Positions 1 to 64,000 of a DNA stretch of 64,000 nucleotides are shown here, in pieces. The position numbers and the translations under genes were made by a program. Positions within the stretch are counted from its first letter, which is position 1; each line of letters begins with the position of its first letter. This DNA comes from Thermodesulfovibrionales bacterium. Its GTDB lineage: Bacteria; Nitrospirota; Thermodesulfovibrionia; Thermodesulfovibrionales; SM23-35. The notes below the pieces were generated by a model. It saw nothing but the letters and a program-made list of their open reading frames with translations. It did no database searches and was not told the DNA's origin. The stretch spans positions 693 through 64,692 of the forward strand of contig JASEEX010000006.1 in NCBI GenBank assembly GCA_030019415.1, written 5' to 3'.

Positions 1-123
1 GGGAAGAGTTTTTGGAAAGATATTGTGGTGGGATAGAACCAAAATAAAGAAAAACAAAAATGGATAAAAGCTCTGAGATTAAAAACCTAAGAGTTTTTAT
101 CAACAAAACAGGAGGTTGAAATA

Positions 124-321
124 ATGAGAAAAATCTATGTTGGGAACATTCCATTTAATGCAACAGAACAAGATATCAAGGATCTCTTCTCAGGGTATGG
201 TAAACCATTTATGGGGAAAACACTTACTGTATCTGAAGCAAGACCTCAACAGCCAAGGCATGGCTTTCAGGAGAGAAGGGGTGGCTTTGGTGGAGGCATG
301 GAGAGGAGAGGCTGGAGATAG
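124..321 (+). CDS. RRM-fold RNA-binding protein paralog with internal deletion (RNP2 kept, RNP1 lost)
   Basis: GGAGG upstream of ATG. IYVGNIPFNATEQDIKDLF and GKTLTVSEARP align with the intact RRM protein at 1053..1343, but about 33 aa including the RGFGFVEM (RNP1) block are missing. Gly/Arg-rich tail. Confidence 0.55.
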   Translation: MRKIYVGNIPFNATEQDIKDLFSGYGKPFMGKTLTVSEARPQQPRHGFQERRGGFGGGMERRGWR

Positions 322-326
322 CTGTT

Positions 327-527
327 GTGGAGATTAAAGTCAATGAGAATAACATTGAAAGAGCATTGAAAACCCTCAAGCGTGAACTCCAGAAAGATGG
401 TCTTTTTAGAGAAATCAAAAGGAGAAGTTTTTATGAAAAGCCTTCTGAAAAGAAGAAACGGAAACAAAGAGATGCAAGAAAGAAAAGAATGAAGGCTCTG
501 AGATTTAGAAACGTATCTAACGTTTAG
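327..527 (+). CDS. rpsU: 30S ribosomal protein S21
   Basis: GTG start. EIKVNENNIERALKTLKRELQKDGLFREIKRRSFYEKPSEKKKRK matches the S21 family pattern. Basic tail. Confidence 0.85.
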   Translation: MEIKVNENNIERALKTLKRELQKDGLFREIKRRSFYEKPSEKKKRKQRDARKKRMKALRFRNVSNV

Positions 528-612
528 ATAAACCTACAGATTGTTGTGAAGAAACTTTTTAAAATTTTGGGTCTGTAAAAAAAAATACCCCCGAATGCTT
601 ATGGAGGTGGAT

Positions 613-843
613 ATGAAAGCACTTCTTGAACTAATGGCGAAGTCTCTGGTAGATAAGCCGGAGGAGGTTGCAGTGGCCGAGGTAGAGGGAGAAAGAACCG
701 CTATTTTTGAATTGCGTGTTGCTACAAGTGATATTGGGAAGGTTATCGGAAAGCAGGGAAATACAGCGCGAGCAATGAGAACAATACTGAGTGCTGTTGG
801 TACTAAGCTCGGCAAGCGTTGTGTTCTTGAAATATTGGATTAA
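613..843 (+). CDS. KH-domain RNA-binding protein (UPF0109/YlqC-KhpA type)
   Basis: [19 protein letters not shown]...[18 protein letters not shown] contains the GXXG KH motif. GGAGGTG SD precedes the ATG at 613; the track ORF starts at 595. Confidence 0.8.
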
Positions 844-1052
844 ACTGAATAATACCCAAAAACTAAATTATAAATGAGAAAGGCTGGTCTTTTCAGTTTG
901 TTCTTATATAAGTAACTTAGACTTAAAAGCATAGAGGTAAAACCAATATGTTTTATTTTCAGTCTTATACCAGCTACTATTTGGACAGTAATAGGTAATT
1001 TTAAGGTAGGTGAAATTCTGATATAAATATTCAGGATAAAGAGGAGGTTAGA

Positions 1053-1343
1053 ATGAATATCTACGTAGGCAATCTGTCACGCGAGGTTACCGAAGATGAT
1101 TTGAGGAAGGCTTTTGAAGCCTTCGGGCAGGTTACATCTGTCACTATTATTAAGGACAGGTTCAGTGGTGAATCAAGAGGATTTGGATTCGTTGAGATGC
1201 CAGCCAAAGCTGAAGCTCAGTCCGCGATCAGCGGTCTGAACGGCAAGGAGTTAAAGGGAAGAACACTTAATGTTAATGAAGCTCGCCCTCGCTCTGAAGG
1301 CCGTCGAGGTGGAGAAAGACGAGGTGGCGGGCGGCGTTTTTGA
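1053..1343 (+). CDS. RRM-type RNA-binding protein (glycine/arginine-rich tail)
   Basis: RNP2 IYVGNL and RNP1 RGFGFVEM. RGG-rich C-terminus. GAGGAGG SD. Confidence 0.9.
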   Translation: MNIYVGNLSREVTEDDLRKAFEAFGQVTSVTIIKDRFSGESRGFGFVEMPAKAEAQSAISGLNGKELKGRTLNVNEARPRSEGRRGGERRGGGRRF

Positions 1344-1458
1344 TAAAGAGGCTGAGGAGGGAGCAATCCCAAGCAAAATGAAGATTACTTCCTGAACTTA
1401 GCATTTTTTTAGCTCGTCACCGTAGAGCTTTGTCTAATTTATCCCTGTCTGTCATTGG

Positions 1459-2532
1459 TTATTTCACAATATATCCTTCAATCAAAATGTCTTCACCGAT
1501 GCGTCGTACCGCAATATCCCTCAGACAGTATGCCTCTTCAAGACTCCTATATGACTTTCCACCAACAGCAGGAAATGACTCTTTCCCACCAATAATCTTG
1601 GGTGCGATGAAGAACATCACCTTGTCAATAATTCCTTCTTCGAGGGCATGGGCATTCATTGAGGAGCCTGCCTCTATCAGAACTGATGTGATTTCCTTTT
1701 CCCCAAGCTTTTTCATAAGCCAGTTAAGGTCAAGCTTTTCTTTAAAGTAAATCATCTTTATGCCTGATTTTTCAAAATTATTTGTCTTTGAATTTTCAGC
1801 CTTTGTGACAATGATTGTCTCAGGTGGTACCTGAAGAACCTTTGAATTTAATGGTATTTCAAGATTAGGGTCAATGATAATCCTGCAGGGATTTCTGCCG
1901 CCTTTTATCCTTGCCGTGAGCTGAGGATCATCTGCCTTAACCGTCCCTATAGCAGTCATTACTGCATCAACACTGCTTCTCAGGTGGTGAACCATCTTTC
2001 TCGATTTTTCAGATGTTATCCATTTAGACTGCCCTTCAGGGGTGGCAATCTTCCCATCGAGGGTCATGGCAATCTTTAGTATCACAAAGGGTTTTCCTGT
2101 AGTCATGTACTTTATATATACCTCATTAAGTCTCTCTGCCTTGTTCTCGAGAATACCTGATCTGACTTTTATACCAGCCTTCTGAAGCTCTAAGATTCCT
2201 CTGCCCGAGACCTTTGGATTTGGGTCTGTCATACCAATAACTACTTCTTTTATACCCGCACTAATGATAGCCTCTGTGCAGGGAGGGGTTCTTTTCTCTG
2301 TATGGCAGCATGGCTCGAGATTTATATAAAGGGTGGAACCCCTGGCATTTTCTCCGGCCTTTTCTATAGCGAGGGCCTCAGCATGGGGAGTCCCAGGCCT
2401 TCTATGAAAATCCTCAGAGATAATTCTCCCCTTTTTAACAATTACAGCACCCACCATGGGGTTAGGGCTCGTCATACAGCGTGCCTTTGCTGCAAGCCTA
2501 AGGGCACGCTTTATATAAAGTTTGTCATCCAT
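1459..2532 (-). CDS. ribD: bifunctional riboflavin biosynthesis protein RibD (deaminase/reductase)
   Basis: Deaminase motifs HAEALA and PCCHTEKRTPPC, followed by a reductase domain. 357 aa. Confidence 0.9.
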   Translation of the reverse strand: MDDKLYIKRALRLAAKARCMTSPNPMVGAVIVKKGRIISEDFHRRPGTPHAEALAIEKAGENARGSTLYINLEPCCHTEKRTPPCTEAIISAGIKEVVIGMTDPNPKVSGRGILELQKAGIKVRSGILENKAERLNEVYIKYMTTGKPFVILKIAMTLDGKIATPEGQSKWITSEKSRKMVHHLRSSVDAVMTAIGTVKADDPQLTARIKGGRNPCRIIIDPNLEIPLNSKVLQVPPETIIVTKAENSKTNNFEKSGIKMIYFKEKLDLNWLMKKLGEKEITSVLIEAGSSMNAHALEEGIIDKVMFFIAPKIIGGKESFPAVGGKSYRSLEEAYCLRDIAVRRIGEDILIEGYIVK

Positions 2533-2589
2533 GAATAATAGAATACCATAATTTTTTTTTACTTCCCACTACTTACTTTTTTTGATATA

Positions 2590-3024
2590 ATGACTACCAT
2601 GAATCAGGTATGGATAGGATTAATAGTAGTTGCCGTTCTTGCGACGGCCGGTTTTCTCATTCCACTGCTCATAGAATTGAGGAAGACGGCCCGATCTCTG
2701 AGGGAGTTTTTGAAGACAACAGGGGAATCAGCTAAAGCATCACTGGAATCTACTAAAACAACACTGGAAGAACTACAGCAGACACTGAAGAGTCTCAGGA
2801 ATGTATCAGACGACATCAAAGATGTAGCGGGTGATATTAAGACATTCTCGGGTGCTGTAAAAGATGCCGGGCAGAATATAAGGCATGTTAGTAGCCTGTT
2901 AGAGGATGTGACATCCTCTGCCCTAATAAAGGCTTCAGGCCTTAGGGCCGGAATAAGAACAGCCCTTGGAGTTTTATTGAATAATCTTTTAAATAATCTC
3001 TTTAAGAAAGGAGGTAGACAATGA
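2590..3024 (+). CDS. DUF948-like membrane-anchored coiled-coil protein
   Basis: N-terminal TM helix followed by a repetitive helical region (RKTARSLREFLKTT...), typical of DUF948. Confidence 0.6.
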   Translation: MTTMNQVWIGLIVVAVLATAGFLIPLLIELRKTARSLREFLKTTGESAKASLESTKTTLEELQQTLKSLRNVSDDIKDVAGDIKTFSGAVKDAGQNIRHVSSLLEDVTSSALIKASGLRAGIRTALGVLLNNLLNNLFKKGGRQ

Positions 3025-3332
3025 GAGAGGAAGGTGGGTATAGTGCAGGCAGTATGTTTCTTTCCTTCCTGCTCGGAGGTATTGTGGGTGCAGCCCTTGC
3101 ATTGCTTTTGGCACCCCTGTCAGGCCGTGAGACAAGACAGAGGGTAAAAGAACTTGCTGAGGATGTGAAGGGTAAGGCAAAGGATTATGCCGAGGATGTA
3201 AAGGAAAAGGTTACATCCACTGTAGAAAAAGGTAAGGAGCTTTTCGAGGAGAAAAAATCCGTTATAGCAAAGGCTGTTGAGGCAGGTAAGGAGGCTTATG
3301 AGAAAGAGAAAGAGAGGCTGTCTAAGGAATAA
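3021..3332 (+). CDS. YtxH domain protein
   Basis: LLGGIVGAALALLLAPLSGRETRQRVKE is the YtxH signature. Lys/Glu-rich helical tail. Overlaps the previous stop by 4 nt. Confidence 0.65.
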   Translation: MREEGGYSAGSMFLSFLLGGIVGAALALLLAPLSGRETRQRVKELAEDVKGKAKDYAEDVKEKVTSTVEKGKELFEEKKSVIAKAVEAGKEAYEKEKERLSKE

Positions 3333-3677
3333 ATGCATGAGGTATCGATTGCCCTTAGCCTGCTCGAGATTGCAACAGGATACTGTAAGAGGGAAGGGTA
3401 TAAAGGTATAGAGTCGATAAAGGTTAAGATAGGAAAGGCCTCCGGTGTCCTGCCCCAGGCCCTCTTTTTTGCGTTCGATGCAGTGAAGGCCGGTACTATC
3501 GCAGAGAAGGCATGCCTGACTATAGAAGAAATACCCATCAGCGGTTTCTGCAACAGTTGCAGCAGTAATTTCAGTGTGGAAGAGGCATATATTTTATTTT
3601 GTCCAAGGTGTGGAGATACCTCATTCCGAGTAGAGACAGGACGGGAATTAGATATTTATGAGATGGAGGTATTCTGA
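3333..3677 (+). CDS. hypA: hydrogenase nickel insertion protein HypA
   Basis: MHEVSIA N-terminus and CxxC...CPxCG zinc site. 114 aa. Starts immediately after the ytxH stop. Confidence 0.85.
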   Translation: MHEVSIALSLLEIATGYCKREGYKGIESIKVKIGKASGVLPQALFFAFDAVKAGTIAEKACLTIEEIPISGFCNSCSSNFSVEEAYILFCPRCGDTSFRVETGRELDIYEMEVF

Positions 3678-3698
3678 TATGAGAGGAGGTTTAACGGG

Positions 3699-4343
3699 GT
3701 GAAGATTAAGGTTGTAACACGAATCATGGAGGCGAATGACAGAATTGCTGCCGAAAACAAGAAGTTTTTTAATGAGGCAGGTGTTTATGTTATCAACCTC
3801 ATGAGCGCCCCCGGAGCGGGCAAGACCTCCCTAATAGAGAGGACGATTAAAGAGTACCAGGGTAAACTGAGAGTAGGCGTTATAGAGGGTGATATTGCTG
3901 GTACAGAGGATGCCCAAAGGATAGGAGGCCTCGGTATCCCCGTCATTCAGATAAATACAGGTGGTGCATGCCACCTCGATGCTAATATGATTAACGAGGC
4001 AATTGTTGGTTTATACCTTAAAGACCTTGATCTCCTTATCATAGAGAATGTTGGAAATCTCGTCTGTCCTGCTGAGTTCAAGGTCGGTGAGGACATGAAG
4101 GTTATGCTTCTTAGTGTAACAGAAGGGGACGACAAGCCCCTCAAATATCCATTGATGTTCCAGGAATCGTCTGCATTGGTCTTGAATAAGATTGACCTTT
4201 TGCCTTATACAAATGTGGATATCGGAAAGATAAAGAAGAATTCATTATCCCTTAACCCAACTTTGAAGATATTTGAGGTTTCATGCAAGACAGGCGAAGG
4301 TATAGGCGAATGGGCGGAATGGTTACAGTCACTCGTAAGGTGA
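3699..4343 (+). CDS. hypB: hydrogenase nickel incorporation GTPase HypB
   Basis: P-loop APGAGKTS and the ENVGNLVCPA motif. GTG start with GAGGAGG SD. Confidence 0.9.
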   Translation: MKIKVVTRIMEANDRIAAENKKFFNEAGVYVINLMSAPGAGKTSLIERTIKEYQGKLRVGVIEGDIAGTEDAQRIGGLGIPVIQINTGGACHLDANMINEAIVGLYLKDLDLLIIENVGNLVCPAEFKVGEDMKVMLLSVTEGDDKPLKYPLMFQESSALVLNKIDLLPYTNVDIGKIKKNSLSLNPTLKIFEVSCKTGEGIGEWAEWLQSLVR

Positions 4344-4427
4344 AAATTAGCAATTATCAATGCAAAATTATCAATAAGTTTTAACTTGATAATTGTTAAT
4401 TGATAATTTTAACTTGCAATTAAACCT
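4344..4427. repeat. AT-rich imperfect palindrome in the hypB-hypF spacer
   Basis: Arms are built from TTATCAAT / ATTGATAA-type units around the centre AAGTT-TT-AACTT (about 4376-4387). Confidence 0.6.
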
Positions 4428-6836
4428 TTGAGCATGGGATCTCGCAAAACTGATTTATGGTTAATGAAACCCAGGGTGAAGATATTAGTCAGGGGAATTG
4501 TCCAGGGAGTTGGCTTCAGGCCCTTTGTTTATAGCCTCGCCAGAACTTTGAATCTCAAGGGCTTCGTGATGAACTCATCCAGGGGTGTTACTATCGAGAT
4601 AGAAGGTAACGATAGCTCCACCTTTATCGAGAGGCTTACCAGAGAGGCCCCACCTCTTTCACAGATAATGGAAGTTGATATAATTCCCATGCCCTATCAT
4701 GGTTATCAGGATTTTCAGATAGTCAGGAGTGAGGACGAAGGGAGTTTCACCCTCATTTCTCCAGATGTCTCGTTATGCGAAGACTGCTTGAGGGAGCTGC
4801 TGGATAAGAATGACAGACGTTACCTCTACCCATTTATAAACTGCACGAACTGCGGTCCAAGATATACAATAACAAGATCCATTCCTTATGATAGACCAAA
4901 CACCACCATGTCTGTTTTTCAGATGTGCCCTGAATGCGAGAAAGAATACCATAATCCAGAAGACAGGAGGTTCCATGCCCAGCCGAATGCATGCCCCATC
5001 TGTGGACCTCAGGTCCAGTTAAAAGTTAAAAGTGAAAAGTTAAAAGTTGATGAAAAAGAGAATCCACTAAGGGAAACAATAAGACTTCTAAAGCAAGGAT
5101 ATATTGTTGCCATAAAAGGGCTGGGGGGGTTCCATATAGCTTGCGATGCAACTAACGATGAGGCAGTAAAGACGTTGAGATTAAGGAAGAGAAGGAGTAA
5201 CAAACCCTTTGCCCTGATGGCTCCTGATGTTATAACAATAAAAAAGTTCTGTGAGGTATCTGAGGAAGAAGAGATGCTCTTAATTTCTAACAAAAGACCG
5301 ATTGTGCTACTTAAAAAGAGGCAAAACTCTCTTCCTGATGCAGTTGCACCGAATAACCCCTGCCTCGGCTTCATGCTTCCCTATACACCGCTGCATTACT
5401 TGCTTTTTTACTATCCGACCCCCCCTGTGCCCTCCCTTGCTAAGGGGGGGATTGGAGGGGTGAATTTCGATGCCCTTATCATGACGAGTGGCAACCTCTC
5501 GGAAGAGCCTATCGTCATAGACAATAATGAGGCTCTCTCTACGCTTTCAGGCATTGCTGATGCCTTTCTTATTCATAATAGAGATATTTTTATGCGGGTT
5601 GATGATTCAGTAGTAAGAGTCATCAGTCATCAGTCATCAGTCATCAGTCAAAAACTTTCAACTTTCAACTTCCAACTTTCAACTTTCTTCATTCGTCGTT
5701 CACGTGGATATGTCCCTGACCCCATTCCCCTTCATGAGGATGGCCCCGAGGTTCTCGGTTGTGGAGCTGATATTAAAAATACCTTCGCCCTTACAAAGGG
5801 AGGTTTTGCGATACCGAGTCAGCATATAGGTGATATGGAAAACTACGAGACATTAAACTTTTTTGAAGAGAGTTTAGAAAACCTGAAAGCTGTTTACAGG
5901 GTAAGTCCTGTGGCTCTTGCGTATGACCTTCACCCAGGGTATCTATCAACACAATGGGCATTGCGGCAGGAAGATATTGAAAAGGTAGGTATCCAGCACC
6001 ACTATGCCCATATTGCTTCTGTGATGGCTGAAAAGGGGATAAAGAGGAGGGTTATAGGTTTCTCCTTTGATGGAACCGGTTATGGCACTGATGGAAATCT
6101 CTGGGGTGGAGAAATTTTAATTGCCAATATAGAGGGGTTCGAAAGGGTGGGTCATTTTAGATATATTCCCCTTCCAGGGGGTGAAGTGGCAATTAAGGAA
6201 CCGTGGAGGACGGCCGTAAGTTATATCTGGAGTATGGCTCACGATAAGGCAATAGAGTATCTTGAGTCCATAGGCTTTCTTGAAAGATATGGTCATGAGA
6301 TGATAGGAAACATTTTGAGGGTTGTCGATAAAAAACAATTTTCACCCCTTTCATCAGGAGCAGGGAGGCTCTTCGATGCGGTCTCAACCATACTCGGGAT
6401 ATGTGACAAAAATACCTTTGAAGGAGAGGCAGCTATTGCACTTGAAGCCATAACGAGACCTGATGTAGTCGATGACTATCCTGTAGATATAAAATTCAGA
6501 GAGGCCATAGAGATTGATTTTTCCCAGACTCTTTTGAGGATTATAGAGGATTTAATAAAAGGAGAGGGTAAAGGTTTTATTGCATCTCTTTTCCATAACA
6601 CCGTAGCCACTGCTATTTTTAGAATTGCGCAGAAGCTCTCTTCCCTTTACATGATAAAAGAAGTTGTTCTAAGCGGAGGGGTATTTCAGAACATTTATCT
6701 CCTCGAAAGGACCATCGCAAGGCTTAAATCCATAGGAATGGAAGTCTATGTCAACGAAAAGGTTGCATGTAATGATGCCGGGATATCCCTCGGCCAGGCA
6801 TATATAATCAGGGAAAGGATAAAGGCAAGAAAATAA
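4428..6836 (+). CDS. hypF: carbamoyltransferase HypF
   Basis: Acylphosphatase domain (GIVQGVGFRPF), two CxxC zinc-finger pairs, YrdC-like (KGLGGFH) and Kae1-like domains. 802 aa. The start could instead be the ATG at 4434 or 4461. Confidence 0.95.
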   Translation: MSMGSRKTDLWLMKPRVKILVRGIVQGVGFRPFVYSLARTLNLKGFVMNSSRGVTIEIEGNDSSTFIERLTREAPPLSQIMEVDIIPMPYHGYQDFQIVRSEDEGSFTLISPDVSLCEDCLRELLDKNDRRYLYPFINCTNCGPRYTITRSIPYDRPNTTMSVFQMCPECEKEYHNPEDRRFHAQPNACPICGPQVQLKVKSEKLKVDEKENPLRETIRLLKQGYIVAIKGLGGFHIACDATNDEAVKTLRLRKRRSNKPFALMAPDVITIKKFCEVSEEEEMLLISNKRPIVLLKKRQNSLPDAVAPNNPCLGFMLPYTPLHYLLFYYPTPPVPSLAKGGIGGVNFDALIMTSGNLSEEPIVIDNNEALSTLSGIADAFLIHNRDIFMRVDDSVVRVISHQSSVISQKLSTFNFQLSTFFIRRSRGYVPDPIPLHEDGPEVLGCGADIKNTFALTKGGFAIPSQHIGDMENYETLNFFEESLENLKAVYRVSPVALAYDLHPGYLSTQWALRQEDIEKVGIQHHYAHIASVMAEKGIKRRVIGFSFDGTGYGTDGNLWGGEILIANIEGFERVGHFRYIPLPGGEVAIKEPWRTAVSYIWSMAHDKAIEYLESIGFLERYGHEMIGNILRVVDKKQFSPLSSGAGRLFDAVSTILGICDKNTFEGEAAIALEAITRPDVVDDYPVDIKFREAIEIDFSQTLLRIIEDLIKGEGKGFIASLFHNTVATAIFRIAQKLSSLYMIKEVVLSGGVFQNIYLLERTIARLKSIGMEVYVNEKVACNDAGISLGQAYIIRERIKARK
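5018..5052 (+). repeat. (GTTAAAA)-type heptamer tandem array inside hypF
   Basis: gttaaaa gttaaaa gtgaaaa gttaaaa gttgatg, translated as LKVKSEKLKVD. Confidence 0.7.
5419..5460 (+). repeat. G/C-run hairpin element in frame inside hypF
   Basis: CCCCCCCTGTG, then CCCTCCCTT-GCT-AAGGGGGGG (9-bp stem with one T.G pair), then ATTGGAGGGG. Encodes PPVPSLAKGGIGGV. Confidence 0.6.
5619..5688 (+). repeat. two abutting heptamer arrays inside hypF: (GTCATCA)x4.5 then (CTTTCAA)x5
   Basis: Read directly from the sequence. Translated as VISHQSSVISQKLSTFNFQLSTFF, between the conserved DDSVVR and RRSRGYVP blocks. Confidence 0.8.
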
Positions 6837-6872
6837 AGTTTAAAGTTAAAAGTTAAAAGTTAAAAGTTAAAC
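6837..6872 (+). repeat. (GTTAAAA)x4-5 heptamer array in the hypF-hypD spacer
   Basis: aagtttaaagttaaaagttaaaagttaaaagttaaa directly after the hypF stop. Same unit as at 5018. Confidence 0.8.
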
Positions 6873-6885
6873 GGATAAGGTACTT

Positions 6886-7956
6886 TTGATGAAGAACATA
6901 ATAAAAAAGATAAGTGATTTAATGGATTCCATCGGCAGACCTGTAAGGCTCATGGAGGTATGCGGGACGCATACTGTAGCAATATTCAGACATGGCATAA
7001 GGGAGATTCTCCCTGAAGGCATTATCTTCCTGAGTGGCCCAGGCTGCCCTGTGTGTGTTACCCCGATAAAAGATGTGGATACTGCTATTGCTATTTCGAA
7101 GATGAATGACTTTATCCTCGCTACCTTCGGAGATATGATGAGGGTGCCTGGAAGTAAGCAATCTCTTTATCATGCACAGGCAGAGGGTGCTGATATAAGG
7201 GTTGTCTATTCCTCAATGGATGCATTAAAACTTGCATCAGAAAATAAAGAGAGGAATATTGTATTCTTTGCAACAGGTTTTGAGACAACATCGCCATCTG
7301 TTGCTGGAACCCTCTTTGAGGCAGAAAGGATAGGGGTTGATAATTTTTATATATACTCCGCGCATAAGACAATTCCTCCAGCCATTAAGGCCCTCCTTGA
7401 TTCTGATGATGTTAGGGTAGAAGGTTTTATTCTCCCCGGACATGTGAGCACAATTATAGGGAGCAGACCCTATGAATTTATAGCATCTGATTATAGAGTG
7501 TCCTCGGTCATAACAGGTTTTGATGCAGAGGACATACTTCAGGCTATTATGATGCTCCTTGAACAGATTGCATCTGGCAAGCCAGCTGTGGAGATTCAAT
7601 ATAAGCGTGCAGTGAGAGAGGAGGGCAATCCGAAGGCCGTATCTCTCATGAATGAATACTTTGAGCCACGCAATGCGAACTGGAGGGGAATAGGGATGAT
7701 TCCCCGGAGCGGATTGAGATTGAGGGATAAGTTCGGACGCTGGGATGCCGAAAAGTTATTCCATATTGATATTCCAGATTCTAAGGAACCAAAATCCTGC
7801 ATCTGTGGCTCTGTCATAAGGGGAGCCAAGATACCGACAGATTGCCCCCTCTTTGGAAGGGCCTGCACTCCCGAAAGGCCTGTAGGTGCATGTATGGTTA
7901 GCACTGAAGGAAGCTGTGCAGCATATTATAAGTATTCAGGGGTATATCGTGGATAG
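6886..7956 (+). CDS. hypD: hydrogenase maturation protein HypD
   Basis: MEVCGTHT, GPGCPVCVTP and FETT motifs, and a C-terminal Cys cluster. 356 aa. Confidence 0.95.
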   Translation: MMKNIIKKISDLMDSIGRPVRLMEVCGTHTVAIFRHGIREILPEGIIFLSGPGCPVCVTPIKDVDTAIAISKMNDFILATFGDMMRVPGSKQSLYHAQAEGADIRVVYSSMDALKLASENKERNIVFFATGFETTSPSVAGTLFEAERIGVDNFYIYSAHKTIPPAIKALLDSDDVRVEGFILPGHVSTIIGSRPYEFIASDYRVSSVITGFDAEDILQAIMMLLEQIASGKPAVEIQYKRAVREEGNPKAVSLMNEYFEPRNANWRGIGMIPRSGLRLRDKFGRWDAEKLFHIDIPDSKEPKSCICGSVIRGAKIPTDCPLFGRACTPERPVGACMVSTEGSCAAYYKYSGVYRG

Positions 7957-8947
7957 AATTCTCCTTGGTCATGGTAGTGGTGGAAGAATGATGCACCAGT
8001 TAATCAGGGAACATTTTGCCCCTGAATTTGAGCTTAAATCACTTAATGATTCTGCTGTCCTTGAGGGGATAAATCATGGAAGGATTGCGTTAACGACAGA
8101 TTCTTACGTCGTCTCTCCTATATTCTTTCCTGGAGGAGATATCGGAGATCTTTCCGTTTATGGTACTGTGAACGACCTTTCGATGGTTGGGGCAAGACCC
8201 CTTTGCCTTACGGCAGGTTTTATTCTTGAAGAGGGCTTCCCCCTCGAAGATTTAAAGAGGATTCTATCTTCTATGTCAGAGGCCGCAGAAAAGGCAGGGG
8301 TAAAGATAGTTGCCGGAGACACAAAGGTAGTTAATAAAGGCAAGGGAGATGGAATATTCATCAATACATCCGGGATCGGAATAATCGAAGAGGGGCTTGA
8401 TATATCGCCTTCAAGGGTAATGCCTGCTGATAAGGTTATTCTAAGTGGCCTTATTGGAAATCATGGAATTTCAATTATTGGAGAAAGAAATGGCCTCACT
8501 TTCGACCCACCCATATTGAGTGATACAGCACCCCTGAATAGTCTCGTCAGGGATATGCTGAATACAACTAAGGAGATACATGCCATGAGAGACCCTACGA
8601 GGGGAGGTCTTGCAACATCCCTCAAAGAGATCGCAGGGGATTCAGGATACTGTATTGTGATTAAAGAAGAGTCTATACCTGTTCCGTCAGGAGTAAGGGG
8701 GGCATGTGAACTCCTCGGCCTTGACCCACTTTATGTAGCCAATGAAGGGATACTTGTTGCAATAGTAAAACCTGATGTAGCAGAATCGCTTGTTAGTATC
8801 ATGAGAAAACATCCGCTGGGTAAAGAAACCCGGTTAATCGGATATGTGCAGAAGGCACCAGCAGGAATGGTCTTACTGAAGACATCTATAGGTGGCACCA
8901 GAATAGTTGAGATGCTCTCAGGAGACCAGTTGCCGAGAATATGCTGA
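7949..8947 (+). CDS. hypE: hydrogenase maturation protein HypE
   Basis: Starts VDRILLGHGSGG and ends with the canonical PRIC. The GTG at 7949 overlaps the hypD stop. The track ORF (from 7886) extends into hypD. Confidence 0.9.
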   Translation: MDRILLGHGSGGRMMHQLIREHFAPEFELKSLNDSAVLEGINHGRIALTTDSYVVSPIFFPGGDIGDLSVYGTVNDLSMVGARPLCLTAGFILEEGFPLEDLKRILSSMSEAAEKAGVKIVAGDTKVVNKGKGDGIFINTSGIGIIEEGLDISPSRVMPADKVILSGLIGNHGISIIGERNGLTFDPPILSDTAPLNSLVRDMLNTTKEIHAMRDPTRGGLATSLKEIAGDSGYCIVIKEESIPVPSGVRGACELLGLDPLYVANEGILVAIVKPDVAESLVSIMRKHPLGKETRLIGYVQKAPAGMVLLKTSIGGTRIVEMLSGDQLPRIC

Positions 8948-8949
8948 TG

Positions 8950-9136
8950 GTTGAATAACCAATAACCAAATCCCAATGACCAAATAATAACCAATGTCCA
9001 AATTACAAATAACCAAAAATTTAGAATTTAATTATGGTCTGATATTACTGCTTCAAAATTTGAAATTTGTTTGGAAGTGTTTGGTTATTGATTATTGGAA
9101 TTTATTTGGTGATTGGTTATTGGAATTTGGTGATTT
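8950..9136. repeat. long imperfect palindrome built from heptamer-phased units (hypE-pdxJ spacer)
   Basis: The left arm is G-poor (AATAACC AATAACC AAATCCC AATGACC...). The right arm is C-free (TTGGTTA TTGATTA TTGGAAT TTGGTGA...). The arms are partly complementary. Confidence 0.75.
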
Positions 9137-9156
9137 AACTCTCTTGGAGGTTTCAT

Positions 9157-9876
9157 ATGTTACTGGGTGTAAATGTTGACCATGTGGCTACTATAAGACA
9201 GGCAAGAGGAGGCATCGAGCCTGACCCTGTTATGGCCGCAACCTTAGCCATACTTGGTGGCACAGATGGAATCACAGTTCATCTCAGGGAAGACAGGCGT
9301 CATATACAGGACAGGGATTTGAAGATGTTAAAGGAGTTTGTACCTGTTGAATTAAACCTCGAGATGGCAGCAACAAAGGAGATGATAGGCATCGCAACTA
9401 AGTTAAAGCCTGATCTGGTTACACTCGTACCTGAAAAAAGGGAGGAGCTTACAACAGAAGGCGGGTTAGATGTGACCTCACATAAAAGAAATATCCGGGA
9501 TGCGATAAAAAAGATTCACGATGTCGGTATCCCAGTGAGTCTCTTCGTAAATCCCGATTTTGAGGCTATTACTCTCTCAAAGCAGATAGGAACAGACATG
9601 GTAGAGATACATACTGGAATTTATGCAAATGCAAAAGGGAAAGAACAGGAAAAGGAATTGACTCGTATCATTAATGCAGTCGGACACGCACTGGATACCG
9701 GTCTTGCGGTCAATGCAGGGCATGGCCTTAATTATTTTAATGTTACAAAAATAGCCTCTATACAGGGCATAAGGGGGCTTTACATAGGACACAGTATTGT
9801 TTCAAAGGCAGTGCTTGTAGGAATGGAGAGGGCTGTTAGGGAAATGAAGGAGTTAATAAAAGAGGCTACCCGCTAA
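9157..9876 (+). CDS. pdxJ: pyridoxine 5'-phosphate synthase
   Basis: LGVNVDHVATIRQARGG, HLREDRRHI and NAGHGL motifs. 239 aa. Confidence 0.9.
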   Translation: MLLGVNVDHVATIRQARGGIEPDPVMAATLAILGGTDGITVHLREDRRHIQDRDLKMLKEFVPVELNLEMAATKEMIGIATKLKPDLVTLVPEKREELTTEGGLDVTSHKRNIRDAIKKIHDVGIPVSLFVNPDFEAITLSKQIGTDMVEIHTGIYANAKGKEQEKELTRIINAVGHALDTGLAVNAGHGLNYFNVTKIASIQGIRGLYIGHSIVSKAVLVGMERAVREMKELIKEATR

Positions 9877-10994
9877 AATCTCAAGAATGCACCAATTCCT
9901 CCGGCATCCAGTAATTTCTTATTTTCTGCTACTACTTCAACCAGAGCACCCTGCCCTATTGCCTTTTCACCTGCAAGATCAACTATATAATCAACTATCT
10001 CCATCTCACCTTTACAGTAAGGACAGGGTTCGACTTTTTGGATAGTCAAAAATCCGCAAGATGAACAGGAGTATCCAGATGTCCTGAAATCCTTTATTAA
10101 GACTAATTTCATCACCTTCTGTTCCTGCAGGGCATTAAGAACATTTTCTAATCCCAATACAGCATCTTTATTCTTCATAGCCCCTGTAATCAGTGCTTCT
10201 ACTGTTTCCTTCTCTTTCTTTTTCTCAAAGTCAAGAACTATCGGTTCTACCCTAGCCAGAACCTCAGGACTTTTAGCAAACATCTCTATCTTTACCGTTC
10301 CTATAACCTTATCGAGAATTGTCTTGTGTAGCATATCTTTGACCATGGAAACGGCTTCATCAGAGCCACCTATTATCAGCCTCCCGATATATTCTCCACC
10401 GAGGAATGAATCCAGTTTTTCTATTACCTCTTTAAGGTGCATGCCTACATGATAATCTATATGCCGCGCATAGTGATTTTGAGAAAGGGCAAACCATCCA
10501 CCCTTTTTATGTTTTCCGGGAATGTCAGGGGTGTGGACCTCACCGTATTCTACAATCTCACGAAGGTGAACCACAAATATCCTTGCGGACTCTTTATCCA
10601 CGAGCAAAACTGCATACCTTTGGTAATTATCCAGAATATCCATAAGAGGTTTTGTATAGGGAGTCTTATCAACAATCAATTCATTCTTTACAGGGATACC
10701 GAGATGGTATTCCTTCCAGAAGGAATTCACAGTGGAACTCAAAAGGGCGAGTCCCTTTTTAAACATCCTTTTATTTGTAAGGACGTAATTATCAATCCTT
10801 TCCAGGTCATCCTTTACTCTTTTATATATAGTCTTATCCAGCGACTCTACAGTGTTCTTCATCATATTTTTGAGATGCACCGTATAGTCTCCTTTTTTAT
10901 TGAACATGGGATCAACATTGAGATAGAGACTAACAAAATAACCACCCTTTCTCTCCATAGATGTGATCTCTTTCAGTTCTGCCCTGCTAAGCAT
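9873..10994 (-). CDS. bacterial archaeo-eukaryotic release-factor-like protein (baeRF/VLRF1-type, eRF1/Pelota fold) with zinc ribbon
   Basis: N-terminus ...GGYFVSLYLNVDP, central loop KKGGWFALSQNHYARH (in the GGQ-loop position), CSSCG...CPYCKG ribbon, and the eRF1/Pelota domain-3-like end GGIGAFLRF. Confidence 0.6.
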   Translation of the reverse strand: MLSRAELKEITSMERKGGYFVSLYLNVDPMFNKKGDYTVHLKNMMKNTVESLDKTIYKRVKDDLERIDNYVLTNKRMFKKGLALLSSTVNSFWKEYHLGIPVKNELIVDKTPYTKPLMDILDNYQRYAVLLVDKESARIFVVHLREIVEYGEVHTPDIPGKHKKGGWFALSQNHYARHIDYHVGMHLKEVIEKLDSFLGGEYIGRLIIGGSDEAVSMVKDMLHKTILDKVIGTVKIEMFAKSPEVLARVEPIVLDFEKKKEKETVEALITGAMKNKDAVLGLENVLNALQEQKVMKLVLIKDFRTSGYSCSSCGFLTIQKVEPCPYCKGEMEIVDYIVDLAGEKAIGQGALVEVVAENKKLLDAGGIGAFLRF

Positions 10995-12036
10995 TTTGTC
11001 CTCCTTCTACACTCCTGAATATCTCGATAACCGATACAAACAGTGCCAGTACCAGTGGTCCCATTATAAGACCTATCAATCCAAATAACTTTATTCCTCC
11101 AAGAATACTAAAAAAGATGACAAGAATGGGCATCTTTGTTCTGCCACCTATTATGATGGGCTTTAAAACATTGTCTATCAAACTTATCCCAAATATCCCC
11201 ACAATTGCAAGGGCTATTCCTTTTACTACTGCACCCTTTATAAACAAATATATAACGGCAGGCACCCATACTGCAGATGCGCCAATAAGCGGGATGAAGG
11301 AGGCAATGGAAGTGGCCAATCCCCAGACAACAGGTGTTGAGATTCCGAGTATGAAAAAGGCAATCCCGGCTATGGTTCCCTGGGCGATCGAGACAGCGAC
11401 GCCACCATAAATTGTTGATATGACAATATCCCTTATCCGTTTTACCAGTCTATCCTTCTGTTCTTCTGAAAAAGGCATGTAATCACGAGCCTTACTCAGA
11501 AATTCAGGTCCATCCCTCAGAAAGAAAAAGATTGAAAAGGCCATAAAAACAAAGTTTAATGAGGAAGTTACAATATTAGCTACTCCTTCCATAATTCTGC
11601 CAAACACCTCTTTCCCAAATCGCGATATATTATCAGCAATAGCCTTATTGAGTTCTGCTTCAGTGATATTAAATAGAGATAGTAACTTATCGAATATCGG
11701 CTTGATACTCGGATGCTGTAACAGATCTTGTAATGCCTTAATCCTTTCAGCTTCCAGATAATCTGTTAAGGCTCTAAGTTCCTTAATAAGTAAATATGTG
11801 AGATATGAAAAGGGGCCAAGAATTATTAAAAGTATGATACCGAGGGTAATAAGGGATGCTACCGATCTCCATTTTATATATTTAGTAGCAAGGGCAAAAA
11901 GGGGATAAAAAACTGTAGAAAGGACGATTGCCCATGCTATAGGAGATAAAAAGGGCCTTAATATCCGGTAACTTAAAAAACCCAGAATTAATACGAGGGC
12001 TATCAAGGCAAAAAGGTAAAACCTGTCAGTTATCAT
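10987..12036 (-). CDS. AI-2E family transporter (PerM/UPF0118)
   Basis: Multi-TM protein with the typical AI-2E C-terminal half. The ATG at 12036 has an AAGAGG SD; the track ORF starts at GTG 12072. Its 3' end overlaps the baeRF start by 8 nt. Confidence 0.85.
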   Translation of the reverse strand: MITDRFYLFALIALVLILGFLSYRILRPFLSPIAWAIVLSTVFYPLFALATKYIKWRSVASLITLGIILLIILGPFSYLTYLLIKELRALTDYLEAERIKALQDLLQHPSIKPIFDKLLSLFNITEAELNKAIADNISRFGKEVFGRIMEGVANIVTSSLNFVFMAFSIFFFLRDGPEFLSKARDYMPFSEEQKDRLVKRIRDIVISTIYGGVAVSIAQGTIAGIAFFILGISTPVVWGLATSIASFIPLIGASAVWVPAVIYLFIKGAVVKGIALAIVGIFGISLIDNVLKPIIIGGRTKMPILVIFFSILGGIKLFGLIGLIMGPLVLALFVSVIEIFRSVEGGQNA

Positions 12037-12154
12037 AGAAACCTCTTTATTATATATACCATCTGCTGACACTGCAACACCTCCAAATCCGTTTGTTAGA
12101 CCACATCAGGCACTTGGCTATAAAACTCCATTGCAATTTCTTAAAAACAAGGAG

Positions 12155-12237
12155 ACCCCCGTTAGAAAAAAGCCCGCCCTGTTAGATATAAACATAAAAA
12201 TAACCCGTTAGAAATATTTCTTCTAACGGGGTTTACA
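12155..12237. repeat. small TIR element with CCCCGTTAGAA ends
   Basis: ACCCCCGTTAGAA (12156) ... CCCTGTTAGA ... ACCCGTTAGAA-atatttc-TTCTAACGGGGTTTAC (12203-12236). Same termini as the element at 43581..43743. Confidence 0.6.
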
Positions 12238-12250
12238 CAGCTTTCCCTGT

Positions 12251-12775
12251 ATGATAGAATTTTCTATGAAAAGGTTTTTCATGATTGGCCTTTCCCTCTT
12301 TTTTGCCTGTATACTTTTCATAATGCTCAGAAGTGAGAGAGAAAGCAGTGAAGACTTAAAGATAAAGGGGAATTCTTTTATCGACGGTCTCAAGATCTTA
12401 CATGAAAAGGATGGTAATGCTATCTGGGCGCTAACTGCCCGGAAAGCGGATTTTACCGAAGGTGAAAACATGGTTGAGCTCAGTGATGTTACCGTTGTCT
12501 TTCAGAAAAACGGTATGAGACTTTATGCTGATAAAGGTATATATGATCTTTTTACCCGAAACTTTGCTACAGAAGGTAAGATAAGGGCTGAGGCAGAGGA
12601 TTATACAATAACAACCGCCTTGATTGATTACGAAGCCTCTTCTGGAAAGATTAAGACAGAAGACTCGGTAAAGGTTGAAGGCAAAAGATTCAAGGTCGAG
12701 GGCAAAGGCATGACGGTAGATTCCGAACAGAAGTTGAGGATACTTAAAGATGTCAAGGCAACTTTTTATAAGTAG
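12251..12775 (+). CDS. lptC: LPS export protein LptC (probable)
   Basis: N-terminal TM anchor and beta-rich 174-aa protein, located directly upstream of lptA-lptB-rpoN (conserved synteny). Confidence 0.6.
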   Translation: MIEFSMKRFFMIGLSLFFACILFIMLRSERESSEDLKIKGNSFIDGLKILHEKDGNAIWALTARKADFTEGENMVELSDVTVVFQKNGMRLYADKGIYDLFTRNFATEGKIRAEAEDYTITTALIDYEASSGKIKTEDSVKVEGKRFKVEGKGMTVDSEQKLRILKDVKATFYK

Positions 12776-13220
12776 TCTTTTAATTCTCTTTTTACTATCA
12801 ACAAATGTCTTCTCTGAAGAAAAGGCCCAACAGATAAAAGGTCCAATAATCATAACTTCTGAGATGCTGACAGCGGATAACAGGACCCATACCGCGCTCT
12901 TTGAAAATTCTGTCGTTGCAAGGACAACAGATATGACACTTCATGCAGACAGGATGCTCGTCTACTATAATGCGGATACTGGAAATATAACAAAGATTGA
13001 GGCAGAGGGAGGTATTAAATTAATTAAAGGGACGAGGGCTATTACCTCGAAGGAAGCTACCTATTGTGCCGATGGAGAGAAGATCATCTTTATAGGAGAA
13101 CCGCGTGCTGTAGAGGGTGAAAATGTAGTCACAGGCAGAAAGATAACATATCTTTTGAATGAAGACCGCTTTCTTGTTGAAGGCAGTAAGGTCTTTCTGA
13201 GAAAACAGAAAGGACAATAA
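12750..13220 (+). CDS. lptA: LPS transport periplasmic protein LptA (OstA-like)
   Basis: Signal peptide, OstA-like repeats, and synteny. Confidence 0.72.
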   Translation: MSRQLFISSLLILFLLSTNVFSEEKAQQIKGPIIITSEMLTADNRTHTALFENSVVARTTDMTLHADRMLVYYNADTGNITKIEAEGGIKLIKGTRAITSKEATYCADGEKIIFIGEPRAVEGENVVTGRKITYLLNEDRFLVEGSKVFLRKQKGQ

Positions 13221-13943
13221 ATGCATCTATTAGAGGCAAAGGGACTTTTAAAGACCTATGGCAGAAGGTATGTCGTCAAGGATCTTAACCTTTATCTCTC
13301 TACGGGTGAGATCATAGGCCTTCTCGGTCCTAATGGCGCAGGTAAGACAACCACCTTTTACATGATGGTAGGGCTTATAAAGCCCGATAAGGGAAAGATC
13401 TTCCTCGATAATGAGGATATAACCGGGCTTCCGATGTTCAGGAGGGCAATGATGGGGATAAGCTATTTGCCCCAGGAATCATCCATATTCAGGAAACTTT
13501 CAGTTGAAGATAACCTCAGGGCAGTACTCGAGATAAGAGGGCTTCGCAGAGGTGAGATTGAGGCCGAAGTGGACCACCTGTTAAAGGAATTCAACCTTGT
13601 AGAATTCTCGAAAAGGGATGGTTACAGGCTCTCTGGAGGTGAGAGGAGGAAGACCGAGATAGCAAGAGCCATTGCGATAAAACCCTTGTTCATACTCTTT
13701 GACGAACCTTTTACGGGCATAGACCCCATTACGATCGTAGAACTCAAAAAGATGCTTAATTATCTTAAAGGCAAAGGCCTCGGGATATTGATAACAGACC
13801 ATAATGTAAGAGATACACTTTCCATAACAGACAGGGCATATATCATGAGCAACGGCGAGATACTCGAAGAGGGCATGCCTGATGAAATTGTTGCAGATCC
13901 GAGGGTCAAAGAGGCATTTCTCGGCGAGGAGTTCACACTTTAA
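13221..13943 (+). CDS. lptB: LPS export ABC transporter ATP-binding protein LptB
   Basis: Walker A GPNGAGKTT, signature LSGGERRK, Walker B ILFDEP. 240 aa. Confidence 0.9.
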   Translation: MHLLEAKGLLKTYGRRYVVKDLNLYLSTGEIIGLLGPNGAGKTTTFYMMVGLIKPDKGKIFLDNEDITGLPMFRRAMMGISYLPQESSIFRKLSVEDNLRAVLEIRGLRRGEIEAEVDHLLKEFNLVEFSKRDGYRLSGGERRKTEIARAIAIKPLFILFDEPFTGIDPITIVELKKMLNYLKGKGLGILITDHNVRDTLSITDRAYIMSNGEILEEGMPDEIVADPRVKEAFLGEEFTL

Positions 13944-15382
13944 TGGCCCTTCAAAGCAGGATTGAGCTGGAATTAACGCAGAAGCTGATACTCACGCCTC
14001 AGCTTCAGCAGGCAATAAAACTACTGCAACTGCCCCAGCTCGAACTCTCTCAGGCACTCAGTCAGGAACTTATAGAAAATCCTTTCCTAGAAGAATCTAT
14101 TGATGAGATAAACACAGAAGATCTAACACAGGAGGAAAGGGACTCTATCGAGATTGAAGAGATAAACGAAGATGCGGAGGCTCCTCTTGAAAGGCTGATG
14201 AACTTTATGGTAGACGAATACTTTGAAGAGAGGGGGAGTAATGGAAGAGACCTTGGTTATTTCAATCCGGGCACTGTAACCCCCCCTCCATATGAGCGGC
14301 TTCTTACCAGAGGACCAAACCTCTACGACCATCTCTTATGGCAACTGAGACTCTCGAATGAGCCTGAAGACATAAGAAAGGTAGGAGAGATCATGATAGG
14401 CAATATAGATGAAAACGGATATCTGAGGGAATCTATTGAGGAGCTCATAGAAGAGGCAAAGACTGACATGGAGACAGCAGAAAAGGCGCTCAGATTGATA
14501 CAGAGTTTTGATCCCCCAGGGGTAGGTGCGAGGAACATCACAGAGTGTCTGCTTTTACAGCTCGAGGCACTGGACCTTCAGGGGACTCTCGCTGAAAAGA
14601 TAATTATTAACAACATGGATGAACTCGAAAAGAAAAAATATATGCGGATTGCACAGCAGCACAACCTACATATGAAGGAGATCATGACTGCTGTAAAGAT
14701 TATCGAGGGGCTTGAACCTAAACCTGGCAGAAATTTTACCCACGCTACTATAAACTACGTTATCCCCGATGTATACGTGATCAAGACACCTGATGGATAT
14801 CAGATAGTTCTCAACGATGAGGGGCTACCGAGATTAAGGATTAGTAGTTTTTACAGAAAACTCATTCGACAGAAAGACGCCTTCCCCAAAGAAGATAGGC
14901 AATTTCTCGTTGAAAAGCTGCGATCTGCAGTCTGGCTTCTTAAAAGTCTCGAGCAGAGGAACAGGACAATATACAGAGTAACGGAGAGTATCCTGAATTT
15001 CCAGAAGGAGTTTTTTGATGGGGGCATAGAATACATCAAACCCTTAACCCTCAGGGATGTTGCTTCAAAACTGAATTTGCACGAAAGCACAGTAAGTAGG
15101 GTCACATCAAACAAATATCTGTCATGCCCACATGGTATTTTAAGCTTCAGATTCTTCTTTAATTGTGCACTCCATGGCAGCACGGGAAACATTTCATCTA
15201 CATCCGTAAAGAGTATGATAAAGAAGATTGTGATGGAAGAAGATTCCAGAAAGCCCTTGAGTGATCAGCGAATAGTAGAGATGTTAAAGGGCAGCGGCAT
15301 CATAGTCGCCAGGAGAACCGTGGCAAAATACAGAAAGGAAATAGGAATCCCATCACAGGCTCGGCGGAAGAAGTTCACCTGA
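13943..15382 (+). CDS. rpoN: RNA polymerase sigma-54 factor
   Basis: Gln/Leu-rich region I, acidic region II, HTH and RpoN box ARRTVAKYR. Confidence 0.95.
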   Translation: MALQSRIELELTQKLILTPQLQQAIKLLQLPQLELSQALSQELIENPFLEESIDEINTEDLTQEERDSIEIEEINEDAEAPLERLMNFMVDEYFEERGSNGRDLGYFNPGTVTPPPYERLLTRGPNLYDHLLWQLRLSNEPEDIRKVGEIMIGNIDENGYLRESIEELIEEAKTDMETAEKALRLIQSFDPPGVGARNITECLLLQLEALDLQGTLAEKIIINNMDELEKKKYMRIAQQHNLHMKEIMTAVKIIEGLEPKPGRNFTHATINYVIPDVYVIKTPDGYQIVLNDEGLPRLRISSFYRKLIRQKDAFPKEDRQFLVEKLRSAVWLLKSLEQRNRTIYRVTESILNFQKEFFDGGIEYIKPLTLRDVASKLNLHESTVSRVTSNKYLSCPHGILSFRFFFNCALHGSTGNISSTSVKSMIKKIVMEEDSRKPLSDQRIVEMLKGSGIIVARRTVAKYRKEIGIPSQARRKKFT

Positions 15383-15397
15383 TTAAAGGAGGAAGTC

Positions 15398-15931
15398 ATG
15401 AATATCATTGTGACAGGAAAACACCTTGAAATCACACCAGCTCTAAAAAAATATGCTGAAAAGAAGATTAAAAAATTCAACCGTTATCTACCAAACATAT
15501 CCGAGGCCATCGTTACGCTCAGCATAGAAAAGTACAGACATAAGGTAGAGGTTCTTCTCAAGGTCAATGGAGTCCTCATCCAGGCAGAAGGGATTACAGG
15601 TGAGATATACTCTTCAATCGATGAGGTAGTGGAAAAACTCGATAGACAGGTAAAGAAATATAAAGAGAAACTCGTCTCTCATAGGAAGAACGAAGGAAAG
15701 GCAAGCGGGACACAGCTTGAGGCTGCAGCTACAGCAGAAACTGGCAGGATTATAAAAAATAAAAGGTTTGAACTGAAGCCTATGAGCCCAGATGAGGCCG
15801 CCATGCAGATGGAACTTCTTGACAAAGACTTCTTTGTCTTTACAAATGTGGGTAGCGGAGACATAAATGTTATATACCGAAGGAAAGATGGCAATTTCGG
15901 CCTTATAGAACCGCTGAGAAGTAAGAAGTAA
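15398..15931 (+). CDS. hpf: ribosome hibernation promoting factor (long HPF)
   Basis: MNIIVTGKHLEITPALKKYAEKK N-terminal domain plus a C-terminal dimerisation domain (PMSPDEAAMQMELLDKDFFVF). Confidence 0.9.
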   Translation: MNIIVTGKHLEITPALKKYAEKKIKKFNRYLPNISEAIVTLSIEKYRHKVEVLLKVNGVLIQAEGITGEIYSSIDEVVEKLDRQVKKYKEKLVSHRKNEGKASGTQLEAAATAETGRIIKNKRFELKPMSPDEAAMQMELLDKDFFVFTNVGSGDINVIYRRKDGNFGLIEPLRSKK

Positions 15932-15935
15932 GATA

Positions 15936-16784
15936 TTGGTAAAGCCGATTATTGTCATAATCACCGGGCTCTCTGGCTCTGGCAAGACCGTTGCACTGAG
16001 AGCCCTTGAAGATTCTGGTTTTTTTTGCGTGGACAACCTCCCTATTACACTTATCGACTCCTTCGTTTCAATCATATCCAGCAACAGGGAGATTAAAAAA
16101 ATAGGAATTGGTATTGACATTAGAGAAAAAGGATTTTTATCTGAAGTCAGCGATGTCCTGAAAAACCTCAGAAATAAATATCGGACAGAAATCCTCTTTC
16201 TCGAGGCAGAAAAGGATGTACTTCTGAGGCGATTTAAGGAGACCCGCAGACCCCATCCACTTGGAGGGGATATTGAGGGGGCCATTCAGATCGAAAAAGA
16301 AAGACTTTCTCCCCTGAGGGGGACCTCCGACAGGGTCGTTGATACATCCCCATTTACACCACATCAGTTGAGACAATTTGTGACGTCTCTATACGAGATA
16401 CAGAGAGGCAAAAAGGCGATGACCCTTGTCCTTATCTCCTTTGGCTTTAAATTTGGCACACCCCAGAACATTGACCTGCTCTTCGATGTGAGATTTCTGC
16501 CCAATCCAAATTTTGTTCCCGAATTAAAGCCACTGAAAGGGATGGATAAAAGGGTCTCTGACTATATATTTAAAAAGCCAGAGGCAAGGGCATTTATGAC
16601 CAAGGTAAAAGAGTTTGTGGACTTCCTTATTCCACTGTATATCAGAGAAGGCAAGTCCTATCTTACAATTGGTATCGGTTGTACAGGCGGCATTCATCGT
16701 TCTCCTGCTATTGTAGAAAAACTACGAAGCCACCTTAAAAAACATCCGATAGACCTTAACATCATCCATCGGGATATAGGTTGA
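15936..16784 (+). CDS. rapZ: RNase adapter protein RapZ
   Basis: TTG start. P-loop GLSGSGKT, VDNLP, and C-terminal GCTGGIHRS. Confidence 0.9.
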   Translation: MVKPIIVIITGLSGSGKTVALRALEDSGFFCVDNLPITLIDSFVSIISSNREIKKIGIGIDIREKGFLSEVSDVLKNLRNKYRTEILFLEAEKDVLLRRFKETRRPHPLGGDIEGAIQIEKERLSPLRGTSDRVVDTSPFTPHQLRQFVTSLYEIQRGKKAMTLVLISFGFKFGTPQNIDLLFDVRFLPNPNFVPELKPLKGMDKRVSDYIFKKPEARAFMTKVKEFVDFLIPLYIREGKSYLTIGIGCTGGIHRSPAIVEKLRSHLKKHPIDLNIIHRDIG

Positions 16785-16785
16785 T

Positions 16786-16851
16786 ATGGTATACCTCGAT
16801 AACAATGCAACACCAGTTGACCCTGAGTGGAAGAAGAATCGCTCAACTTAG
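16786..16851 (+). pseudogene. 21-codon remnant of a cysteine desulfurase (NifS/IscS) N-terminus
   Basis: MVYLDNNATPVDPE resembles the YLDNNATTPxxPEV start of class V aminotransferases. Terminates after 21 codons. Confidence 0.5.
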
Positions 16852-16868
16852 GTATAATTAGGTATAAT
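16848..16868 (+). promoter_or_regulatory. tandem 10-bp duplication TTAGGTATAA x2 giving two TATAAT boxes upstream of tRNA-Ser
   Basis: TATAAT at 16853-16858 and 16863-16868. The tRNA begins at 16878. No clear -35 box. Confidence 0.35.
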
Positions 16869-16877
16869 ATAGTTTAA

Positions 16878-16970
16878 GGAGAGGTGGCCGAGTTGGTCTA
16901 AGGCAGCCGCCTGCTAAGCGGTTGTGGGGGTAAAACCTCACCCAGGGTTCGAATCCCTGCCTCTCCGCCA
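16878..16970 (+). tRNA. tRNA-Ser (anticodon GCU), CCA encoded
   Basis: Acceptor GGAGAGG/CCTCTCC, anticodon loop CTGCTAA, long variable arm, T-loop GGTTCGAATCC. Confidence 0.9.
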
Positions 16971-17009
16971 GCAACTTTTAACTCATGACTAAAAATTAGG
17001 GAGGATTGG

Positions 17010-17573
17010 ATGAAAAAAAGGGTGTTAGCAGTGGCATTGTGTTTTGTTTTAGCTGGTTCAGTAAGTGTATGTAAGAAGAAGGAAACTCAGCCACCTGTCC
17101 CACAGGCACCGGGTCCTATAATGCAAGGTCCGATGCCACCAGAGGCACAGCAGCCGGTTCCAGGCCCTGGTATTATTACAATGCCAATGGGTAAATCACA
17201 GGTAGTAGTACCTGATTTTGTTAAGGGCAAATGGAGTGCGGTAAAGATTATTGTTGAAGATAAGATTATAAAGAAAACTCGGGAATACACAGTAAATCTG
17301 AATAGCGATTTCAAAATCCCGAATTCCAATCTTAAGATCCATGTTGGAGAGTTTCTACCTGACTTTAGGAAGTATGGATTTATTCTGACCTCAGCGTCCA
17401 ACAAGCCCAATAACCCGGCAGTAGGCATCAGGGTATTGGAGGGAGACAAACAGATATTTCCTACACCCGGGAAAAAGTGGGGATGGTTATTTTCTGAGTT
17501 ACCAGCAGTACATACAATCAAGCATCCGAGATACAACTTTATGCTGAAAGAAGGGGTTGCAAAGAAGGGATAA
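17010..17573 (+). CDS. hypothetical lipoprotein with Pro/Gln-rich linker
   Basis: Signal peptide with a lipobox-like LAGSVSVC. GGAGG SD. No family recognised with confidence. Confidence 0.55.
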   Translation: MKKRVLAVALCFVLAGSVSVCKKKETQPPVPQAPGPIMQGPMPPEAQQPVPGPGIITMPMGKSQVVVPDFVKGKWSAVKIIVEDKIIKKTREYTVNLNSDFKIPNSNLKIHVGEFLPDFRKYGFILTSASNKPNNPAVGIRVLEGDKQIFPTPGKKWGWLFSELPAVHTIKHPRYNFMLKEGVAKKG

Positions 17574-17581
17574 AGAACTGT

Positions 17582-17658
17582 GCGCCCATAGCTCAGCTGG
17601 ATAGAGCGTCGGACTACGAATCCGCAGGTCGGGGGTTCGAATCCTCCTGGGCGCGCCA
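17582..17658 (+). tRNA. tRNA-Arg (anticodon ACG), CCA encoded
   Basis: Acceptor GCGCCCA/TGGGCGC, D-arm GCTCAGCTGGATAGAGC, anticodon loop CTACGAA, T-arm GGGGGTTCGAATCCTCC. Confidence 0.9.
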
Positions 17659-18270
17659 TAGCAAATTGGTATATATGAAAATGGGATCTGTGTGTGTGGG
17701 ATGGGAGGCGATGATGATCTTTTCAGGTTTCCATCCTGGCATTTCGAAGTTACAGCTTATAACCTTAGCCCCAGCCTTGAGTTCCTTGGAAAGCTTTTCT
17801 CTCAACCTTTCCATCACATCAGGGAAAAGATAGCAGAAGACTATATCTGCCTCGCTGAGGTCTGCCTTCCAGAAGTCCTGAAAGTGGATGGAGACATTTG
17901 CTTGGCAGAGCCCCACCCTGAACCTGGATAGTAGATAGGCCCAAGGGTTTATCTCGAAGCCAATGGCCTTTACTTTATATCTTTTCGCTGCAGCTATCAA
18001 GAATCTTCCGTCCCCGCATCCCAGATCATAGACTACCTGCCCGGGATGCATGGGTATGACCTCTAAGATCTTTTTTATCTTTGAGCGATGGGTAGTAGTA
18101 AACATGGCCCCTCCCGTCTTGAATGATGATAGACCAGTAAGGAGGGCAAAGGCCATCTTCAGGGCAGCGAGAACTACCAAAAGGCCAAGAGAGATAAATA
18201 TAATCTCATCCATCAGGATATCTAAACCTATGATGTGCCTAATGCACAGAGCATGAAAAGCAAGGGTCAT
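17614..18270 (-). CDS. class I SAM-dependent methyltransferase with N-terminal TM segment
   Basis: Motif I VYDLGCGDGRF. The last 15 codons (LWRAQEDSNPRPADS) are antisense to tRNA-Arg. Confidence 0.7.
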   Translation of the reverse strand: MTLAFHALCIRHIIGLDILMDEIIFISLGLLVVLAALKMAFALLTGLSSFKTGGAMFTTTHRSKIKKILEVIPMHPGQVVYDLGCGDGRFLIAAAKRYKVKAIGFEINPWAYLLSRFRVGLCQANVSIHFQDFWKADLSEADIVFCYLFPDVMERLREKLSKELKAGAKVISCNFEMPGWKPEKIIIASHPTHTDPIFIYTNLLWRAQEDSNPRPADS

Positions 18271-18324
18271 AAGCCCGTATTGAACAAGGACCTAAAATAT
18301 TAGCACAGAGACAGTCCGGTGCAA

Positions 18325-18981
18325 TCACCAAGAGGAAATAATTTTTCCGTCCTTCATTAAGAGTAACCAGTCTGCGAGTCTTTTTGCCTGGGCCATGTCA
18401 TGGGTTGCAATGACAACAATTGACCTTTCCTCTTTTTTCATTTTCAAAATAATATCTTCTATTATTTCTGTATTTTCTTGATCAACAGATGCTGCTGGTT
18501 CATCAAGGAAAAATATTTCAGGCTCAATAACCATCGCCCTCGCAATACCAAGCCTCTGTGTCTCTCCGCTTGAAAGGGTCAGTGCATTCTGATTCTTTTT
18601 ATGAGTCAGTCCAACAAACTCCAGTGCCTTATCAACTTTTTCCTTTATTTTAGGCCCTTTCGTTCCCCTTATCCTCAGCCCATAAGCCGCATTCTTAAAT
18701 ACCGTAGTGTTAAAAATCCCAACTTTCGGCAATAAAAGGGTTATCCTGCGTCTTAGTTCAATGTCTCTCTTTAAAATATGTACCCCTGAAAAATAATTAA
18801 CTTCCCCTTCATCAGGATCTTCAAGAAGGCCACATATCCTGAAGAATGTTGACTTGCCACTACCATTAGGACCTATCAGAACGTAGGTTCCACTTCTATC
18901 AAATGAAAAGGAACAGTCTTTTAGGACAGGCTTTCTGTCGTAACTCTTATAAATATTTGAAATAATCAATTTTAGGTCCAT
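18325..18981 (-). CDS. tupC: ABC transporter ATP-binding protein (TupC-like)
   Basis: Walker A GPNGSGKST, signature LSSGETQR, Walker B FFLDEP. Short single-NBD protein in an operon with the permease and SBP. Confidence 0.65.
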   Translation of the reverse strand: MDLKLIISNIYKSYDRKPVLKDCSFSFDRSGTYVLIGPNGSGKSTFFRICGLLEDPDEGEVNYFSGVHILKRDIELRRRITLLLPKVGIFNTTVFKNAAYGLRIRGTKGPKIKEKVDKALEFVGLTHKKNQNALTLSSGETQRLGIARAMVIEPEIFFLDEPAASVDQENTEIIEDIILKMKKEERSIVVIATHDMAQAKRLADWLLLMKDGKIISSW

Positions 18982-19685
18982 ATAGCAGTCTCTACTACGC
19001 CTTTTTTCTGAATCAAATATAAAAACATGTTTATAATAAATGATAACATTAGAAGTATAATACCAAGTGCGAGGGCAAGTTCAAAATTCCCCTTATCCGT
19101 CTCAAGGGCAATGGTCGTGGTCATAACACGTGTATAACCAGCAATATTGCCACCTACAATAAGTATTGCCCCTACCTCAGCCATCACCCTCCCAAGGGCA
19201 GCAATTACCCCTGACATTATCCCATACCTTGCTTCTTTCATAATAGTAATCATCACCTGAAAAGGTGTTGCACCAAGGGTAAGTGAAGCCTGTTTAATGA
19301 GAGGCTCGATTTTTTTAATAGCTGAGTGGGAAAGGGCAGCCACGATAGGAAAGGCAAGAATGCTCTGGGCAATAATCATTGCTGAAGGTGTATAGAGCAA
19401 GGCCATGAAGCCGAGGGGTCCTCTCCTTGATAGTAGAAGATATAGAAAGAGTCCAACAACGACAGGTGGAAGACCCATAAAGGTATTCAGGAGGCTGATA
19501 ATTAATCCCCTTCCCGGAAATCTCTTCAATCCCGTCAGGGCACCAATCGGCAAACCTAAAACTGTTGCTATTATAAGGGCTGTACCAGAAACCCCGAGGG
19601 ACAAAAATATAATACTTAACAGCTCTGGATCGAGAGTAAATATAAGGGAAAAGGCCCTTCTAAAACCCTCTATGATTGGGTCCAT
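18972..19685 (-). CDS. tupB: ABC transporter permease (TupB-like)
   Basis: BPD-type permease. Probable start MDPIIEGF at 19685; the longer track ORF runs into the spacer repeat. Confidence 0.65.
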   Translation of the reverse strand: MDPIIEGFRRAFSLIFTLDPELLSIIFLSLGVSGTALIIATVLGLPIGALTGLKRFPGRGLIISLLNTFMGLPPVVVGLFLYLLLSRRGPLGFMALLYTPSAMIIAQSILAFPIVAALSHSAIKKIEPLIKQASLTLGATPFQVMITIMKEARYGIMSGVIAALGRVMAEVGAILIVGGNIAGYTRVMTTTIALETDKGNFELALALGIILLMLSFIINMFLYLIQKKGVVETAIWT

Positions 19686-19732
19686 GCCAAAACCATGATA
19701 CAAAATTAAAGGTGTAAAGTCCCATAATAGCT

Positions 19733-19993
19733 CAAATAACCAATCATCAATAACCAATCACCGAACAAGCTCCAACTGCCAATAATTAAACATTAAAATT
19801 CAAAATCCTAATATCTAAATCCTAAACAAATTCAAAATCCTAAATTCAAATATTTAAAATGTTTTGAATTTTGTATTTTGAGCATTTGTGCTTGTTTAGA
19901 ATTTAGGATTTGGGATTTCGGATTTAAACCCTTTAGGATTCCGAATTTGGTATTTCTTTTCAGCATGTTTGGTTATTGTAATTTGGTTATTGG
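19733..19993. repeat. 261-bp imperfect palindrome of heptamer-phased units (tupA-tupB spacer)
   Basis: Left arm CAAATAA CCAATCA TCAATAA ... AAATCCT AAATTCA. Centre AAATTCAAA-tatttaaaatgt-TTTGAATTT. Right arm ...AGGATTT GGGATTT ... TTGGTTA TTGGTTA. Confidence 0.75.
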
Positions 19994-20818
19994 TTATTTT
20001 GCTGCATTGGGAATAAATAGCCGATTGCCATGTTTATCTTTAAATGATGCTATGGCCTGCTGTCCTTCCTTTGATATGATCCAATTGATAAATTCCATGG
20101 ACTCTTTATATTTAACATGTTTATGTTTTTCAGGATTGACCGCCATGACCCCGTATTGATTGAATAATATCGGGTCGCCTTCAAGAACTATAATCATTTC
20201 GAGCTTGTCTCTCTCTCTTGTTGTAAACCATGTGCCCCTGTCTGTTAGAGTATATGCACGTTTTTCGTTTGCAATCCTCTGGGTCTTTTCCATTCCCTGA
20301 CCTGATTCGAGATACCATTTATTCCCTTTTGGGTCAACACCTGTTTTTTTCCAAATTTCGAGTTCTTTATTATGGGTCCCTGAATTATCTCCACGCGAAA
20401 CAAAGGGATATCCAGTCACTGCGATTTTGCGGAATGCATCAGAAGCAAGTTTCATCCCTTTTATTTTTGCAGGATCATCTGAAGGACCTATAAGTATAAA
20501 ATCGTTATACATGACGTCATGGCGATTGACAAAGTATCCTTCCTCAACCGCCTTTAATTCCAGTTCCTTTGCATGAACGAAGACCATATCTGCATCGCCC
20601 CTTTTCCCTATCTCGATGGCTGCACCCGTGCCAACAGCAACCACATCAACCTTAATGCCCATCTTCTTCTCAAATATGGGCAGAATGTAATCAAATAATC
20701 CAGAATTCTGGATACTTGTAGTTGATGCACAGCGGATCCTTGTTTCTGGAGATACCGTGCAGGCGAAAAAACTAAATATAACTGTTACTAATACTAAAAG
20801 ACCCTTTGATAACTTCAT
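19994..20818 (-). CDS. tupA: tungstate/molybdate-type ABC substrate-binding protein (TupA-like)
   Basis: Signal peptide with lipobox-like FFAC. ASTTSIQNSGL anion-binding motif and GTGAAIEIGKRGDADM, typical of TupA-like PBPs. Confidence 0.6.
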   Translation of the reverse strand: MKLSKGLLVLVTVIFSFFACTVSPETRIRCASTTSIQNSGLFDYILPIFEKKMGIKVDVVAVGTGAAIEIGKRGDADMVFVHAKELELKAVEEGYFVNRHDVMYNDFILIGPSDDPAKIKGMKLASDAFRKIAVTGYPFVSRGDNSGTHNKELEIWKKTGVDPKGNKWYLESGQGMEKTQRIANEKRAYTLTDRGTWFTTRERDKLEMIIVLEGDPILFNQYGVMAVNPEKHKHVKYKESMEFINWIISKEGQQAIASFKDKHGNRLFIPNAAK

Positions 20819-20880
20819 CTCTTCCTTTTCAATCAGGAGTTTTTCCTTCTTACCTCATCCATAACCAAAAAATATGCTTA

Positions 20881-21417
20881 TCAAAACCCTCCCAGAGAAT
20901 CTGGTAGGTCTCCGGAAAAGAGCGTGTTAAAAATTTCTGGTATAAGCCTTATTTCAACAATCACCTTATCGTTCTTAATCCTGTAATATACTTCGAGGAC
21001 ATCATCCCTACCATGAACAAAAGGATAATACAGAGGCCTCAATTCATATCCAATAGTATTTCCTTTGTCATCAATAATCCTGCTTAATTGAGAGCGCCAG
21101 AAGGAATTGTGAAAACTTACAAATTTTTTCGCTTCATTCAAGGCCTCTTCAGCAGGGCTCTCTCTTTTTATCTTATAATCAAACTCAGGTGCGTAAGGCT
21201 CAAATTCATACTGGTCTCCTTCTTTATCAAGGAAGGCAATGGTTTCTAAGTCGTTAATATGTCTCCCTCCGTATAATACCAGTGTAAAGAACCCTGTAAT
21301 TTCTTCTTTTCTCGCCTCTTTTGTTTTTAAGTACTTTGTAACCGCAAGAGAATCTTCGGCTGTGAGGAATAAGATGAACATAAGTATCACTATACGGATA
21401 TTAACAATCTTTCTCAT
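20881..21417 (-). CDS. hypothetical secreted protein
   Basis: N-terminal signal-like hydrophobic segment. No recognisable family. Overlaps the upstream ORF by ATGA. Confidence 0.45.
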   Translation of the reverse strand: MRKIVNIRIVILMFILFLTAEDSLAVTKYLKTKEARKEEITGFFTLVLYGGRHINDLETIAFLDKEGDQYEFEPYAPEFDYKIKRESPAEEALNEAKKFVSFHNSFWRSQLSRIIDDKGNTIGYELRPLYYPFVHGRDDVLEVYYRIKNDKVIVEIRLIPEIFNTLFSGDLPDSLGGF

Positions 21418-21743
21418 GGTTCCGCCTCTGGTATAGGTTCATTAAACCTCTCGAGGAGTTTCAGGCTTTCTCCGAGGTTCTCCATATCATTAATCTCGAG
21501 GATGACCCCGATATCCATCTTCTTCTCGAGAAGAAACCCGAGTGCTCTCAATTCTCTACAACCTTCTAAAAGGCCCCAATGGTCCCTGAGACCGCCATTA
21601 TGTGGGCCATTATATCTGTGAATGTGTACAAAACTCAATTTATCAATTATATCTGCTTTAAGTTCCTTTACAAATCTAACTGAGTCTATACCTGCAGCCT
21701 CAACATGCCCTATGTCGAGGGTTACAGAGTTTGCAAATCGCAA
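21414..21743 (-). pseudogene. C-terminal fragment of a xylose-isomerase-like TIM-barrel (sugar phosphate isomerase/epimerase) protein
   Basis: Only about 109 codons, TTG start. LDIGHV...FVHIH...HWGL motifs resemble the distal half of the fold. The N-terminal half is absent. Confidence 0.45.
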
Positions 21744-21886
21744 GCAACTGTAGTTTAGAAAAAATATTGGAGTGAATACCCCCCATACCCTGAGCTTCCT
21801 TTCTTGACTCTGTTAAACCTTAGTAGACTTTACCACCGATTTGTGCAGGTCGTCGACGTGGTTCTAACAATGATAGAGCAAAATCT

Positions 21887-22453
21887 TTAGTCAACAATCA
21901 ACTCATCTAATGATCGCTTTGGAACATGGTGAACACCCTCGCTATCCCTCCAATACTTAATATCTCCTTCTGGACCAACTCTTTCGATCAACACTTTCTC
22001 TTTTGGCTTCCCAAGAGCCAAAACCAAAAGTATTTCATATCTTTCTGGAATATTAAGAGCAGTTCTAAGTTCCTCTCTTTGTATTGAGCCAATTATACAA
22101 CCTCCTAAATCTTTCTCTCTGGCACCCAGAAGAATACTTTGGGTAGCGATTCCAGCATCATATCCAAAGAAAGAGGCAATCTTTTTGTCACCAAGGATAA
22201 TGATATAAGCAGATGGTCTTTCTCCCTCAGGTGGACGCCAGTCTTTTAGATAACCAGCCCAACTAAGACAAGGGAATATTAGATTGTTCTTTTCAGGATC
22301 GCAAGAAAGGATATATTTTAATGGTTGTAGGTTCCCTGACGAGGGAGAAAGCCTGGCCAGATCAATTAGCTCTCTTAAGGTTTGGATACCTATTTTAAAT
22401 TCCTGATAAAAACGGCGACAGCTTCTATTTCTTTGAATCAAATCTTTTAACAT
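21887..22453 (-). CDS. nitroreductase family protein
   Basis: RRSCRRF N-terminal motif, SPSSGNLQP, and 188 aa. Confidence 0.85.
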   Translation of the reverse strand: MLKDLIQRNRSCRRFYQEFKIGIQTLRELIDLARLSPSSGNLQPLKYILSCDPEKNNLIFPCLSWAGYLKDWRPPEGERPSAYIIILGDKKIASFFGYDAGIATQSILLGAREKDLGGCIIGSIQREELRTALNIPERYEILLVLALGKPKEKVLIERVGPEGDIKYWRDSEGVHHVPKRSLDELIVD

Positions 22454-22707
22454 AACGTCTCACCTCTCTCAGATAAGCTATTAATAATCTAAAATTCCAA
22501 AAGGCTATTAAATTAAGAGTCAATCTAAGTTTACTCTATATAGTGGTTCTAAGTATAATACCTCTAAATCTTGAAAGAGGTTTTCTCAGATTAGAGGTTT
22601 TAGCATATTAGAAATTGAATGGCCAAGGAAGTTAGAAGAAGGAGAGGAGATCGAAGTGGAATAGATTATCCCTTAAGGATAAATATTGACGTTATACTGA
22701 AAGAGTT

Positions 22708-22970
22708 ATGAGAATAGGAATGATTTCAGATACTCATACTTCGAGTCTATCTCTTGAGGTATTAGAAAAGCTCAAAAGACGGTTTGTTTCTTACTGATAA
22801 AAAATTAGAAAATAAATTCAAAGGAGAAACGATTGATATATATCTTCATGGCCATACCCATCGACTAAGAGTTTTTCCGGGTCTGCAACTCCTCTTATGT
22901 TATGGATGAGCCGTTATCCGGGTATTAAGAAATGGACCAGTTCTGACAGTTCAGGCATTTGAAGTTGCAG
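22708..22970 (+). pseudogene. disrupted MJ0936/YfcE-type metallophosphoesterase
   Basis: MRIGMISDTHT start followed by an early stop. A downstream piece in another frame reads IYLHGHTHRLRVF. Confidence 0.5.
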
Positions 22971-23069
22971 CCAGCCATGAAGATTGTGTAGCTTTTAGGA
23001 GGAGCTGGATGGCCATTTTTCAGTCTCTTATTTACATTATGGCAGTAATAGGCGTAGCAATTTACTTAA

Positions 23070-24557
23070 TTACTTAATAAGCTTTATCAAATCCCCCTCT
23101 TTTAATGGGGTTCCGACTTCTATACCATTCAGTTTAGCAATCTCAGGGGCCTTCTCAGCTTCACCCAATTCCTTCTCAGCAATGGAAGTGAGTGTATCTC
23201 CTCTCTGAACTTTATAAGTCTTTATTCGCAAACCTCTAATTGCTCCAGCCTCATCTGCCGAAAGGACTCTGAAGCTAAAGATGCTCTGAGAGAAGACCTC
23301 CTCTACCCCCTTAAATTCATAGGGTGGGGCAAGCCCCATTAGATGATGGGCCTTATCCCCTTTAAGGATAAAAGCCATCTTTAATCTGACAGGCCCGACC
23401 AGCTCTACCCTACCATCTGCTACTGAAACAAAGGCATCAAGGCCATTAATGCGGACTGAGGTGCCGGAGATAAGCCTGAGCCCCTTTTTCCTGAAGAAAT
23501 CCCTGGCATATACTTCAGCTGTAATCCTTTTAGCCAGGTCATGGCTGGTTAACTCCATAATGTGATCTGCCTTAGGATTTTTCACCAGGAGCCGCCCCTT
23601 TTCATTGGTTATCTTCCATCCTTTTGGAAAGGTTACCTCAATAGCAAGGTCCCGATGCCTGAAGACGTTTCCAATAACCGTCCCGTGCCTGGGGTCATCA
23701 CCATAAAGGAGGTCTTCAATTTTGCCTTTATATTCGTTAGCAAGCCTAATAACCTCCCTCTTGTCCACGAGGTAAGCCTTTGCCTTTTCCCTGTTTTTAT
23801 CAATCCTTTCTTCTATGGGGGGATGGCTGGCAAAGAGGCCCTCAAAAAAGCTCCTTTCCTTCTTTGGTTCATCTTTCATCCTTTCTAATGTCTGCATGAA
23901 AGAGACCGAAGCTTCTGGGTCATAGCCAGCTTTAAAAGCATATTCTATTGCAAGGGAGTCAGCCTGAAGCTCATTCTTTCTGCCGTATCCCTGTAAGATT
24001 CCTACAAAAAGGAGGTCGAAAAGATCGCTATACCTTCTCTGAGCCACCCGGTATTCTTCAATAAAGATAGCACCGAGGGTAGAGAGTATCTGATAACTTC
24101 TTACCTTGGTCAGCTGATAAACTGCATGGCGGGCAGTGACATGTCCTATCTCATGAGCAAGCACGCAGGCAAGCTCTGCCTCACTGTTTAGCCATGCAAG
24201 CATCCCCCTTGTAATGTAGATATAACCTCCGGGCAGGGCGAAGGCATTGACTACCGGGGAATCCAGTATCTTAAACCGATAGATCAAATCAGAACGATGA
24301 GAAACCTGTGCCACCTTTTGCCCCACCTGATTGACATATTCCTGCAGCTTTCGATCTTCATGCAGGCCGTATTCCTCTATGATTTTTGGATCCATCTTTC
24401 TGCCGATCTCTATTTCTTCCTTTTCACTTACCAATACAAACTCTCGCTCTTTGGTTATAGGGCTAACCGCACAGCCAAGAAGGAGAAAGAGACTTGATCC
24501 TATGAGAAAGGCTCCAAGAAAACTTTTTCTGATAAAGTACCTAACTAACCAAACCAT
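23070..24557 (-). CDS. M48 family metallopeptidase lipoprotein with C-terminal LysM domain
   Basis: Lipobox LLLGC, HEIGHV zinc motif, and C-terminal YKVQRGDTLTSIA...LNGI (LysM). Confidence 0.85.
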   Translation of the reverse strand: MVWLVRYFIRKSFLGAFLIGSSLFLLLGCAVSPITKEREFVLVSEKEEIEIGRKMDPKIIEEYGLHEDRKLQEYVNQVGQKVAQVSHRSDLIYRFKILDSPVVNAFALPGGYIYITRGMLAWLNSEAELACVLAHEIGHVTARHAVYQLTKVRSYQILSTLGAIFIEEYRVAQRRYSDLFDLLFVGILQGYGRKNELQADSLAIEYAFKAGYDPEASVSFMQTLERMKDEPKKERSFFEGLFASHPPIEERIDKNREKAKAYLVDKREVIRLANEYKGKIEDLLYGDDPRHGTVIGNVFRHRDLAIEVTFPKGWKITNEKGRLLVKNPKADHIMELTSHDLAKRITAEVYARDFFRKKGLRLISGTSVRINGLDAFVSVADGRVELVGPVRLKMAFILKGDKAHHLMGLAPPYEFKGVEEVFSQSIFSFRVLSADEAGAIRGLRIKTYKVQRGDTLTSIAEKELGEAEKAPEIAKLNGIEVGTPLKEGDLIKLIK

Positions 24558-24778
24558 AATCTTTCTCTCTCAGGTTTTTTCAAAAGCAGAGAGCCTTTTC
24601 ACCTGATAATTTCTTCACCGTTTTTCTGTAAATAAATAACTTTTCGTTTATAATTTAAAATCTACAATAGAAACTGTCAATCGCCTGTTACAGCCTTTAC
24701 GGGAGGATGATATTACAAAATCACAGGGAGTAATCATGAACCCAACCGAAGCGGTTTGCTTTGACTTCCGAGGGATCA

Positions 24779-25618
24779 ATGAAAGCAGCATTTGAATGCT
24801 ACGGCTGCCTAAAGAAATTGATTGAACAGGCCGCTTATCTTGCAACAAAGGATAGTTCTTTAAGACAGAGGGCAATAAAAAGTGCAATGAATATCCTAAG
24901 GAGTAAATTCTCTTACAGCCAGATGCCCATTGTGTTAGCTACAAAATTTCACAATATCATAAAGGAAATAACAGGAAACCCTGATCCATACAGGGAGATG
25001 AAAGAAAAAGAAATAGCAACTGCCAGGGAAATTTATCCGAGGATAATCTCCCAATATAAGAATGACCTTAAGGATTGCGTTAAGCTGGCAGTTGTGGCCA
25101 ATGCTATTGATTTCTTCAGGGAAATCGGGGAAGCTGAAGCAGACCTACAAAAAATTGTAAATCTTACCCTGGATGATTCAGATATCCTTGAGGGAAGACT
25201 GAGAGATAGTAGCAATGTTTTGTATCTGGCAGATAATGCAGGTGAAGTTTATTTTGACTTGCCTCTTTTCAGATGGATGAAGCGATTTGCTTACATCACT
25301 TATGTGGTTAAGTCCGCAGCTGTTCAAGACGATATAACTATGGAAGATCTAAAGAAAACAGGTCTTGAAGGTGAGTTTGGTAGGATAATAACCACCGGTG
25401 TAGCTTCCCCGGGGATAATTTTTGATTTAGCTTCAGATGAATTCAAAAGGGAGTTTAAATCAGCAGACCTCGTATTTGCCAAAGGAATGGGATATTATGA
25501 ATCCTTATCAGAATTTCCTATGAGGGGGAAAATTTTTTATTGCCTTAAGGCTAAATGTAAGCCAGTAGCAGATTCACTGGAAGTACCCTTAAATAGTTAT
25601 GTAGCTAAATTCTGTTAA
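24779..25618 (+). CDS. DUF89/ARMT1-like damage-control phosphatase family protein
   Basis: N-terminal CxxC (ECYGC), DNAGE and GMGYYESL-type motifs characteristic of DUF89. Confidence 0.65.
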   Translation: MKAAFECYGCLKKLIEQAAYLATKDSSLRQRAIKSAMNILRSKFSYSQMPIVLATKFHNIIKEITGNPDPYREMKEKEIATAREIYPRIISQYKNDLKDCVKLAVVANAIDFFREIGEAEADLQKIVNLTLDDSDILEGRLRDSSNVLYLADNAGEVYFDLPLFRWMKRFAYITYVVKSAAVQDDITMEDLKKTGLEGEFGRIITTGVASPGIIFDLASDEFKREFKSADLVFAKGMGYYESLSEFPMRGKIFYCLKAKCKPVADSLEVPLNSYVAKFC

Positions 25619-25843
25619 TTACTTCTTTACCGGCTTTTCCTCTCTTCTTATTTCGATCGCCATATTTTCCAAATCTTCCTCCCTTACGCAAAATTGGCTG
25701 CCTCCTCTACCGCTATTGTTAATTATACAACAGCTTCCCTTTGACCATAATAAGCGCCTCTCCTTTAGTATCTGTCAGGTCTTTGAGTGTCGGCATATCT
25801 ATGAATTGTAAAATCGTTTTATAAGTCCTTGAGATAAGAGCTT

Positions 25844-27133
25844 TTAGAAACGGGACAATGAATCATGGATAGAAGGCTTGTATATATGGAATTGATATTT
25901 GAGGATACTACTAACACGTTCAACAACAGGAGGGTGGGAATAATAAAATGCTGCATAGAGAGGATGGGGATGTAGATTTGAAAGGTTGTCCCTGGAGAGT
26001 TTTATCATTGACCTTGAAACAGCATCTATATTTCCTGTTAATTCACACGCAAAGCGATCTGCCTGCCTCTCAAATCTCCTTGAGATGTAGCTGCCCAGAG
26101 GAATAAAAAAGAAGGAGACGATACCGCCTATGAAACCCAGTATGACAATCTTCGCAAAGAACGTATCAGGTTCAATTCGAAACAAATCAGTAAGGAAATC
26201 TGTCTGAAGAATTCTGAAAGAGATGTAAATCCCTAAAAGTGAGGTAATCTCAGAGATGATGATGATTTTCAACAAATGTTTCTTCTTCCAGTGGCCTGCC
26301 TCATGGGATAGCACAGCAATTACCTCATCGTGGTTCATATTCTGTAGCAGCGTATCATAGAGGATTATCCTTTTAACCTTTCCTATACCTGTAAAATAGG
26401 CATTTGTGTGGAGGCTTCTCTTTGAGGCATCCATCTTGAAAACCCTGCTTACCTTTATACCAACTTTGCCCATTATCTCTTTAATTTTCTCAACAAACCC
26501 TACTTCCTCTAAAGGTGTAAATTTATTAAACAGTGGTTCGATAACATAAGGTGAAATATACATAATGAAGAGACTGAAGATGAGGTAAAAGCCCCATACC
26601 CATATCCACCAATGATTAGGGCTTAGCTGAATCAAACCAAGCGCAACAGATACTACAATCCCGATTAAAATTGTGGATAGCAGAAGTGACTTTAAAAGGT
26701 CTTTTATCCATAACTCCTTTGTCATGGTATTGAATCCGTATTTATTCTCTATCTTAAATGTGCTATAAAGGCTAAAGGGGATTGAAAGAAATGTAGCTCC
26801 GCAAATCAAAAGGAGAAAGAACAGGATGCCTGAAGGGATAAATGTAAGACCTAAAGAAGAAATCCATGAGTTATACATTCTCAGGAGACCTCCGAAAAGG
26901 AAAATGAGCAAGAGGACACTGCCGAACAATGACATAACAAGGGAAAGATAACTCTTTTCAATGGTATAGTCATATATCTTCCTCATTGTTGATTCATCAA
27001 TGTATCCTTTGAACACCGAAGGAATTTCTGTCTTATGGCTTTTCATGTGCCTCAAATTGATGATGTTAAGCCAGTATTTGAAGACCTGAACAAGGAGGTA
27101 ACTAAACAGGAGAACTAGTAGATATTTTTGCAT
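25844..27133 (-). CDS. M48A Ste24-type (CAAX prenyl protease-like) integral membrane metalloprotease
   Basis: Seven predicted TM segments, HEAGHWKKKH, and a distal E...HP motif. 429 aa. Confidence 0.85.
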   Translation of the reverse strand: MQKYLLVLLFSYLLVQVFKYWLNIINLRHMKSHKTEIPSVFKGYIDESTMRKIYDYTIEKSYLSLVMSLFGSVLLLIFLFGGLLRMYNSWISSLGLTFIPSGILFFLLLICGATFLSIPFSLYSTFKIENKYGFNTMTKELWIKDLLKSLLLSTILIGIVVSVALGLIQLSPNHWWIWVWGFYLIFSLFIMYISPYVIEPLFNKFTPLEEVGFVEKIKEIMGKVGIKVSRVFKMDASKRSLHTNAYFTGIGKVKRIILYDTLLQNMNHDEVIAVLSHEAGHWKKKHLLKIIIISEITSLLGIYISFRILQTDFLTDLFRIEPDTFFAKIVILGFIGGIVSFFFIPLGSYISRRFERQADRFACELTGNIDAVSRSMIKLSRDNLSNLHPHPLYAAFYYSHPPVVERVSSILKYQFHIYKPSIHDSLSRF

Positions 27134-27165
27134 GGTATTTTAAATAGCATTTTATCACTCATTTT

Positions 27166-27582
27166 CTATCCAATTTTTAGTCTTTCTACAATAGCACGAA
27201 TGACCCTTGAAACAACGATGATCATGAAGGAAGGAAGCCAGATCCATAAAAATTCACTTTTAATAACCATTAAGCCCCATTTACTAAAGAAACCTTTAAT
27301 ACCAATCGGAGAAACCATTATTGGTGTCCAAGGGAAGAAATACCTTTTGCTGTCAAAAGGAAAAAGTAAAGGAATTCCAAGACCTCCATTTGTGAAGGCA
27401 TCGAGGATACCATGACTTGCTGACAGCAGAAAAAAGAAAATGAAGTAAAAGAACCATTGCCTTGAAAAAATCTCAAGGTCACGGAAGAATGCAAGAAGCA
27501 AAATAATACTCATTAGTAAAGCAAAAAATGGTAAGTGGAAGGATTGAGAGAGGGATGATACCGAGGCAGGTGATTGCAGCAC
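27166..27582 (-). pseudogene. fragment of a DUF457/YdjM-type membrane-bound metal-dependent hydrolase
   Basis: HGILDAFTNGGLGIPLLFPF motif. The N-terminus is missing. It starts one codon after the stop of an unrelated MFS fragment. Confidence 0.5.
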
Positions 27583-27858
27583 CTATAAAAGAAAAGTCAT
27601 CTGGAAACCTATTGTCTCAAAGAGGAAACCGCCAATAGCTGGTCCAACTACCCAACCAAGAGACATAGTTTTCTGATAGACGCCCATAGCCCAACCTCTT
27701 CTGTCTGGGGAAATGATGTCAGCAATGTAGGCATTCGCCGATGCGCCTGCCCTAAAAATCTCATAGAGATAAAGGGAGAACATTGAGTATATTATTCCAG
27801 AACAAACCATTAGGGGGAATATACAGGCACATAGAATATAGAGTTTTTTCTTATCCAT
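27583..27858 (-). pseudogene. MFS transporter fragment (91 codons)
   Basis: TM1 and a DRRGWAMGVYQ...GPAIGG motif region only. Far too short for an MFS protein. Confidence 0.5.
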
Positions 27859-28185
27859 GACTTTGCCTCCTCATACATTCATGATGAATTAATATGTATT
27901 TTTCGAAATTTTCGCCGAATATGCGAATATTGTACGGTCATCCTCTAAAAAATCACAACCATTAGCGGCAGGGATCGGAAAAAGTAAGCTATCAAAAATA
28001 GTCTTCTCAATGAAAAATCAAAGGTTTGATAGTTTCAATATTTTTTAAACTCCTCGGGGGCTTTTCCTTCTGGATCGTAAGTCCCGAATGTTTGATCTTA
28101 TCCTTCGAGGTTAAAATATCATATAAAACATTATGAGTGAAATTATAGTCACCTATGGCATAGACATCATCAAAAGGACAAGGTC

Positions 28186-28579
28186 GTGAGTTTTGACTGT
28201 TATGGAACGCTTATTGATTGGGAAAGAGGTATCTTGGCAGCACTAAAGCCAGTTCTTACAGCTCACAGTGTCTGCGAAGCATCTTAAAGTTGAATTTGAC
28301 TGGGTCATAACGGCAGAGCGGGTAAGGAGCTATAAGCCCTCATTATCTAATTTCGAATTTGCCCTTGAGATGATGAGGGTTTCGCCTAGAAAGATTTTAC
28401 ACATCGCACAGAGCATTTATCATGATGTTATTCCAGCAAAGGCATTGGGTCTTTCAACTATCTGGGTCAACAGGAGAAAAGATAAAGAAGGATTCGGAGC
28501 AACACCGCCAGCAATCGGTCATCCTGACCTTGAAATGCCAGATTTAAAAACATTGGTTTCTATCATATCTTTCTTCTAA
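28186..28579 (+). pseudogene. HAD-type (2-haloacid dehalogenase-like) hydrolase with central deletion/frameshift
   Basis: N-terminal piece [17 protein letters not shown] ends at a stop. The C-terminal piece in another frame has SYKPS...HIAQSIYHDV...WVNRR. Confidence 0.55.
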
Positions 28580-28830
28580 CCATACCTTATCTTTAATGTG
28601 AGGATTATGATTACCAATATAAGCGTTATTCCGTTTGCCAAAATTATAGGTATCTTACCAATCAAAATCCCATAAATTAACCACAGAAATACGCCCATGG
28701 AAAATATGGAAAATGTAGCTAAAGAAAGGGCTTCAGTATTCTTCGTTCTTATCACCTTTATTACCTGAGGGAGAAACGAAATGGTGCACAATAAACCAGC
28801 AATCAAACCTATCAAAAATTCAACACTCAT
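28576..28830 (-). CDS. SemiSWEET / PQ-loop family transporter
   Basis: 84 aa, three TM helices, and the FLPQVIKVIRTK PQ motif. Confidence 0.7.
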   Translation of the reverse strand: MSVEFLIGLIAGLLCTISFLPQVIKVIRTKNTEALSLATFSIFSMGVFLWLIYGILIGKIPIILANGITLILVIIILTLKIRYG

Positions 28831-28898
28831 CACAAATGCTATGTCTTTGATTAACCTTTCTATTATTTTTAACTCTTTAAACATTACCATTGCCATTT

Positions 28899-29333
28899 TT
28901 AAATTAACAACCTGGAAATAATCTCTCCTATATTATAAATGTCCTGTAGATTAACTGATTCCTCCCTACCATGAATATTTGAGTCGCCCCGGGCCACTCC
29001 AAAACCAAAAGGAATTGCTCCCCATTTCAGGGTCGAAGAGGGAAGATCGCCTGAACCCATTGTCCCATATTTGCCAGTGGTTCCAGTAACTTCTTTGATT
29101 ATCCTGGCCAATTCATCCTCTAATCCAAGGAGCAATCCCACAATCGATCCTTTCACATCAGCTGCCCCTCGGCCAAAAATCTTTCCCTCTTCTAATCTCG
29201 GGGTAAACGGTTGCCAATCTTCATCGGCAGGGACAACATCGATATGACTGTAGAAAATTAGCCGTGGCTTCCCCGGATTTCTATTTCTTTTGTGGGCAAT
29301 CAGGCTGAAGCGACCTTCTAAATTATCTGCCTT
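28899..29333 (-). pseudogene. M20 family (ArgE/DapE-like) peptidase remnant lacking its central domain
   Basis: The open frame without a start codon reads PRLIFYSHIDVVPA...GRGAADVKGS and is fused to a short C-terminal tail. The catalytic/dimerisation core is absent. Confidence 0.6.
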
Positions 29334-29518
29334 TCAATTCTGCGGAAGAGAAATTTTTCCAAGCCAGAGCTCTAAAAGTTAGTGTAAAATTTTTAAATAG
29401 GCTTTAAGCTCAATGAAACTCAGAGTCCTTTTAAGCTCTTCTGTAATCGAGATTAACAGGACTTTGAAAATAGATGTAGATTACTCGTAATCATCATAGT
29501 ATATTTGACTATATTAAA

Positions 29519-29657
29519 CCCAAATCCAGCGATAAACGTGCAAACCATTGCTATTGTGTCACCCTGAGCGTGTCGAAGGGTGACACTGATGTCATGGTTC
29601 GACTGGCTCACCATGACATTATCGCTTCATTACGACAAATTTATCGCTGGATTTGGG
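29519..29657. mobile_element. 139-bp MITE with 18-bp perfect TIRs (CCCAAATCCAGCGATAAA) and a TTAAA target-site duplication
   Basis: The TIRs are read directly. TTAAA lies at 29514-29518 and 29658-29662. Internal hairpins are GTGTCACCCT...AGGGTGACAC and ATGTCATGGT...ACCATGACAT. Confidence 0.75.
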
Positions 29658-29703
29658 TTAAAGTATTCATGTTCATATATGGAAATCAACGAGGTTGAAC
29701 CAC

Positions 29704-30261
29704 ATGGATAAAAAATTGTGCCCCGCGTGGGTTGGTTATCTCCTTGTCAGTCCGCTGAGAACCTTGATGCAGAATCCTAAAAAAATACTTAGCCCGTATG
29801 TGTCTTCAGGTATGAAGGTATTGGATATAGGCTGTGGAATGGGATTTTTTAGTTTACCCATTGCACGGATGGTAGGTTCAAATGGCAAGGTTATATGTGT
29901 GGATGTTCAGGAGAGGATGATCAAGTCACTTCAGAAACGTGCCAAGAAAGCAGGGTTGACCGATAGAATTGAAACACGCATATGCCATCGGAATTCTCTC
30001 GGTTTGGATGACCTAAATAAAGAGATTGATTTTGCGCTATCCTTTGCTGTTGTGCACGAAGTTCCTAATGTTGTTCAATTCTTCTCTGATATATACAAAA
30101 CACTTAAGCCGACAGGAACATTCTTGGTAGCAGAACCAAAGGGACATGTGTCAGAAAAAGATTTTGAGATGACCATCTCTATTGCAAAACATAATGGTTT
30201 CATAGTTGATAACAACCCTAAGGTATGGCGTAGTCGAGCAGTTCTACTCAGAAAGAAGTGA
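29704..30261 (+). CDS. class I SAM-dependent methyltransferase
   Basis: Motif I VLDIGCGMGFF. 185 aa from the ATG at 29704. Confidence 0.8.
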   Translation: MDKKLCPAWVGYLLVSPLRTLMQNPKKILSPYVSSGMKVLDIGCGMGFFSLPIARMVGSNGKVICVDVQERMIKSLQKRAKKAGLTDRIETRICHRNSLGLDDLNKEIDFALSFAVVHEVPNVVQFFSDIYKTLKPTGTFLVAEPKGHVSEKDFEMTISIAKHNGFIVDNNPKVWRSRAVLLRKK

Positions 30262-30304
30262 TGACGTTGGAAAGGAATTATTGGTGAAACACAACATTAT
30301 ACTT

Positions 30305-31040
30305 TCAGAAAACAACTGGTAGTTGACGCCTTGCAGTGGACATAAAGCCAAAGAGTTCCCAAGGATCAAGGTCACATCCAATAACGGGAAGTTTTGGTGG
30401 TTCTTCTGGGTTCATGAAATACTCTTTCCAGTTACCTATTATTTCCTTACCCATAGCCAATCCCATTTGATAAAGCCCTGAGCCAGGAAATGGCTTGGGA
30501 ATTCCAAACCAATAGGAGTCTAAATTGAGCTTTTTGGCAAATTCGAGGGTTCTTTTACAGGAGTTGGCATCTTCGCCGGGATAGCCAAATAAAAAGGCAG
30601 CGAAGGTTTCCATGCCATATTTTTTAATCTGTTCACATGCCTCCCGTAGCTGAGAAGTAGTAAAGGGTTTATTTGCTCTCTGGAGAATAGCATCATCCCC
30701 TGAGTCAGCGGTCCAGAATTTTACCCTCTCACAGCCATGCCTGGCTATCAATTCAATCTTCTCCATATTTAGAAGATTGGGTATAGAAGTAATTTCCCAT
30801 TTCATTCTTAATTATCCCGGCTAAACGATATATTTCAGGCATCAAAAATGTCATAGATGTAAATCCAACAATCTCATATCCCCCATCATTGATATATGCC
30901 AGAAGTCTGCCATCAGGCATACCTGCGGTATTCAATATGTCTGCCATGTGCCCTGATGCTCTGATCCTTGCTGCTATATAACCTATTCCCAGAGGCGGCG
31001 AATTCAGACTTATTTGAGGAATTACTAATAATACTCTCAT
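30305..31040 (-). pseudogene. B12-binding radical SAM enzyme with the CxxxCxxC core deleted
   Basis: An N-terminal B12-binding-like piece (95 codons) and a distal radical-SAM barrel piece (166 codons) lie in different frames. No Cys motif remains. Confidence 0.6.
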
Positions 31041-31256
31041 AAAAAATTATAAATCATCAGGTGCAAAATATTTTTTATTGATGTTTCTTTTAAAGGAAGG
31101 GGATCAATGTGGGAAAATGAGGAGGCTTCCCTTTAAATACATGAGCTTTGCTCCACGGGAAATGTGGCTGAAACCCTTTCCTGAACTCTTGAAAGAACCT
31201 TTGCAAAACGGTAAAAATAATTAAGCCAAAGCAATAGACAACTATTTATTCATGAC

Positions 31257-31910
31257 TCAAAAGATCCCCGAGAGTTTTCTTTTACATGCCGGGCAGAATT
31301 CGTAGCCTTTTCTGTCTGTATCTGCTAAGGTGTTTGAAAAAAACATTACACATCGAGGGTTGTTGCAATGACCTAATCCATAGGTATGACCTAATTCATG
31401 AACAGCTTCAGTTAAGGCTCTCTTATAAAAAAGCCCTTTGTCTTCTGGTAAGCCATAAAATCCTTGCCTTAGACGGGTTAGAGAAATTACAGCCACTTTT
31501 TTGCTAGCCTCTCCAAAGACGAAATTTAACTGAGGCACATATAAATCGTGATCAACTACTCCTAAAACCTTTTCATATGCATTGTATTCTTTTTGCTTTA
31601 TAAGGGTATTTAATATAGCCGTGGATAAATACTGATTTCTTTTCTTATCAAAGGCGTAATCAGGCTCAGGCATTCCTTTGCCAATAAATACCTTCCTGTT
31701 AAATATCCTTCCTAAATCATCCTTAAGTCTCTCGATAGCCTCTTTGTTTACTTCGCCAATAGGCACCAAAACAATGCCTGCGCCCTGATTCCTTTCCATT
31801 GCAAATGAATCAACGTTTGAAAAGATTCTCGGTAAGCGGAATAAACCCAAGCAAAAAGCGATTATAAAGCCTAATTTCATTATATCAATCACGCGTACTG
31901 GGTTTAACAA
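31257..31910 (-). CDS. archaemetzincin (peptidase M54) family zinc protease
   Basis: HELGHTYGLGHCNNPRCVM...CPAC matches the HExxHxxGx3Cx4CxM...CxxC archaemetzincin signature. N-terminal hydrophobic segment. Confidence 0.85.
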   Translation of the reverse strand: MLNPVRVIDIMKLGFIIAFCLGLFRLPRIFSNVDSFAMERNQGAGIVLVPIGEVNKEAIERLKDDLGRIFNRKVFIGKGMPEPDYAFDKKRNQYLSTAILNTLIKQKEYNAYEKVLGVVDHDLYVPQLNFVFGEASKKVAVISLTRLRQGFYGLPEDKGLFYKRALTEAVHELGHTYGLGHCNNPRCVMFFSNTLADTDRKGYEFCPACKRKLSGIF

Positions 31911-31924
31911 TGTTCCGAGTGACT

Positions 31925-32032
31925 CTACCTTAATACATCTTTAAATGCTTTACCAGCTGTAAACTTAGGAACCTTACGTGCAGGGATTCTTATTTCCTCA
32001 CCAGTTTTTGGATTTTTACCCTTCTTTCCTTT
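31925..32032 (-). pseudogene. C-terminal remnant of an HU/IHF-family DNA-binding protein
   Basis: [35 protein letters not shown] is the HU arm and C-terminus. Preceded by a stop, with no N-terminal half. Confidence 0.55.
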
Positions 32033-32054
32033 CTACTGGAGACTGAGAAGGTGC

Positions 32055-32567
32055 CTAAACCACTTTTAAAATAGCCTCTTTAAAACTTTTTACCTTTTTT
32101 GATAAGGGTTTTTCATCAGGAAAGCCCAGGCCAATATTTGCAATTATCCTATAATCTTTGGGTATGCCAAGAACTCTTCTAACATGGTCTTCCCTTTCTC
32201 GGGTTCCTGGCAAATAAACAGCATTCCAGCAGCCGCCTAATCCCAAAGAATGCGCCTCAAGCAAAAGTAACATTGTTGCACAGGAACAATCCTCTAACCA
32301 GTGGGTACTTTTATTTTCGTCTGCGAGTGCGACTATGACAATAGGTGCGTTTTCTAAAAATCTGGAATAGGGCTGGGTTTTACTGAGCTCCTTTATCTTT
32401 TCTATGTCTTTTACCAGAACAAATGACCAGGGTTGGGAATCTTTTGAGGAGGGTGCATAGCATGCAGCCTCTATGCACCTTTTGATTAGTCTTTCATCAG
32501 GTATTTCCTTTTTATATCTCCTTATACTTCTTCTGGTTTTTATTATTTCGAAAATATCTCTTTGCAT
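32055..32567 (-). CDS. nitroreductase family protein
   Basis: RRSIRRY and APSSKDSQPW motifs. 170 aa. Confidence 0.85.
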   Translation of the reverse strand: MQRDIFEIIKTRRSIRRYKKEIPDERLIKRCIEAACYAPSSKDSQPWSFVLVKDIEKIKELSKTQPYSRFLENAPIVIVALADENKSTHWLEDCSCATMLLLLEAHSLGLGGCWNAVYLPGTREREDHVRRVLGIPKDYRIIANIGLGFPDEKPLSKKVKSFKEAILKVV

Positions 32568-32579
32568 GATATGTCCTAT

Positions 32580-32906
32580 CTACATCCCATTTTTGATCCC
32601 CTGAGGAATCCTTATCAGTAGATCTTTTGATCTTCCCCATCTCTTTCTTGCAGGATATTCTATTTTTCTACCAATCTCTTCCGGACTGATAGAGATGGTA
32701 TCACGCAAATCTTTTCCTCTCTCGGGAATTTCTAGCTCATCCAGAAGTTTCCTTTGAAAATGTCCAAAGAGCCTGTTTAACAATCTCAAGGGGAAAGGTA
32801 ATCTATAGCCTGGATGATACATGCTTTTACCTTCGCCCCTTTGCCAGCCTTTCTGGAAGGCCCTTCCGACTCCATCATATACCTCACGAGGCTTATCAGA
32901 TTTCAA
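32580..32906 (-). pseudogene. possible DnaJ/CbpA C-terminal-domain-like fragment
   Basis: GKDLRDTISISPEEI...LLIRIPQGIKNG resembles the start of DnaJ CTD-I. No J domain, TTG start, ends abruptly. Confidence 0.3.
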
Positions 32907-32940
32907 GGAAATTTAAATTAATATTAACGCATTAAGTAAA

Positions 32941-33041
32941 GTGTCATTGCTCGCCCCGTAGATATAATTATCAACGGGGCGAGGAGCGGAGCGACAAAGC
33001 AATCCCAACGTCAGAGATTGCTTCGCTATCGCTCGCAATGA
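32941..33041. repeat. GC-rich composite palindromic repeat
   Basis: TGTCATTGC...GCAATGACA outer arms. Inner hairpins CTCGCCCCG-(16)-CGGGGCGAG and GAGCGGAGCGACAAAGCAATC-(11)-GATTGCTTCGCTATCGCTC. Confidence 0.65.
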
Positions 33042-33067
33042 CAATGTAACACTAATTATTACGTTTA

Positions 33068-34036
33068 CTATAGAGTGGCTAAACGTCCAATCCTCTTTAA
33101 TATATTTGGATGTGTAGTGAGAAGTTCTGCTATCTTTTCCCCTGCTCCCAATTTTACCTTCATTGACCTCAGAGCCATAAGCTCACCCTGATCAATTGTG
33201 CCTGAGTAATCTCTATCAATTGCTTTTAAATCAGCTATCTCATTATGGGCCCTGCCAACATCATTCAAAAAGAAGGCCCTTAATCCTTCCACCCGGTGTA
33301 ATTCTTCCTTTCCCCGGGCAGTTTCTCTTGCTTTTGCTGAGCCATAAACCAGTTTGTAGAGAGCTGATGCCAGAGAATGAGGTGGGTTTCCCAATCTCAC
33401 ACTTTTCTCATCAGCATAATATTCCCTGATGCGGGAACCGGCTAAAACAAGAAGATTGGTGATGAGGTAAGCCAGCATTGCTCCCACACCAATTAAAGCA
33501 GTATAACCTCCGCCTTCTCTTCTTCTGCCAATTCCTTCCCACATGAGGCTCCAGGCAATCCAGTAGCAAATCAGAGGTATAACTGAAAGCAAGGTGATAA
33601 CCATCATGTCCCGGTGTTTGATATGGGCGATCTCATGACCGATTACTGCCTTTAGCTCATCTTTATTGAGTAATCTCCTGATTCCTTGTGTGATGCAAAC
33701 CCTTCCGTCACCTTGACTCCTTCCAAAGGCAAAGGCATTGGGAATTGAAAGCTGGGAAATTCCTATCTTCGGTTTTGGGATTCCTACCTTCCGGGATAAT
33801 TCCTCTACCACTCTGTGAAGTTCAGGTTCCTCCTGTTCTGAAACATATTTTACTGCCATCATCATTGATACCAGAGAAGGGCCTATTAAATACTGAATGC
33901 CTGTCAGCATCACAGCCAGAATTATATAGCTACTGGCACCTCCTACTCCCAGATAACTTCCAATTCCAGTAATCACTCCATAAAGGATGGCGAACATCGC
34001 TACTACCAATAACCACATCTTTAGTTGAAGTCCCAT
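33068..34036 (-). CDS. htpX: M48B HtpX-type membrane zinc protease
   Basis: HEIAHIKHRDM, four TM segments, and a C-terminal THPNILKRI motif. Carries an EF-hand-like loop, DRDYSGTIDQGE. Confidence 0.85.
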   Translation of the reverse strand: MGLQLKMWLLVVAMFAILYGVITGIGSYLGVGGASSYIILAVMLTGIQYLIGPSLVSMMMAVKYVSEQEEPELHRVVEELSRKVGIPKPKIGISQLSIPNAFAFGRSQGDGRVCITQGIRRLLNKDELKAVIGHEIAHIKHRDMMVITLLSVIPLICYWIAWSLMWEGIGRRREGGGYTALIGVGAMLAYLITNLLVLAGSRIREYYADEKSVRLGNPPHSLASALYKLVYGSAKARETARGKEELHRVEGLRAFFLNDVGRAHNEIADLKAIDRDYSGTIDQGELMALRSMKVKLGAGEKIAELLTTHPNILKRIGRLATL

Positions 34037-34266
34037 GTCAGTTCACCCACCTATAGACTAATTTTATGAGATTAATAAACTGATGTGAAACAGGTTTTAA
34101 AAATATTATAGTAATTACATGACAAGAGGTCAACGTTACGAATTGCCTCATCAAAAATCTTCATCGCCTTTCTATCCTCCAAAAAGTTTTTGTTTTAACC
34201 CTCTTGGAATAATAGTACTTGCCAGAAATATTGTATGCAAAAATGACCACAGAAAATACTGTAGTT

Positions 34267-35052
34267 TCAGGCCTTCAAGGTTCTACTCTCCTTGTTAAAT
34301 ATCTCCAGTCCCGCTTCTTTTAGTCTGTAGATTGTGTGAGGATAAGGGTCGCATGTTTCTTCCTCCAGGGAGTCTTTATAGCCAATTTCACTGAGCTTCT
34401 TCAACATGGCTACCCTTTCTTCAGGAGGCATTAGTCTCGGGTCGCTCATGGCTGCCACATGGAAGGATATCTTTTCCTTCACAAGATGTCTGATGGCGTT
34501 GTAAGGTAGCTCGTAAAAATCACCTTTTGCACCTGTCCTCCTCTGGAATCCCTGTGGTGTGCCTGCCTTAAGTGATACCCTTACATGGATATTTGTGTAT
34601 TTAGTCAGTCTCTCGGCATACCCTTCATCAGCACCGAAAAGTATGCCATTTGTCTCGAGGATGAAGAGATAACCTTTTCCTTCAATCAAGTCAAGAAGGC
34701 TAAGGAGATGATTACGACAGAGGGTTGGCTCTCCACCTGATATCCTCATCCTCTTTACCCTTTCTTTTTTTGCGTTCTTTAAGAGTTGTTCAAAGGCATT
34801 TTCAGGAGAATAGAAACTTCCGAACTTCTCAGGGAAATCCCTCGAAAAATCAACCCAGCAAAAGATACACCTCAGGCAGCAACCGATGGTGTAGCCCGTG
34901 GATATGCCTCCATAGACTCCTGTGCAATAGAAATCAGTATACTTTCTCATTGAGCCCTTACAGACAATATCTTCTGTCCATGAGGCAAGGGCAACAGGGT
35001 CAAATGGCTCGAAGCCAGGTTTTAAATATCTTGGATATTCCTCTTTTTCCAT
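34267..35052 (-). CDS. small radical SAM protein of unknown function
   Basis: CCLRCIFCW (Cx3Cx2C), SGGEPT glycine-rich SAM motif, and ETNG. 261 aa. Confidence 0.8.
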   Translation of the reverse strand: MEKEEYPRYLKPGFEPFDPVALASWTEDIVCKGSMRKYTDFYCTGVYGGISTGYTIGCCLRCIFCWVDFSRDFPEKFGSFYSPENAFEQLLKNAKKERVKRMRISGGEPTLCRNHLLSLLDLIEGKGYLFILETNGILFGADEGYAERLTKYTNIHVRVSLKAGTPQGFQRRTGAKGDFYELPYNAIRHLVKEKISFHVAAMSDPRLMPPEERVAMLKKLSEIGYKDSLEEETCDPYPHTIYRLKEAGLEIFNKESRTLKA

Positions 35053-35112
35053 TTCATCTATTCCTCATTTTACCCTATGCCCTAACTTCAGGAAAACGAA
35101 AAATTTTTAGGT

Positions 35113-35796
35113 TTGTCTTTAGATAAATTTATTGTAAGATTTTATAACGAGGTAAAATTGGCCAATCTGAAGAACATAGTCTTTAAAAGTAAACAAGAAA
35201 TCAGGCAGGCTGTCTGGGCCTATATGGAAAATAATAACCTTGTTACCTTTCCGCGACCCTGCTATAGAAGGATACCCAATTTTATTGGCTCCCAGACTGC
35301 AACAGATAAACTGAAAACCCTTACAGAATGGAAAGAGGCGAGGGTTATATTTTCAGCACCCGATTCTTCTTTACATCCTGCAAGATGCGAGACTCTGAAA
35401 GAAGGCAAAATCCTCCTCGTGGCAGCACCAAAGTTAATAGGTTTCTATCTCCTCAAAGATATTTCTCCAGAAAAGGCGTTTGAGGCATCAGGCATCCGAG
35501 GATTTCCAAGGTTTGGCAGAGCTATAAAAATAAAACCCCATCTTCCCAGAGTAGACCTCTATCTTACTGGTGCTGTGGCTGTTGATAAGAAGGGAAACAG
35601 GATTGGTAAGGGCACTGGTTATGGTAACAGGGAAGATATAATCCTTTCGGAGGCAGGTCTTATAGATGAAAAGACTCCAAGGGTCGCTCTTGTGCATGAA
35701 GTTCAGGTCTTTGAGGATTTTTCATATCTTATGGGGGAGAAGGACAGGAGGATACTGATTATTGTTACACCAAAAGAGGTTTATAAAATAAATTAA
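35113..35796 (+). CDS. 5-formyltetrahydrofolate cyclo-ligase family protein (divergent)
   Basis: Family-like layout: KxxxRxxVW, IPNFxG, and GKGTGYGNRED in place of the GxGxGYYD motif. Start uncertain (TTG 35113). Confidence 0.55.
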   Translation: MSLDKFIVRFYNEVKLANLKNIVFKSKQEIRQAVWAYMENNNLVTFPRPCYRRIPNFIGSQTATDKLKTLTEWKEARVIFSAPDSSLHPARCETLKEGKILLVAAPKLIGFYLLKDISPEKAFEASGIRGFPRFGRAIKIKPHLPRVDLYLTGAVAVDKKGNRIGKGTGYGNREDIILSEAGLIDEKTPRVALVHEVQVFEDFSYLMGEKDRRILIIVTPKEVYKIN

Positions 35797-35819
35797 GGCG
35801 GTTTGGTGATAAGCTAATA

Positions 35820-36902
35820 TTAGTCAATTGCAGCAAAATATTTATTAAGCCTCTTTATTGCCTCTATCCTGTCAGTATTGTCTATCCTCGCTGACTGTAT
35901 TGCATTCTTCACGATCTCTATAGTCTTATCATATGTGTTTCTGTCAACGGGAAAGGGTGTTCCATCTTTTCCCCCATGGGCAAAGCTAAACCTTGCAGGG
36001 TCACGATAGCTCGGAGGCTTACCATAAATCAACTCTGATACAAGGCTCAACGCCCTTATTGTCTTTGGCCCGACTCCTTCAATTCCAAGAAGCCTCTCAA
36101 AATCCTCAGGCTGCCTCTCATAAGTCTTTGTGAAAATCCTGTAGAGTCTTTTTGTGTCTATGTCAGCTACTGTCACATTATGTCTTTCAGGTAAGGGTAA
36201 TTCACAAATTGCCTTCACTTCCTTTATAACCCTGTCCGGGCCTTCCTTTGATAAGGCTACAGAAATCTTTCTTGCATCTTCGCTCTCCAGGGCAACCATA
36301 TTCAAGGTCCTCTGCCTCGTATCACAGCAGATTGCCTTATGTGGCTCTATAACAAAATCCTTAACATCTTCTCCCAGCCAGTGATAGCGTCTCGCTGTCT
36401 TATTCACCAGATTCATCCCTTGCTGAATCACAGCCCAATTACCTTTATATGTGAAAATGAAGGCATGGTGATAAAGCTGGTAGCCATCCTGAAGGGCTGT
36501 ATTGTCAACCTTTGCAGACATTCTGCTTGCATAAATCAGGGGTGAAGGATTGATGGAATATTTATCAGTGTAACTGAGAATATGCTCAGGTGCCCTCCTT
36601 GACGTCAAGCCTTTACCCCCAGCCATAAAGATTCCGAGCTCATTCTCCATACCCTTAATACCTTCTTTTAACGCACCTGTTACAGTTGTTGTTAGACCAC
36701 TGCTATGCCAATCAAAACCAAGCAAACAGCCAAGGGCCTGAAACCAGTAGGGGTCAGAGAGTCTTTTCAGGAGTTCTGTTACACCAAACTCTGTAACAAC
36801 TGCAATAATGATCTCCCTTGAGAGGGCGGTCATCCTCGAAAAGAGCCATTTAGGAGCTTTACCGTAATGAAGGGGCAATGTTGCAGTACCTGTCCTTGGC
36901 AT
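35820..36902 (-). CDS. DUF763 family protein with helix-hairpin-helix motif
   Basis: N-terminus TGTATLPLHYGKAPKWLFSRM and DWHSSGLTT recalled as DUF763 hallmarks. LLGIEGVGPKTIRAL is a classical HhH. Confidence 0.6.
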   Translation of the reverse strand: MPRTGTATLPLHYGKAPKWLFSRMTALSREIIIAVVTEFGVTELLKRLSDPYWFQALGCLLGFDWHSSGLTTTVTGALKEGIKGMENELGIFMAGGKGLTSRRAPEHILSYTDKYSINPSPLIYASRMSAKVDNTALQDGYQLYHHAFIFTYKGNWAVIQQGMNLVNKTARRYHWLGEDVKDFVIEPHKAICCDTRQRTLNMVALESEDARKISVALSKEGPDRVIKEVKAICELPLPERHNVTVADIDTKRLYRIFTKTYERQPEDFERLLGIEGVGPKTIRALSLVSELIYGKPPSYRDPARFSFAHGGKDGTPFPVDRNTYDKTIEIVKNAIQSARIDNTDRIEAIKRLNKYFAAID

Positions 36903-37046
36903 CTTAAAGTTATCTTTTTACCATGTTGTTTTAGGTGTATTCTTGCCTCGGTGAATCGGCATAAAACATTTTACAATATCTTGGCACCTATAGTCTGTAC
37001 AAAACATACCCAATCCTCTTTAACTGGCTGAATATGTATTTTCTAT

Positions 37047-37832
37047 TCAATCCTTTAATCTTAACTTCACAAATTCCTTTAAGGTTGAAGAGGCCTTCTT
37101 AATATCATCACTTTGTGGTAATTTAGAGGTAATCCTGTCTATATAACCCCTTTCTAATAGCAACCTAAAAGATGTCCTGAAATTGAGGTCATATATCCAT
37201 GAGAGTTGCATAAGTTTAAAATCATTCAATGTCTTTACTTTTGAAAGATAAGCCATCCGCCCTCTATGAATACATGAGAGGACATCTTCTGAATAATCCG
37301 TCGTATCTGATAGTCCAAGACCTACTGCAGAGGCCCTTTCTTCTTCAGGACTCTCATAATACTCTATAAATACTCGCCATATATCCAGTTTATCAGCATC
37401 CCTTATTAATCTGATGAAGAAAATAATATCCTTTTTTTCTATCTTTGGTATTGAAAAGGCATTGTGGAATCTTACTGCCTGGATGACCAATTCCTGTTCA
37501 TTATCGGAGAGATTCTGGAGGGTTTTTTCCTCAAGGAGTGTCTGAGCTCCAAGAAGCCCGTGATTAACGGAGATACTATCTCTGAATGTTCTGTATTTTG
37601 CATACTGCGGGAATCTTCCGATATCGTGGAAAAGGGCTACTGTTTCAGCCAGCATCATGTCGTTATTGCCGAGAGACAATTCTCTGGCTATCTCTATAGT
37701 GTTCTTACATACATTGAGGGTGTGTTCTTCCTTAAGATAGATATTCTTCTGATCCCCCATGTTTGATGAATAGAAAGATTTACAATAATCAGAAAACCAG
37801 TTTTTGAAAAAAAATAAATCATCCCGGGTCAT
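37047..37832 (-). CDS. HD domain phosphohydrolase
   Basis: H...HDIGR motif plus a distal D. 261 aa. Overlaps the upstream gene by 4 nt. Confidence 0.75.
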   Translation of the reverse strand: MTRDDLFFFKNWFSDYCKSFYSSNMGDQKNIYLKEEHTLNVCKNTIEIARELSLGNNDMMLAETVALFHDIGRFPQYAKYRTFRDSISVNHGLLGAQTLLEEKTLQNLSDNEQELVIQAVRFHNAFSIPKIEKKDIIFFIRLIRDADKLDIWRVFIEYYESPEEERASAVGLGLSDTTDYSEDVLSCIHRGRMAYLSKVKTLNDFKLMQLSWIYDLNFRTSFRLLLERGYIDRITSKLPQSDDIKKASSTLKEFVKLRLKD

Positions 37833-38590
37833 CTTTCCTCGAGCCCCCCCAACAGAATAATAACAACATTAGGATCTGAAAAAGACATATCCGTAATATC
37901 TTCAGGTGGCCCCTTTGTGATCTTTTCATCAAGGTAACCGAGTCTCTCACAGACAAACATTATGAGCGATAAATTACGGGTGATGGGTGATGAGGTAAGA
38001 ATTTTTGCAATCTCTGTAGGGTTATTTTCTCTATCTGTGAGGATTGCGATTTTCTTGTGTCTTTCAAGCAAAATAGGAATATCCTTAATTTTATACTCCA
38101 GACCTCTTCTCTTTTTAGGGTCCGGGCCTTTGTGAAGACTCATGAGAAAGGCATTATCCCATGGTTCCTTTATCCTCGAAAATGCCACCTGAATGCTTGA
38201 AAGATCAGGGATTATCTCCATCATATCTTTCCTGAATTCACTGATGACCCTCCTACCAATACCAAAGAACAAAGGGTCTCCAGAGGCGAGGACAGTTATA
38301 CCACATGGGGGAAACATAGTTTCCCCCATGGGCCCCTTTTCTTCAAGGGGGATTTCACAAGGGGGACACAGTCCCCCTTGTGTGCGAATTTGTGATTTTA
38401 TGAAGTTGATGGTCTCATCCACATTATCAATTACGAGCACCCTTTCCTTCACCTTCTCAAACTCTTCATATCCTTTAAAAACCTCGAAAAGCCTGCTGGA
38501 GGAAAGTATGAACTCGGAGTTATAGATAATCTCTCTCTGTCTTTTATCAAAGGGCTTGTAGCCTATTCCTATGACATAGATTTTAGTCAC
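37829..38590 (-). CDS. CbiE-like precorrin methyltransferase-fold protein carrying an in-frame palindromic insertion
   Basis: IYVIGIGYKP and VLASGDPLFFGIG tetrapyrrole-methylase motifs. The segment RTQGGLCPPCEIPLEEKGPMGETMFPPCG is encoded by three DNA hairpins. Confidence 0.6.
   Translation of the reverse strand: MTKIYVIGIGYKPFDKRQREIIYNSEFILSSSRLFEVFKGYEEFEKVKERVLVIDNVDETINFIKSQIRTQGGLCPPCEIPLEEKGPMGETMFPPCGITVLASGDPLFFGIGRRVISEFRKDMMEIIPDLSSIQVAFSRIKEPWDNAFLMSLHKGPDPKKRRGLEYKIKDIPILLERHKKIAILTDRENNPTEIAKILTSSPITRNLSLIMFVCERLGYLDEKITKGPPEDITDMSFSDPNVVIILLGGLEER
38304..38382. repeat. three consecutive GC hairpins inside the cbiE-like CDS
   Basis: CATGGGGGAAAC-ATA-GTTTCCCCCATG, CCCCTT-TTCTTC-AAGGGG, and CACAAGGGGGAC-ACA-GTCCCCCTTGTG. 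All stems are perfect. Confidence 0.85.
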
Positions 38591-38803
38591 AGGATCGCCT
38601 TGGATTCGTCTGTTAGGTTCATAATTGACCCCCCTGAAAATTAATTATAATTCATCTTTGATAGTTTTTAGGTGCCATTTCTTTAACAGGATAATGAGTT
38701 TCATTGACAGCACCAAGAAAGACTATTTAAACTTAAATTACGCAAAGGATGTAGCCGCAACCTTCAAGTTGCGTGGATTTTAAATAATGTTAAAGTTAAA
38801 GTT

Positions 38804-39268
38804 TTGAAAAGAGTGAAAAAAGAAAGAGATATCTATTTTATGACCCTTGCACTCGAAGAGGCCAGCCTCGCCTTTATTGAAGGGGAAGTCCCTGTAGGCG
38901 CAGTCCTTGTAAAAGATGATAAGGTTATTGCAAAGGCACATAACCAGAGGGAGACTTTAAAAGACCCGACAGGGCATGCTGAGGTCCTCGTACTCAGATA
39001 TGGCTCAAATGAAAATGACAGCTGGCGCCTGACAGGTGCAACACTTTATGTAACAAAAGAGCCGTGCATAATGTGTACAGGTGCAGTGGTGAATGCAAGA
39101 CTCGGCAGGCTTGTCTATGGATGTAGGGATGAAAGGGGCGGTGCCGTTGATAGTCTTTACAGCCTCCTTTCAGATAAAAGGCTTAACCATCAGGTAGAGG
39201 TTGTATCAGGTGTTCTTGAGGATGAATGTGCTTTAATACTGAAAAGGTTTTTTAAAGAGAGAAGATAA
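38804..39268 (+). CDS. tadA: tRNA adenosine(34) deaminase TadA
   Basis: EVPVGAVLV, HAEVLVL and PCIMCTGA motifs. Start TTG 38804 or GTG 38813. Confidence 0.9.
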   Translation: MKRVKKERDIYFMTLALEEASLAFIEGEVPVGAVLVKDDKVIAKAHNQRETLKDPTGHAEVLVLRYGSNENDSWRLTGATLYVTKEPCIMCTGAVVNARLGRLVYGCRDERGGAVDSLYSLLSDKRLNHQVEVVSGVLEDECALILKRFFKERR

Positions 39269-39310
39269 AGTTTTAAAGAATGGGGCGGTCTCGAATCCCG
39301 CACCAAAACT

Positions 39311-39398
39311 GGAAGGATGGGAGAGTGGTTGAATCCAGGCGCCTCGAAAGCGTCCAGGTCGAAAGGCCTCGCAGGTTCGAATCCTGCTCCTTCCGCCA
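39311..39398 (+). tRNA. tRNA-Ser (anticodon CGA), CCA encoded
   Basis: Acceptor GGAAGGA/TCCTTCC, anticodon stem GGCGC/GCGTC with loop CTCGAAA, long variable arm, T-arm GCAGGTTCGAATCCTGC. Confidence 0.85.
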
Positions 39399-39420
39399 AA
39401 AAAGCTTTTGGTGCGGGACA

Positions 39421-39439
39421 AATCCCTGCCTCTCCGCCA
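39421..39439 (+). other. orphan 3'-terminal tRNA fragment identical to the last 19 nt of tRNA-Ser(GCU)
   Basis: AATCCCTGCCTCTCCGCCA equals 16952-16970. No matching 5' half is present. Confidence 0.7.
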
Positions 39440-39510
39440 AAAAAGTAGCTACTCTCCACCATCTTCTTGAATTCCTGATAATTCTATGGGATAATTATCT
39501 TGCAAATCCA

Positions 39511-39567
39511 CGACACGCTCAGGGTGACACAATAGCAATGGTTTGCACGTTTATCGCTGGATTTGGG
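39511..39567. mobile_element. 57-bp half copy of the 29519..29657 MITE (inverted orientation, 100% identical)
   Basis: The reverse complement equals 29519-29575 base for base. It breaks off inside the first internal hairpin. Confidence 0.75.
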
Positions 39568-39631
39568 TTATAATAATGTCATGAGCCAGAAGTTGCACAA
39601 GAAAGGGAAGACCTACTAAAAGAGGTCGGTA

Positions 39632-39898
39632 ATGGACAAGAGAGAACTTCTTATCGAAGCGGCAAACTCATGTTCGATAAATGAGTTTCTTGAAGAAAAA
39701 TTGAAGCGCTACCTAAAAGAGCTGACAAAACTTGAAAAATCCAATCTTTATAAGGCTGTTCTTTCAGAGGTCGAAAGATCACTCATTACAATAGTCCTTA
39801 AGGAGACTGAAGGTAACCAGCTCAAGACTGCGAAGACCCTCGGTATAAATAGAAATACTCTGAGGACAAAAATAAAAGAATATAAAATCCGCATATAA
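39632..39898 (+). CDS. Fis-family helix-turn-helix DNA-binding protein
   Basis: C-terminal GNQLKTAKTLGINRNTLRTKIKEY is a Fis-type HTH. 88 aa. Confidence 0.75.
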   Translation: MDKRELLIEAANSCSINEFLEEKLKRYLKELTKLEKSNLYKAVLSEVERSLITIVLKETEGNQLKTAKTLGINRNTLRTKIKEYKIRI

Positions 39899-41883
<1,985 letters not shown>

Positions 41884-41919
41884 GGTAGCCCTCCCATCAA
41901 GGGAGGTTACCCGCGGGTA

Positions 41920-43578
41920 CTACCTATACCACTCATTCTTTTCTTTTGGCACATACCAGTGTATAAAGTCATACCATATGCCCAGTGGTGCCTTCTCTAC
42001 ACCCTTAAACCTCTTGTGAAGTACGGGAAGGGCATCCGGGACATAAAGAAAGGTATAGGGTTGACCATCCGCGAGGATTTCATGTATCCTGTGGTAAATT
42101 TTTCTTCTTTTTTCAATATCAAATGTCCTTCTTCCCAGAAGGAGAAGCCTGTCAACCTCCTCATTTTTGTATGAAATAAAATTAAATTCCCCTTCCCTGG
42201 TCTTTGAAGAATGCCAGATGTCATAGGCATCAGGGTCTCTTGATAAAGCCCATCCCATAATGACTGCCTCAAAGCGTTTCTTGTCTATAAATTCATGTAA
42301 CATCGCCTGCCATTCAAGCACCCTTATATTCATATCAATCCCGACCCTCTTAAGGTTCTCCTTTATTATCTGAGCTGTCTTGAGCCTCGCCTCATTGCCC
42401 TGATTTACAAGGACGATGAAACTGAAGGGCTTACCGTCTTTACACAAAATGAGGCCTTTGTATTCTTTATGAGATCCCCCTTCTGAAGGAAGGGGTTCCA
42501 CAGGGGAAACACAGTTTCCCCTGTGCAGTCTCCATCCTGCCTGGGCAAAAAGTATCAATGCCTTCTCGGGATTATACTCGAGGTCTTTTACAGCAGGATT
42601 ATATGCCCATGATTCTGGGGGAAAGGGGCAAGTGCAAGGGGTACCGTAGCCGAGGAGGACACCATCAATAATATCCTCCTTGTTTATTGAATGGGTAAGG
42701 GCCTGCCTGACTCTCTTATCCGAAAACCTCGGGTCAAGGAGGTTATAGCCTAAATATGTATATCCGAAAGAGGGGTATCTAAATTTCTGAAAATATCTAT
42801 TGAAGAACTCTGAATTTGCCTGGAGTTTAAACTGTGGTGGTGTAAGGCCCATAAAGTCTATGCCACCAAATTTCAGTTCAAGGAACATAGTTGCCATATC
42901 TGGGATAATCCTCGCAACATATTTATCAATCCCCGGCCTTCCCTCAAAATACTTATCGAATGCCTCCAGGACTATCTTCTGACCCGTCACCCACTCCTTT
43001 AATTTATAGGGGCCGGTTCCGATAGGATTTCTATTGTATTTTTCGGAAGTTATATCTTTTCCATCAAGTATATGTTTAGGAATTATTCCCATAGCCCATG
43101 ATTCAAGTGCTGGTGCATAAGGCTCTTTGTAAAATACCTTCACTGTGTATTTGTTTAATACCTCGACCTTCTCTAAAGGACCATAATTGCTGCTATATGG
43201 TGTTGGAACCTCCGGGTCTATTACAGTCTTACATGTAAACAGGACATCTTCAGCAGTAAATTCTACACCATCGTGCCATTTAACATCCTTCCTGAGGTGG
43301 AATGTTATCTGAAGACCATCAGGAGAAATATCCCATGACTCAGCCAGATCACCCGTTATCTTTATATTCTTATCGTATTTCGTAAGACCATTAAATATAA
43401 GGCCGCTGATCTCGCCTGAAGCGCTGTCGGAAGCAAGTAAAGGAAGGAGCCTCTTTGCATCGGCAAGAAAGCCTACAGTGATTGTATTAGGTCTTTTAAT
43501 CTCGGGCTCACGAGTGCATCCGAAAGCAAGAAATAGAAAGTAGGAAATAAGAAGTAAGAGGGATATTCTTCGTCTCAC
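41920..43578 (-). CDS. ABC transporter substrate-binding protein, family 5 (peptide/nickel type), with an in-frame palindromic insertion
   Basis: Lipobox LAFGC and typical family-5 blocks. The segment HRGNCVSPVEPLPSEGGSH is encoded by two DNA hairpins. Confidence 0.85.
   Translation of the reverse strand: MRRRISLLLLISYFLFLAFGCTREPEIKRPNTITVGFLADAKRLLPLLASDSASGEISGLIFNGLTKYDKNIKITGDLAESWDISPDGLQITFHLRKDVKWHDGVEFTAEDVLFTCKTVIDPEVPTPYSSNYGPLEKVEVLNKYTVKVFYKEPYAPALESWAMGIIPKHILDGKDITSEKYNRNPIGTGPYKLKEWVTGQKIVLEAFDKYFEGRPGIDKYVARIIPDMATMFLELKFGGIDFMGLTPPQFKLQANSEFFNRYFQKFRYPSFGYTYLGYNLLDPRFSDKRVRQALTHSINKEDIIDGVLLGYGTPCTCPFPPESWAYNPAVKDLEYNPEKALILFAQAGWRLHRGNCVSPVEPLPSEGGSHKEYKGLILCKDGKPFSFIVLVNQGNEARLKTAQIIKENLKRVGIDMNIRVLEWQAMLHEFIDKKRFEAVIMGWALSRDPDAYDIWHSSKTREGEFNFISYKNEEVDRLLLLGRRTFDIEKRRKIYHRIHEILADGQPYTFLYVPDALPVLHKRFKGVEKAPLGIWYDFIHWYVPKEKNEWYR
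42477..42525. repeat. two GC hairpins inside the SBP CDS
   Basis: CCCCTTC-TGAAG-GAAGGGG and CACAGGGGAAAC-ACA-GTTTCCCCTGTG, both with perfect stems. Confidence 0.85.
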
Positions 43579-43580
43579 GC

Positions 43581-43743
43581 TTTACCCCGTTAGAATGCCC
43601 CGCTGCTTGCCCCGTGCGAAGCTTTGCTTCTATCGGGGCTTGCAGCGGGGATGAAAATAATTTCCTTTTTGAGCGAACACGGGGTCAATGCCCCGTGTGA
43701 GCATTCCCGTTAGAAGGGCGAAAGGTCTTCTAACGGGGTTTAC
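43581..43743. repeat. 163-bp composite palindromic element with CCCCGTTAGAA termini
   Basis: TTTACCCCGTTAGAA ... TTCTAACGGGGTTTAC outer inverted repeat. Inner stems CCCCGCTGCTTGCCCCG/CGGGGCTTGCAGCGGGG, ACACGGGG/CCCCGTGT and CCCGTTAGAAG/CTTCTAACGGG. Confidence 0.7.
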
Positions 43744-43746
43744 TGT

Positions 43747-44118
43747 TCATTTTGCTTGTGCAGGTGGTTGTGGTGCTTGAGGCTGTGCAGGTGCTTGGCC
43801 TGGTTGCACACCTCTATCCTGAACTGGACCAGATGTAGCTGGGATTGATCTTTTTTCCTCGGCTGCAGGTGTCTTTTTAATGACAGAGCCTCCCTTAGCA
43901 GTAACAACCGCTAACAAAAGGGATGTAATCATAAAAATAATTGCAGTGGCGGTAGTCACCTTATTCAGAAATGTTGCAGCCCCCCGGCTTCCGAAAAGTG
44001 TCTGGCTTGAACCTCCAAAGGCAGCACCGAGCTGGGCGCCCTTACCACTCTGAAGAAGAACTATAGCTATAAGAAAAAAACAGACAAGAATATGAATTAT
44101 TAATAGAAGCGTTGTCAT
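43747..44118 (-). CDS. secG: preprotein translocase subunit SecG with Pro/Gln/Ala-rich C-terminal extension
   Basis: LLQSGKGAQLGAAFGGSSQTLFG signature and two TM helices. Confidence 0.8.
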   Translation of the reverse strand: MTTLLLIIHILVCFFLIAIVLLQSGKGAQLGAAFGGSSQTLFGSRGAATFLNKVTTATAIIFMITSLLLAVVTAKGGSVIKKTPAAEEKRSIPATSGPVQDRGVQPGQAPAQPQAPQPPAQAK

Positions 44119-44132
44119 TGTTCCTCCAAATT

Positions 44133-44879
44133 TTAAAATCTATTAAACTTCACTATCCTGACAAAACTCTCGGCCTTCAGGCTTGCACCACCGACGAGCG
44201 CACCGTCTACATCCTTGCAAACCATCAGGGAATCTATATTCTCAGGAGTTACACTACCTCCATATATTATACGAACCTCATCACCTTTATTACCATATTT
44301 AACCCCGATCCTTTCTCTTATATAGGCATGGGCCTCTTGGGCCTGTTCGGGTGTTGCTGTCTTCCCCGTACCTATTGCCCAGATAGGCTCGTATGCTATG
44401 ACTATGTCTCCGGTATCAGTTTCGAATAGCCCCTTATCAATTTCTCTCTCAAGGACATCAAAGGTCTTTCCTGCCTCCCTCTCTTCAAGGGATTCACCAA
44501 TACAGAGGATTGCGCCAACCCCTCCCCTTTTTGCGGCCTTTATCTTTCTGTTTACGATTTCATCCGTCTCGTCGAAATACTGTCTTCTTTCAGAATGGCC
44601 TATAATCGCATACCTGCAACCAATATCTGCAAGCATAAGAGGAGAAACCTCGCCTGTATATGCGCCCTTCTCTTCATAGAATACATCCTGTGCAGCAATT
44701 ATAACATTAGAATTCTTAAGTTCTTCTGCAGCTACCACCAGAGAGGTAAAAGGCGGTGCGATAACAATATCAACATCCGTTACATCTTTTACTTCAGGAA
44801 TAAAACTGGATATAAACTCTCGTGTCCCGGATACAGTCTTGTTCATCTTCCAATTTGCTGCTATAAAGGGCCTTCGCAT
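44133..44879 (-). CDS. tpiA: triosephosphate isomerase
   Basis: AANWKMN, IIGHSERR and YEPIWAIGTG motifs. Confidence 0.95.
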   Translation of the reverse strand: MRRPFIAANWKMNKTVSGTREFISSFIPEVKDVTDVDIVIAPPFTSLVVAAEELKNSNVIIAAQDVFYEEKGAYTGEVSPLMLADIGCRYAIIGHSERRQYFDETDEIVNRKIKAAKRGGVGAILCIGESLEEREAGKTFDVLEREIDKGLFETDTGDIVIAYEPIWAIGTGKTATPEQAQEAHAYIRERIGVKYGNKGDEVRIIYGGSVTPENIDSLMVCKDVDGALVGGASLKAESFVRIVKFNRF

Positions 44880-44926
44880 TTCGATAATTTAGTTAATATA
44901 CGATTTTATGTCAAGGTCAAAGGGCA

Positions 44927-45793
44927 TCATATCTTAACCCTTCTAAGAAACGCTGAGTTACTTACAACAGACAATGAGCTTATAGACATAGCTAAAGCTG
45001 CAATAATAGGGTTTAAAAGACCAAAGGCAGCGATAGGAATAGCAGCAGTATTATAAAAGAACGCCCAGAAAAGGTTTTGCTTTATCTTCCGCATCGTTGC
45101 CCTGCTAAGCTTTATCCCTTTAATGACGTTTCTCAGGTCTTCACTGACCAATATAATTCCCCCTGTCTCCTTGGCAACATCCGAGCCACTTCCTATGGCT
45201 ATTCCAATGTCTGCCTGAGCAAGGACAGGGGAATCGTTAATCCCGTCTCCAACCATTGCCACAACCTTTCCCTCTGCTTGAAGATCTTTTATAACTTTTG
45301 CCTTATCACCTGGAACGACATTAGCTATGATCCTCTCTATCCCTGCCCTTGCACCTATAGATCTTGCTGTTCTTTCATTGTCACCGGTTAGCAAGACAAC
45401 TTGAATTCCTTCGGCCTTAAGCCCTTTCACTACATCTTCTGCATATCCCTTCAGGGTATCAGCAACGGCGATCAGACCTTTCAGTTTGTTGTCTACTGCC
45501 ACAATCATCACGGTATTGCCCTTTTCCTCAAGGTCTGATAACTCTGTTTCTCTGTCTTCTATAGAGATACCCCTGTCTTTCATCAGTCTCCTATTTCCTA
45601 TCAATATCTCCTCTCCATTAAAGTTTACCCTGACCCCGTGGCCGGGCATGGCTTCAAAAGCTTCAGCGTCTGGTATAGTGAGAGCCATCATATTTGCTTT
45701 TTTGATTATGGCCTCTGCAAGGGGGTGCTCTGAACCTTTCTCTGCAATAGAGGCAGGAAGGATGACATCCTTTTCACTTCCAACAAAGGCCAC
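44927..45793 (-). pseudogene. C-terminal third of a heavy-metal P1B-type ATPase (CopA-like)
   Basis: SEHPLAEAI, MVGDGINDSP and the last two TM helices are present. The metal-binding domain, TM1-6, CPC and DKTGT regions are absent. Confidence 0.7.
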
Positions 45794-45981
45794 TATCTCT
45801 GTAACTTTGCGTACCTCTTTTTCAAAATATCAAGGGTGGTTTCTTTTTTCTCTCCTTTTTTAGCACTTCCCACAATTAATTTAACAAGATAAACGATTCC
45901 CAAGATAACAAGTACCCAAAAGAGAATCATGAAAATCCACCCGAATCCAAATCCTATTCCCCATCCATAATCCCAGTGCAT
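45793..45981 (-). CDS. small membrane protein with truncated SHOCT-like tail
   Basis: A Gly/Trp/Phe-rich TM helix followed by [10 protein letters not shown], which resembles the start of a SHOCT domain and is cut off at the junction with the ATPase fragment. Confidence 0.4.
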
Positions 45982-46023
45982 ATAACCTCCTTTTGCGATA
46001 GGTTAGCGCTTAACATCTGATCT

Positions 46024-46152
46024 TTGCGGCTTGTCCGCAATCCTTCCGACATGTTTGGAATCGAAGAAAGATTCCAGACAAGCTGGAATGACAAGAATAA
46101 ACCAAGATTCTGTACAGATCCTCGACGAGACGAGGACACAAGCCAGAATGAC
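46024..46152. repeat. string of short GC hairpins plus a direct 15-mer repeat
   Basis: TTGCGG-cttgt-CCGCAA, TGGAATC-gaagaaa-GATTCCA and TCCTCG-acgaga-CGAGGA. ACAAGCTGGAATGACA is repeated as ACAAGCCAGAATGACA. Confidence 0.55.
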
Positions 46153-46201
46153 ATTTTAGAGACAAATAGAAAAACTAGCAAATAAGCTCTAATAAAAAGC
46201 G

Positions 46202-46384
46202 TTATTTTTTCTTTGCTTTTTGTTTGCTTCGAAGTTCTTTCGCCTTTTCTTTAATTTCCGTCAAGTCCCACTGCATTTCGCTCCAGCCATACCAAAGAGC
46301 ATAGTCGGGGTTTGCATGGAATGTTCCTTGGAATGTTCTCATCCGGTGTTTGAGAGACATTATAAAGAGCTTCTGTTCAATCAC
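46202..46384 (-). CDS. hypothetical protein, probably a C-terminal gene remnant
   Basis: The frame stays open upstream to about 46470 without a start codon. Lys-rich tail. No family recognised. Confidence 0.25.
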   Translation of the reverse strand: MIEQKLFIMSLKHRMRTFQGTFHANPDYALWYGWSEMQWDLTEIKEKAKELRSKQKAKKK

Positions 46385-46644
46385 TGTTGGTGCGTCATGG
46401 AAAGTGAGCAGGTCAGGAAATGGATAGGCATAGTTTTTTGGTTTTGCAATTATACCGTCCTTGTATAAGGAAGCAACAGTGTTAATCGCTGGTCAAAAGG
46501 ATTTGTTCTCAATTTAACTTTTCTAATCTAATACGTTTTTCTCTCTCATACAGCAACCCGCTTATTATTAAGATAACAAGTAGGACCTGGATTGGGACAA
46601 AGGCAATGTCCTGCTATCGCATCTAATTCAATAACCTCTCCTCT

Positions 46645-47358
46645 TCAAGAGACTGCTCTTTTACCTGAACGAAGCCGGGAGAGCGCCTCTCTGGCAGCAA
46701 GGGTCTGTGCCTCTTTCTTGCTTTTTCCTGCACCCCTGCCGAACTTCTTCCCTCCTATAAAGACTTCAATTGTGAAAATCTTTTTATGCTCTTCCCCCTC
46801 CTGTTTTATAACTCTATATTCAGGAAGGGCACCGAATAAGAGTTGAGTCTTTTCCTGAAGCTCTGTCTTAAAGTCGTGGAATTCGTTAGAATGCAGGATA
46901 ACATCTATTTTTTCTCTGAACAATCTCAGTAAAAGTTCTCTAACCTTTTTGTAACCACCGTCTATGTAAATTGCCCCAAAAAGAGCCTCAATCGCATCCG
47001 CCAAAAGCGACTTTTTAGCCCTACCCCCGGTAGCTTCCTCACCTTTTCCGAGTCTGAGGTATTTTCCGAGAGATATAGAGTCAGCAATCTCAGAAAGGAT
47101 AGATTCCTTTACAAGATAGGATTTAATCTTAGCCATAACTGACTCTGTAAATTTCCTGTCTGATAAAAAGAGATGTTCGACTATTACAAATCCGAGTATA
47201 GAATCGCCGAGGAATTCAAGCCTTTCATTATAGGCAACTGCCTTATCCGGATTCTCATGATAGAAAGACTTGTGCGTCAGGGCCTCTATGAGAAGCTCCT
47301 TATTCTTGAATACATAACCGAGACGCCTTTCTAATTCAGCAGTATTTTTCAATTTCAA
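46645..47358 (-). CDS. rnc: ribonuclease III
   Basis: ERLEFLGDS catalytic signature and a C-terminal dsRBD (GKSKKEAQTLAAREAL). Confidence 0.92.
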   Translation of the reverse strand: MKLKNTAELERRLGYVFKNKELLIEALTHKSFYHENPDKAVAYNERLEFLGDSILGFVIVEHLFLSDRKFTESVMAKIKSYLVKESILSEIADSISLGKYLRLGKGEEATGGRAKKSLLADAIEALFGAIYIDGGYKKVRELLLRLFREKIDVILHSNEFHDFKTELQEKTQLLFGALPEYRVIKQEGEEHKKIFTIEVFIGGKKFGRGAGKSKKEAQTLAAREALSRLRSGKRAVS

Positions 47359-47399
47359 TTAGGTTACAATGAGTTATCAAATTTCTTATTTCTAATTTC
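47359..47399. repeat. heptamer-phased AT-rich spacer (AATTTCT-type units)
   Basis: caaatttct tatttct aatttct tacttaa atttctt, between fabF and rnc. Confidence 0.5.
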
Positions 47400-48641
47400 T
47401 TACTTAAATTTCTTAAACAAGAGGCAGGCATTGGTCCCACCGAATCCAAAAGAGTTGGATAAGGCATAATTGACCGTCATCTTTCTTGCTTTGTGGGGGA
47501 CATAATCAAGGTCACACTCAGGGTCCGGGTTATCCAGGTTTATTGTTGGTGGGACTATGTCATTGTAAATACTTAGTATGCTGATAACCGCCTCAACACC
47601 CCCTGCGGCACCAAGTAAATGTCCTGTCATAGATTTTGTTGAACTGACTGCTACCTTATAGGCATGTTCTCCAAACACTGTCTTTATGGCATTGCTTTCG
47701 AGCTCATCTCCGTATTTTGTTGAAGTGCCATGGGCATTTATGTAATCCACCTCTGAGGGTTCAACTCCTCCATCCTTTAATGCCATCGCGATACACCTTG
47801 CAGCACCCTCACCACTTGGAGAAGGAGCGGTAATATGATATGCATCTGCGGTCATACCATAACCAACTATCTCCGCATATATTTTTGCGCCTCTATCCAT
47901 GGCGTTTTCAAGGCTCTCAAGTATTACAATACCGGCACCCTCCCCCATTACAAAACCGTCTCTATCAATATCAAAAGGCCTGCTTGCCTTTTCTGGCTCA
48001 CCATTTCTTGTAGAAAGAGCCTTCATTGCATTAAATCCCCCTATCCCTAAAGGTGTTATTACTGCCTCCGTCCCTCCTGCAATCATAGCATCTGCCTCAC
48101 CTCTCTGGATAATCTTAAATGCATCTCCGACCGAGTGACTTCCTGTAGCGCATGCAGTAGATACCGCAGAGTTTGGCCCTTTTGCACCGAACCTTATGGA
48201 TATCTGACCTGAGGCAAGATTTATGGCTAACATCGGGATAAAAAAGGGCGTTATCCTTCTCGGGCCTTTCTCAAGTAAAACAGAGTGGTAATGTTCAATT
48301 GTGTGCAGACCTCCCATACCTGAACCGACAATCACACCTATCCTTTCTGCATTACTGTCCATTATCTTCAGACCGGAGTCATCCAGGGCCATTGCCGTAG
48401 CAGCAATAGCGAAGTGGATAAAGCGGTCCATCTTCTTAAGTTCTTTAGGCTCTATGTAATCTTCAGGGTTAAAATCTTCCACCTCACCAGCTATCTGCGT
48501 CTGAAAGGTGGAGGCATCGAAATAAGTTATCTTTCTGATACCAGATTTGCCATTGATAAGATTTTCCCATGTAGTCTTAACACCCACACCGACGGGTGTT
48601 ATAAGACCCAAACCGGTTATAACAACTCTTCCCCTATCCAT
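47400..48641 (-). CDS. fabF: beta-ketoacyl-ACP synthase II
   Basis: Active-site ACATGS, the HGTST and GHLLGAAG motifs. 413 aa. Confidence 0.95.
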
Positions 48642-48877
48642 TATGCCGAGGGCTTTTTCTTATCAATATATTCAATAGCATCCTTGACCTTTACGATCTT
48701 CTCCGCATCCTCGTCAGGTATCTCGATCCCGAATGTCTCTTCAAATGCCATGACGAGCTCTACTGTATCTAATGAATCTGCACCGAGGTCCTCAACGAAA
48801 GATGTCTCGGCCGTAATCTCCGCAAGGTTCACCCCGAGCTGTTTTGATATAATCTCCTTTACCTTTTCTTCTACCAT
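48641..48877 (-). CDS. acpP: acyl carrier protein
   Basis: [15 protein letters not shown] phosphopantetheine site. 78 aa from the ATG at 48877, with a GGAGGTG SD. Confidence 0.95.
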
Positions 48878-48892
48878 AAAAGCACCTCCAAA

Positions 48893-48955
48893 CTTAAATT
48901 TCAAATATCAAATTTCAAATATCAAATTTTGGAATTTGGAATTTGGAATTTCTTT
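48893..48955. repeat. heptamer-built hairpin in the fabG-acpP spacer
   Basis: Left arm AAATTTC AAATATC AAATTTC AAATATC AAATTTT (G-free). Right arm GGAATTT GGAATTT GGAATTT (C-free). Confidence 0.75.
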
Positions 48956-49695
48956 CACATATACATGCCGCCATTCACGTGTATCACCTGACCTGTTATA
49001 TAGCTCGAATCAGGTGATGCAAGAAAAATAACGGCATTTGCGACATCCTCCACTGTGCCGAATCTCCCTAAAGGAATAAGCCTCTTCATCTCCTCCTTCA
49101 CACTCTCTGGCAGAACATCTGTCATTGCAGTCTTTATAAAACCAGGGGCAACGGCATTCACTGTTATCCCCCTGTTTGCATATTCCCTTGCTATTGTCTT
49201 TGTAAGTCCGACTATCCCTGCTTTTGAGGCACTGTAATTTGCCTGCCCTGGATTACCCATAAATGCAGCTACAGATGCAATATTAACTATCCTTCCATAT
49301 CGCCGCTGAGACATCTCCTTTATAGCCTCTCTGGAACAAAGGAAGACACCCTTAAGATTGATATCCACTACAGAGTCCCAGTCTTCCTCCTTCATTCTGA
49401 GTAACAGGCTGTCTTTTGTTATGCCGGCGTTGTTTATCAATATATCTATCCTGTTGAACTCCTTACGCATATCCTCGAATGCCTTTTTAACCTCCTCTGA
49501 CTTCGATACATCAAGTTTTATTCCCATGGCCTTGATTCCGAGAGCTGTAAAAGCCGCCGCAGCCTCGATGGCTGCATCAGGGTTTATGTCTGCAACAGCT
49601 AAATTGACGTCCTTTTTTGCAAGCCCCTCAGCAATTGCCTTGCCAATACCACGTCCTCCGCCTGTAACTATTGCAACCTGCCCTTTAAAATCCAT
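48955..49695 (-). CDS. fabG: 3-oxoacyl-ACP reductase
   Basis: TGGGRGIG, NNAG and YSASK motifs. 246 aa. Confidence 0.95.
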   Translation of the reverse strand: MDFKGQVAIVTGGGRGIGKAIAEGLAKKDVNLAVADINPDAAIEAAAAFTALGIKAMGIKLDVSKSEEVKKAFEDMRKEFNRIDILINNAGITKDSLLLRMKEEDWDSVVDINLKGVFLCSREAIKEMSQRRYGRIVNIASVAAFMGNPGQANYSASKAGIVGLTKTIAREYANRGITVNAVAPGFIKTAMTDVLPESVKEEMKRLIPLGRFGTVEDVANAVIFLASPDSSYITGQVIHVNGGMYM

Positions 49696-49917
49696 ATAAG
49701 CCTCCTTTAAAAACCGGCATTAATTGTAACAAAGTGCCCTTCTCTTTTCCAGTCTTTCTTTGTTGATAAGCATTTCCGATTCCGTGATGACAGGATATAG
49801 TATTTGAATTTTCTTAGGTAAATCTGTTATTTTTAGAATAATCGCTGTCATTTCCTTGTACCTGCTTTTTTATAATTTAATTTTATTTATTGCGGACAGA
49901 GATAGAGGTAAGGCTAT

Positions 49918-51153
49918 ATGAAAGGTAAAGTATATCTAATCGATGTGACAAATAGGGATGGTGTGCAGACATCTAGGATACTCCTTCCAAAGCTCTCCAA
50001 GACGATGTTAAACATCTATCTTGATGAAATGGGTATTTATCAGAGCGAGGTAGGTTTTCCTACGCTTAAACATGAGGTCAATTATATAAACGCAAACCTC
50101 GAACTTGTAAAACTCGGCGCAATAAAGAGGATTCACCTTGAGGGCTGGTGCAGGGCGATACCCGAAGATGTGAGGCTCACCTTCAAAAACTGCCCTGAAC
50201 TCAAACATATAAATGTCTCAATGTCAACATCAGAGATAATGATACAGGGTAAGTTTCAGGGTAGAAAGACCTTCAAGGATATTATTAAATCCCTTGTTGA
50301 GGCTGTAAAGACTGCAAAGGAGCTCGGGGCAGAAACTGTGGGGGTAAATGCAGAAGATGCATCGAGGACAGAGCTTGACAGGTTGATAGAATTCACCCTT
50401 GCAGGCAAAGAAACGGGGGCAGACCGCTTCAGATACTGTGACACGCTTGGTACAGATGACCCCATAACCATATATGAGAGGACAAAGGCACTTGCCCTCG
50501 CTACAAAATTCCCAATAGAAATGCACTGCCATAATGACCTGGGGATGGCAGAGGCTGTTTCTGTAGCAGGTGCACAGGGAGCTATAGAAGGCGGTGTTGA
50601 TTCTTATATAAATACAACTGTCAATGGTTACGGAGAGCGATGTGGCAATTGCGACCTGATATCAACAATTTTAGCACTTAAATTTTCACACAGACTTAAA
50701 GATAAAGTCCCCCTCGACGAGCATGTAGACCTCAAGAAGGCATGGAAGATCAGCAGATACGCATCATATGCATTTAATATACCTATACCGATAAACCAGC
50801 CGGGAGTAGGTGCAAATGCATTTGCTCACGAATCAGGAATACACGCAGATGGGGCATTGAAAGACAGACGTAATTATGAGCTCTACGATCCTGAGGATGT
50901 GGGAAGGGGTGAACCGGAACTCTCAGAAACTGGAAGGATAATAACAACAGGAGAGTATGGAGGCATTAAAGGCTTCAGGCATGTTTATGACAAATTTGGC
51001 ATTCATTTTCACGATGACAATGAAGCAAGAAGGATACTTGAACTCGTACAGTATGCCAATCTTCACACACAGAAACCTCTTACAGATGATGAGTTGAGGT
51101 TTGTTGCTACTTATCCCGAGATTGCACAGAAGATACTCACCGCAAATCCATAA
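49918..51153 (+). CDS. HMGL-like (homocitrate/isopropylmalate synthase family) enzyme; candidate Re-face citrate synthase
   Basis: DRE-TIM barrel with HCHNDLG and HESGIH motifs. The N-terminal motif is DVTNRDGVQ rather than the DTTLRDGEQ of IPMS/HCS/CMS. Its stop overlaps the icd start. Confidence 0.55.
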
Positions 51154-52229
51154 TGTATAACATCACATTTATACCAGGAGATGGCATAGGACCTGAAATC
51201 TCTGTGGCGACAAAACGGGTAATTGAAGCCACAGGTGTTGATATAAGGTGGGATATCCACGAGGCTGGGCAAGAGGTATTTGAAAAGGAAGGAACCCCCC
51301 TGCCTCAGAAAGTCATTGATTCTATAGAGAAGAACAGGGTAGCCCTAAAGGGGCCTATCACCACACCCGTAGGAATGGGTTTCAGGAGCGTTAATGTTAC
51401 ACTCAGACAGAACCTTGACCTCTATTGTTGTCTAAGGCCATGTAAAACCTTTAAAGGTACAAGGACAAGATATGAAGATGTTGACCTCGCCATAATCAGG
51501 GAAAATACGGAAGATCTATATGCCGGAATCGAATTCGAGAAAGGCTCAGAAGATACAAAAAAGCTTATAGATTTCATCATTGGGTCAACAGAGAAGATAA
51601 TCAGACCTGATTCAGGTATAAGCATTAAACCCATATCTGTTTATGCCACAGAGAGGATTGTAAGTTTCGCATTTGAGTATGCGAGAAAAAATAAAAGAAA
51701 AAAGGTTACGGCAGTACATAAGGCAAACATAATGAAATGTTCAGATGGGCTCTTTCTTGAAACTGCAAGAAATGTAGCAAAGAGATATCCCGATATCCAG
51801 TTCGAAGACAGGATAGTTGACAACATGTGTATGCAGCTCGTGCAGAAACCCGAACTTTATGATGTAATAGTCCTTCCCAATCTTTACGGTGATATTATAT
51901 CTGATCTGGCAGCAGGTCTTATAGGAGGGCTCGGCCTTGCCCCTGGTGTAAACCTCGGAGAAGAGGTCGCTGTATTCGAGCCTGCCCACGGGAGTGCCCC
52001 TAAGTACAAAGGGTTGAATAAAGTAAACCCTCTTGCTATGATACTTTCAGGGGTTATGATGCTCAGACATTTAGGGGAGATCGAGGCAGCCAGAAGATTA
52101 GAGGGAGCCGTCGCATCTGTGATAGAAGAGGGAAGATATGTAACATATGACATGAAGCCGACACCAGATGACCCAACTGCTGCAACAACATCAATGGTTG
52201 CGGATGCCATTATCGAGAAATTGACCTGA
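51153..52229 (+). CDS. icd: isocitrate dehydrogenase (beta-decarboxylating dehydrogenase family, NAD-IDH-like)
   Basis: [31 protein letters not shown] and NLYGDIISD motifs. 358 aa. Confidence 0.75.
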
Positions 52230-52328
52230 TAGTCCAAATGGAAACTGACATTTCACCTATAAGAGAACCCCGAAATAAAATAAAAATTCCGGAACTCCTT
52301 AGTTTTAAATTTTTAATTTTCAATATAC

Positions 52329-53633
52329 ATGTGGCTTGATATCCTTCTTATCATAATTTTTATCCTCTTAAATGGCTTTTTTGCTGCATCTGAGATAGCC
52401 GTAGTTACACTCAGGAGAACACGCATCAAACAACTAATTGATGAAGGCAGGAAGAATGCAACGCTTTTACATAAACTGAGAAAGGAACCAGACCGATTTC
52501 TTGCCACAATTCAGATTGGTATCACACTGGCAGGAGTCCTGGCAGCTGCCATCGGTGGCGCCGCTGCAATTGAGATTATAAAACCAGTTCTCAAAAATAT
52601 ACCCGTACCTCTTATCTCTGTGCCAAGTGAGGCGATATCTATAGGGACTGTGGCTGTAATAATTACCTATTTCTCCACCGTCTTTGGCGAACTCATCCCA
52701 AAGTCAATAGCCCTTTCCAAGCCGGAAACCGTTGGCCTTTTCGTTGCTCCGTTAATAGACAGATTTTCCAAATTAGCCACAGTATTTGTTCATATCTTGG
52801 TAGCAAGCACAAATATGTTGTTAAAACCCTTCGGCAAAAGGGCATTTAGCGAAAGGGGATACATCTCGGAGGAAGAGATAAAGCTTCTCTTAGAAGAGGG
52901 AAAAGAAAGGGGCATCTTTGAGGCTGAGGAAAAGGAGCTTATACAGAGCGTTTTTGAGTTTACAGACATCTTCGTAAAGGAGGTAATGATCCCTGCTCCC
53001 CAGATGGTTACCATTGGAATTAATATGACTGTTGATGAGGTGAAGACAATCATTTCAGAAGAGAAATTTTCCCGTTACCCTGTCATAGGTAAGGATTTGA
53101 ATGATATCAGAGGCATTCTTTATGCCAAAGACTTTTCCAATACCCTTTTAAGGACAGGAAGCGTTGATATACGCAGAATCATAAAACCTCCATTTTTCAT
53201 CCCTGAAACCTTGAAGATAAGTATTCTTTTAAGGGAAATGCAGAGGAAGAGGGTTCATATGGCGATAGTAATAGATGAATACGGTGCTGTTTCAGGGCTG
53301 GTGACATTAGAGGACCTCCTTGAAGAGATCGTTGGTGAGATCAGGGATGAATACGATATCGAAAGTCCAGTTATTCAGCTCAGTAATGGCACTATGATAA
53401 TAGACGCATCCATAAGTATCAGGGACCTTAGCGAGGATTATAATATAGAAATTCCAGAATCACCAGAGTATGACACACTGGGAGGTTTTATTGTAACGTA
53501 TCTTCAGAGAATACCAAAGACAGGAGACACAATAGAGATTGAAGGCAAGAGATTGAGAATTGTTGAGATGGTTGGGCAGAGGATAGCAAAGGTAAAACTC
53601 GAAAAACTGCCAGAAGAAGAGGGACTGCAATGA
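52329..53633 (+). CDS. CNNM/DUF21-CBS-CorC_HlyC family (hemolysin-like) membrane protein
   Basis: N-terminal four-TM DUF21 domain (FFAASEIA), CBS pair, and C-terminal CorC domain. Confidence 0.85.
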   Translation: MWLDILLIIIFILLNGFFAASEIAVVTLRRTRIKQLIDEGRKNATLLHKLRKEPDRFLATIQIGITLAGVLAAAIGGAAAIEIIKPVLKNIPVPLISVPSEAISIGTVAVIITYFSTVFGELIPKSIALSKPETVGLFVAPLIDRFSKLATVFVHILVASTNMLLKPFGKRAFSERGYISEEEIKLLLEEGKERGIFEAEEKELIQSVFEFTDIFVKEVMIPAPQMVTIGINMTVDEVKTIISEEKFSRYPVIGKDLNDIRGILYAKDFSNTLLRTGSVDIRRIIKPPFFIPETLKISILLREMQRKRVHMAIVIDEYGAVSGLVTLEDLLEEIVGEIRDEYDIESPVIQLSNGTMIIDASISIRDLSEDYNIEIPESPEYDTLGGFIVTYLQRIPKTGDTIEIEGKRLRIVEMVGQRIAKVKLEKLPEEEGLQ

Positions 53634-54556
53634 GGAAAAGGGTATCAATAATAGGTGCAGGTAATGTCGGCGCCACAACCGCACAATTTGTTGTACAGTC
53701 AGGAATCGCTGATGTTGTAATGTTTGATATTGCAGAGGGAATACCGCAGGGGAAGGCACTGGACATTGCTGAGGCATGTCCCCTCTGGGGTTCATCATCT
53801 GCAATTAAAGGAACGAATAAGTATACTGATACAGCAGACTCTAACATTGTCGTCATTGCAGCCGGGTTTCCCAGAAAACCCGGAATGTCAAGAGACGACC
53901 TTCTCCATGCTAATGCTAACGTAATCAGAGAAACATGTATTGAGATTGCAAGGACTTCTCCAAATGCTATTATCATCGTTGTAACCAACCCAATGGATGT
54001 TATGACATACCTTGCATGGAAGGCCACGGAGTTTTCCTGCAGACGTGTTATAGGTATGGGCGGCATACTTGATGCAGCGAGATTAACAGCATTTCTTTCA
54101 TGGGAATTCAATGTGTCACCGGAAGATGTAGAAGCACTTCTTCTTGGAGGACATAGTGATGAGATGGTCCCACTTACAAGGTTTACAGCCGTAAAAGGAA
54201 TACCGGTAACAGAGCTCCTGCCCAAAAAGACTATCAATTCATTGATAGAGAAAACGAGAAAGGGTGGTGCAGAAATAGTTTCTCTGCTTAAATCAGGGAG
54301 TGCGTATTATGCACCTGCTGCAGCAATATTTCAGATGATAAAATCAATCCTTCTCGATGAAAAACGTGTGCTCCCTTGCGCTGCATATCTTAATGGAGAA
54401 TATGGGGTGAAGGATATTTATGTGGGTGTGCCCGTTATACTCGGGAAAGAGGGTGTCGAAAAGGTTATAGAGGTAAACCTTACCAAAGAAGAAAAGACAC
54501 AATTCATGAGATCCTGTACATCTGTTAGAAAATTAATAAAAAAACTATCAATATAG
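53630..54556 (+). CDS. mdh: malate dehydrogenase (LDH-like type)
   Basis: GAGNVGAT Rossmann motif, PRKPGMSRDDL substrate loop with Arg, and GGHSDEMVP. Confidence 0.9.
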   Translation: MRKRVSIIGAGNVGATTAQFVVQSGIADVVMFDIAEGIPQGKALDIAEACPLWGSSSAIKGTNKYTDTADSNIVVIAAGFPRKPGMSRDDLLHANANVIRETCIEIARTSPNAIIIVVTNPMDVMTYLAWKATEFSCRRVIGMGGILDAARLTAFLSWEFNVSPEDVEALLLGGHSDEMVPLTRFTAVKGIPVTELLPKKTINSLIEKTRKGGAEIVSLLKSGSAYYAPAAAIFQMIKSILLDEKRVLPCAAYLNGEYGVKDIYVGVPVILGKEGVEKVIEVNLTKEEKTQFMRSCTSVRKLIKKLSI

Positions 54557-54567
54557 GTGGGTGAAGG

Positions 54568-54993
54568 ATGGAGAAAACACTATCAATAGTTAAACCTGAT
54601 GGTGTAAAGAAAAACCTAATCGGTGAAGTCATGGGAAGATTTGAACAAAAAAATCTCCGGATTGCTGCACTGAAGATGCTCAAACTTTCTAAGGAGGAGG
54701 CAATGAGTTTTTACGCTGTTCATAAGGATAAACCCTTCTATGACAGCCTTACTGACTCCATATCAGCAGGGCCTATTGTAGTTATGGTAGTGGAAGGCAA
54801 TGATGCCATCTCAATGGTCAGGAAGCTGATGGGGGCAACAAACCCGAAGGATGCCGCACCAGGCACAATCAGGGCTGATTTTGCCTCAGATATCGAGCAC
54901 AATATAGTTCACGGCTCGGATTCAGAAGAATCAGCTTCCTTTGAGATACCCTTCTTTTTTTCTCTTCTTGAGATTCACCCTGTTGTTGCATAA
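54568..54993 (+). CDS. ndk: nucleoside diphosphate kinase
   Basis: TLSIVKPD and NIVHGSDS (active-site His). Confidence 0.95.
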
Positions 54994-55103
54994 ATTGCTA
55001 TGAGTGTTATGTACGCATATATATTGTTCCAACAACAGGGTTCAATGAAGTATATTGACTTTCTCTGCAAAAAAGTATTACTCTGAATCATTCGAGGGAT
55101 AGA

Positions 55104-57545
55104 ATGTTTGAGAAGTTTACGGAGAGAGGAAGAAAGGTAATTATATACGCAAAGGAAGAAGCCGAGAAACGTCAAAATGACTACCTCGGCACAGAACATC
55201 TCTTACTTGCTATCCTGAGAGAAGAAGATAGCCTACCTGTAGCAATCCTCAAAAGGATGGGCATAACTCGAGAGGAAATTCGTATGGAGGTAGAAAGAAA
55301 CCTACTTCAAGGGACAGACCTTATGATCCTCGACGATGTACCCTTTACACCACGGGCCAAAAAGGTCCTTGAACTTGCTGTTGAAGAGGCACGGCTCCTC
55401 GGGCATAATTATATTGGGAGTGAACATATTCTCCTTGGCCTGATAAGGGAAGGAGAGGGTACAGGTGGCAAGATACTGCGTAACTTCGGTGCCAACCTAC
55501 TTGGAGCAAGGCAGCTCACGATCAACTTCTCAATAAGGACTCATACACATGTAAAAGAGAGAAGGAGCACAACCCCCGCACTCGACGAGTTTGGGAGAGA
55601 CCTGACGCTTATGGCAAGAGAGGGGAAACTTGATCCTGTAATAGATAGAGAAGACGAGATAGAACGTCTAATCCAGATACTGGGCAGGAGGATTAAAAAC
55701 AACCCTGTAATTATTGGTGAACCTGGTGTTGGAAAGACGGCTGTAGTCGAAGGGCTTGCTCAGAAGATTGTTTCGAGTGATGTCCCTGATAGCCTATTAG
55801 GAAAACGCATAGTCTCCCTTGACCTCGGTGCCCTGATTGCAGGGACAAAATACAGAGGTCAGTTTGAAGAGAGGCTTAAGATCGTCATGAAGGAGATTAT
55901 CCAATCAGACAATGTCGTGCTCTTTGTTGACGAGCTTCATACACTTATAGGCGCAGGTGCTGCAGAGGGGTCTGTAGATGCATCGAGCATGCTCAAACCT
56001 GCCCTTTCAAGAGGGGAGATACAGTGTATCGGCGCAACTACACCTGATGAGTACAGAAAATATATAGAAAAGGATGGTGCCCTTGAACGCAGGTTCCAGC
56101 CGATTAATGTACAGCCCCCTGGTGTGGAGAGTACGATAAACATCTTAAGAGGGCTAAAATCCAGATATGAGGCCCATCACAAAGTCAAGATAACTGATGC
56201 CGCAATAGAAGCTGCAGCAAGGTTATCCGATAGATATATCTCTGATAGATATCTACCCGACAAGGCAATAGATGTTATAGATGAAACAGGGTCGAGGATT
56301 AAGCTAAAAAGGTATAGCCTCCCTCAGGAATTGAAGGAGCTCGAGGCTGAGATACTGAGGATCTCCAAAGAAAAAAACCTATATGTAAAACTCCATGACC
56401 TTGAAAAGGCCTCATCTGTTCGGTTAGAGGAAGAAAAACTCAAAAAGATTTATGAACAGTTACATAGACAATGGAGAGACAATATAAACAAGGAGATACC
56501 TTCTGCAATAGAAGAGGATGCTGCATATACAGTATCTAAGATGACGGGTATACCTCTTGCGAAACTTGAAGAAAAGGAATCGGAGAAACTTATAAGGATG
56601 GAGGAAGAACTCCACAGAAGGATAATAGGTCAGGAAGAGGCAATAAAGGCAGTCTCGAGGGCGATAAGAAGGTCAAGGGCAGGGCTTAAGTCCAGCAAAA
56701 AACCGATAGGCTCTTTCTTCTTTTTAGGACCTACAGGTGTGGGTAAGACGGAGCTCGCAAAGGCCTTAGCATGGTTCATGTTCAATGACGAGAATTCACT
56801 CGTAAAGATAGACATGTCCGAATATATGGAGAGGTTTAATGTCTCGAGACTCACGGGCGCCCCACCAGGCTATGTCGGCTATGAAGAAGGGGGGCAGCTG
56901 ACGGAAAGGATAAGGAAGAAGCCATACTCTGTGGTACTTTTTGACGAGATAGAGAAGGCACACCCGGATGTCTTCAATATTCTCCTTCAGGTGCTTGATG
57001 AAGGAGTGCTTACGGACAGCTTTGGGAGAAAGGTAGATTTCAAGAATACTGTAATTACAATGACCTCTAATATTGGTGCAAGGCTAATCGAAAAGGCAAC
57101 ACCTTTAGGTTTCCAGAAAGGCACACCCGAGGTTGTGTACGAAAAGATGAAAGAGAATGTTCTGAACGAACTTAAAAAAACATTTAACCCTGAGTTTCTG
57201 AACCGTGTTGACGGAATAGTTGTATTCCATCCCCTCGAAAAAGAGCATCTACTATCTATTGTAGATTTACTTGTGGAAGAGACAAACAGAATGCTACTTG
57301 AAAGGGATCTTATAATTGAGTTGTCAAAGGAAGTAAAGGAGTGGATAATAAAGCACTACTATCAGCCTGTATATGGTGCAAGGCCAATGAGAAGAGCTGT
57401 TCAAAAGGTGATAGAAGATCCCTTATCAGAAGAAATCCTCAAGGGAAGCTTTAAAGGCATACATAAGATAAAAGTTGTCCTTGAGGGAGATACACCTACA
57501 TTTACAGAGGCCGAAGAGACCTCTCTCCTATCCGGAGTGAGCTGA
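55104..57545 (+). CDS. clpC: ATP-dependent Clp protease ATP-binding subunit ClpC
   Basis: Clp_N repeats, two AAA modules ([16 protein letters not shown]), and a UVR-like linker. 813 aa. Confidence 0.9.
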
Positions 57546-57573
57546 TTCAGTCTTAACCATCTGAATTAAGACT

Positions 57574-58092
57574 TTGAGAAACAAGGCTCTCATCCTTTTT
57601 ACAATACTACTCCTCGGAATTACCTTTTTGGTGGTACGGCATCAGTACAGTTCAAAGAGAACCATTATCGGCACTGAGGCACCAGAGATTGAGGTAACAG
57701 ACATCCACAAGAACAGGGTAAAACTTTCAGAATTAAAAGGCTCTCTTGTAGTTATCAATTTCTGGGCTTCTTGGTGCTCCTCATGTGTCGATGAAATTCC
57801 CTCTATCGAGGGCCTATTTAAAAATCTGTCAGGGAACCCACAATTCAGGCTCATCACCATCCTCTATAGAGACGATGGTGATAGGGTATCCAGGTCTATG
57901 AAAGAAAAGGGCTATACCTTCCCCATCTATAGTGACCCTGTCGGTGCAGCTGCTAAAAGCTTTGGTATTACTGGTGTACCTGAGACATTCTTCATTGATA
58001 AGAAGGGAATTCTGAGAAATAAAGTCATAGGCCCCTTACAGTGGGATTCACCACGTGTTATAGCATCACTCCAAAGCCTTATGAATGAATAA
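57574..58092 (+). CDS. TlpA-family thiol:disulfide oxidoreductase
   Basis: N-terminal TM anchor and a thioredoxin fold with WASWCSSC. Confidence 0.8.
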   Translation: MRNKALILFTILLLGITFLVVRHQYSSKRTIIGTEAPEIEVTDIHKNRVKLSELKGSLVVINFWASWCSSCVDEIPSIEGLFKNLSGNPQFRLITILYRDDGDRVSRSMKEKGYTFPIYSDPVGAAAKSFGITGVPETFFIDKKGILRNKVIGPLQWDSPRVIASLQSLMNE

Positions 58093-58094
58093 CC

Positions 58095-58616
58095 ATGGGG
58101 AAAATCAAACCTGCTGAGCCAGTTCTCCTTTTTCTGAGTACGCTTTATTCAAGCTCAGATGTATTCGATGGTTCAAAGGCATTACTCGAGAAATATTTTG
58201 GTGATACCGTGCTGGTGAGTCCTTCCCTTCCATGGGACTATTCTTCTTATTATAAGGATGAAATCGGCTGGCCCTTATTCAGGCAGTTCATCTTTTTTAA
58301 AAACTTTATTGACCCTGGGAAGCTTGCGGATATAAAACTAAAGACCAATGAAATCGAAGCTGCCCTCTCTTCTGAAGGGAAAAGACGCATCAATCTCGAT
58401 CCCGGTTACCTCACCCTGTCAAAGATAGTCCTTGCATCGACGAAAAACTACGCCCACCGCATCTATCTCGGCAAGGGTATCTATGGTGAGATAACTCTTA
58501 TATATAAGGGTGGTATATACAACCCCCTCTTCTACACCTACAGGGATTATCAGGATAAAACGTATATTGATATATTCATGAACGCAAGGGCGATCTTAAA
58601 GAAGATGCTGGGTTAA
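58095..58616 (+). CDS. DUF4416 family protein
   Basis: Recalled family pattern: YYxxExG...INLDPGYL...LASTKNYxHRIYL. Confidence 0.5.
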   Translation: MGKIKPAEPVLLFLSTLYSSSDVFDGSKALLEKYFGDTVLVSPSLPWDYSSYYKDEIGWPLFRQFIFFKNFIDPGKLADIKLKTNEIEAALSSEGKRRINLDPGYLTLSKIVLASTKNYAHRIYLGKGIYGEITLIYKGGIYNPLFYTYRDYQDKTYIDIFMNARAILKKMLG

Positions 58617-58836
58617 GGGAGGCCACATATTGGGGGACTGCCTTGTAAAACATCGTGTATCCTCCTTCTTAATATTGAAATAGAGGCACCAATAGTTGAC
58701 AGTTTTAGTTGAAAGGTATCTGCTCATTGCGGGACCAGAGTTAGAACGATGATTGCTTGAGAATGGAAGGAAGTTTGGATGGATGTATTTGCCCATGGAT
58801 TATGGAGTTACGCCATCCTAAGGAAAAGTAAACACA

Positions 58837-58950
58837 ATGAAATTGAAGGACAAGGTAGCAATTGTTACTGGTAGCGCCCGAGGTCTGGGCAAGGCTTATG
58901 CTTTACGTTTAGCAGATGAAGGGGCAAAGATTGTGGTTGCTGCTATTATG
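58837..58950 (+). pseudogene. N-terminal remnant of a short-chain dehydrogenase/reductase
   Basis: [34 protein letters not shown] is the Rossmann start only. The frame then runs into the antisense strand of proB. Confidence 0.55.
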
Positions 58951-58976
58951 CTCAAACGTCCAACCAAAACTCGTTT

Positions 58977-61155
<2,179 letters not shown>

Positions 61156-61162
61156 TTACTGC

Positions 61163-61423
61163 TTACTGGATTAACGGATAAACGCTTACCTGTAATCTTG
61201 CCCTATCTTTCCTCTCGAAGTTAACTACACCATCAATCTTTGCAAAAAGGGTGTCATCTGAGCCTCTGCCAACATTCAGACCTGGATGGAATTTTGTACC
61301 CCTCTGCCTTACAAGTATATTCCCTGCACGGACGTGCTGCCCACCGAACCTTTTAACTCCAAGGCGTTTTGCCTCGCTGTCACGGCCGTTTCTTGAACTC
61401 CCTACACCTCTTTTATGTGCCAT
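61163..61423 (-). CDS. rpmA: 50S ribosomal protein L27
   Basis: [24 protein letters not shown] is the canonical N-terminus. Confidence 0.95.
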
Positions 61424-61742
61424 ATTTATCCCCCAAAACTATCTCTTTAATCTTCAAAGATGTATAAGGCTGCCTGTGTCCCCTGAGTTTCCTGGAGGCC
61501 TTGCGCGGTTTCTGTTTGAACACGATTACCTTACTTGCCTTCCCTGTATCGTCAACAGTTGCTAAAACCTCAGCCCCACTAACATAAGGAGACCCAAATA
61601 TACGCCTGTCTTCCTTAGAGACCATAAGAACCTTATCGAGAACAACCTCAGACCCTTTCTCCAGAGAAAGCTTCTCAACTCTTAGGATATCACCAGGGGA
61701 GACCTTATACTGTCTTCCACCACTTTCAACTATTGCGTACAT
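61413..61742 (-). CDS. rplU: 50S ribosomal protein L21
   Basis: [14 protein letters not shown] is the canonical start at 61742. The longer track ORF upstream is spurious. Confidence 0.9.
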
Positions 61743-61798
61743 TTTATTTAAAATATACCACAACGCCGCAGGAAAAACAAGAGATGGAGACCTACGTT

Positions 61799-62602
61799 TT
61801 ATCTCAGCACAATGCCTGCATAACCAACAACACGTTCGTAATCTCCACTTACATCTGCAGATGTAGAATATTTTACAAGTCTTGCAGAATGGGCACCGAG
61901 TGCCTTCGCAGCAAATAGCATCGTTGTGGTAGGGAGATAACCACACATGGATATCTTTTCCTTCATCACTATCTCATACAGGCCCTCAGGGTCAAGGGAT
62001 AGTATCTTATCTATTGCCTTTCCGTCTTTCTGCCTTGCAACATCGTCAGGCACATAATGGCTCATATCCGAGCTTGCCACAACAACGACAGAATAGCCTG
62101 TATCCTTCACTGCTTTTGCTATGCCCTCTCCGAGCATTCTGCATTCTTCAATAGAGGCTGAAAGAATAACGATGGGCACAATCTTTGTTTCCTTTGAGAA
62201 ATACGCAATAAAGGGAAGCTGAACCTCCAGTGAATGTTCAAACATATGTGCCTGGGTGTCTTTAGTCACAATGGGTGCGTTCAGAGCAATGCCGGAGGAA
62301 ATTTTTTCATCTATCTGGAAAACCCCTGTTGGTATCTCCCACTCACCTGATTCCATCAAGGACATCTGTGCACCAAGGCCTGTATGATTTGGCCCTATCA
62401 GTACAAATGTCTCTGGAAAATCTATTGAAGAATAAACAGCCCCTGCAACAGGGCCTGAGTATACTAAACCTGCATGGGGAGAAACTATACCAATTACCTT
62501 TTCCTTCTTTGCGCTTCTGTCTACATATTTCTCAACCTGTTGAGTTAACTTAGATACAGTAACATGATAAAATTGGCCTGCAACAGCCGGAGACCTTCTC
62601 AA
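61799..62602 (-). CDS. Memo1-family protein (AmmeMemoRadiSam system protein B type)
   Basis: R.PAVAGQFY N-terminus and the His/Asp/Cys metal-site pattern (SPHAGLVYSG, DMSHY). 267 aa. Confidence 0.8.
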   Translation of the reverse strand: MRRSPAVAGQFYHVTVSKLTQQVEKYVDRSAKKEKVIGIVSPHAGLVYSGPVAGAVYSSIDFPETFVLIGPNHTGLGAQMSLMESGEWEIPTGVFQIDEKISSGIALNAPIVTKDTQAHMFEHSLEVQLPFIAYFSKETKIVPIVILSASIEECRMLGEGIAKAVKDTGYSVVVVASSDMSHYVPDDVARQKDGKAIDKILSLDPEGLYEIVMKEKISMCGYLPTTTMLFAAKALGAHSARLVKYSTSADVSGDYERVVGYAGIVLR

Positions 62603-63966
62603 AATGCCTCCTCTATATCCTTATATTCTCTGTCAGTCCGGTTCAGAAACCTTGTGCAGTTCGAAATAAACGTGAGCTTAACTATACCAGTTGGACCGTT
62701 TCTCTGCTTTGCTATATTGACCTCTGCCTGTCCTTTATTTGCCGGGTTATCCTTGTTGTAAATCTCATCCCTGTAGAGAAAAAGTATGACATCGGCATCC
62801 TGCTCGATCGCACCTGATTCTCTAAGATCTGCTAAAATAGGCTTCGGAGGCCTACGCTGCTCTACACTTCTGTTAAGCTGGCTAACCGCGATAACGGGTA
62901 CATTTAGTTCCTTTGCCAGGGCCTTGAGAGAACGCGATATCTCGGATATCTCCTGTTCCCGCCTTTCGAAACTTCCCTTTCCCCTCATCAACTGAAGGTA
63001 GTCCACTATCACGAGGCCGAGTCCATGCTCCATTTTTAACCTTCTTGCCTTTGCCCGTAGCTCAAGAACGGTAATGCCTGATGAATCATCTATAAAGATC
63101 GGTGCCCCTGTGAGGTTACTTGCTGCACTTGTTAATTTATGCCAGTCCTCTTTTTTTATAAACCCTTTTCTGATACTGCTTGAGTTCACCATCGCCTCGG
63201 AACAGAGCATCCTGAATGCAAGTTGTTCTTTTGCCATCTCAAGACTAAATATGGCAACAGGCTCTCTCAATTCAACCCCAACATGTTGGGCAATATTAAG
63301 GGCAAATGCCGTCTTGCCCATCGAAGGCCTTCCACCAACGACTATGAGCTCCCCCCTCTGAAAACCCGTTGTCAGTTCGTCAAGGTCTCTGAAGCTTGAA
63401 GGGACACCTGTTATTGTCTCTTTCTTATCATAGAGATGTTCGATCATCTCGAAACTGCCTTTGATGACCTCCTTTAAGGTAACAAAGGATGTCTTAACCC
63501 TCTTGTCCGAGATATCAAAGACGGACTTCTCCGCATAGTCCACAAGCTCTTCGGCCTCAAGATTGTCTTCGTATACCTTGCTGGCAATCTCTGTTGCTGA
63601 CCTCAGAAGACTCCTTAAAAGGCCTTTCTCTCTGACTATCTTTGAATGATATTTTATATTTGCTGCGGTTGGAACCATATTCACCAAAGAGGATAGATAA
63701 GAGACCCCCCCGACAGCATCTAATCCATCACGCCTTTTCAGATAATCTGTCAGGGTTATAAGGTCTATGGGTTCATTCTTATCAAAAAGTTCTATCATCG
63801 CATTAAATATCTTCCTGTGGGATTGTTTATAGAAATCCTCAGGGTCGATGACCTCCAGCGCTTTGGGTAATGCCTCGTTATCAATAAGTATAGCGCCTAA
63901 GATAGATTGTTCTGCCTCTATGTTCTGGGGAGGTAGTCTATCTAACTGCGAGTCTATTTCCTTCAT
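62599..63966 (-). CDS. dnaB: replicative DNA helicase DnaB
   Basis: PPQNIEAEQSILGA N-terminus, Walker A GGRPSMGKTAF, and the VIAVSQLNR motif. Confidence 0.95.
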   Translation of the reverse strand: MKEIDSQLDRLPPQNIEAEQSILGAILIDNEALPKALEVIDPEDFYKQSHRKIFNAMIELFDKNEPIDLITLTDYLKRRDGLDAVGGVSYLSSLVNMVPTAANIKYHSKIVREKGLLRSLLRSATEIASKVYEDNLEAEELVDYAEKSVFDISDKRVKTSFVTLKEVIKGSFEMIEHLYDKKETITGVPSSFRDLDELTTGFQRGELIVVGGRPSMGKTAFALNIAQHVGVELREPVAIFSLEMAKEQLAFRMLCSEAMVNSSSIRKGFIKKEDWHKLTSAASNLTGAPIFIDDSSGITVLELRAKARRLKMEHGLGLVIVDYLQLMRGKGSFERREQEISEISRSLKALAKELNVPVIAVSQLNRSVEQRRPPKPILADLRESGAIEQDADVILFLYRDEIYNKDNPANKGQAEVNIAKQRNGPTGIVKLTFISNCTRFLNRTDREYKDIEEAF

Positions 63967-64000
63967 TCCTGAATAACCTGAATATTAAGTTGTACTGATA

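Follow-up and report, generated by a model that had tools for sequence, protein, structure and literature searches.

In-Frame Heptanucleotide Arrays in the hypF Gene of a Thermodesulfovibrionales Bacterium, Probably Tolerated Repeat DNA at a Hairpin Tip

Closest Described Repeat Systems

Simple repeats with units that are not multiples of three are expected either to be purged from the interiors of essential genes or to act as on/off switches. Rickettsia palindromic elements, reportedly described by Ogata and colleagues in 2000, are among the small repeats that have entered protein-coding genes without disturbing the frame. The hypF arrays discussed here resemble these elements as selfish repeat DNA that survives in conserved proteins by keeping the frame and occupying surface loops. 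However, the hypF heptamer arrays are tandem and non-palindromic, form no hairpin, and change by unit number and homogenisation rather than by transposition.

LSSR with heptanucleotide units occur in prokaryotes and include the STRR heptamers of cyanobacteria (Mrazek et al. 2007, as summarised in PMC4679880). According to that summary, a coding location is likeliest for units in multiples of three, and one proposed cause of heptamer repeats is slippage at a polymerase footprint of approximately 7 nt (PMC4679880). The present genome resembles LSSR in its tandem 7-nt units, its many arrays dispersed through one genome, and its several unit sequences. It differs in that ORFs of at least 150 aa, conserved enzymes included, contain 124 of its 229 heptamer arrays, and in its host, which is a Thermodesulfovibrionales (Nitrospirota) MAG. 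The initial annotation had cited heptanucleotide STRR repeats as a mostly intergenic feature of heterocystous cyanobacteria; neither the host nor the placement of the arrays fits that comparison. A search of a literature library found no paper linking heptamer repeats with Nitrospirota or Thermodesulfovibrio.

Marine Beggiatoaceae carry TAACTGA direct repeats, with 169 sets in the ‘Maribeggiatoa’ draft (MacGregor 2015, PMC4679880). The likeness to the present arrays lies in a heptamer with an ACT/AGT core, in well over 100 arrays per genome, and in a few arrays that overlap ORFs and do so in the stop-free orientation (PMC4679880). The Beggiatoaceae repeats have one dominant unit, are mostly intergenic, and are inserted in ORFs mainly at protein ends (PMC4679880), whereas the genome studied here has 94 units and carries arrays in internal enzyme loops.

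The proven heptanucleotide phase-variation switch is neuO of the E. coli K1 prophage CUS-3, which contains the coding repeat (AAGACTC)n (PMC13001214). Like the hypF arrays, it is a coding heptanucleotide tandem repeat whose full-length product needs a unit number that keeps the frame. In neuO, a capsule-modifying gene, the repeat lies at the 5′ end and numbers 3-53 units; 65.6% of 64 genomes are in the OFF state, and mixed lengths have been measured in a single culture (PMC13001214). In contrast, the hypF arrays have approximately five units, lie in the middle of a cytoplasmic enzyme, and show 0 OFF alleles at the site in 163 loci.

The hypF Gene and Its Context

The gene hypF occupies positions 4428..6836 on the + strand of the window, which is the whole 64,000-nucleotide stretch of DNA that was analysed. 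It is an ORF of 802 codons counted from TTG 4428 and encodes the carbamoyltransferase HypF; the database gene call starts 16 codons downstream of this TTG and gives a product of 786 aa. The Pfam profiles PF00708 (Acylphosphatase), PF07503 (zf-HYPF, in two stretches), PF01300 (Sua5_yciO_yrdC), PF17788 (HypF_C), and PF22521 (HypF_C_2) all score above cut-off in this ORF, in the order acylphosphatase, two zinc fingers, YrdC-like, and Kae1-like. With these five domains and a match to the solved HypF 3vth (E 5e-215, aligned residues 19-796), the earlier assignment of the gene as hypF holds.

The gene is intact and single-copy, with the sole PF17788 match across the genome. It is flanked by genes for HypA, HypB (cobW), HypD, and HypE (AIRS) in a hypABFDE operon. 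The genome also encodes a [NiFe]-hydrogenase client, a NiFeSe_Hases large subunit gene at C78:31957-33357, and this large subunit depends on the Hyp machinery. The closest HypF proteins carry the names Nitrospirota or Thermodesulfovibrionales. In the protein collection, which contains no near-identical allele, the window HypF forms a cluster of one member, and the next match is 84% identical.

Heptamer Arrays and a Palindromic Element within hypF

Tandem Repeats Finder places a left array, (AGTCATC)x4.7, at 5618..5650 on the + strand (period 7, 100% matches) and a right array, (AACTTTC)x5.0, at 5653..5687 on the + strand (period 7, 92% matches). They are separated by two bases, 5651-5652, and the right array holds one imperfect unit, cttccaa. 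These are the arrays first reported as (GTCATCA)x4.5 and (CTTTCAA)x5, written in other rotations. The HypF translation across them is DDSVVRVISHQSSVISQKLSTFNFQLSTFFIRRSRGYVP. The left array encodes V398-Q408 (VISHQSSVISQ) and the right array L410-F420 (LSTFNFQLSTF), so that the array-encoded residues are 398-420 (23 residues). The reported peptide and its 7-aa period (VISHQSS/VISQ and LSTFNFQ/LSTFF) match the ORF translation exactly. Read from the sequence, AGTCATC contains no stop codon in any sense frame. By our own arithmetic, 26 consecutive lag-7 matches at approximately 0.26 per position have a chance probability of about 1e-15 per start site, and a chance origin is excluded.

The reverse complement of the AACTTTC unit is AGTTGAA, which places its AGT core on the strand opposite to that of the left array. 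With the AGT cores on opposite strands, the paired arrays were considered as a possible hairpin, in RNA or DNA, of the type formed by intergenic heptamer palindromes. At -3.3 kcal/mol (z -0.73), the fold of 5605-5700 is matched by 40 of 200 shuffles; the hairpin was rejected because the sequence folds no better than its shuffled versions.

Another heptamer array, (AGTTAAA)x4.6, is found by Tandem Repeats Finder at 5017..5048 on the + strand and constitutes hotspot ‘site 1’. It lies in frame in the linker between the Zn-finger and YrdC-like domains, at approximately aa 197-207 (QLKVKSEKLKV). Its third unit is AGTGAAA, which abolishes a TAA that would otherwise be in frame; the occurrence of this unit at the exact position of the in-frame TAA speaks for selection against stops. 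In 120 relatives, the alignment columns of site 1 at query aa 202-206 form a hypervariable block.

Hotspot ‘site 3’ is a GC-rich palindromic mini-element (CCCCCCC...GGGGGGG / CCCTCC...GGAGGG) at 5415..5462 on the + strand, in frame at approximately aa 330-345 (PTPPVPSLAKGGIGGV). It is of the Rickettsia palindromic element kind and corresponds to a 15-aa gap in 3vth. Copies related to it are found elsewhere in the genome, and in the HypF of relatives, peptides of its type (NPPxPPFxKGGxGG) are present at sites 1, 3, and 4, the last being the position of the paired arrays.

Structural Position of the Array-Encoded Insert

The paired arrays lie between two conserved HypF blocks, in the linker DDSV..RGY, which the initial annotation had described as normally much shorter. 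This is borne out by a length of 37 aa in the window HypF compared to 21 aa in outgroups and approximately 21-22 aa in three solved HypF structures. These structures (3vth, 4g9i, and 3tsp) have a 15-19 residue gap opposite the insert.

An AlphaFold model of HypF built from a more diverse alignment of 98 sequences has a mean pLDDT of 90.8 and a pTM of 0.90; an earlier model from 47 close-relative sequences had a pLDDT of 59 and was uninformative on the loop. In the better model, strands 395-398 and 419-423 flank a coil, and the insert is the tip of a beta-hairpin, the last of the YrdC-like domain, with the left-array peptide on the rising side of the extended tip. Internally, pLDDT falls below 50 at just three stretches: 402-415 in the array insert, and 336-338 and 340-342 in the site 3 element. 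The insert is thus shown by the model to be a predicted disordered or loosely structured extension of a surface hairpin that leaves the fold undisturbed. The arrays therefore occupy a surface loop that homologues have without the insert, with the frame and predicted fold intact, and the comparison with HypF structures that had been proposed as a check identifies the site as a tolerated loop.

Array Turnover and Reading Frame in Related hypF Genes

Relatives with less than 52% identity have a DDSV..RGY linker with a median of 21 aa (range 21-26); in those of at least 52% identity, the medians are 32-39 aa (range 17-71). The linker spans 17-72 aa among the 120 closest proteins and has a median of 37-39 aa at 60% identity or more; a short form of 22-23 aa is found in many clade members. 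A windowed lag-7 score with controls, which replaced a strict count of perfect runs that under-counted arrays, detects the periodicity in 18 of 90 long linkers, 0 of 58 short linkers, and 15 of 1630 control chunks. In relatives, most of the expanded linkers are thus arrays that have decayed, which indicates that repeat purity has not been maintained.

The heptamer units at the linker vary by genome (CTCCGCA, CCGTCAC, AGTGCGG, CCAGTAC, CTTCACG, and others). Across several relatives, the left-array units form the graded series AGTCATC, AGTCAAG, AGTCAAT, and AGTCAAA. The AGTCATC unit, with its peptide VISHQSSVI, is at site 4 in the window HypF and at site 1 in relatives P0118 and P0052 (in P0052 at the protein level).

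The nearest relative, L081, matches the window at 98 of the 100 bases immediately upstream of the arrays, and its conserved blocks are 90-100% identical. The array block itself is identical at 50 of 75 positions with a 6-nt gap, and its units are AATTAAA and GACTCCC in unchanged register. L081 also has an 87-nt GC-rich element inserted inside the site 1 heptamer array and, at site 3, an element different from that of the window. Two other relatives, L083 and L084, are 94.6% identical, and their sole array difference is aactctcaactctcaactctc, a clean 21-nt, 3-unit indel. This indel and the in-register unit replacement relative to L081 confirm that array evolution proceeds in whole units. The loops of hypF in relatives have been rewritten repeatedly, in 7-aa steps or by wholesale unit change, while the rest of the gene is 90-100% identical. 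hypF offers a clear natural case in which repeat dynamics, combined with selection on the frame, create and renew the sequence of a protein loop.

A single frame is kept in 160 of 163 relatives’ hypF loci. The exceptions lie elsewhere than the DDSV..RGY array site, at which 0 of the 163 loci have an out-of-frame allele, with MAG consensus sequences and database gene calls being biased toward intact genes. In one distant relative (L076/L133), the gene is interrupted at the (ATTCAAG)x4 array of a different hotspot; with one unit added, an 846-aa frame is regained. As this case shows, whole-unit changes that break hypF can reach consensus frequency. The earlier expectation that gain or loss of a unit frameshifts hypF is thus borne out at this other array, but not at the paired arrays themselves. 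An apparent hypF frameshift in L063 is an N-run scaffold gap. Repeat turnover explains the HypF length range of 765-935 aa across the clade and one split hypF gene call.

Heptamer Arrays across the Genome

Period 7 is the dominant repeat class of the 1.94 Mb genome, with 229 of 641 Tandem Repeats Finder rows, compared to 123 for period 14 and 28 for period 21. The genome thus contains a population of many dispersed heptanucleotide arrays, as expected of LSSR/STRR. More than half of them lie within ORFs, as given above, including the loops of many housekeeping genes; a strict assignment to STRR, with a heterocystous cyanobacterial host and mostly intergenic arrays, does not describe this genome. 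Copy number is 4-5 in 187 of the 229 arrays, and the median length is 33 nt. Among the 94 distinct heptamer units, 61% contain AGT/ACT, compared to 17.5% of random genomic 7-mers. An AGT/ACT core is also a feature of cyanobacterial STRR units and of TAACTGA.

When one or two units were added or removed in silico at the 229 arrays, no gene was found to be clearly frameshifted. The analysis flagged 12 candidates (C124:2533-2583 apart), which are arrays in spacers, gene borders, or overlapping gene ends rather than split genes.

Origin and Function of the Arrays

The arrays in hypF are probably non-adaptive, concertedly evolving repeat DNA tolerated in frame at the hairpin tip of HypF, as a local case of a lineage-wide population of heptanucleotide arrays of approximately five units. 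The array pair would have been set up in the HypF loop in the clade ancestor. Whole units would since have been gained and lost continually by replication slippage or unequal exchange, to which the 3-unit indel and homogenisation to different unit variants in sister lineages point indirectly. Variants that shift the frame or create stops would be purged by selection on HypF, consistent with the in-frame state of all relatives at the site, and survivors would be net 3-unit changes (21 nt, or 7 aa) and stop-free units. Residues 398-420 leave the fold undisturbed, according to the model and the gaps relative to solved structures. Where slippage stops, point mutation would decay the arrays into ordinary loop sequence, as most relatives suggest. 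Out-of-frame variants must presumably arise in the population, where they would be a mutational load and not a used switch. Several observations count against tolerated filler. With its 100% purity, the left array is either recent or under active homogenisation, and frameshifting slips must therefore occur at some rate; a low-frequency OFF subpopulation may exist. The hypF allele of L076/L133, broken by a whole-unit change at another array, also counts against it, as does the bias of consensus sequences and gene calls toward intact genes. In addition, the sharp peak at 4-5 units with many unit sequences is not predicted by simple slippage alone.

The initial annotation proposed a potential contingency site, at which slipped-strand mispairing would reversibly shift the hypF frame and a subpopulation would toggle [NiFe]-hydrogenase maturation as in neuO. 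This is mechanically possible but unsupported, and we consider it improbable. A mid-gene repeat whose unit length is not divisible by three, inside the frame of a single-copy gene, has the layout of a neuO-type locus, the genome encodes a Hyp-dependent [NiFe]-hydrogenase large subunit, whole-unit changes separate relatives at the DDSV..RGY array site, and the split hypF of L076/L133 regains its 846-aa frame with one (ATTCAAG) unit. However, the common out-of-frame alleles of neuO (PMC13001214) have no counterpart among the 163 loci. There is also no long pure tract under selection: the arrays have only 4.7 and 5.0 units, one of them imperfect, lag-7 periodicity survives in only 18 of 90 expanded linkers, and the decay of most inserts in relatives suggests that repeat purity is not selected. 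Similar arrays occupy more than 100 ORFs of at least 150 aa, housekeeping-gene loops included, with no clear OFF state, and HypF is cytoplasmic and encoded upstream of hypD and hypE in the operon. In a free-living bacterium, a repeat on whose length the frame depends does not on its own count as evidence for phase variation. That the insert was selected in this clade because it adds structure or function to HypF, for example as a lengthened beta-ribbon for partner contact with the repeats being incidental, seems highly improbable. Most of the clade does keep an expanded linker (median 37-39 aa from 60% identity upward), and the left and right arrays, about equally long and separated by a short Q-K turn, would extend both sides of the hairpin alike. 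On the other hand, neither the sequence nor the length of the linker is conserved: it spans 17-72 aa, its peptides are unrelated, and the loop can even hold another type of element. The short form of 22-23 aa occurs in many members of the clade, and the model gives no confident structure for 402-415.

The copy-number peak (187 of 229 arrays at 4-5 units, median 33 nt) would be accounted for if the arrays were ready-made modules of approximately 35 nt. A lineage-specific, possibly templated or mobile process would recognise the AGT/ACT core and write about five units at once, and the loop would be a place of survival rather than of growth by slippage. Such an origin is unlikely. It would fit the 94 units that nonetheless share AGT/ACT in 61% of cases versus 17.5% of random 7-mers, the appearance of AGTCATC (VISHQSSVI) both at site 4 of the window HypF and at site 1 of P0118 and P0052, and the wholesale swapping of units between near-identical genes with register and length kept. 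The clean 3-unit indel of L083/L084 in an otherwise identical array is instead classic slippage or unequal exchange, and the graded series from AGTCATC to AGTCAAA is consistent with an inherited array undergoing homogenisation. The arrays here have no linked enzyme or mobile element, and the 5-unit peak could reflect selection on loop length together with the detection floor of Tandem Repeats Finder. It is doubtful that a dedicated lineage-specific process installs or re-templates AGT/ACT-core modules and so continually rewrites the surface loops of essential enzymes such as HypF. If it did, in-register unit replacement between near-identical hypF genes would be its product and not that of ordinary slippage.

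Repeats Flanking hypF

HypF carries in frame three heptamer arrays and one mini-palindrome, and further arrays lie on either side of its gene. Tandem Repeats Finder reports an array of period 7/14 (TTAATTG / ATAATTTTAACTTG) at 4374..4416, with no strand assigned, in the hypB-hypF spacer, and this array is mostly kept in L081. A heptamer array, (AAAGTTA)x5.3, at 6835..6871 (Tandem Repeats Finder, likewise with no strand assigned) extends from the hypF stop codon and fills the hypF-hypD spacer. Its unit family is that of the 5017-5048 array.

Heptamer arrays in the HypF coding sequence

HypF is encoded on the forward strand (ORF 4428..6836) and contains two abutting heptanucleotide arrays: a perfect (AGTCATC)x4.7 at 5618-5650 (+) and, after a gap of two bases, (AACTTTC)x5.0 with one mismatch at 5653-5687 (+). 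The arrays encode residues V398-F420 in the context ...DDSVVR-VISHQSSVISQKLSTFNFQLSTF-FIRRSRGY.... Translation of the ORF confirms that both are translated as part of hypF, as stated in the initial annotation, which also gave their peptide and coordinates correctly. The product has the full set of Pfam domains (acylphosphatase, two HypF zinc fingers, YrdC-like, and both Kae1-like subdomains) and aligns over its whole length with three solved HypF structures (3vth, 4g9i, and 3tsp).

The gene lies in a hypA-hypB-hypF-hypD-hypE cluster and is present in single copy in the genome (1.94 Mb, 100% complete); a large subunit of [NiFe]-hydrogenase is encoded there as well. No hypC was seen in the spacer between hypF and hypD. 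Every one of the nearest HypF matches comes from Nitrospirota or Thermodesulfovibrionales MAGs, and therefore the host is not a cyanobacterium.

The arrays occupy a tolerated loop. The DDSV..RGY stretch spans 37 aa, versus 21 aa (range 21-26) in outgroup HypFs (<52% identity), and all three solved structures have a 15-19 residue gap exactly at the insert, in agreement with the initial annotation that the linker is normally much shorter. An AlphaFold model built from close relatives only was poor; the model used, from 98 more diverse sequences, has a mean pLDDT of 90.8 and a pTM of 0.90. In this model, strands 395-398 and 419-423 pair as a hairpin with coil at its tip; Pfam boundaries (PF01300 up to residue 406, HypF_C from 439) place it at the C terminus of the YrdC-like domain. 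Internal pLDDT falls below 50 only at 402-415, in the heptamer insert, and at 336-338 and 340-342, which belong to a second in-frame insert. The arrays are real and translated, and are best read as repeat filler shaped by slippage at the tip of a hairpin that tolerates it. The array pair does not itself fold into a hairpin.

Other repeats in and around hypF

A third in-frame array, (AGTTAAA)x4.6 at 5017-5048 (+), lies in the linker between the zinc fingers and the YrdC-like domain, and its peptide KLKVKSEKLKV is common to many relatives. Its third unit is AGTGAAA (G at 5034), exactly where AGT-TAA would give an in-frame stop. This variant points directly to translation of the arrays under selection on frame and stops. 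The second insert is a GC-rich palindromic mini-element at 5415-5462 (+) encoding PTPPVPSLAKGGIGGV, with related copies elsewhere in the genome, such as C93:3734-3778 (89% over 46 nt). In relatives, NPPxPPFxKGGxGG-type peptides are found at three different HypF loops, often nested within heptamer arrays. Outside the gene, a period 7/14 array (4374-4416) occupies the hypB-hypF spacer, and an (AAAGTTA)x5.3 array at 6834-6871 adjoins the hypF stop codon and occupies the hypF-hypD spacer.

Variation and turnover among relatives

The 120 closest proteins are 70-84% identical to the query and range from 765 to 935 aa; their alignment contains four hypervariable blocks at query residues ~202-206, 296, 334-341, and 400-415. 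The DDSV..RGY linker ranges from 17 to 72 aa in these proteins. Linkers consist of 7-aa periodic peptides (e.g., ISQKSIVNSQK, LSTLNSQLSTL), GC-rich palindrome peptides (NPPxPPFxKGGxGG), or unrelated sequence. Their DNA includes other heptamer units, among them CTCCGCA, CCGTCAC, AGTGCGG, CCAGTAC, CTTCACG, and AGTTCAA with GAACTAT. Of 90 distinct long linkers, 18 show lag-7 periodicity (threshold at least 17/21), compared with none of 58 short linkers and 15 of 1630 hypF control segments of matched length. Thus, the loop is a long-standing hotspot in which most inserts are decayed arrays.

The nearest relative (L081, GCA_040753955.1) has identical synteny. Its conserved hypF blocks share 90-100% DNA identity with the window (98/100 directly upstream of the arrays), whereas the array block is identical at 50/75 positions with a 6-nt gap. 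Its left array begins with AGTCATC, as in the window, and continues with AATTAAA units; its right array carries GACTCCC instead of AACTTTC in unchanged register. A further difference from the window is an 87-nt GC-rich element within its AGTTAAA array at the zinc-finger linker. In place of the palindrome, L081 has a different small hairpin, CGCAGGCTGAAGCCTGCG, encoding RRLKPAA and followed by a (GACTATC) array (L081:~7090-7180). Many relatives also have RRLKPAA at this loop, suggestive of a second family of mini-elements. Between two further loci that are 94.6% identical (L083 and L084), the DDSV..RGY linker differs by exactly aactctcaactctcaactctc, or three units and 7 aa. Together with the unit replacement in L081, this indel points to concerted evolution, in which whole-unit gain and loss would homogenize arrays and be filtered to frame-keeping outcomes.

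Assessment as a phase-variable switch

The initial annotation proposed that unit gain or loss would frameshift hypF, making the arrays a potential contingency site. Across relatives, hypF is in one frame at 160 of 163 loci (tblastn). The L063 exception is a scaffold gap of Ns and not a frameshift. L076 and L133 are the identical sequence in two assemblies of Nitrospirae bacterium CG1_02_44_142, in which an (ATTCAAG)x4 array (L076:3546-3573 = L133:1146-1173) marks the exact point where hypF breaks into ORFs of 202 and 666 aa; the array lies at the domain boundary, in the zinc-finger linker. With one unit added, a full frame of 846 aa is restored; with two removed the frame is 839 aa, and with one removed it is 229 aa. 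Whole-unit slippage is thus able to break hypF, whether in nature or during assembly. Because the 666-aa ORF has its own ATG and takes in the YrdC-like and Kae1-like regions, it might still yield a truncated HypF.

At the DDSV..RGY linker itself, none of the 163 loci carries an out-of-frame allele. In neuO, a proven coding switch built on heptamers, unit number runs from 3 to 53, 65.6% of 64 complete genomes are OFF, and a single culture contains mixed repeat lengths (PMC13001214), whereas the hypF arrays have ~5 units. A contingency locus in actual use is disfavored because arrays are spread over ~100 ORFs of 150 aa or more, their tracts are short, relatives carry them in decayed form, and OFF alleles are lacking. 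The observation of translated arrays in a tolerated loop stands and the initial interpretation is supported in part, but the phase-variation reading is not borne out, and the hypF arrays are probably not a switch.

Heptamer arrays across the genome

The genome contains 229 period-7 arrays, 124 of them within ORFs of 150 aa or longer. Copy number clusters tightly: 187 of the 229 have 4-5 units. There are 94 distinct units, AGTTAAA being the commonest (28 arrays), and 61% of units contain AGT or ACT, versus 17.5% of random genomic 7-mers. Simple slippage accounts for neither the tight copy-number clustering nor the shared AGT/ACT core, and both leave room for a dedicated array origin.

In many prokaryotes no class of long SSR is commoner than heptanucleotide LSSRs, but the repeats likeliest to fall in coding regions are those whose units are multiples of three (Mrazek et al. 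2007, as summarised in PMC4679880). The TAACTGA repeats of Beggiatoaceae are mostly intergenic, with ORF insertions chiefly at the protein periphery (PMC4679880). No paper linking heptamer repeats to Nitrospirota was found in the literature library searched.

Adding or removing one to two units at each of the 229 arrays revealed no clear case of a gene broken at an array. Elsewhere in the genome (C124:2533-2583), an (AAGTCAG)x7.3 array lies at the overlap of 196-aa and 254-aa open frames on one strand. The two frames fuse into one of ~415-420 aa when one unit is taken out or two are put in, and the locus may be either a single gene frameshifted at the array or a pair of overlapping genes.

Follow-up and report, generated by a model that had tools for sequence, protein, structure and literature searches.

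The 183-nt, AT-rich element with a predicted hairpin fold in the hypE-pdxJ spacer of a Thermodesulfovibrionales bacterium (genome G000, of which the window covers 64,000 nt) is a copy of a discrete, dispersed foldback repeat and not a structure specific to this locus. We call this repeat, which includes positions 8954-9136, the AATAACC family. Judging from relatives that carry genes between the same arms, the hypE-pdxJ copy is probably a gene-less derivative of a cassette resembling the intervening sequences (IVS) of 23S rRNA, co-transcribed with its neighbours and, on this model, likely to be cut by RNase III.

Anatomy and insertion of the hypE-pdxJ element

The element follows hypE (hydrogenase maturation protein; 7886-8947, plus strand), called as an ORF with Pfam AIRS and AIRS_C domains and closed by a TGA stop at 8945-8947, and precedes pdxJ (pyridoxine 5'-phosphate synthase; 9157-9876, plus strand; Pfam PdxJ, E = 3.7e-97). 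Gene calls are crude ORF calls, and the real start of hypE may lie downstream of 7886. By tblastn, pdxJ adjoins hypE orthologues at 18 loci. Composition, family alignment and arm-type score identify the 5' part in gene sense (8954-9016, plus strand) as an A-type arm (typing score 38 vs. 24 for B-type), made of degenerate AATNACC/AAATNNC heptamers that match the family A consensus AATAACCAATAACCAAATTCCAATAACCAAATAATAACCAAT, with an outer boundary that is sharp in the family alignment, at AATAACC. The 3' part (9070-9136, plus strand) is, by composition, typing score (B-type 38 vs. A-type 23) and alignment, a B-type arm read as reverse complement, with TTGGTTA/TTGGTGA/TTGGAAT units and the outer end GGTGATT at 9129-9135. 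The first-pass annotation had reported two G in the left arm and no C in the right, and the base counts agree (A34 C16 G2 T11 and A13 C0 G19 T35, respectively). Between the arms, the fold and the orthologue alignment delimit a variable centre, or loop (9017-9069, plus strand), of 53 nt, which is AT-rich, contains a small internal hairpin but no ORF, and is covered at a depth of ~0.6 vs. ~180 in the flanks in the metagenome of a close strain. The Shine-Dalgarno motif of pdxJ itself (GGAGG, 9146-9150, plus strand, read from the sequence 6 nt before the ATG) is outside the element and is kept in short-spacer relatives, whose spacers end tggaggtttt..ATG.

Orthologous hypE-pdxJ spacers measure 27, 24 and 37 nt in L002, L018 and L031, and other genomes have either 24-37 nt at this position or unrelated inserts. 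The orthologous element of G001, a genome of the same genus, has arms ~85% identical to those of G000, one 7-nt unit deleted and an unrelated loop, between flanks that are 93-100% identical. These comparisons show that the element was inserted into a once ~25-35-nt spacer in the lineage leading to this genus. Beyond this locus, 13 G001 elements have an orthologous spacer in G000, and three of these sites are empty while three hold other repeats in G000, showing that the family was gained, lost or replaced between congeneric genomes; the direction (gain vs. loss) is resolved for hypE-pdxJ only, and some of the differences in presence may reflect deletion. Three pairs of filled and empty sites, with slightly rearranged junctions, gave no target-site duplication, and a transposase-bearing parent element with AATAACC ends was not found. 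G000 holds no identical paralogues (minimum 4 differences in 68 nt), and thus gives no sign of recent transposition. Metagenome contigs at the locus cover the arms 10-20 times more deeply than the flanks, and many of the "joints" belong to other copies of the family; unitigs end at the element, so that these contigs give no strain-level reading of presence or absence.

A dispersed family with two arm types and a fixed polarity

Broadly, the AATAACC family numbers at least 28-36 copies in G000. Aligned with MAFFT, the 56 arms of 28 copies share one collinear consensus, which stops sharply at its outer edge, and fall into two different types, A and B, each ~45-55 nt long, while the centre between them is freely variable among copies. 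The shared consensus includes non-heptamer punctuation (CCAAATAA), and its only invariant columns are CCAA/TTGG cores in 7-nt register, with the 1-3 positions between cores varying freely and independently on the two arms. A 29-nt phrase of the A arm occurs 36 times in G000 and zero times when read backwards; with 0-2 mismatches, it recurs in 93 metagenome stretches and in 8 of the 41 related genomes, members of several genera, which shows a patchy distribution within one family of Thermodesulfovibrionales. The viral contigs searched contained no AATAACC-family copies.

The inside-out polarity of the copies (A/C-rich arm on the left) is 22 to 0 in G000 and 53 to 1 in metagenomes. Relative to the genes, A-to-B copies outnumber B-to-A copies by 14 to 1 in G000 (12 to 2 in a stricter set) and by 8 to 0 in G001, two counts that are not fully independent since orthologous copies are shared, and by 9 to 2 among metagenome copies, a bias that is weaker (16 to 7) when half-typed copies are included. 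Orientation does not track the sign of the local GC skew (9 to 9), and four copies follow genes on the locally minority strand; as the skew itself tracks gene strand (r = 0.93), we rejected it as a proxy for replication, and the comparison shows only that orientation follows the immediate genes, not a regional trend. Two other candidate causes were also rejected, namely a difference in stability between sense and antisense RNA, which fold equally well, and a portable Shine-Dalgarno (GGTGAT at the B end), which as a general cause holds at one G001 site only. There, the outer GGTGAT of the B arm stands 5 nt before the ATG of the next gene, and G000 has a 4-nt GGGG spacer at this position; in most copies, the one at hypE-pdxJ included, the downstream Shine-Dalgarno lies outside the element.

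That CCAA/TTGG cores in 7-nt register are the sole invariant columns would also suit phased arrays of binding sites (one CCAAT core per 7 nt) for a DNA- or RNA-binding protein of this lineage, such as a PF05635 product, a recombinase or a Csp/S1-type single-strand binder, in which case function or mobility would act through the protein, not the hairpin, and the palindrome would arise incidentally from two arrays in opposed orientation. Consistent with such arrays, the phrase shows far stronger conservation between genera than neutral spacer DNA does, and MacGregor proposed binding of S1, Csp or CsrA to TAACTGA heptamer arrays (PMC4679880). However, a 7-bp spacing does not align the sites on one face of duplex DNA, and no candidate protein emerged. 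None of the nine Y1-transposase genes of G000 is flanked by AATAACC arms, which leaves the family without a RAYT/IS200 link. We consider binding arrays fairly unlikely as the explanation of the element, and compatible with its derivation from an IVS-like cassette.

Fold, covariation and other heptamer arrays

TRF delineates period-7 arrays at 8954-9016 (AATAACC) and 9106-9135 (TTGGTGA), confirming the heptamer units and 7-nt phasing that the first-pass annotation had read in both arms; the periodicity is degenerate (60-69% matches), and the arms are a fixed collinear string, not a free array. The long bulged palindrome of imperfect reverse-complement arms described there is also recovered, as a 46-nt inverted repeat of 74% complementarity and a predicted RNA fold with a minimum free energy (MFE) of -53.8 kcal/mol, vs. 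-39.7 ± 3.6 in dinucleotide shuffles (z = -3.9; 0 of 200 as good). When heptamer units were instead permuted within each arm, the MFE was -52.1 vs. -39.3 ± 4.4 (1 of 300) and the local alignment score 25 vs. 18.9 ± 2.9 (74 of 2000). Arm complementarity is thus better than in shuffles matched for composition and periodicity, the comparison that the first-pass annotation had set as a refuting condition, though the excess is modest and arises because the arms share the collinear family consensus. The stem is broken every few pairs, with the longest unbroken helices of the MFE structure reaching ~9-10 bp. Neither strand of 8950-9136 contains a terminator-like site, i.e., the short GC-rich stem and U tract of an intrinsic terminator, a scan of the element gave no promoter-like site, and Rfam at gathering score matched three tRNAs only across the window and nothing at the element.

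A strong predicted fold, placed inside a probably co-transcribed gene pair and belonging to a family oriented with transcription, could be a selected cis-regulatory RNA of the hyp-pdx transcript (attenuator, terminator, stabiliser or translational coupler) whose hairpin shape is itself under selection, and the G001 copy with GGTGAT 5 nt before an ATG indicates that an element can supply a ribosome-binding site. However, within the arms of 26 copies, 70.7% of cells pair vs. 71.3 ± 0.5% when partners are shuffled among copies, RNAalifold returns 0 compensatory pairs, and pairing mostly fails at the variable heptamer positions. Among the arms of all copies, the own partner arm ranks at random. 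This shows that arm pairing stems from the shared family consensus and not from copy-by-copy upkeep of a helix, and the structure-conserved RNA element implied by the first reading, for which covariation had been the proposed check, is not upheld across these 26 copies. The heptamer hairpin at hypE-pdxJ is, in other words, not maintained by compensatory evolution. With sense and antisense RNAs equal in stability, no GC-rich stem with a U tract, the Shine-Dalgarno of pdxJ outside the element, and spacers of 24-37 nt or unrelated inserts in other genomes, we regard a selected regulatory RNA as distinctly unlikely.

The window contains a second AATAACC-family copy at 19733-19998 (by sequence and typing; C133_20450), with outer arms at 19733-19768 and 19969-19998 and, nested inside them, a heptamer palindrome of AAATCCT/AGGATTT units (19793-19829 and 19892-19928). 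The genes on either side of this copy are on the minus strand, and with a B-type arm on its left and an A-type arm on its right it reads A-to-B in gene sense. Other units form a palindrome of CAATTAT/ATAATTG heptamers with an 11-nt loop immediately upstream of hypF (4344-4415), abutting inverted arrays (AAATTTC/AAATATC, then three TTTGGAA) between two minus-strand genes (48886-48957), and single arrays at 6827-6882 and 47372-47408. All these inverted pairs and single arrays are housed in co-directional spacers; the at least four other same-style elements counted at first reading are reached if single arrays are included, as inverted pairs number three. Genome-wide, the inventory proposed at that stage yields 437 arrays at lag 7, vs. 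23-95 for lags 5, 6, 8, 9 and 10 and a single one in a Markov shuffle, with ~190 different units and about half of the arrays within ORFs, and it places the element in a genome-wide set found mostly between co-directional genes. Arms free of G or of C do not generalise: across families, the arm on the 5' side is as a rule rich in A and the one on the 3' side rich in T (61 vs. 4).

Such a huge over-representation, together with the clean 7-nt unit deletion between the G000 and G001 orthologues (which indicates that slippage acts on the arms) and the target duplication and transposase that were not found, would fit local STRR-type DNA, an array grown by slippage plus an inverted template-switch copy, never mobile and akin to other loci only through a shared mutational process, but 56 arms with one collinear ~45-55-nt consensus, punctuation, a sharp end and two types are not free concatenations, the 29-nt phrase recurs in 8 genomes, several genera and 93 metagenome stretches, and polarities of 22 to 0 and 53 to 1 are not expected from independent origins, so that a local origin is largely refuted as the sole explanation of the AATAACC family and very unlikely for the element.

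PF05635 cassettes and the relation to known repeats

In metagenome copies L145 and L190, AATAACC arms enclose genes for PF05635 (E about 1e-18), the four-helix bundle S23p/IVP or "23S rRNA intervening-sequence protein", and the same holds for L176, judging by how its sequence resembles L190. The relative L017 carries, in its own hypE-pdxJ spacer, a PF05635 cassette with AAATCCT heptamer arms. G000 encodes 12 PF05635 genes, of which at least 8 have inverted heptamer arrays on their flanks, as do PF05635 genes in distant genomes of the order, and 6 of 7 such genes point the same way as the upstream gene. Long AATAACC pairs with genes between them were not found in G000. Metagenome copy L152 has, by eye, a DUF559-type endonuclease gene between its arms (the submitted frame gave no Pfam match), and given this copy the arms may carry or receive genes at large and not IVP genes in particular.

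We thus favour an origin of the gene-less element from PF05635 cassettes with the same arms, of which it would be a deletion derivative or a non-autonomous copy. The cassettes would in turn correspond to 23S rRNA IVS elements moved into the spacers of protein operons and into CRISPR arrays, presumably sitting in sense orientation inside host transcripts. Read-through RNA from hypE to pdxJ would fold into a long, mismatched, AU-rich hairpin, like the stem of an IVS, and RNase III, for which an rnc gene is present in the window (46645-47358), could cut it, uncoupling the two cistrons while leaving transcription unterminated. A stem interrupted this frequently may be a poor substrate for the enzyme. 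In the IVS of Coxiella, tandem GACAGAT heptamers precede the S23p ORF, RNase III cuts at the first repeat, and the copy number of these heptamers differs between strains (PMC4990558).

Set beside the 23S rRNA IVS with an S23p ORF (Coxiella burnetii, Leptospira; PMC4990558), the element would likewise be a small selfish insert in sense orientation within a host transcript, its complementary ends are inverted repeats predicted to form a stem-loop, and its relatives carry PF05635 between the same arms. Unlike these IVS, it lies between hypE and pdxJ and not in helix 25 or 45 of 23S rRNA, is devoid of an S23p ORF, and belongs to a multi-copy family (at least 28 per genome); its arms are ~63-67 nt, AT-rich and heavily mismatched, whereas the IVS stem is a near-perfect 28 bp, and RNase III cutting is here something that we infer. 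The first-pass annotation could not name a family for the element. Its closest kin can nevertheless be named: IVS elements, inverted pairs of heptamer simple-sequence repeats, and MITE-like repeats. The likeness to REP/BIME by position and to STRR by unit length, both pointed out at that stage, also stands.

Bacterial heptamer repeats have been known since 1990, when the cyanobacterial STRR heptanucleotide repeats were reportedly described by Mazel et al., and have had no convincing origin or function. STRR and TAACTGA arrays share with the element a 7-nt unit, many dispersed non-coding copies and a function that stayed obscure for decades, but they are direct tandem arrays of other units in other phyla, with no foldback or ends; the units here are AATNACC/AAATNNC in a Thermodesulfovibrionales host, and not STRR1-3 in a heterocystous cyanobacterium. 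Among the TAACTGA arrays of Beggiatoaceae, one set in 170 is inverted (PMC4679880). The GGGAATC arrays of Xanthomonas and GGGGA(C/T)T arrays of Nostoc are mostly intergenic, mostly between co-oriented genes, and include 70-75 cases per genome of convergent pairs forming an inverted repeat, with no PF05635 link reported (Rehm et al. 2015, PMC4692102). Intergenic heptamer units and convergent pairs are thus common to these arrays and the element; their units, however, are G-rich and fold into G-quadruplexes, whereas one arm of the element is almost without G and the other without G-runs, and they are near-perfect tandem arrays, whereas the element keeps a fixed collinear order, has arms of two types and stops at a defined outer boundary. 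For Thermodesulfovibrionales, we found no description of heptamer repeats in the literature.

Correia (Neisseria), ERIC/IRU and pneumococcal BOX repeats are multi-copy, non-coding sequences of 100-200 nt with inverted ends, co-transcribed in spacers and present or absent between relatives; Correia hairpins are RNase III substrates, and BOX combines distinct ends with a modular middle. The element resembles a MITE in its terminal inverted repeats, small size, many copies and presence/absence at orthologous sites, and departs from one in showing neither a target-site duplication, at the three filled/empty pairs compared, nor ends common with a transposase-encoding autonomous element, in gene-carrying relatives that encode PF05635 or an apparent DUF559-type product and no known transposase, and in the 7-nt periodicity within its arms. 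REP/BIME are also extragenic palindromes between co-directional genes, but REPs are ~20-40 nt, GC-rich, with a GTAG-type head and a cognate RAYT, whereas the element has 183 nt, is AT-rich and has no RAYT association. Drosophila Foldback (FB) transposons, in which long terminal inverted repeats composed of short tandem repeats surround a variable centre and cargo genes occur now and then, serve as an analogy only, being eukaryotic and kilobase-scale, with no sequence or protein kinship to the element.

In at least one abundant case, a heptamer "palindrome" is an oriented, discrete element whose defined ends are shared with IVS-protein cassettes, and the locus joins three literatures: on intervening sequences in rRNA, on simple-sequence repeats of heptamers, and on operon repeats of the MITE type. 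One may speculate further, in a joint reading that we hold to be rather improbable as a whole, that heptamer-armed cassettes of PF05635 (S23p/Avd-like four-helix-bundle) proteins are a widespread, unrecognised selfish class. Their homes would be transcripts that are normally processed (RNase III-cut rRNA, operon spacers, Cas6-cut CRISPR arrays), their gene-less remnants would be the source of much bacterial heptamer DNA (STRR-like arrays and inverted pairs), the fixed arm polarity (A/C-rich strand 5' and T/G-rich strand 3', outward on both strands, as at the ends of linear replicons) would stem from the way in which arms are produced or copied, e.g., through reiterative synthesis on the 3' ends of an intermediate with a hairpin or linear form, and the hypE-pdxJ copy would be a leftover RNase III-dependent operon-splitting module.

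The favoured derivation from an IVS-like cassette predicts that RNase III cleaves the RNA, that the PF05635 protein binds the arms, and that effects of the element depend on its orientation. The element has neither a covariance-model match nor the covariation of an Rfam structured RNA, and spacers of this kind are not to be labelled riboswitches, terminators or small RNAs in annotation. Heptamer elements also account for spurious N-terminal extensions of gene calls and for assembly breaks at repeats.

Heptamer arms in the hypE-pdxJ spacer

The window spans 693-64692 of contig C133 in an assembly of 1.94 Mb, 166 contigs and 42% GC. Within it, hypE (AIRS domains, Pfam) ends at 8947 and pdxJ starts downstream at 9157, leaving a 209-nt spacer that includes pdxJ's own Shine-Dalgarno sequence (GGAGG, 9146-9150); the closest relatives of PdxJ are all Thermodesulfovibrionales/Nitrospirota MAGs. 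An eRF1-like gene (baeRF_family10, E = 6e-30; 9873-10994, minus strand) is convergent with pdxJ and overlaps its stop by 4 nt. The first-pass annotation had described two foldable, strand-asymmetric heptamer arms in this spacer as imperfect reverse complements, which is borne out by composition (left arm, 8954-9016: A34 C16 G2 T11; right arm, 9070-9136: A13 C0 G19 T35), by period-7 arrays on either side of the spacer centre (TRF), by a 46-nt inverted repeat of 74% complementarity, and by a predicted RNA fold of -53.8 kcal/mol (z = -3.9 vs. dinucleotide shuffles). Under the stricter null set by that annotation (heptamer units permuted within each arm, i.e., equal composition and periodicity), complementarity was still in excess for the fold (-52.1 vs. 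-39.3 ± 4.4, 1/300 as good) and only modestly so for the arm alignment score (25 vs. 18.9 ± 2.9, 74/2000). A site scan found no terminator or promoter features in the element.

At least four other same-style elements had been proposed in the window. All candidates do lie in co-directional spacers, but only three are heptamer palindromes (4344-4415, 19733-19998 and 48886-48957), the remaining two being single arrays (6827-6882 and 47372-47408, the latter directly upstream of the start of the RNase III gene rnc, 46645-47358, minus strand). In-frame heptamer arrays also occur within hypF at 5012-5053 and 5609-5702, as (AGTTAAA)x4.6 and then (AGTCATC)x4.7 abutting (AACTTTC)x5; these last two fall in the stretch linking the Sua5/YrdC domain to the Kae1-like domain, flanked by the conserved DDSVVR and RRSRGY blocks.

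Genome-wide, requiring at least 15/21 self-matches at a given lag, we found 437 arrays at lag 7, compared with 23-95 at lags 5, 6, 8, 9 and 10 and 1 in a Markov shuffle. About half (222) are inside ORFs, and ~190 different heptamer units are represented (TRF), the commonest being AACCAAT (equivalent to AATAACC), followed by AAAAGTT. An inverted partner lies within 250 nt of 83 arrays, with 54 in co-directional, 10 in convergent and 3 in divergent spacers, and 12 intragenic. The spacer-type enrichment depends on the denominator: divergent (promoter) spacers are depleted per spacer length (chi-square p = 0.0004), but the distribution is unremarkable per spacer number (p = 0.15). The 5′ arm is A-rich in 61 elements and T-rich in 4, a strand-invariant polarity (binomial p = 4e-14), and the left arm of AAAAGTT-type elements contains G, so that a G-free left and C-free right arm is a special case. 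Paired convergent heptamer arrays have been published for Xanthomonas (PMC4692102), and direct arrays for cyanobacteria and Beggiatoaceae (PMC4679880); for Thermodesulfovibrio or Nitrospirae, our literature search returned no paper describing repeats of this kind.

A discrete, oriented foldback repeat family

The hypE-pdxJ element belongs to a discrete family of oriented foldback repeats. Across 28 AATAACC-armed elements of this genome, centres vary and arms recur, and the 56 arms with their flanks align to a collinear consensus with a sharp outer boundary (MAFFT) and a non-heptamer punctuation, CCAAATAA. Two arm types were distinguished, A (A/C-rich; consensus AATAACCAATAACCAAATTCCAATAACCAAATAATAACCAAT) and B (read as reverse complement; consensus AATCACCAATAATCAATAACCAAACACCAAATAAATTCCAATAACCAAT), most commonly laid out as A...reverse-complement(B). 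The hypE-pdxJ element has a left arm typed A (38/24) and a right arm typed B (38/23); the A/B typing thresholds are arbitrary, and several copies are half-typed. A family-specific scan recovered 63 arms and 22 pairs, all 22 of the same inside-out polarity and none opposite. A 29-nt A-arm phrase (≤2 mismatches) occurs 36 times in this genome (0 when read backwards), 28 times in G001, a genome from the same genus, 3-44 times in six further genera of that taxonomic family and in 93 metagenome stretches; it is absent from 33 other relatives, and no copy of the repeat family was found in viral contigs. STRR, REP/BIME, classical MITE and rRNA intervening sequence (IVS) membership was rejected for the hypE-pdxJ element, since one defining feature of each was looked for and was lacking.

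The centres of AATAACC elements behave as landing sites, with loops and arms hosting other small repeats (C111:44260-44526, C90:4653-4935, C22:22706-22908, C81:12663-12770, C66:31193-31321, C155:46955 and C33:26903, on contigs of this genome). These include a ~150-nt insert present in two copies but inverted in one relative to the other, a ‘cattgcgagc...gctcgcaatg’ type element, a TCCGCCTCAGGCGGA hairpin within an arm and a CCTGTCCTGACGACAGG hairpin.

Conservation of the hairpin by arm co-variation, which the first reading had proposed to check, did not survive comparison among copies. Arm complementarity averaged 22.7 within elements vs. 24.9 between elements, with an arm's own partner ranking anywhere from 3 to 26 among 28 right arms. 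On a gap-free alignment of 26 A+B arm pairs, RNAalifold gave -1.0 kcal/mol and 0 compensatory pairs, and the full mirror helix had 70.7% of cells paired vs. 71.3 ± 0.5% with 3′ partners shuffled among copies (446/500 shuffles at or above the observed value). The columns that never vary are CCAA/TTGG cores, which keep a 7-nt register; the positions separating them are mostly mismatched and change on one arm independently of the other. With own partners no better than others and no covariation, the hairpin is a by-product of one word family shared by both arms: a helix maintained copy by copy is contradicted, and pairing follows from the arms' common origin. Fold stability does not differ between the sense and antisense strands (-36.4 vs. 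-35.3 kcal/mol, p = 0.26).

Orientation relative to genes, as given by greedy ORF calls throughout, is biased. Among fully typed copies of this genome that lie between co-directional genes, 14 place the A arm 5′ when read along those genes and 1 does the opposite (12 vs. 2 in a stricter set). The count is 8 vs. 0 in G001, which is not independent because 7 of the 13 elements mapped there have orthologs among the copies here, and 9 vs. 2 for fully typed metagenome copies (16 vs. 7 with half-typed included). The A-to-B bias in gene sense is thus real, yet not absolute. Element orientation does not agree with the sign of local GC skew (9 vs. 9), and in four cases the element follows genes on the locally minority strand. 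Compared across all contigs, GC skew rises with the share of plus-strand genes (r = 0.93), so that skew reflects coding-strand composition and is of no use for inferring replication direction.

Insertion and turnover

In 18 related loci, pdxJ is likewise preceded by hypE. Among the spacers examined, three measure 27, 24 and 37 nt (L002, L018 and L031) ending ...tggagg...ATG as in the window; others hold unrelated GC-richer palindromes (L005, L006, L007 and L011), another palindrome (L009 and L010), or a heptamer-armed cassette with a gene (L017). By comparison of these spacers, the element is an insertion into a short, probably co-transcribed hypE-pdxJ spacer. Its ortholog in G001 (L106) has flanks 93-100% identical, arms ~85% identical with one clean 7-nt unit deletion, and a wholly different loop. 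For the 13 G001 elements whose orthologous spacer was found here, 7 sites are shared, 3 are empty (58, 32 and 71 nt) and 3 carry other repeats, and no target-site duplication was visible at the three filled/empty pairs. Closest paralogues within this genome differ at 4/68 arm positions (median 12), which leaves a recent burst without support. At another G001 site (L108), compared with C87:17786-17844 here, where only a 4-nt GGGG separates stop and next ATG, an AATAACC element occupies the GGGG site with the B arm's terminal GGTGAT 5 nt before the ATG, and thus appears to replace the ribosome-binding site.

Relation to PF05635 cassettes

The L017 hypE-pdxJ spacer holds AAATCCT-type arms around a 122-aa ORF with PF05635 (23S_rRNA_IVP, E = 1e-15), the S23p family of 23S rRNA IVS proteins. 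At least 8 of the 12 PF05635 genes in this genome are flanked by inverted heptamer arrays, the unit differing per gene; closed genomes of other families of the order show this arrangement too, and of seven PF05635 genes whose upstream neighbour is defined, six run in the same direction as that neighbour. Metagenome loci yielded 53 AATAACC arm pairs, of which two enclose PF05635 genes (L145 and L190, E about 1e-18) and a third (L176) does so by sequence similarity to L190. Read in the direction of the gene, both L145 (whose ORF takes its ATG from an AATGAC unit in the A arm) and L176 begin with the A arm and close with the B arm, matching the orientation of gene-less copies relative to host genes. 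Descent of gene-less copies from cassettes that need host transcription, or mobilisation in the manner of such cassettes, would account for the sense orientation; Y1 transposase genes of this genome show no association with AATAACC arms. In a further metagenome locus (L152:60-900, Ga0299915_10039387), the arms enclose a putative DUF559-type (endonuclease-type) ORF, read by eye and bracketed by its own GC-rich palindromes (CCCCCTCTTAAGGG...), which suggests one small selfish cassette nested in another. A Pfam search of a frame on the opposite strand returned no hit.

The Coxiella IVS is reported to carry heptamers as well: tandem GACAGAT units, variable in number among strains, precede its S23p ORF, a 28-bp terminal stem bounds the IVS, and the first of the repeats is where RNase III cleaves (PMC4990558). 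By analogy with IVS elements, hypE-pdxJ read-through RNA would fold into a long mismatched hairpin cleavable by RNase III (supplied by rnc, 46645-47358), and cleavage would separate the two messages, with pdxJ keeping its own GGAGG (9146-9150).

Two heptamer-armed PF05635 cassettes outside the window (C141:124-752 and C66:8001-8457) are in CRISPR-type spacer position, each exactly between two repeats (..TTCCC[AT]ATGAAGAGGGAACTGAAAG) that form arrays on C48, C66:57-734 and C141. This would place the cassette inside a Cas6-processed transcript, parallel to the IVS in rRNA. Finally, a 705-nt contig (C10:1-705) has the same flanking genes as the cassette at C111:25339 (compared over C111:25100-25800), with a different PF05635 gene and different arms (AAAGGTT vs. 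GTGTCAG units), as if one cassette had taken the place of another in this spacer between strains.

Follow-up and report, generated by a model that had tools for sequence, protein, structure and literature searches.

In the present study, the palindromic block inside the cbiE gene of the window (the whole 64,000-nucleotide stretch of DNA analysed here) was found to consist of two units of about 40 nt, joined head to head in inverted orientation. We consider it probable, at roughly 0.7, that these units belong to a new and previously undescribed family of REP-like repeats, and that the copies inside genes are tolerated passengers. Insertions relative to orthologs and many further copies support the preliminary description on its main point, that this is a dispersed palindromic element tolerated in frame in coding sequence. 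The unit is composed of an AAGGGG(G) run, 2-5 nt and a 27-nt hairpin with a perfect 12-bp stem and a 3-nt loop. It was found in Nitrospirota and in Gaiellales.

Results

The cbiE block and its parts were read directly from the window, and the three hairpins reported earlier in this cbiE-like ORF are present with exactly the sequence and positions described (Table 1). The reading frame is kept as well, and the translated minus-strand ORF contains the expected peptide IRTQGGLCPPCEIPLEEKGPMGETMFPPCGITVLASGDPLFFG. The description as three independent hairpins did not stand, because the 79-nt block is made of two inverted units of about 40 nt. Covariance model R1 recovered unit A with 51.4 bits (E 8e-10) and unit B with 52.6 bits (E 4e-10). 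With model R2, made from Gaiellales copies only, unit A scored 49.4 bits (E 6e-11), and its hairpin taken by itself gave 35.4 bits. Perfect G+C-rich stems of at least 10 bp occur in the 64-kb window only in H1, H3 and a third hairpin (H4), and a degenerate pattern covering all three stems gave no match in 100 dinucleotide shuffles; the search pattern GGGGRAMNNNKTYCCCC matches H3 alone. The motif CCCCTT-N4-9-AAGGGG was found twice in the window against 0.03 expected, and the 95-nt segment that contains the block folds at -56 kcal/mol (z = -7.4). In addition, the stem of H3 was found at four other loci (L033, L053, L099 and L133).

Table 1. Positions, strands and composition of the palindromic segments and their host genes in the window
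Feature	Position	Strand	Description
HypF segment	5419..5460	+	G/C-run segment CCCCCCCTGTG-CCCTCCCTT-GCT-AAGGGGGGG-ATT-GGAGGGGTG in HypF
cbiE	37829..38590	-	Precorrin-6Y methyltransferase subunit, 253 aa; Pfam PF00590 TP_methylase; NCBI name CbiE
Unit A	38300..38344	-	Flank GAAGAAAAGGGG, CC, 27-nt H1; sense to cbiE, peptide EEKGPMGETMFPPC
H1	38304..38330		CATGGGGGAAAC-ATA-GTTTCCCCCATG
Central small hairpin	38333..38350	.	CCCCTT-TTCTTC-AAGGGG; G-run flanks of units A and B meeting at the dimer junction
Unit B	38342..38386	+	Flank TTCAAGGGGG, ATTT, 27-nt H3; antisense to cbiE, peptide TQGGLCPPCEI
H3	38356..38382		CACAAGGGGGAC-ACA-GTCCCCCTTGTG
Solute-binding-protein gene	41920..43578	-	Periplasmic SBP_bac_5, 552 aa; Pfam PF00496, E 1e-92
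Decayed partner unit	42439..42485	-	CAGAAGGGGG-ATCT-CATAAAGAATAC-AAA-GGCCTCATTTTG; head to head with the intact unit
CCCCTT..AAGGGG	42477..42495		Junction of the dimer in the solute-binding-protein gene
Intact unit	42485..42529	+	Flank GAAGGAAGGGG, TTC, H4; antisense to the solute-binding-protein gene, peptide HRGNCVSPVEPLP
H4	42499..42525		CACAGGGGAAAC-ACA-GTTTCCCCTGTG

The preliminary description had proposed to test whether CbiE carries extra residues and whether they map to a surface loop, and both points were borne out. The ortholog alignment identifies the segment as an insertion: the orthologs are 227-231 aa long and hold 9-11 residues at the site where the CbiE of the window holds 31, and the insert is absent from about 20 of the 25 aligned orthologs. 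It comprises residues ~71-97, between helix 57-70 and strand 98-101. For residues 74-94 the AlphaFold model (AF2) predicts coil, at a pLDDT below 50, and an intact fold on both sides, which places the insert in a flexible, disordered surface loop. A syntenic relative, L122, has both units in its cbiE, and the cbiE of L001 is 39 nt shorter, with unit B only. Orthologous copies at these two loci differ from ours by changes that are compensated on both arms; in L001 two changes in H3 are each matched on the opposite arm, and in L122 three residues of the H1 part are changed and the pairing of the outer stem is kept. The length of this loop also varies among the CbiE orthologs, some of which have other odd inserts there. 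The insert encodes CPPC and a third cysteine.

In the solute-binding-protein gene, the intact unit reached 57.7 bits (E 3e-11) with model R1 and 46.9 bits with model R2. Its partner is decayed (12 bits, E 0.5 with model R1), and in the homologous segment of L123 the arm GTCCTCCTTATG can still be recognised. Relative to 16 orthologs, the insert is a net gain of 21 codons; the site is empty in L122, which is the closest relative (90% aa identity). The filled alleles have junction codons in common, which suggests one origin, so that the patchy distribution may reflect loss or recombination, not repeated insertion. At the 3' junction of this insert, the native sequence is already hairpin-arm-like. 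The earlier claim of near-identical stems in two unrelated genes was right for the solute-binding-protein gene (42477-42525) and wrong for HypF, where the segment is not near-identical. The HypF segment is an insertion of ~15 aa compared with the solved HypF structures 3vth and 4g9i, and CCCTCCCTT-GCT-AAGGGGGGG within it is similar to the small central hairpin of cbiE. Neither covariance model (R1, R2) matched this site, and the HypF orthologs hold no family-type sequence there, the loop being merely length-variable; the site was dropped from the family for these reasons. It is possible that the segment is left over from a former dimer centre.

Comparison of the copies with one another shows that the two arms covary. 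Stems are perfect in 108 of 122 copies among the matches listed, and at least 10 distinct stem variants were seen, each perfectly paired. Across 40 copies, 99.2% of the cells are paired and 5 of the 12 pairs covary, a score reached by none of 500 shuffles. The mismatches (8 G.T and 7 A.C) favour neither strand, and the parts GGG, AC/GT and CA/TG of the half-site are invariant. The codon phase differs between H3 and H4, whose peptides are unrelated; copies were seen in sense as well as in antisense orientation, and other copies encode HRGNCVSPVE, ITRGTKSPLCM and LMGETEFPPCI. As the same DNA is read in different phases in different genes, the similarity lies at the level of DNA and not of peptide. 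The hairpin starts with CAYR and the flank is AAGGGG(G). Because the pattern that retrieved the Gaiellales copies had itself been taken from the window, the flank alone counts as independent evidence of their relatedness; it is conserved there even though it lies outside the search pattern, and it adds 14-20 bits with model R2 (Gaiellales copies only). The G-run belongs to the unit, as its upstream copy is always GGGGG and it is also conserved in Gaiellales. We considered whether it was a pre-existing target and rejected this, as L001 has no G-run where unit A is missing. A target-site duplication formed by the upstream G-run and the downstream Shine-Dalgarno sequence (SD) was likewise rejected, this being a superficial direct repeat only.

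The preliminary description had called for a search for further copies, and many more were found, in coding and in intergenic sequence, which shows by these scans that the repeat is dispersed. A pattern scan of genome contigs gave at least 120 loci, mostly from Gaiellales among the matches listed; a metagenome scan gave 16 loci, and the covariance model added further divergent copies. In Gaiellales (Actinomycetota, ~70% GC) there are more than 100 copies among the matches listed, almost all of them extragenic at gene 3' ends. Coding sequence on one strand borders both sides in 3 of 101 listed copies, 98 are not intragenic and 44 abut the 3' end of a gene. The Gaiellales contig CAWIWF010000006.1 has at least 8 copies in 64 kb. 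Copies were also found after tmRNA, tRNA and groEL, and the orientation at gene 3' ends is strongly biased. The window has three intact units by model R1, all intragenic. Elsewhere in Nitrospirota, most copies lie between a stop codon and the ribosome-binding site of the next gene, and a minority lies in frame inside genes. In the intergenic Nitrospirota copies, the hairpin is followed at 4-7 nt by an SD, and the upstream stop codon falls inside the flank in 5 of 13. At least 7 independent Nitrospirota sites have one orientation and spacing, namely a stop in or near the G-run, the hairpin, 4-7 nt, GGAGG, 5-8 nt and ATG. In L081 and L133, the hairpin lies 8-9 nt ahead of the ATG; another SD is lacking there, and the G-run might take over this role. 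Relative to the upstream gene, the units point in opposite directions in the two groups. Genes downstream of the Nitrospirota copies include rpmF, a dapB-like gene, fumarate hydratase, a DtxR-like regulator and an ABC ATPase (host identities at L053, L068, L033 and L081 were read from translations). A subfamily with CATAAGG was found at intergenic sites only. Stems free of stop codons were seen in all 7 independent intragenic units as compared with 4 of 14 intergenic ones (Fisher p = 0.004). Both cbiE and the solute-binding-protein gene carry a head-to-head dimer, and most other copies are monomers. The same inserts were found at the same sites, with small differences, in the independent assemblies GCA_040753955.1 and GCA_040755805.1 and in ENA and Logan contigs. 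It had been proposed that the element tolerates, or targets, coding sequence. Tolerance was confirmed and targeting was not, because most copies of the family are extragenic and coding sequence is thus tolerated rather than sought.

For the means of propagation, Y1_Tnp genes were located with RayT and IS200 query sequences. They were present in three Gaiellales loci (L006, L094 and L056; Pfam E 1e-9 for two) and absent from the Nitrospirota loci examined. When these loci were searched exhaustively with the models, the nearest family hairpin lay 2.5-6.8 kb from the Y1_Tnp genes, which are flanked by different hairpins. A RAYT link, that is, a single-copy Y1 gene flanked by family units, was accordingly not found at the loci examined, nor was a transposition event, an autonomous partner or a parent IS identified there. 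Alignment of filled with empty alleles gave no clean target-site duplication; the junctions are blurred by divergence and about 5 native codons are lost. A scan of viral contigs gave 0 matches and thus no sign of a phage vehicle. Rfam 15, applied to 12 loci and the window region with gathering and E-value thresholds, returned only tRNA and tmRNA. None of the family hairpins of the window was called by an intrinsic terminator consensus scan, and the tail of the hairpin is NN-CCCCCTTCTTC in Gaiellales and CCC-AAAGGAGG in Nitrospirota, not a directly following T/U run. An upstream ORF starting at the terminal ATG of the hairpin was tried and discarded, as neither its frame nor its length is constant from locus to locus. 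Nothing relevant to the stem sequences was found in the literature.

Discussion

Among the known small repeats, the family is most readily compared with REP and REPIN sequences, which are likewise G+C-rich stem-loops of 20-40 nt in many dispersed copies (Gilson, Higgins; Bertels and Rainey, PMC3116915; Di Nocera et al., PMC3733652). These are located mostly between unidirectional genes or at 3' ends, with frequent inverted pairing of units; their terminus may provide the stop codon of a neighbour, and a minority lies wholly in ORFs, in loops. REPs and other small mobile repeats wholly within ORFs are documented in several bacteria (PMC3733652, PMC2759123, PMC2229807), so precedents go beyond the palindromic element of Rickettsia (RPE), the only well-known one that the preliminary description could name. 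With in-frame REP insertions already known, the unusual part is the sharing across phyla. REP palindromes have a conserved GTAG (or CGTC) tetranucleotide at one end (PMC3733652), whereas the consensus of neither phylum contains it and the flank is the SD-like AAGGGG(G). Furthermore, the stems of the present family are perfect over 12 bp with a 3-nt loop, unlike the imperfect stems of REPs. REPIN-RAYT systems are characterised as lineage-specific and vertically inherited (10.1101/2022.05.22.493013). In contrast, the present unit occurs in two phyla, at 42% and 70% GC, and no RAYT gene flanked by units was found at the loci examined.

Other mobile palindromes are similar in some respects. RPEs (refs 13 and 14 in PMC3733652) are palindromic repeats placed in frame in intact genes, where the same DNA gives differing peptides in tolerant surface regions. 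Here too, the insert lengths are divisible by 3 and the host ORFs remain unbroken. RPEs measure roughly 100-150 bp and are confined to Rickettsia, and by this description they are set apart from our units of ~40 nt and dimer of 79 nt, which have Nitrospirota and Actinomycetota hosts and are mostly extragenic. The cyanobacterial SDR elements of Elhai et al. from 2008 (cited in PMC3116915) are mobile-looking hairpin units under 30-40 nt that nest side by side and occur inside genes. Our family is comparable in its tiny, mobile-looking hairpin units, some adjoining and some intragenic, but differs in host phylum and has no known sequence relation to them. MITEs and the small mobile sequences of enterobacteria are also short non-autonomous inverted repeats, intergenic and intragenic, that add peptides (Delihas, PMC2759123, PMC2229807, PMC3184786). 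The elements of Delihas are 100-170 bp long, with terminal inverted repeats and target-site duplications (PMC2759123, PMC2229807, PMC3184786), while for the present family no duplication and no parent IS was identified.

The most serious alternative is that the unit is mainly a functional cis signal, an intercistronic hairpin with an SD-like G-run, whose intragenic copies are accidental by-products. Its effect would be on the stability or processing of the mRNA, on ribosome stalling at the stop codon upstream or on translation initiation of the gene that follows. We regard this as unlikely, though it accounts for several observations: the strict orientation and spacing by ribosome-binding sites in Nitrospirota, the G-run of L081 and L133, which might act as an SD bridged by the hairpin, the orientation bias at gene 3' ends in Gaiellales and the intergenic restriction of the CATAAGG subfamily. 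An effect on translation is also reported for REPs up to 15 nt from a stop codon (cited in PMC6006769, ref. 30). However, the two phyla carry the unit in opposite orientations to the upstream gene, the genes that follow it have no function in common, the mismatches contain no excess of G.U on either strand and Rfam gave no match; the antisense intragenic H3 and H4, moreover, cannot work in this way. A cis role is compatible with a mobile origin and does not exclude the reading as a REP-like repeat. Improbable is the view that the palindromes are double-stranded DNA sites for a dimeric protein, nucleoid-associated or regulatory, common to the carrier lineages. Perfect two-fold symmetry, a fixed 3-nt spacer, the absence of strand asymmetry in the mismatches and the invariant parts of the half-site agree with it. 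Yet 5 of the 12 half-site positions are free to vary if the other arm follows, which fits base pairing better than read-out by a protein; the conserved G-run flank is asymmetric, and copies are found in coding regions and at hundreds of unrelated loci.

Formation of the hairpins in place, by quasipalindrome or template-switch mutation in hypervariable loops with no dispersal, would agree with the variable length and odd inserts of the CbiE and HypF loops and with the native arm-like sequence at the 3' junction in the solute-binding-protein gene. We find it not credible and close to refuted, as the same 45-nt unit with its asymmetric flank occurs at unrelated loci and genes in two phyla. It is very doubtful, even slightly more so, that the insert was selected as protein, for example as a Cys-rich metal or redox motif in CbiE; the cysteines are encoded there, and the QGGLCPPCEI frame recurs in L001, L122 and L033. 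Other frames are used elsewhere to give the unrelated peptides listed above, though, and most CbiE orthologs do without the insert, which is predicted to be disordered and, in L122, has altered residues with outer-stem pairing preserved. The source is a metagenome-assembled genome, and chimeric reads can make palindromes; nevertheless, the recovery of same-site inserts from independent assemblies and contigs leaves an artefact of assembly or binning with hardly any chance.

If the family is REP-like, as we favour, the repeat would spread, or would have spread, around the genome at the DNA level, with related copies in other lineages. The usual home would be extragenic, in the gaps from stop codon to SD in Nitrospirota and just past gene 3' ends in Gaiellales, and a unit or dimer would occasionally land inside a gene. 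Survival of such a copy would be limited to lengths that keep the frame, to variants without a stop codon in the frame that is read and to sites in flexible surface loops. The inserts in CbiE and in the solute-binding protein would be survivors of this kind, passengers with no demonstrated protein role. The complementarity of the arms would be kept by a process acting equally on both DNA strands, which might be selection for a DNA hairpin or cruciform needed in propagation, or arm-to-arm correction through intrastrand template switching. From the patchy presence and absence of the repeat we infer that it is mobile. The propagating enzyme could tentatively be sought in a trans-acting HUH/Y1 protein (RAYT-like) working on single-stranded hairpins, a candidate that we hold with reserve; none was found beside any copy. 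A bolder reading, which we think rather unlikely, is that the ~40-nt unit is a portable cross-phylum module that spreads horizontally through a hairpin-recognising ssDNA enzyme with a preference for SD-like or arm-like sites, and that it regulates intercistronic mRNA stability or translation.

Conclusion

Small palindromic repeats are usually regarded as extragenic and lineage-specific. The family presented here adds 13-26 residues to otherwise conserved enzymes and leaves them unbroken, is positioned to the exact nucleotide in Nitrospirota, between a stop codon and a ribosome-binding site, and has a unit, including its asymmetric flank, in common between Nitrospirota and Gaiellales despite their very different base composition. 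For annotation, such inserts lengthen proteins and yield spurious "novel" peptide segments in MAG proteomes. Should the unit be a portable module, it would represent a REP-type system not tied to one lineage and not associated with a flanking RAYT, with a built-in link to the ribosome-binding site. If the sharing between the phyla reflects transfer or a common trans-acting factor, the family would offer a tractable case for the movement of REP-like repeats and the pairing of their arms.

Results

The three hairpins ascribed to cbiE in the preliminary description were found by direct reading of the window at the positions and with the sequences reported there, and the translation given for the block was correct. 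The protein identical to the host ORF product at NCBI is annotated as CbiE and comes from a Thermodesulfovibrionia MAG. Besides the cbiE stems, H4 in the SBP_bac_5 gene, which encodes a solute-binding protein (SBP), was the only perfect G+C-rich stem of at least 10 bp within 64 kb. A degenerate pattern spanning H1, H3 and H4 had 0 matches in 100 shuffles, and a simple calculation predicts about 0.004 perfect 12-bp stems with a 3-nt loop per 64 kb. The cbiE mRNA segment folds as three separate hairpins (-56 kcal/mol, z = -7.4). Orientation of the copies revealed a unit larger than the hairpin alone: a purine run ending in GGGG(G), 2-5 nt and the 27-nt hairpin. Since the small middle hairpin is formed by the facing G-run flanks of units A and B, the block is not three independent hairpins, as had been described, but a head-to-head dimer of two inverted units (~79 nt).

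Palindromic units and their host genes in the window and in other loci (L numbers)
Feature	Location	Strand	Sequence or layout	Basis or host
H1	38304-38330		CATGGGGGAAAC-ATA-GTTTCCCCCATG	direct sequence reading
Small middle hairpin	38333-38350		CCCCTT-TTCTTC-AAGGGG	direct sequence reading
H3	38356-38382		CACAAGGGGGAC-ACA-GTCCCCCTTGTG	direct sequence reading
H4	42499-42525		CACAGGGGAAAC-ACA-GTTTCCCCTGTG	exhaustive hairpin search of 64 kb
cbiE host ORF	37829-38590	minus		253 aa; Pfam TP_methylase
cbiE unit A		minus	GAAGAAAAGGGG-CC-H1
cbiE unit B		plus	TTCAAGGGGG-ATTT-H3
SBP_bac_5 gene site	42439-42529		intact unit + junction CCCCTT..AAGGGG + decayed partner; layout as in cbiE
Intragenic units	L053		two separate units	helicase-like ORF
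Intragenic unit	L068		one unit	ComEC-like ORF
Intragenic unit	L033		one unit	N-terminal extension of CheR-like ORF

Alignment with orthologs shows that the cbiE block is an insertion, as had been suspected. Standalone CbiE orthologs are mostly 227-231 aa long and have 9-11 residues between the helix end FIKS and the strand ITVLASGDP, against 31 in the window. A 70%-identical relative (L001), shorter by 39 nt, has only unit B, and a syntenic relative from another assembly (L122) carries both units. The structure prediction likewise agreed with a loop location: in the AlphaFold2 model residues 71-97 are coil between helix 57-70 and strand 98-101, with pLDDT <50 for residues 74-94, and the remainder of the fold is intact. 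Other, unrelated inserts occur in the same loop of five orthologs (P0012, P0028, P0037, P0055 and P0097; alignment A1, columns 92-127), such as PSKLKTQNSEL and APPLLDTRACSELEIFKKGDSQIAPALK, and the loop thus appears to be a general hot spot for added sequence.

At the SBP site the intact unit (42485-42529) scored 57.7 bits with the covariance model, against 12 bits for the decayed partner, whose homolog in a relative retains the arm GTCCTCCTTATG. The sequence W-KKGKN-GLLEK of sixteen SBP orthologs corresponds in the window to W-RLHRGNCVSPVEPLPSEGGSHKEYK-GLILCK, which is longer by a net 21 codons, and by this comparison the segment is also an insertion. Two further lineages are filled (L123 intact, L124 decayed), the closest relative (L122, 90% aa identity) is empty, and the filled state is patchy on a neighbour-joining tree. 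Because the junction codons are common to all filled alleles, we read them as the product of a single insertion, with later loss or recombination; a hot spot for insertion would be a possible alternative. In the decayed insert of L124 (1177-2823, ortholog P0121) the first family hairpin is destroyed and a different perfect 9-bp hairpin, CCATGAACC-AGAAAC-GGTTCATGG, stands in its place. Another hairpin with a tail, CCCGTTAGAA(G)-loop-(C)TTCTAACGGGGTTTAC, occurs in the window at 43706-43743, between the SBP gene and secG, and at 12203-12236, apparently as another small dispersed hairpin family. The same intergenic region holds ACACGGGG-TCAATG-CCCCGTGT (43677-43698), whose outer stem resembles the family stems CACGGGGG...CCCCCGTG and which reached only 8 bits (E = 4) with the family model R1.

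The preliminary description had placed similar stems inside two other genes, and this held for the SBP gene and failed for hypF. The HypF segment (5419-5460) matched neither the family model nor the Gaiellales-only model, and none of the orthologs examined had family-type sequence there; it is therefore not counted as a member. The loop that holds it varies in length among orthologs; the segment is missing from both solved HypF structures and is perhaps what remains of a dimer centre. In the same ORF (4428-6836), in-frame heptanucleotide repeats, (GTCATCA)x4 then (CTTTCAA)x5 (5618-5690, plus strand), encode ISHQSSVISQKLSTFNFQLSTF, a segment also missing from both structures; they are probably a second, different repeat class intruding into coding sequence. 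Directly upstream of the hypF start an AT-rich inverted-repeat cluster (AATTATCAA.../...TTGATAATT, 4345-4410) could be an operator-like site. Nearly all homologs of the HypF middle region are short proteins (<320 aa), and several of them come from very long contigs; hypF thus seems to be split frequently by gene calling in these lineages, perhaps through frameshifts at repeats.

The dispersal looked for in the preliminary description was found in reference genomes, where the hairpin pattern occurs at ≥120 loci. Among the matches listed, ~108 were in Gaiellales/Thermoleophilia (Actinomycetota, 65-73% GC), 8 in Nitrospirota (41-47% GC) and 2 in other MAGs. The Gaiellales consensus, gAAgaAGGGGGC.-CACGGGGGAAAC-atG-GTTTCCCCCGTG among the matches listed, is the same composite as unit A, flank included. 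As the search pattern for these hairpins came from the window, the flank, which lay outside that pattern, is alone the independent evidence of relatedness. In a non-circular test, a covariance model trained on Gaiellales copies only gave 49.4 bits (E 6e-11) for unit A and 46.9 bits for the SBP unit, and the orientation with the flank scored 14-20 bits above the hairpin alone. A metagenome scan with the Nitrospirota-type pattern yielded 16 loci (~10 independent sites), and a viral scan yielded 0 family loci. Many Gaiellales copies (e.g. L002, L064, L085, L104, L114) have an extra conserved flank, GCTTCGCTTCGCTCGCTT, opposite the C-run, mirrored on both sides in L114 so that the palindrome is lengthened; a longer composite element may exist in Gaiellales. 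At one locus from several groundwater samples (L127, L130, L131, L137, L139), where two GGGGGATT runs closely precede the hairpin, the alleles are distinguished by an indel of 16-17 nt between these runs, which looks like slippage between the G-run and its duplicate.

Among the matches listed, stems were perfect in 108 of 122 oriented copies, although the pattern admitted 1,024 arm combinations, only 32 of them complementary. Stem position 3 holds either a C-G or a T-A pair. In a set of 40 diverse copies, paired cells made up 99.2% and 5 of 12 pairs changed on both sides, a covariation reached by 0/500 shuffles. At least 10 distinct stem sequences, model-found copies included, are all perfectly paired (e.g. 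CGTGGGGGAAAC/GTTTCCCCCACG and CAAAAGGGGGAT/ATCCCCCTTTTG), and arm-matched changes separate orthologous copies (H3 in L001 and H1 in L122, each versus the window). H3 and H4 lie in different codon phases (TQGGLCPPCE versus HRGNCVSPVE), and a third peptide, MGETxFPPC, comes from copies in sense orientation; what the copies have in common is thus DNA and not protein sequence. One-strand RNA selection would predict a G.U excess on that strand, and the 15 non-Watson-Crick pairs (8 G.T, 7 A.C) are split symmetrically, which points to a constraint on DNA. Two candidates are the formation of a hairpin or cruciform and the correction of one arm from the other by intrastrand template switching, a process known for quasipalindromes.

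By codon-position GC periodicity, both flanks were coding on one strand in 3/101 Gaiellales copies among the matches listed. The hairpin side adjoins a gene 3' end in 44 copies (gene, hairpin, NN-CCCCCTTCTTC), with the opposite sense in 8, and there are copies downstream of a tmRNA gene, of tRNA 3' ends and of a GroEL-type stop. Nitrospirota non-coding copies show hairpin, 4-7 nt, SD (GGAGG), start codon and a real ORF at ≥7 independent sites in a single orientation, and in 5/13 the G-run flank contains the stop of an upstream ORF on the same strand (…TAG-GGGG…); they are therefore intercistronic, the classic REP position. Outside the window, host ORFs of intragenic units were identified by reading of translations. 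The L053 units (1122-1166 and 1227-1271) have the same orientation, lie 105 nt apart, both in frame, and encode KGVITRGTKSPLCM and KRGPVGETAFPPR. All 7 independent intragenic units have stems free of stops in all frames, versus 10/14 intergenic units with CATAAGG, which has TAA in one frame (Fisher p = 0.004). As excluding one frame is too little for the whole effect, CATAAGG may mark a subfamily confined to intercistronic sites.

Discussion

We consider, with a probability of about 0.7, that the unit belongs to the non-autonomous DNA repeats of REP type, is normally extragenic, and that the CbiE and SBP inserts are passengers in genes. Rare insertions into genes would persist if the frame was kept, no stop was carried and a flexible loop was hit, and these two inserts would be the survivors. 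The data show that the segments are inserted and dispersed, that the copies agree at the DNA level, that the arms covary and that the CbiE insert falls in a loop. Mobility is what we infer, because no transposition event was observed and no target duplication was resolvable through sequence divergence. A Y1/HUH enzyme acting on single-stranded hairpins would be the natural candidate for propagation, a tentative proposal. Y1_Tnp genes lie in 3 of ~108 Gaiellales blocks among the matches listed, where a single-copy gene of a genome of 3 Mb would be expected in ~0.3; no family hairpins flank these three, and the Nitrospirota loci examined contain no Y1_Tnp gene. The three genes (IS200-like/RAYT-type; L006 190-741, L094 ~1904-2389, L056 25-276) adjoin a short-chain dehydrogenase gene, are bordered by other G+C-rich hairpins (e.g. 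L006 149-210) and may mobilise another repeat family.

The main rival, that the unit serves mainly as a functional signal between cistrons, is compatible with a REP-type repeat and seems unlikely as the principal account. The SD-like G-run, the anti-SD-like 3' arm and the hairpin at ≤~10 nt from the upstream stop speak for such a signal, but a single conserved RNA function fits poorly with the opposite orientation in Nitrospirota and Gaiellales, the unrelated neighbour genes, the mismatches without strand bias and the antisense placement of some intragenic copies.

Unit size, the G+C-rich stem-loop, intercistronic and 3'-end location, inverted doublets (here at the cbiE and SBP sites, most other copies being monomers), a terminus giving the neighbour's stop codon and occasional copies wholly in ORF loops are shared with REPs, and all have been reported for GTAG/CGTC REPs (PMC3733652). 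However, two defining features of that superfamily were not seen: the units carry neither a GTAG nor a CGTC tag, and no RAYT with units on its flanks turned up in the loci examined; for these reasons we file the family as REP-like, not as a REPIN-RAYT member. Rickettsia RPEs, named in the preliminary description as the only well-known precedent, resemble it in their in-frame habit only, and they are not the sole precedent, given REPs inside ORFs (PMC3733652) and other small repeats within genes (PMC2759123, PMC2229807, PMC3184786). Rfam had no matching family, and a full-text literature search for the stem strings returned nothing relevant. In-frame insertion of palindromic repeats is already known, and this particular family appears to be undescribed. 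Less ordinary features are 12-bp stems that are perfect and covary, an SD-like flank and a nucleotide-precise placement between stop codon and RBS. Least ordinary is that Nitrospirota (42% GC) and Gaiellales (70% GC) have the unit in common, which is not easily reconciled with the idea that REPIN systems are lineage-bound.

Follow-up and report, generated by a model that had tools for sequence, protein, structure and literature searches.

The segment at positions 42477-42525 of a 64,000-nt stretch of Thermodesulfovibrionales DNA (hereafter, the window) carries two adjacent hairpins lying in frame inside a gene for a family-5 solute-binding protein (SBP). The initial annotation of this stretch reported a small hairpin at 42477-42495 and a 12-bp hairpin at 42499-42525, pointed to a similar arrangement in cbiE, and regarded both as copies of one DNA element. 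We asked what this element is, and how it came to reside in two unrelated genes while leaving both open reading frames intact.

An in-frame palindromic insertion in a solute-binding protein gene

Both hairpins were recovered at these coordinates with the reported sequences, in a minus-strand ORF matching PF00496 (SBP_bac_5, Pfam, E = 1.3e-92), where the insert encodes HRGNCVSPVEPLPSEGGSH in frame, as had been claimed. Homologues of this ORF carry the name "peptide-binding protein" and belong to Nitrospirota/Thermodesulfovibrionales, and phmmer matches it to Bacillus subtilis AppA (1xoc) with E = 8e-87. The locus comprises the following features:

41920..43578, minus strand: host gene 1, family-5 solute-binding protein (peptide/nickel type), intact ORF of 552 aa
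42451..42531, minus strand: in-frame insertion region, ~63 nt (21 aa) relative to homologues, from protein gaps and DNA alignment with the empty site of L003
42477..42495, no strand assigned: small hairpin CCCCTTC-TGAAG-GAAGGGG (CCCCTTCTGAAGGAAGGGG), perfect 7-bp stem, right arm forming the head of unit S
42485..42498, plus strand: head GAAGGAAGGGG and spacer TTC of unit S, antisense to the SBP gene, with the layout seen in L128, L129 and viral contigs
42499..42525, plus strand: hairpin of unit S, CACAGGGGAAAC-ACA-GTTTCCCCTGTG, perfect 12-bp stem and 3-nt loop; the gene strand reads HRGNCVSPV

The proposal that this segment is an insertion at a normally short turn agrees with the homologues: 117 of the 120 closest (74-84% identity) lack ~21 aa at exactly this site, and the phmmer alignment places a 19-residue gap of AppA within AGW..DGK at the insert position. 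The insert boundaries are approximate, because the nearest empty allele (L003) is only ~80% identical there. AlphaFold modeling of the SBP suffered from a shallow alignment (mean pLDDT 49.5), and we relied on the 1xoc sequence alignment in its place. The folding energy of the element as single-stranded DNA is -20 to -22 kcal/mol (z = -5 to -6), a stability that none of 200 shuffled sequences attained, and the mRNA strand of the insert reaches -35.6 kcal/mol (z = -4.9).

A head-to-head pair of units in cbiE

The cbiE copy invoked in the initial annotation is present: the product of the ORF at 37829-38590 is 100% identical to P0121, named CbiE by NCBI, and the ORF holds two 12-bp hairpins together with a CCCCTT/AAGGGG hairpin. 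Its features are:

37829..38590, minus strand: host gene 2, cbiE (precorrin-6Y methyltransferase subunit), intact ORF of 253 aa, PF00590
38299..38385, minus strand: insert of ~25 aa in a hypervariable linker before the LASGDP motif, from an alignment of 120 homologues and the AF2 model
38304..38344, minus strand: unit A, sense to cbiE, with head GAAGAAAAGGGG, spacer CC and hairpin CATGGGGGAAAC-TAT-GTTTCCCCCATG; encodes EEKGPMGETMFPPC
38333-38350: small hairpin CCCCTT-TTCTTC-AAGGGG
38345..38382, plus strand: unit B, antisense to cbiE, with head AAGGGGG, spacer ATTT and hairpin CACAAGGGGGAC-ACA-GTCCCCCTTGTG (38356-38382); the gene strand reads TQGGLCPPC

In plus-strand letters, hairpin 1 of cbiE reads CATGGGGGAAAC-ATA-GTTTCCCCCATG (38304-38330). 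Units A and B are arranged head to head, with the two heads back to back, and the relative L004 carries unit B alone in cbiE, without unit A. The 12-nt arms had been said to differ by 1-2 nt; the SBP arm in fact differs from cbiE hairpin 1 by 2 nt and from hairpin 2 by 3 nt, and the assignment of the SBP and cbiE copies to one DNA family stands.

Standalone CbiE homologues are mostly 227-231 aa long, versus 253 aa here, and the Pfam match spans residues 99-231 only. In the CbiE AF2 model (mean pLDDT 77) the insert is the sole long low-confidence stretch, and residues 73-95, which connect helix 57-70 to strand 98-103, fall below 50. Folded as single-stranded DNA, the element has an energy of -33 kcal/mol (z = -7.5 to -8.5), again unmatched by any of 200 shuffles, and on the mRNA strand the insert folds at -56 kcal/mol (z = -7.4). 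In other relatives, the CbiE linker contains a 7-mer tandem repeat (L136) or non-repetitive inserts (L137).

Architecture of the repeat unit

Each unit is more aptly divided into a purine-rich head, a spacer and a hairpin whose 12-bp stem is closed by a 3-nt loop, ~39-42 nt in total. The head follows the consensus GAAGRAAGGGG or, in a shorter form, (G)GAAGGGG(G), the spacer spans 2-5 nt, and the hairpin is of the type G4-5A1-3C. The initial annotation had described a shared layout of a small hairpin beside a 12-bp hairpin; the two are indeed neighbors at both loci, but the small hairpin is better interpreted as the head or heads of the units. We rejected it as an obligatory second module, since single 39-42-nt units elsewhere have a head and no small hairpin. 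Judging from cbiE, a second head in inverted orientation may have left its remnant in the left arm of the small SBP hairpin.

Perfect hairpins with a stem of at least 12 bp and a loop of 3-5 nt occur three times in the window, against a mean of 0.03 and a maximum of 1 in 60 first-order Markov simulations. The outer stem pairs of the repeat covary, with 21 distinct fully paired variants versus 2.9 expected from shuffling. The units lie in both orientations and are read in frames that differ by gene, yielding HRGNCVSPV, TQGGLCPPC, PMGETMFPPC (MGETxFPPC), SWGKQGFPH and QGGNKVSPC. Copies in the window are solitary or paired, never arrayed, and none was found between genes in the 64 kb. Two other identities were considered and rejected: intrinsic (Rho-independent) terminators, since no U-tract or T-run follows any of the three window hairpins, all of which lie mid-ORF, and CRISPR repeats, since there is no regular repeat-spacer array.

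Copies in other genes and genomes

The same head and hairpin are found in frame in other Nitrospirota, in genes for ComEC (L129), a PD40 protein and an M1/M28 peptidase (L128), and a ProRS-like synthetase and a 122-aa ORF (L027), all of these hosts except the 122-aa ORF being confirmed by Pfam. The layout of 27-nt hairpin, head and spacer is common to at least seven unrelated genes across several genomes. As the initial annotation had argued, protein-level conservation is insufficient to account for the element, since reading frames differ and the same DNA unit recurs in unrelated genes of other Nitrospirota. All eight G4A3C-type units (seven independent Nitrospirota loci) and three second-type units lie inside long ORFs; against a coding density of ~85-90%, this exclusively intragenic placement of the Nitrospirota copies is not statistically remarkable. 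Diverged copies are present in independent assemblies from NCBI, ENA, Logan and JGI, and the unit is therefore not an artefact. The JGI metagenome collection yielded only 10 exact-stem matches with A/T-flanked loops, which, with three units per 64 kb here, does not establish a high-copy family.

Similar head and hairpin units were detected in Gaiellales (Actinomycetota), Chloroflexaceae and low-GC viral contigs, and a contig scan for GGGGAAACNNNGTTTCCCC returned predominantly high-GC phyla among the matches listed. Part of this cross-phylum resemblance could be convergent, because G-run hairpins are common as terminators. Many of the hp2-type hairpins in viral contigs resemble terminators, and the bare hairpin core is therefore not diagnostic. 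At the actinobacterial and Chloroflexi loci, the longest-spanning-ORF test is uninformative, as spurious ORFs are long in high-GC DNA. A 48-aa chimera of three insert peptides found no candidates in a 5.8-billion-protein index, and when the 33-aa peptide of the cbiE insert was searched exhaustively by phmmer against 1.84 billion representatives, one match emerged (E = 9e-4), a Cys-rich repeat protein that we judged spurious, the motif being too short for phmmer. BLAST of the unit against plasmids returned no match, Rfam contained no family at gathering score (sub-threshold noise only at E <= 10), and a literature search for the hairpin sequence retrieved irrelevant matches only.

Filled and empty alleles

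Two comparisons of filled alleles in L128 with empty alleles in L217 delimit the inserted DNA closely. In the first pair, the insert is a 42-nt block, ATGC-AAGGGG-TT-CATGGGGGAAAC-AGA-GTTTCCCCCATG-CGC, with a boundary ambiguity of at most 1 nt; in the second it is a 39-nt block, AGGGGG-TT-CATGGGGGAAAC-AAG-GTTTCCCCCATG-CGCA, with no visible duplication. Neither pair shows a target-site duplication or terminal inverted repeats, and the left flanks of the empty sites (CTCAG and TTTGC, two sites only) have no obvious common target. The basic inserted event is a single unit (L128 twice, L004) and not a doublet. A scan of 46 window ORFs (100-455 aa; eight others are longer) revealed no transposase of any kind, and none appears in the syntenic annotation of L003. 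Elsewhere in the window (29514-29662) lies a distinct element that has 23-nt terminal inverted repeats.

Evolution after insertion

The three insert-bearing SBPs do not form a clade, which rules out a single ancestral insertion that they share as a clade; their distribution needs recombination, repeated loss or repeated gain. A recombination junction lies ~45 nt from the SBP insert, where identity switches from ~80% to ~97%. Synonymous changes have eroded the SBP palindrome in L001, where the RNA fold has a z of only -1.85, and L002 has had it overwritten and carries CCATGAACCA-GAAA-CGGTTCATGG at the site; the copy therefore evolves largely as coding sequence once inserted. P0003 keeps HRGNCVSPVEPLP through synonymous changes. 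The orthologous cbiE hairpin of L004 has undergone two compensatory double changes that leave its stem perfect (chance about 7e-4), and L003 retains a perfect stem through one compensatory pair change. In L135, the CbiE linker holds an unrelated palindrome, TCCCCCCCTT-ACC-AAGGGGGGGA.

Origin of the insertion and alternative explanations

We consider it probable that 42477-42525 represents one member of a dispersed REP/RPE-like family of palindromes, which enter genes and persist there when they span a number of bases divisible by three and fall in a permissive loop. Copies have inserted into chromosomal protein-coding genes of Thermodesulfovibrionales/Nitrospirota, and the ones that persist are of such a length, introduce no stop codon into the reading frame and occupy a permissive location, such as the stretch AGW..DGK in the SBP, the CbiE linker that precedes LASGDP, or N-terminal linkers elsewhere. 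The inserts would most likely be translated as an extra, presumably harmless loop of 13-28 aa. Each copy would then evolve with its host gene, some decaying synonymously and others staying perfect through paired changes. HUH/Y1, RAYT and IS200/IS605-like enzymes insert without target duplication. Because the unit combines a hairpin, an adjacent short motif and insertion without target duplication, we tentatively propose, for this step alone, that the copying agent might be a trans-acting enzyme recognizing single-stranded hairpins, such as a HUH/Y1, RAYT- or IS200/IS605-like transposase. It seems rather unlikely that the head and hairpin would represent an unrecognized superfamily without GTAG or CGTC, spanning Nitrospirota, Gaiellales, Chloroflexaceae and some low-GC viral contigs, preferring coding sequence in low-GC Nitrospirota, and acting as a mobile loop-adder with its own hairpin-recognizing enzyme and an actively maintained palindrome.

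The hairpins could instead be kept as cis-acting RNA or DNA structures (ribosome pausing, mRNA stability or processing, replication or recombination signals), with the coding insertion as a by-product. The very stable mRNA-strand folds (-35.6 kcal/mol in the SBP gene, -56 in cbiE), the stems kept perfect by compensatory double changes (two pairs in L004, one in L003) and the identity switch ~45 nt from the SBP insert are consistent with such a role, but 117 of 120 SBP and most CbiE orthologues lack the insert, which is thus not needed for gene function. The stem is moreover eroded in L001 and overwritten in L002, no U-tract follows the hairpins, no Rfam family emerges even at E <= 10, and arm-to-arm template-switch correction could mimic compensatory change without selection; we regard this explanation as improbable. 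We give still less credence to a purely mutational signature, in which template switching or fold-back repair creates palindromes de novo in loops that are hypervariable and prone to indels, quasi-palindromes become perfect, and no mobile unit exists. Paired arm changes are the expected product of template-switch correction, unrelated palindromes do occur at the same sites (L002 in the SBP, L135 in the CbiE linker), and the tandem repeat of L136 and non-repetitive inserts of L137 point the same way; the idea fails, however, for the same hairpin, head and spacer in at least seven unrelated genes of several genomes, and the empty alleles show no trace of the 39- and 42-nt blocks and no local precursor of them.

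A classical MITE, which would derive by deletion from an insertion sequence with a DDE transposase and would carry terminal inverted repeats plus a target-site duplication, is largely refuted. The unit is small, repeated and non-coding by itself, and the element at 29514-29662 shows that elements with such termini exist in this genome, but neither filled/empty pair has a target-site duplication, the head is at one end only, the inverted repeat is the whole body and not its termini, and 39-42 nt is short of the 70-300 bp range of MITEs (Di Nocera et al., 2013, PMC3733652). The initial annotation had also named the alternative of an ancestral SBP loop, conserved at the protein level, whose palindrome is lost synonymously in relatives. 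Such erosion is seen in L001, and P0003 keeps its peptide through synonymous changes, but the insert is present in only 3 of 120 homologues, which do not form a clade, and the frame in which the hairpins are read changes from gene to gene. This loop is refuted, as is an assembly or sequencing artefact, given the diverged copies in assemblies from four sources.

Read as in-frame copies of a dispersed palindromic repeat, the inserts mark out loops that are permissive, one in CbiE and one in a binding protein of the OppA/AppA type. They inflate apparent protein divergence, break profile-HMM matches, as in the truncated Pfam match of CbiE, and can mislead gene-tree and recombination analyses. The two clean filled/empty pairs constrain the insertion mechanism to one that leaves neither target duplication nor terminal repeats. 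If the cross-phylum relationship is true, these units would offer a tractable system in which to find the enzyme that moves tag-less REP-like hairpins.

Comparison with known palindromic repeats

Intragenic REPs and RPEs encoding ~20-30 aa, as well as head-to-head dimers, are documented (Di Nocera et al., 2013, PMC3733652). The present unit resembles REPs, RPE-4 and RPE-6 in forming in-frame stem-loops in known genes, single or head to head, with covarying stems and a clustered, modular organization, and the ProRS-like synthetase that hosts it parallels the tRNA synthetases among REP hosts (PMC3733652). REP superfamilies are marked by a GTAG or CGTC tag (PMC3733652), where the present unit has instead a head, GGAAGGGG, that is rich in purines and separated from the stem by 2-5 nt. 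That survey reports neither superfamily in Nitrospirota, and GTAG repeats in Chloroflexi (PMC3733652).

The palindrome of the unit falls within the range of the GTAG superfamily (stem 5-13 bp, loop 2-20 nt, often head-to-head dimers), and the superfamily mark, an unpaired GTAG or degenerate GYRG (PMC3733652), is absent from the flanks of the window units (GTTC/CAGT, GGCC/TGGT and ATTT/TGCG) and of the L128 units (GGTT/CGCA). REPs are numerous and mostly extragenic, whereas the Nitrospirota copies of the present unit that were seen are all intragenic, both at these loci and in the 64-kb window. GTAG-type genomes also have a RAYT (Y1 HUH transposase) gene with the repeats on its flanks; here, the 46 window ORFs scanned and the syntenic annotation yielded no transposase. 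With the CGTC superfamily it shares in-frame residence in genes for known proteins, but its 12-bp stem and 3-nt loop differ from the 8-9 bp and 4-5 nt of CGTC families. Of the marks of that superfamily (CGTC/TGTC/CCTC tag, A-T stem start, CCA-like tail), the CGTC tag is absent from the unit, and its stem starts with C-A.

Fungal mitochondria contain GC-rich palindromic clusters inserted in coding genes. Like the present unit, these may be seen as G/C-run hairpins, GC-richer than their AT-rich host and tolerated in frame; they are organellar and of other sequence, and the likeness is one of analogy only. Insertion of the REP/RAYT type leaves no target duplication, and IS200/IS605-type elements have hairpin ends, no terminal inverted repeats and no target-site duplication, inserting beside a specific 4-5-nt target. 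The two filled/empty pairs lack duplication and terminal repeats, and their left flanks share no obvious target, two sites being too few to judge by. RPE-1 is about 100-150 bp long, compared with 39-42 nt here, is unrelated in sequence, and has an obligate intracellular parasite as its host, whereas the hosts here are free-living. In the summary given by Di Nocera et al. (2013, PMC3733652, its refs 13 and 14), RPE-1 elements, there termed "longer palindromic insertions", are palindromic repeats in frame in many unrelated, apparently functional genes, as is the present unit.

REPINs and their RAYTs, as outlined by Bertels and Rainey (2011, PMC3116915), offer a further parallel in their non-autonomous hairpin units, inverted pairs and short motif by the hairpin foot; the present unit differs from that outline in having no GTAG, no RAYT linked here, and a single unit, not a doublet, as the inserted event. 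While intragenic REPs and RPEs as such are already known, the present unit is apparently a different, undescribed repeat family, which lies outside both described REP superfamilies and extends in-frame palindromic repeats of the Rickettsia type to free-living Nitrospirota.

Palindromes in two genes of the window

Two adjacent hairpins lie inside a family-5 solute-binding protein (SBP) gene of the window, which belongs to a Thermodesulfovibrionales (Nitrospirota) MAG, and a locus of the same architecture is present in cbiE, which encodes a precorrin-6Y methyltransferase subunit. There, two hairpins with 12-bp stems flank a CCCCTT/AAGGGG palindrome.

41920-43578, minus strand: SBP open reading frame, 552 aa (PF00496, E = 1.3e-92)
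42477-42495, inside the SBP frame: small hairpin CCCCTTC-TGAAG-GAAGGGG
42499-42525, inside the SBP frame: hairpin CACAGGGGAAAC-ACA-GTTTCCCCTGTG
37829-38590, minus strand: cbiE open reading frame
38304-38330: cbiE hairpin CATGGGGGAAAC-ATA-GTTTCCCCCATG
38333-38350, between the two cbiE hairpins: CCCCTT-TTCTTC-AAGGGG
38356-38382: cbiE hairpin CACAAGGGGGAC-ACA-GTCCCCCTTGTG

The hairpin sequences and the 42477-42525 coordinates agree exactly with the initial annotation, which had also pointed to the cbiE locus, and the observation is real. A systematic scan of the whole window for perfect hairpins with a stem of at least 12 bp and a 3-nt loop returned only these three (one in SBP, two in cbiE), against 0.03 expected per 64 kb in composition-matched simulations. 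Predicted single-stranded DNA folds reach -20 to -22 kcal/mol at the SBP locus and -33 kcal/mol at cbiE (z = -5 to -8.5), and the corresponding mRNA folds -35.6 and -56 kcal/mol. Together, the two SBP hairpins encode AGWRLHRGNCVSPVEPLPSEGGSHKEYKGLILCKDGKPF.

Insertion status of the two sites

Alignment to the protein family bears out the earlier proposal that the SBP segment is an insertion. About 21 residues are absent exactly here in 117 of the 120 closest homologues (74-84% identity), extra sequence being confined to the query, P0003 (HRGNCVSPVEPLPEKRGS...) and the diverged P0001, and Bacillus subtilis AppA (1xoc) aligns with a 19-residue gap within AGW...DGK. The site appears to be a permissive loop; the predicted structure model of the SBP was too poor for use. 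The window CbiE (253 aa, 100% identical to P0121) exceeds most standalone homologues (227-231 aa) by residues in a hypervariable linker directly before the invariant LASGDP motif. In its AlphaFold model (mean pLDDT 77), insert residues 73-95 form the sole long low-confidence stretch, flanked by helix 57-70 and strand 98-103. At the same linker, a homologue (P0148; L136 713-1438) carries three tandem AAAACTC copies with no palindrome, and the L137 locus a non-repetitive insert, so the linker tolerates indels of several origins.

Anatomy of the unit

Comparison with other copies resolves the element into a unit in which a short spacer joins a purine-rich head to a 12-bp hairpin; the window contains at least three such units.

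Unit S, SBP gene, plus strand, antisense to the gene: GAAGGAAGGGG-TTC-CACAGGGGAAAC-ACA-GTTTCCCCTGTG
Unit A, cbiE, minus strand, sense: GAAGAAAAGGGG-CC-CATGGGGGAAAC-TAT-GTTTCCCCCATG
Unit B, cbiE, plus strand, antisense: AAGGGGG-ATTT-CACAAGGGGGAC-ACA-GTCCCCCTTGTG

Given this anatomy, the small cbiE palindrome is where two heads meet back to back in a head-to-head dimer; the relative L004 has unit B without unit A. Each window hairpin is read in its own way, giving HRGNCVSPV, TQGGLCPPC and PMGETMFPPC, which supports the earlier argument that protein-level conservation cannot explain their likeness and indicates that what they have in common is the DNA rather than the peptide. All frames are open across the hairpin cores; stops in some frames come from loops and flanking bases.

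Copies in other Nitrospirota genes

Further copies were obtained from a metagenome scan and inspection of the fetched loci.

L129 (Nitrospirae MAG), ComEC/Rec2 gene: in-frame unit, ...LLEVRGLMGETEFPPCISK...
L128, PD40 beta-propeller lipoprotein gene and adjacent M1/M28 peptidase gene: two in-frame units
L027, class II aminoacyl-tRNA synthetase gene with editing domain (looks like ProRS): in-frame unit
L027, 122-aa open reading frame: in-frame unit

All eight units at seven independent Nitrospirota loci lie inside open reading frames, and no intergenic unit was found in the ~150 kb examined, in which every locus other than the window was chosen because it carries a copy. In other Nitrospirota MAGs, a second type of palindrome, C6-7TT-NNN-AAG6-7, likewise occurs in frame, in a TamB-like gene (L001), the CbiE linker and a CbiG/CbiH-like gene (both L135). 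This palindrome, TCCCCCC(C)TT-NNN-AAGGGGGG(G)A (L001 4923-4943; L135 259-281 and 3912-3936), encodes PPL(A/T)KGG, is partly duplicated in the CbiE linker, and has arms resembling the head of the main unit.

Filled and empty alleles, and evolution of the copies

The L217 locus (GCA_900174565.1) shares ~80% identity with L128 and has neither of its units. Relative to L217, the L128 PD40 gene contains exactly 42 nt, ATGC-AAGGGG-TT-CATGGGGGAAAC-AGA-GTTTCCCCCATG-CGC, between CTCAG and AAA, and the peptidase gene 39 nt, AGGGGG-TT-CATGGGGGAAAC-AAG-GTTTCCCCCATG-CGCA, after CCTTTGC, directly behind an apparent N-terminal signal peptide. The inserts are unequal in length, each a multiple of three, and are read in different frames, which is what would be expected as the residue of selection on random insertions. 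Neither pair shows a target-site duplication or terminal inverted repeats, which argues against a DDE-type MITE. From what is generally known of REP/RAYT and IS200/IS605 systems, we infer that the pairs would be compatible with copying by a hairpin-directed, single-strand mechanism of either type. No transposase was found among 46 window open reading frames of 100-455 aa (eight longer ones lay outside the scan) or in the annotation of the syntenic L003.

At the SBP site, L001 differs from the window hairpin by three synonymous substitutions, two of which weaken the stem (RNA fold z-score only -1.85), and L002 has lost the first hairpin, another palindrome filling the second half of the insert. 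Unit B in L004 differs by two compensatory double changes, both synonymous and at third codon positions, and is still a perfect 12-bp palindrome (chance probability ~7e-4); unit A in L003 shows one compensatory pair and one unpaired change. Selection on structure and arm-to-arm correction by template switching could each produce such compensatory cases, for which data are few.

In the tree, the three SBPs that carry an insert do not form a clade. The window and L003 are 96-98% identical over most of ~16 kb, as against only ~80.6% in a stretch made up of secG and two-thirds of the SBP gene, counted from its 5' end. Identity returns to ~97% about 45 nt downstream of the insert, beyond which P0002, whose site is empty, matches the window protein at 99.4% identity; the insert thus arrived or left with a recombined segment; an effect of heterology or of the hairpin on the tract end is speculation.

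Other features of the window

The window (at 37038-37835 and 42441-44128) and L003 (JBFMDQ010000003.1, GCA_040753955.1) form a recombination mosaic in which 96-98% blocks are broken by ~80-82% blocks, the latter covering an HD-domain gene as well as the secG-SBP stretch described above. L003 has an extra 222-aa open reading frame between secG and the SBP gene, without Pfam match and absent in the window, L001 and L002. The window P-type (YHS/E1-E2) ATPase gene (44927-45793) is only a 288-aa C-terminal hydrolase-domain frame, versus 761 aa in L003, and BLAST finds nothing in the window that matches L003 4024-6953; the gene therefore appears truncated or partly deleted.

A 149-bp element between called open reading frames (29514-29662) has terminal inverted repeats of 23 nt, TTAAACCCAAATCCAGCGATAAA ... 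TTTATCGCTGGATTTGGGTTAAA, and looks MITE-like. A 59-nt portion recurs, inverted and 100% identical, at 39511-39569, ~115 nt downstream of a tRNA gene (39311-39395), and the two copies bracket a ~10-kb segment including cbiE. AT-rich repeats of the AATAACCAAT / TTGGTTATT type occur as direct and inverted copies at 8954-9135 and 19734-19999, ~10.8 kb apart, each in a gap between called open reading frames.

Likeness beyond Nitrospirota

Among the matches listed, several other groups are rich in the core GGGGAAAC-NNN-GTTTCCCC. In MAGs of Gaiellaceae, Thermoleophilia and other Actinomycetes it appears as GAAGAAGGGGG-N2-3-C(A/G)(C/T)G-GGGGAAAC-NNN-GTTTCCCC-C(A/G)(C/T)G in longer multi-hairpin repeats, and in those of Chloroflexaceae as one module in clusters of differing hairpins. 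In low-GC viral contigs it has the same GGAAGGGG head and lies mostly in short open reading frames, so these copies are probably intergenic. Covariation is seen in the outer four stem pairs, on which the patterns used to search genomes and viral contigs set no constraint: 21 distinct variants are fully paired, versus 2.9 expected from shuffling. The likeness of other-phylum copies to the window units extends over ~40 nt; homology across phyla is nonetheless not proven. G-run hairpins on their own are also widespread as terminators, which is what most hp2-type viral matches appear to be.

Among the matches listed, Gaiellaceae and other Actinomycetes MAGs (L016, L022, L045, L098, L111 and many other loci) share a composite repeat, GTGGGGAACC-GGGA-GGTTCCCCAC ... 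GAAGAAGGGGG-N2-3-12-bp hairpin ... AGCGAGCCGAAGGCGAGCGACGCT, with no Rfam match. Its opposite strand reads M(S/T)VARLRLAPVGETMFPPRAPFF... and stays open ~35 codons past the hairpin; it may be either a structured repeat or a small open reading frame. Chloroflexaceae loci (L005, L042, L044, L054, L085, L092 and others) contain dense clusters of GC-rich hairpin modules, including GGGGAAAC-NNN-GTTTCCCC, CCCAACCGCTGTTGGG and GGGAGGGC..GCCCTCCC, and often ending in GAGGTGAACATAC; in L054 a CRISPR-DR28 array lies ~1.5 kb from the cluster. Several low-GC viral contigs from IMG/VR (L139, L144, L151 and L155, the last labelled GVMAG) carry a near-identical stretch, (GAGAAAC)GGAAGGGGTCA-TAGGGGAAAC-TAC-GTTTCCCCTA-AAAATTGA, with the head and hairpin layout of the Nitrospirota units. 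This stretch may represent either an orthologous locus or a repeat of large viral genomes.

Comparison with known repeats

The SBP copy is a REP/RPE-like palindromic repeat inserted in frame, and the initial interpretation of the 42477-42525 element as a repeat copy in the SBP gene was essentially right. No published description of the hairpin was found in a literature search, and the unit has no Rfam family or plasmid match. Elements of this kind are already known. What appears undescribed is the family itself, together with its head and hairpin anatomy, its exclusive presence within genes in the Nitrospirota sample and its possible spread across phyla.

A survey of REPs (Di Nocera et al., 2013; PMC3733652) distinguishes two superfamilies by their unpaired tag, GTAG in one and CGTC in the other, and for neither does it name Nitrospirota among the host phyla. 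It reports copies within genes, frequently as dimers that encode 20-30 aa, from Opitutus terrae, Rickettsia conorii (RPE-4, RPE-6), Thauera and further hosts; tRNA synthetase genes are among the sites. The Nitrospirota units resemble these intragenic REP and RPE copies in behaviour, but lack both tags, differ from the CGTC families in stem and loop geometry, and are set apart from both superfamilies by their distinctive purine-rich head.
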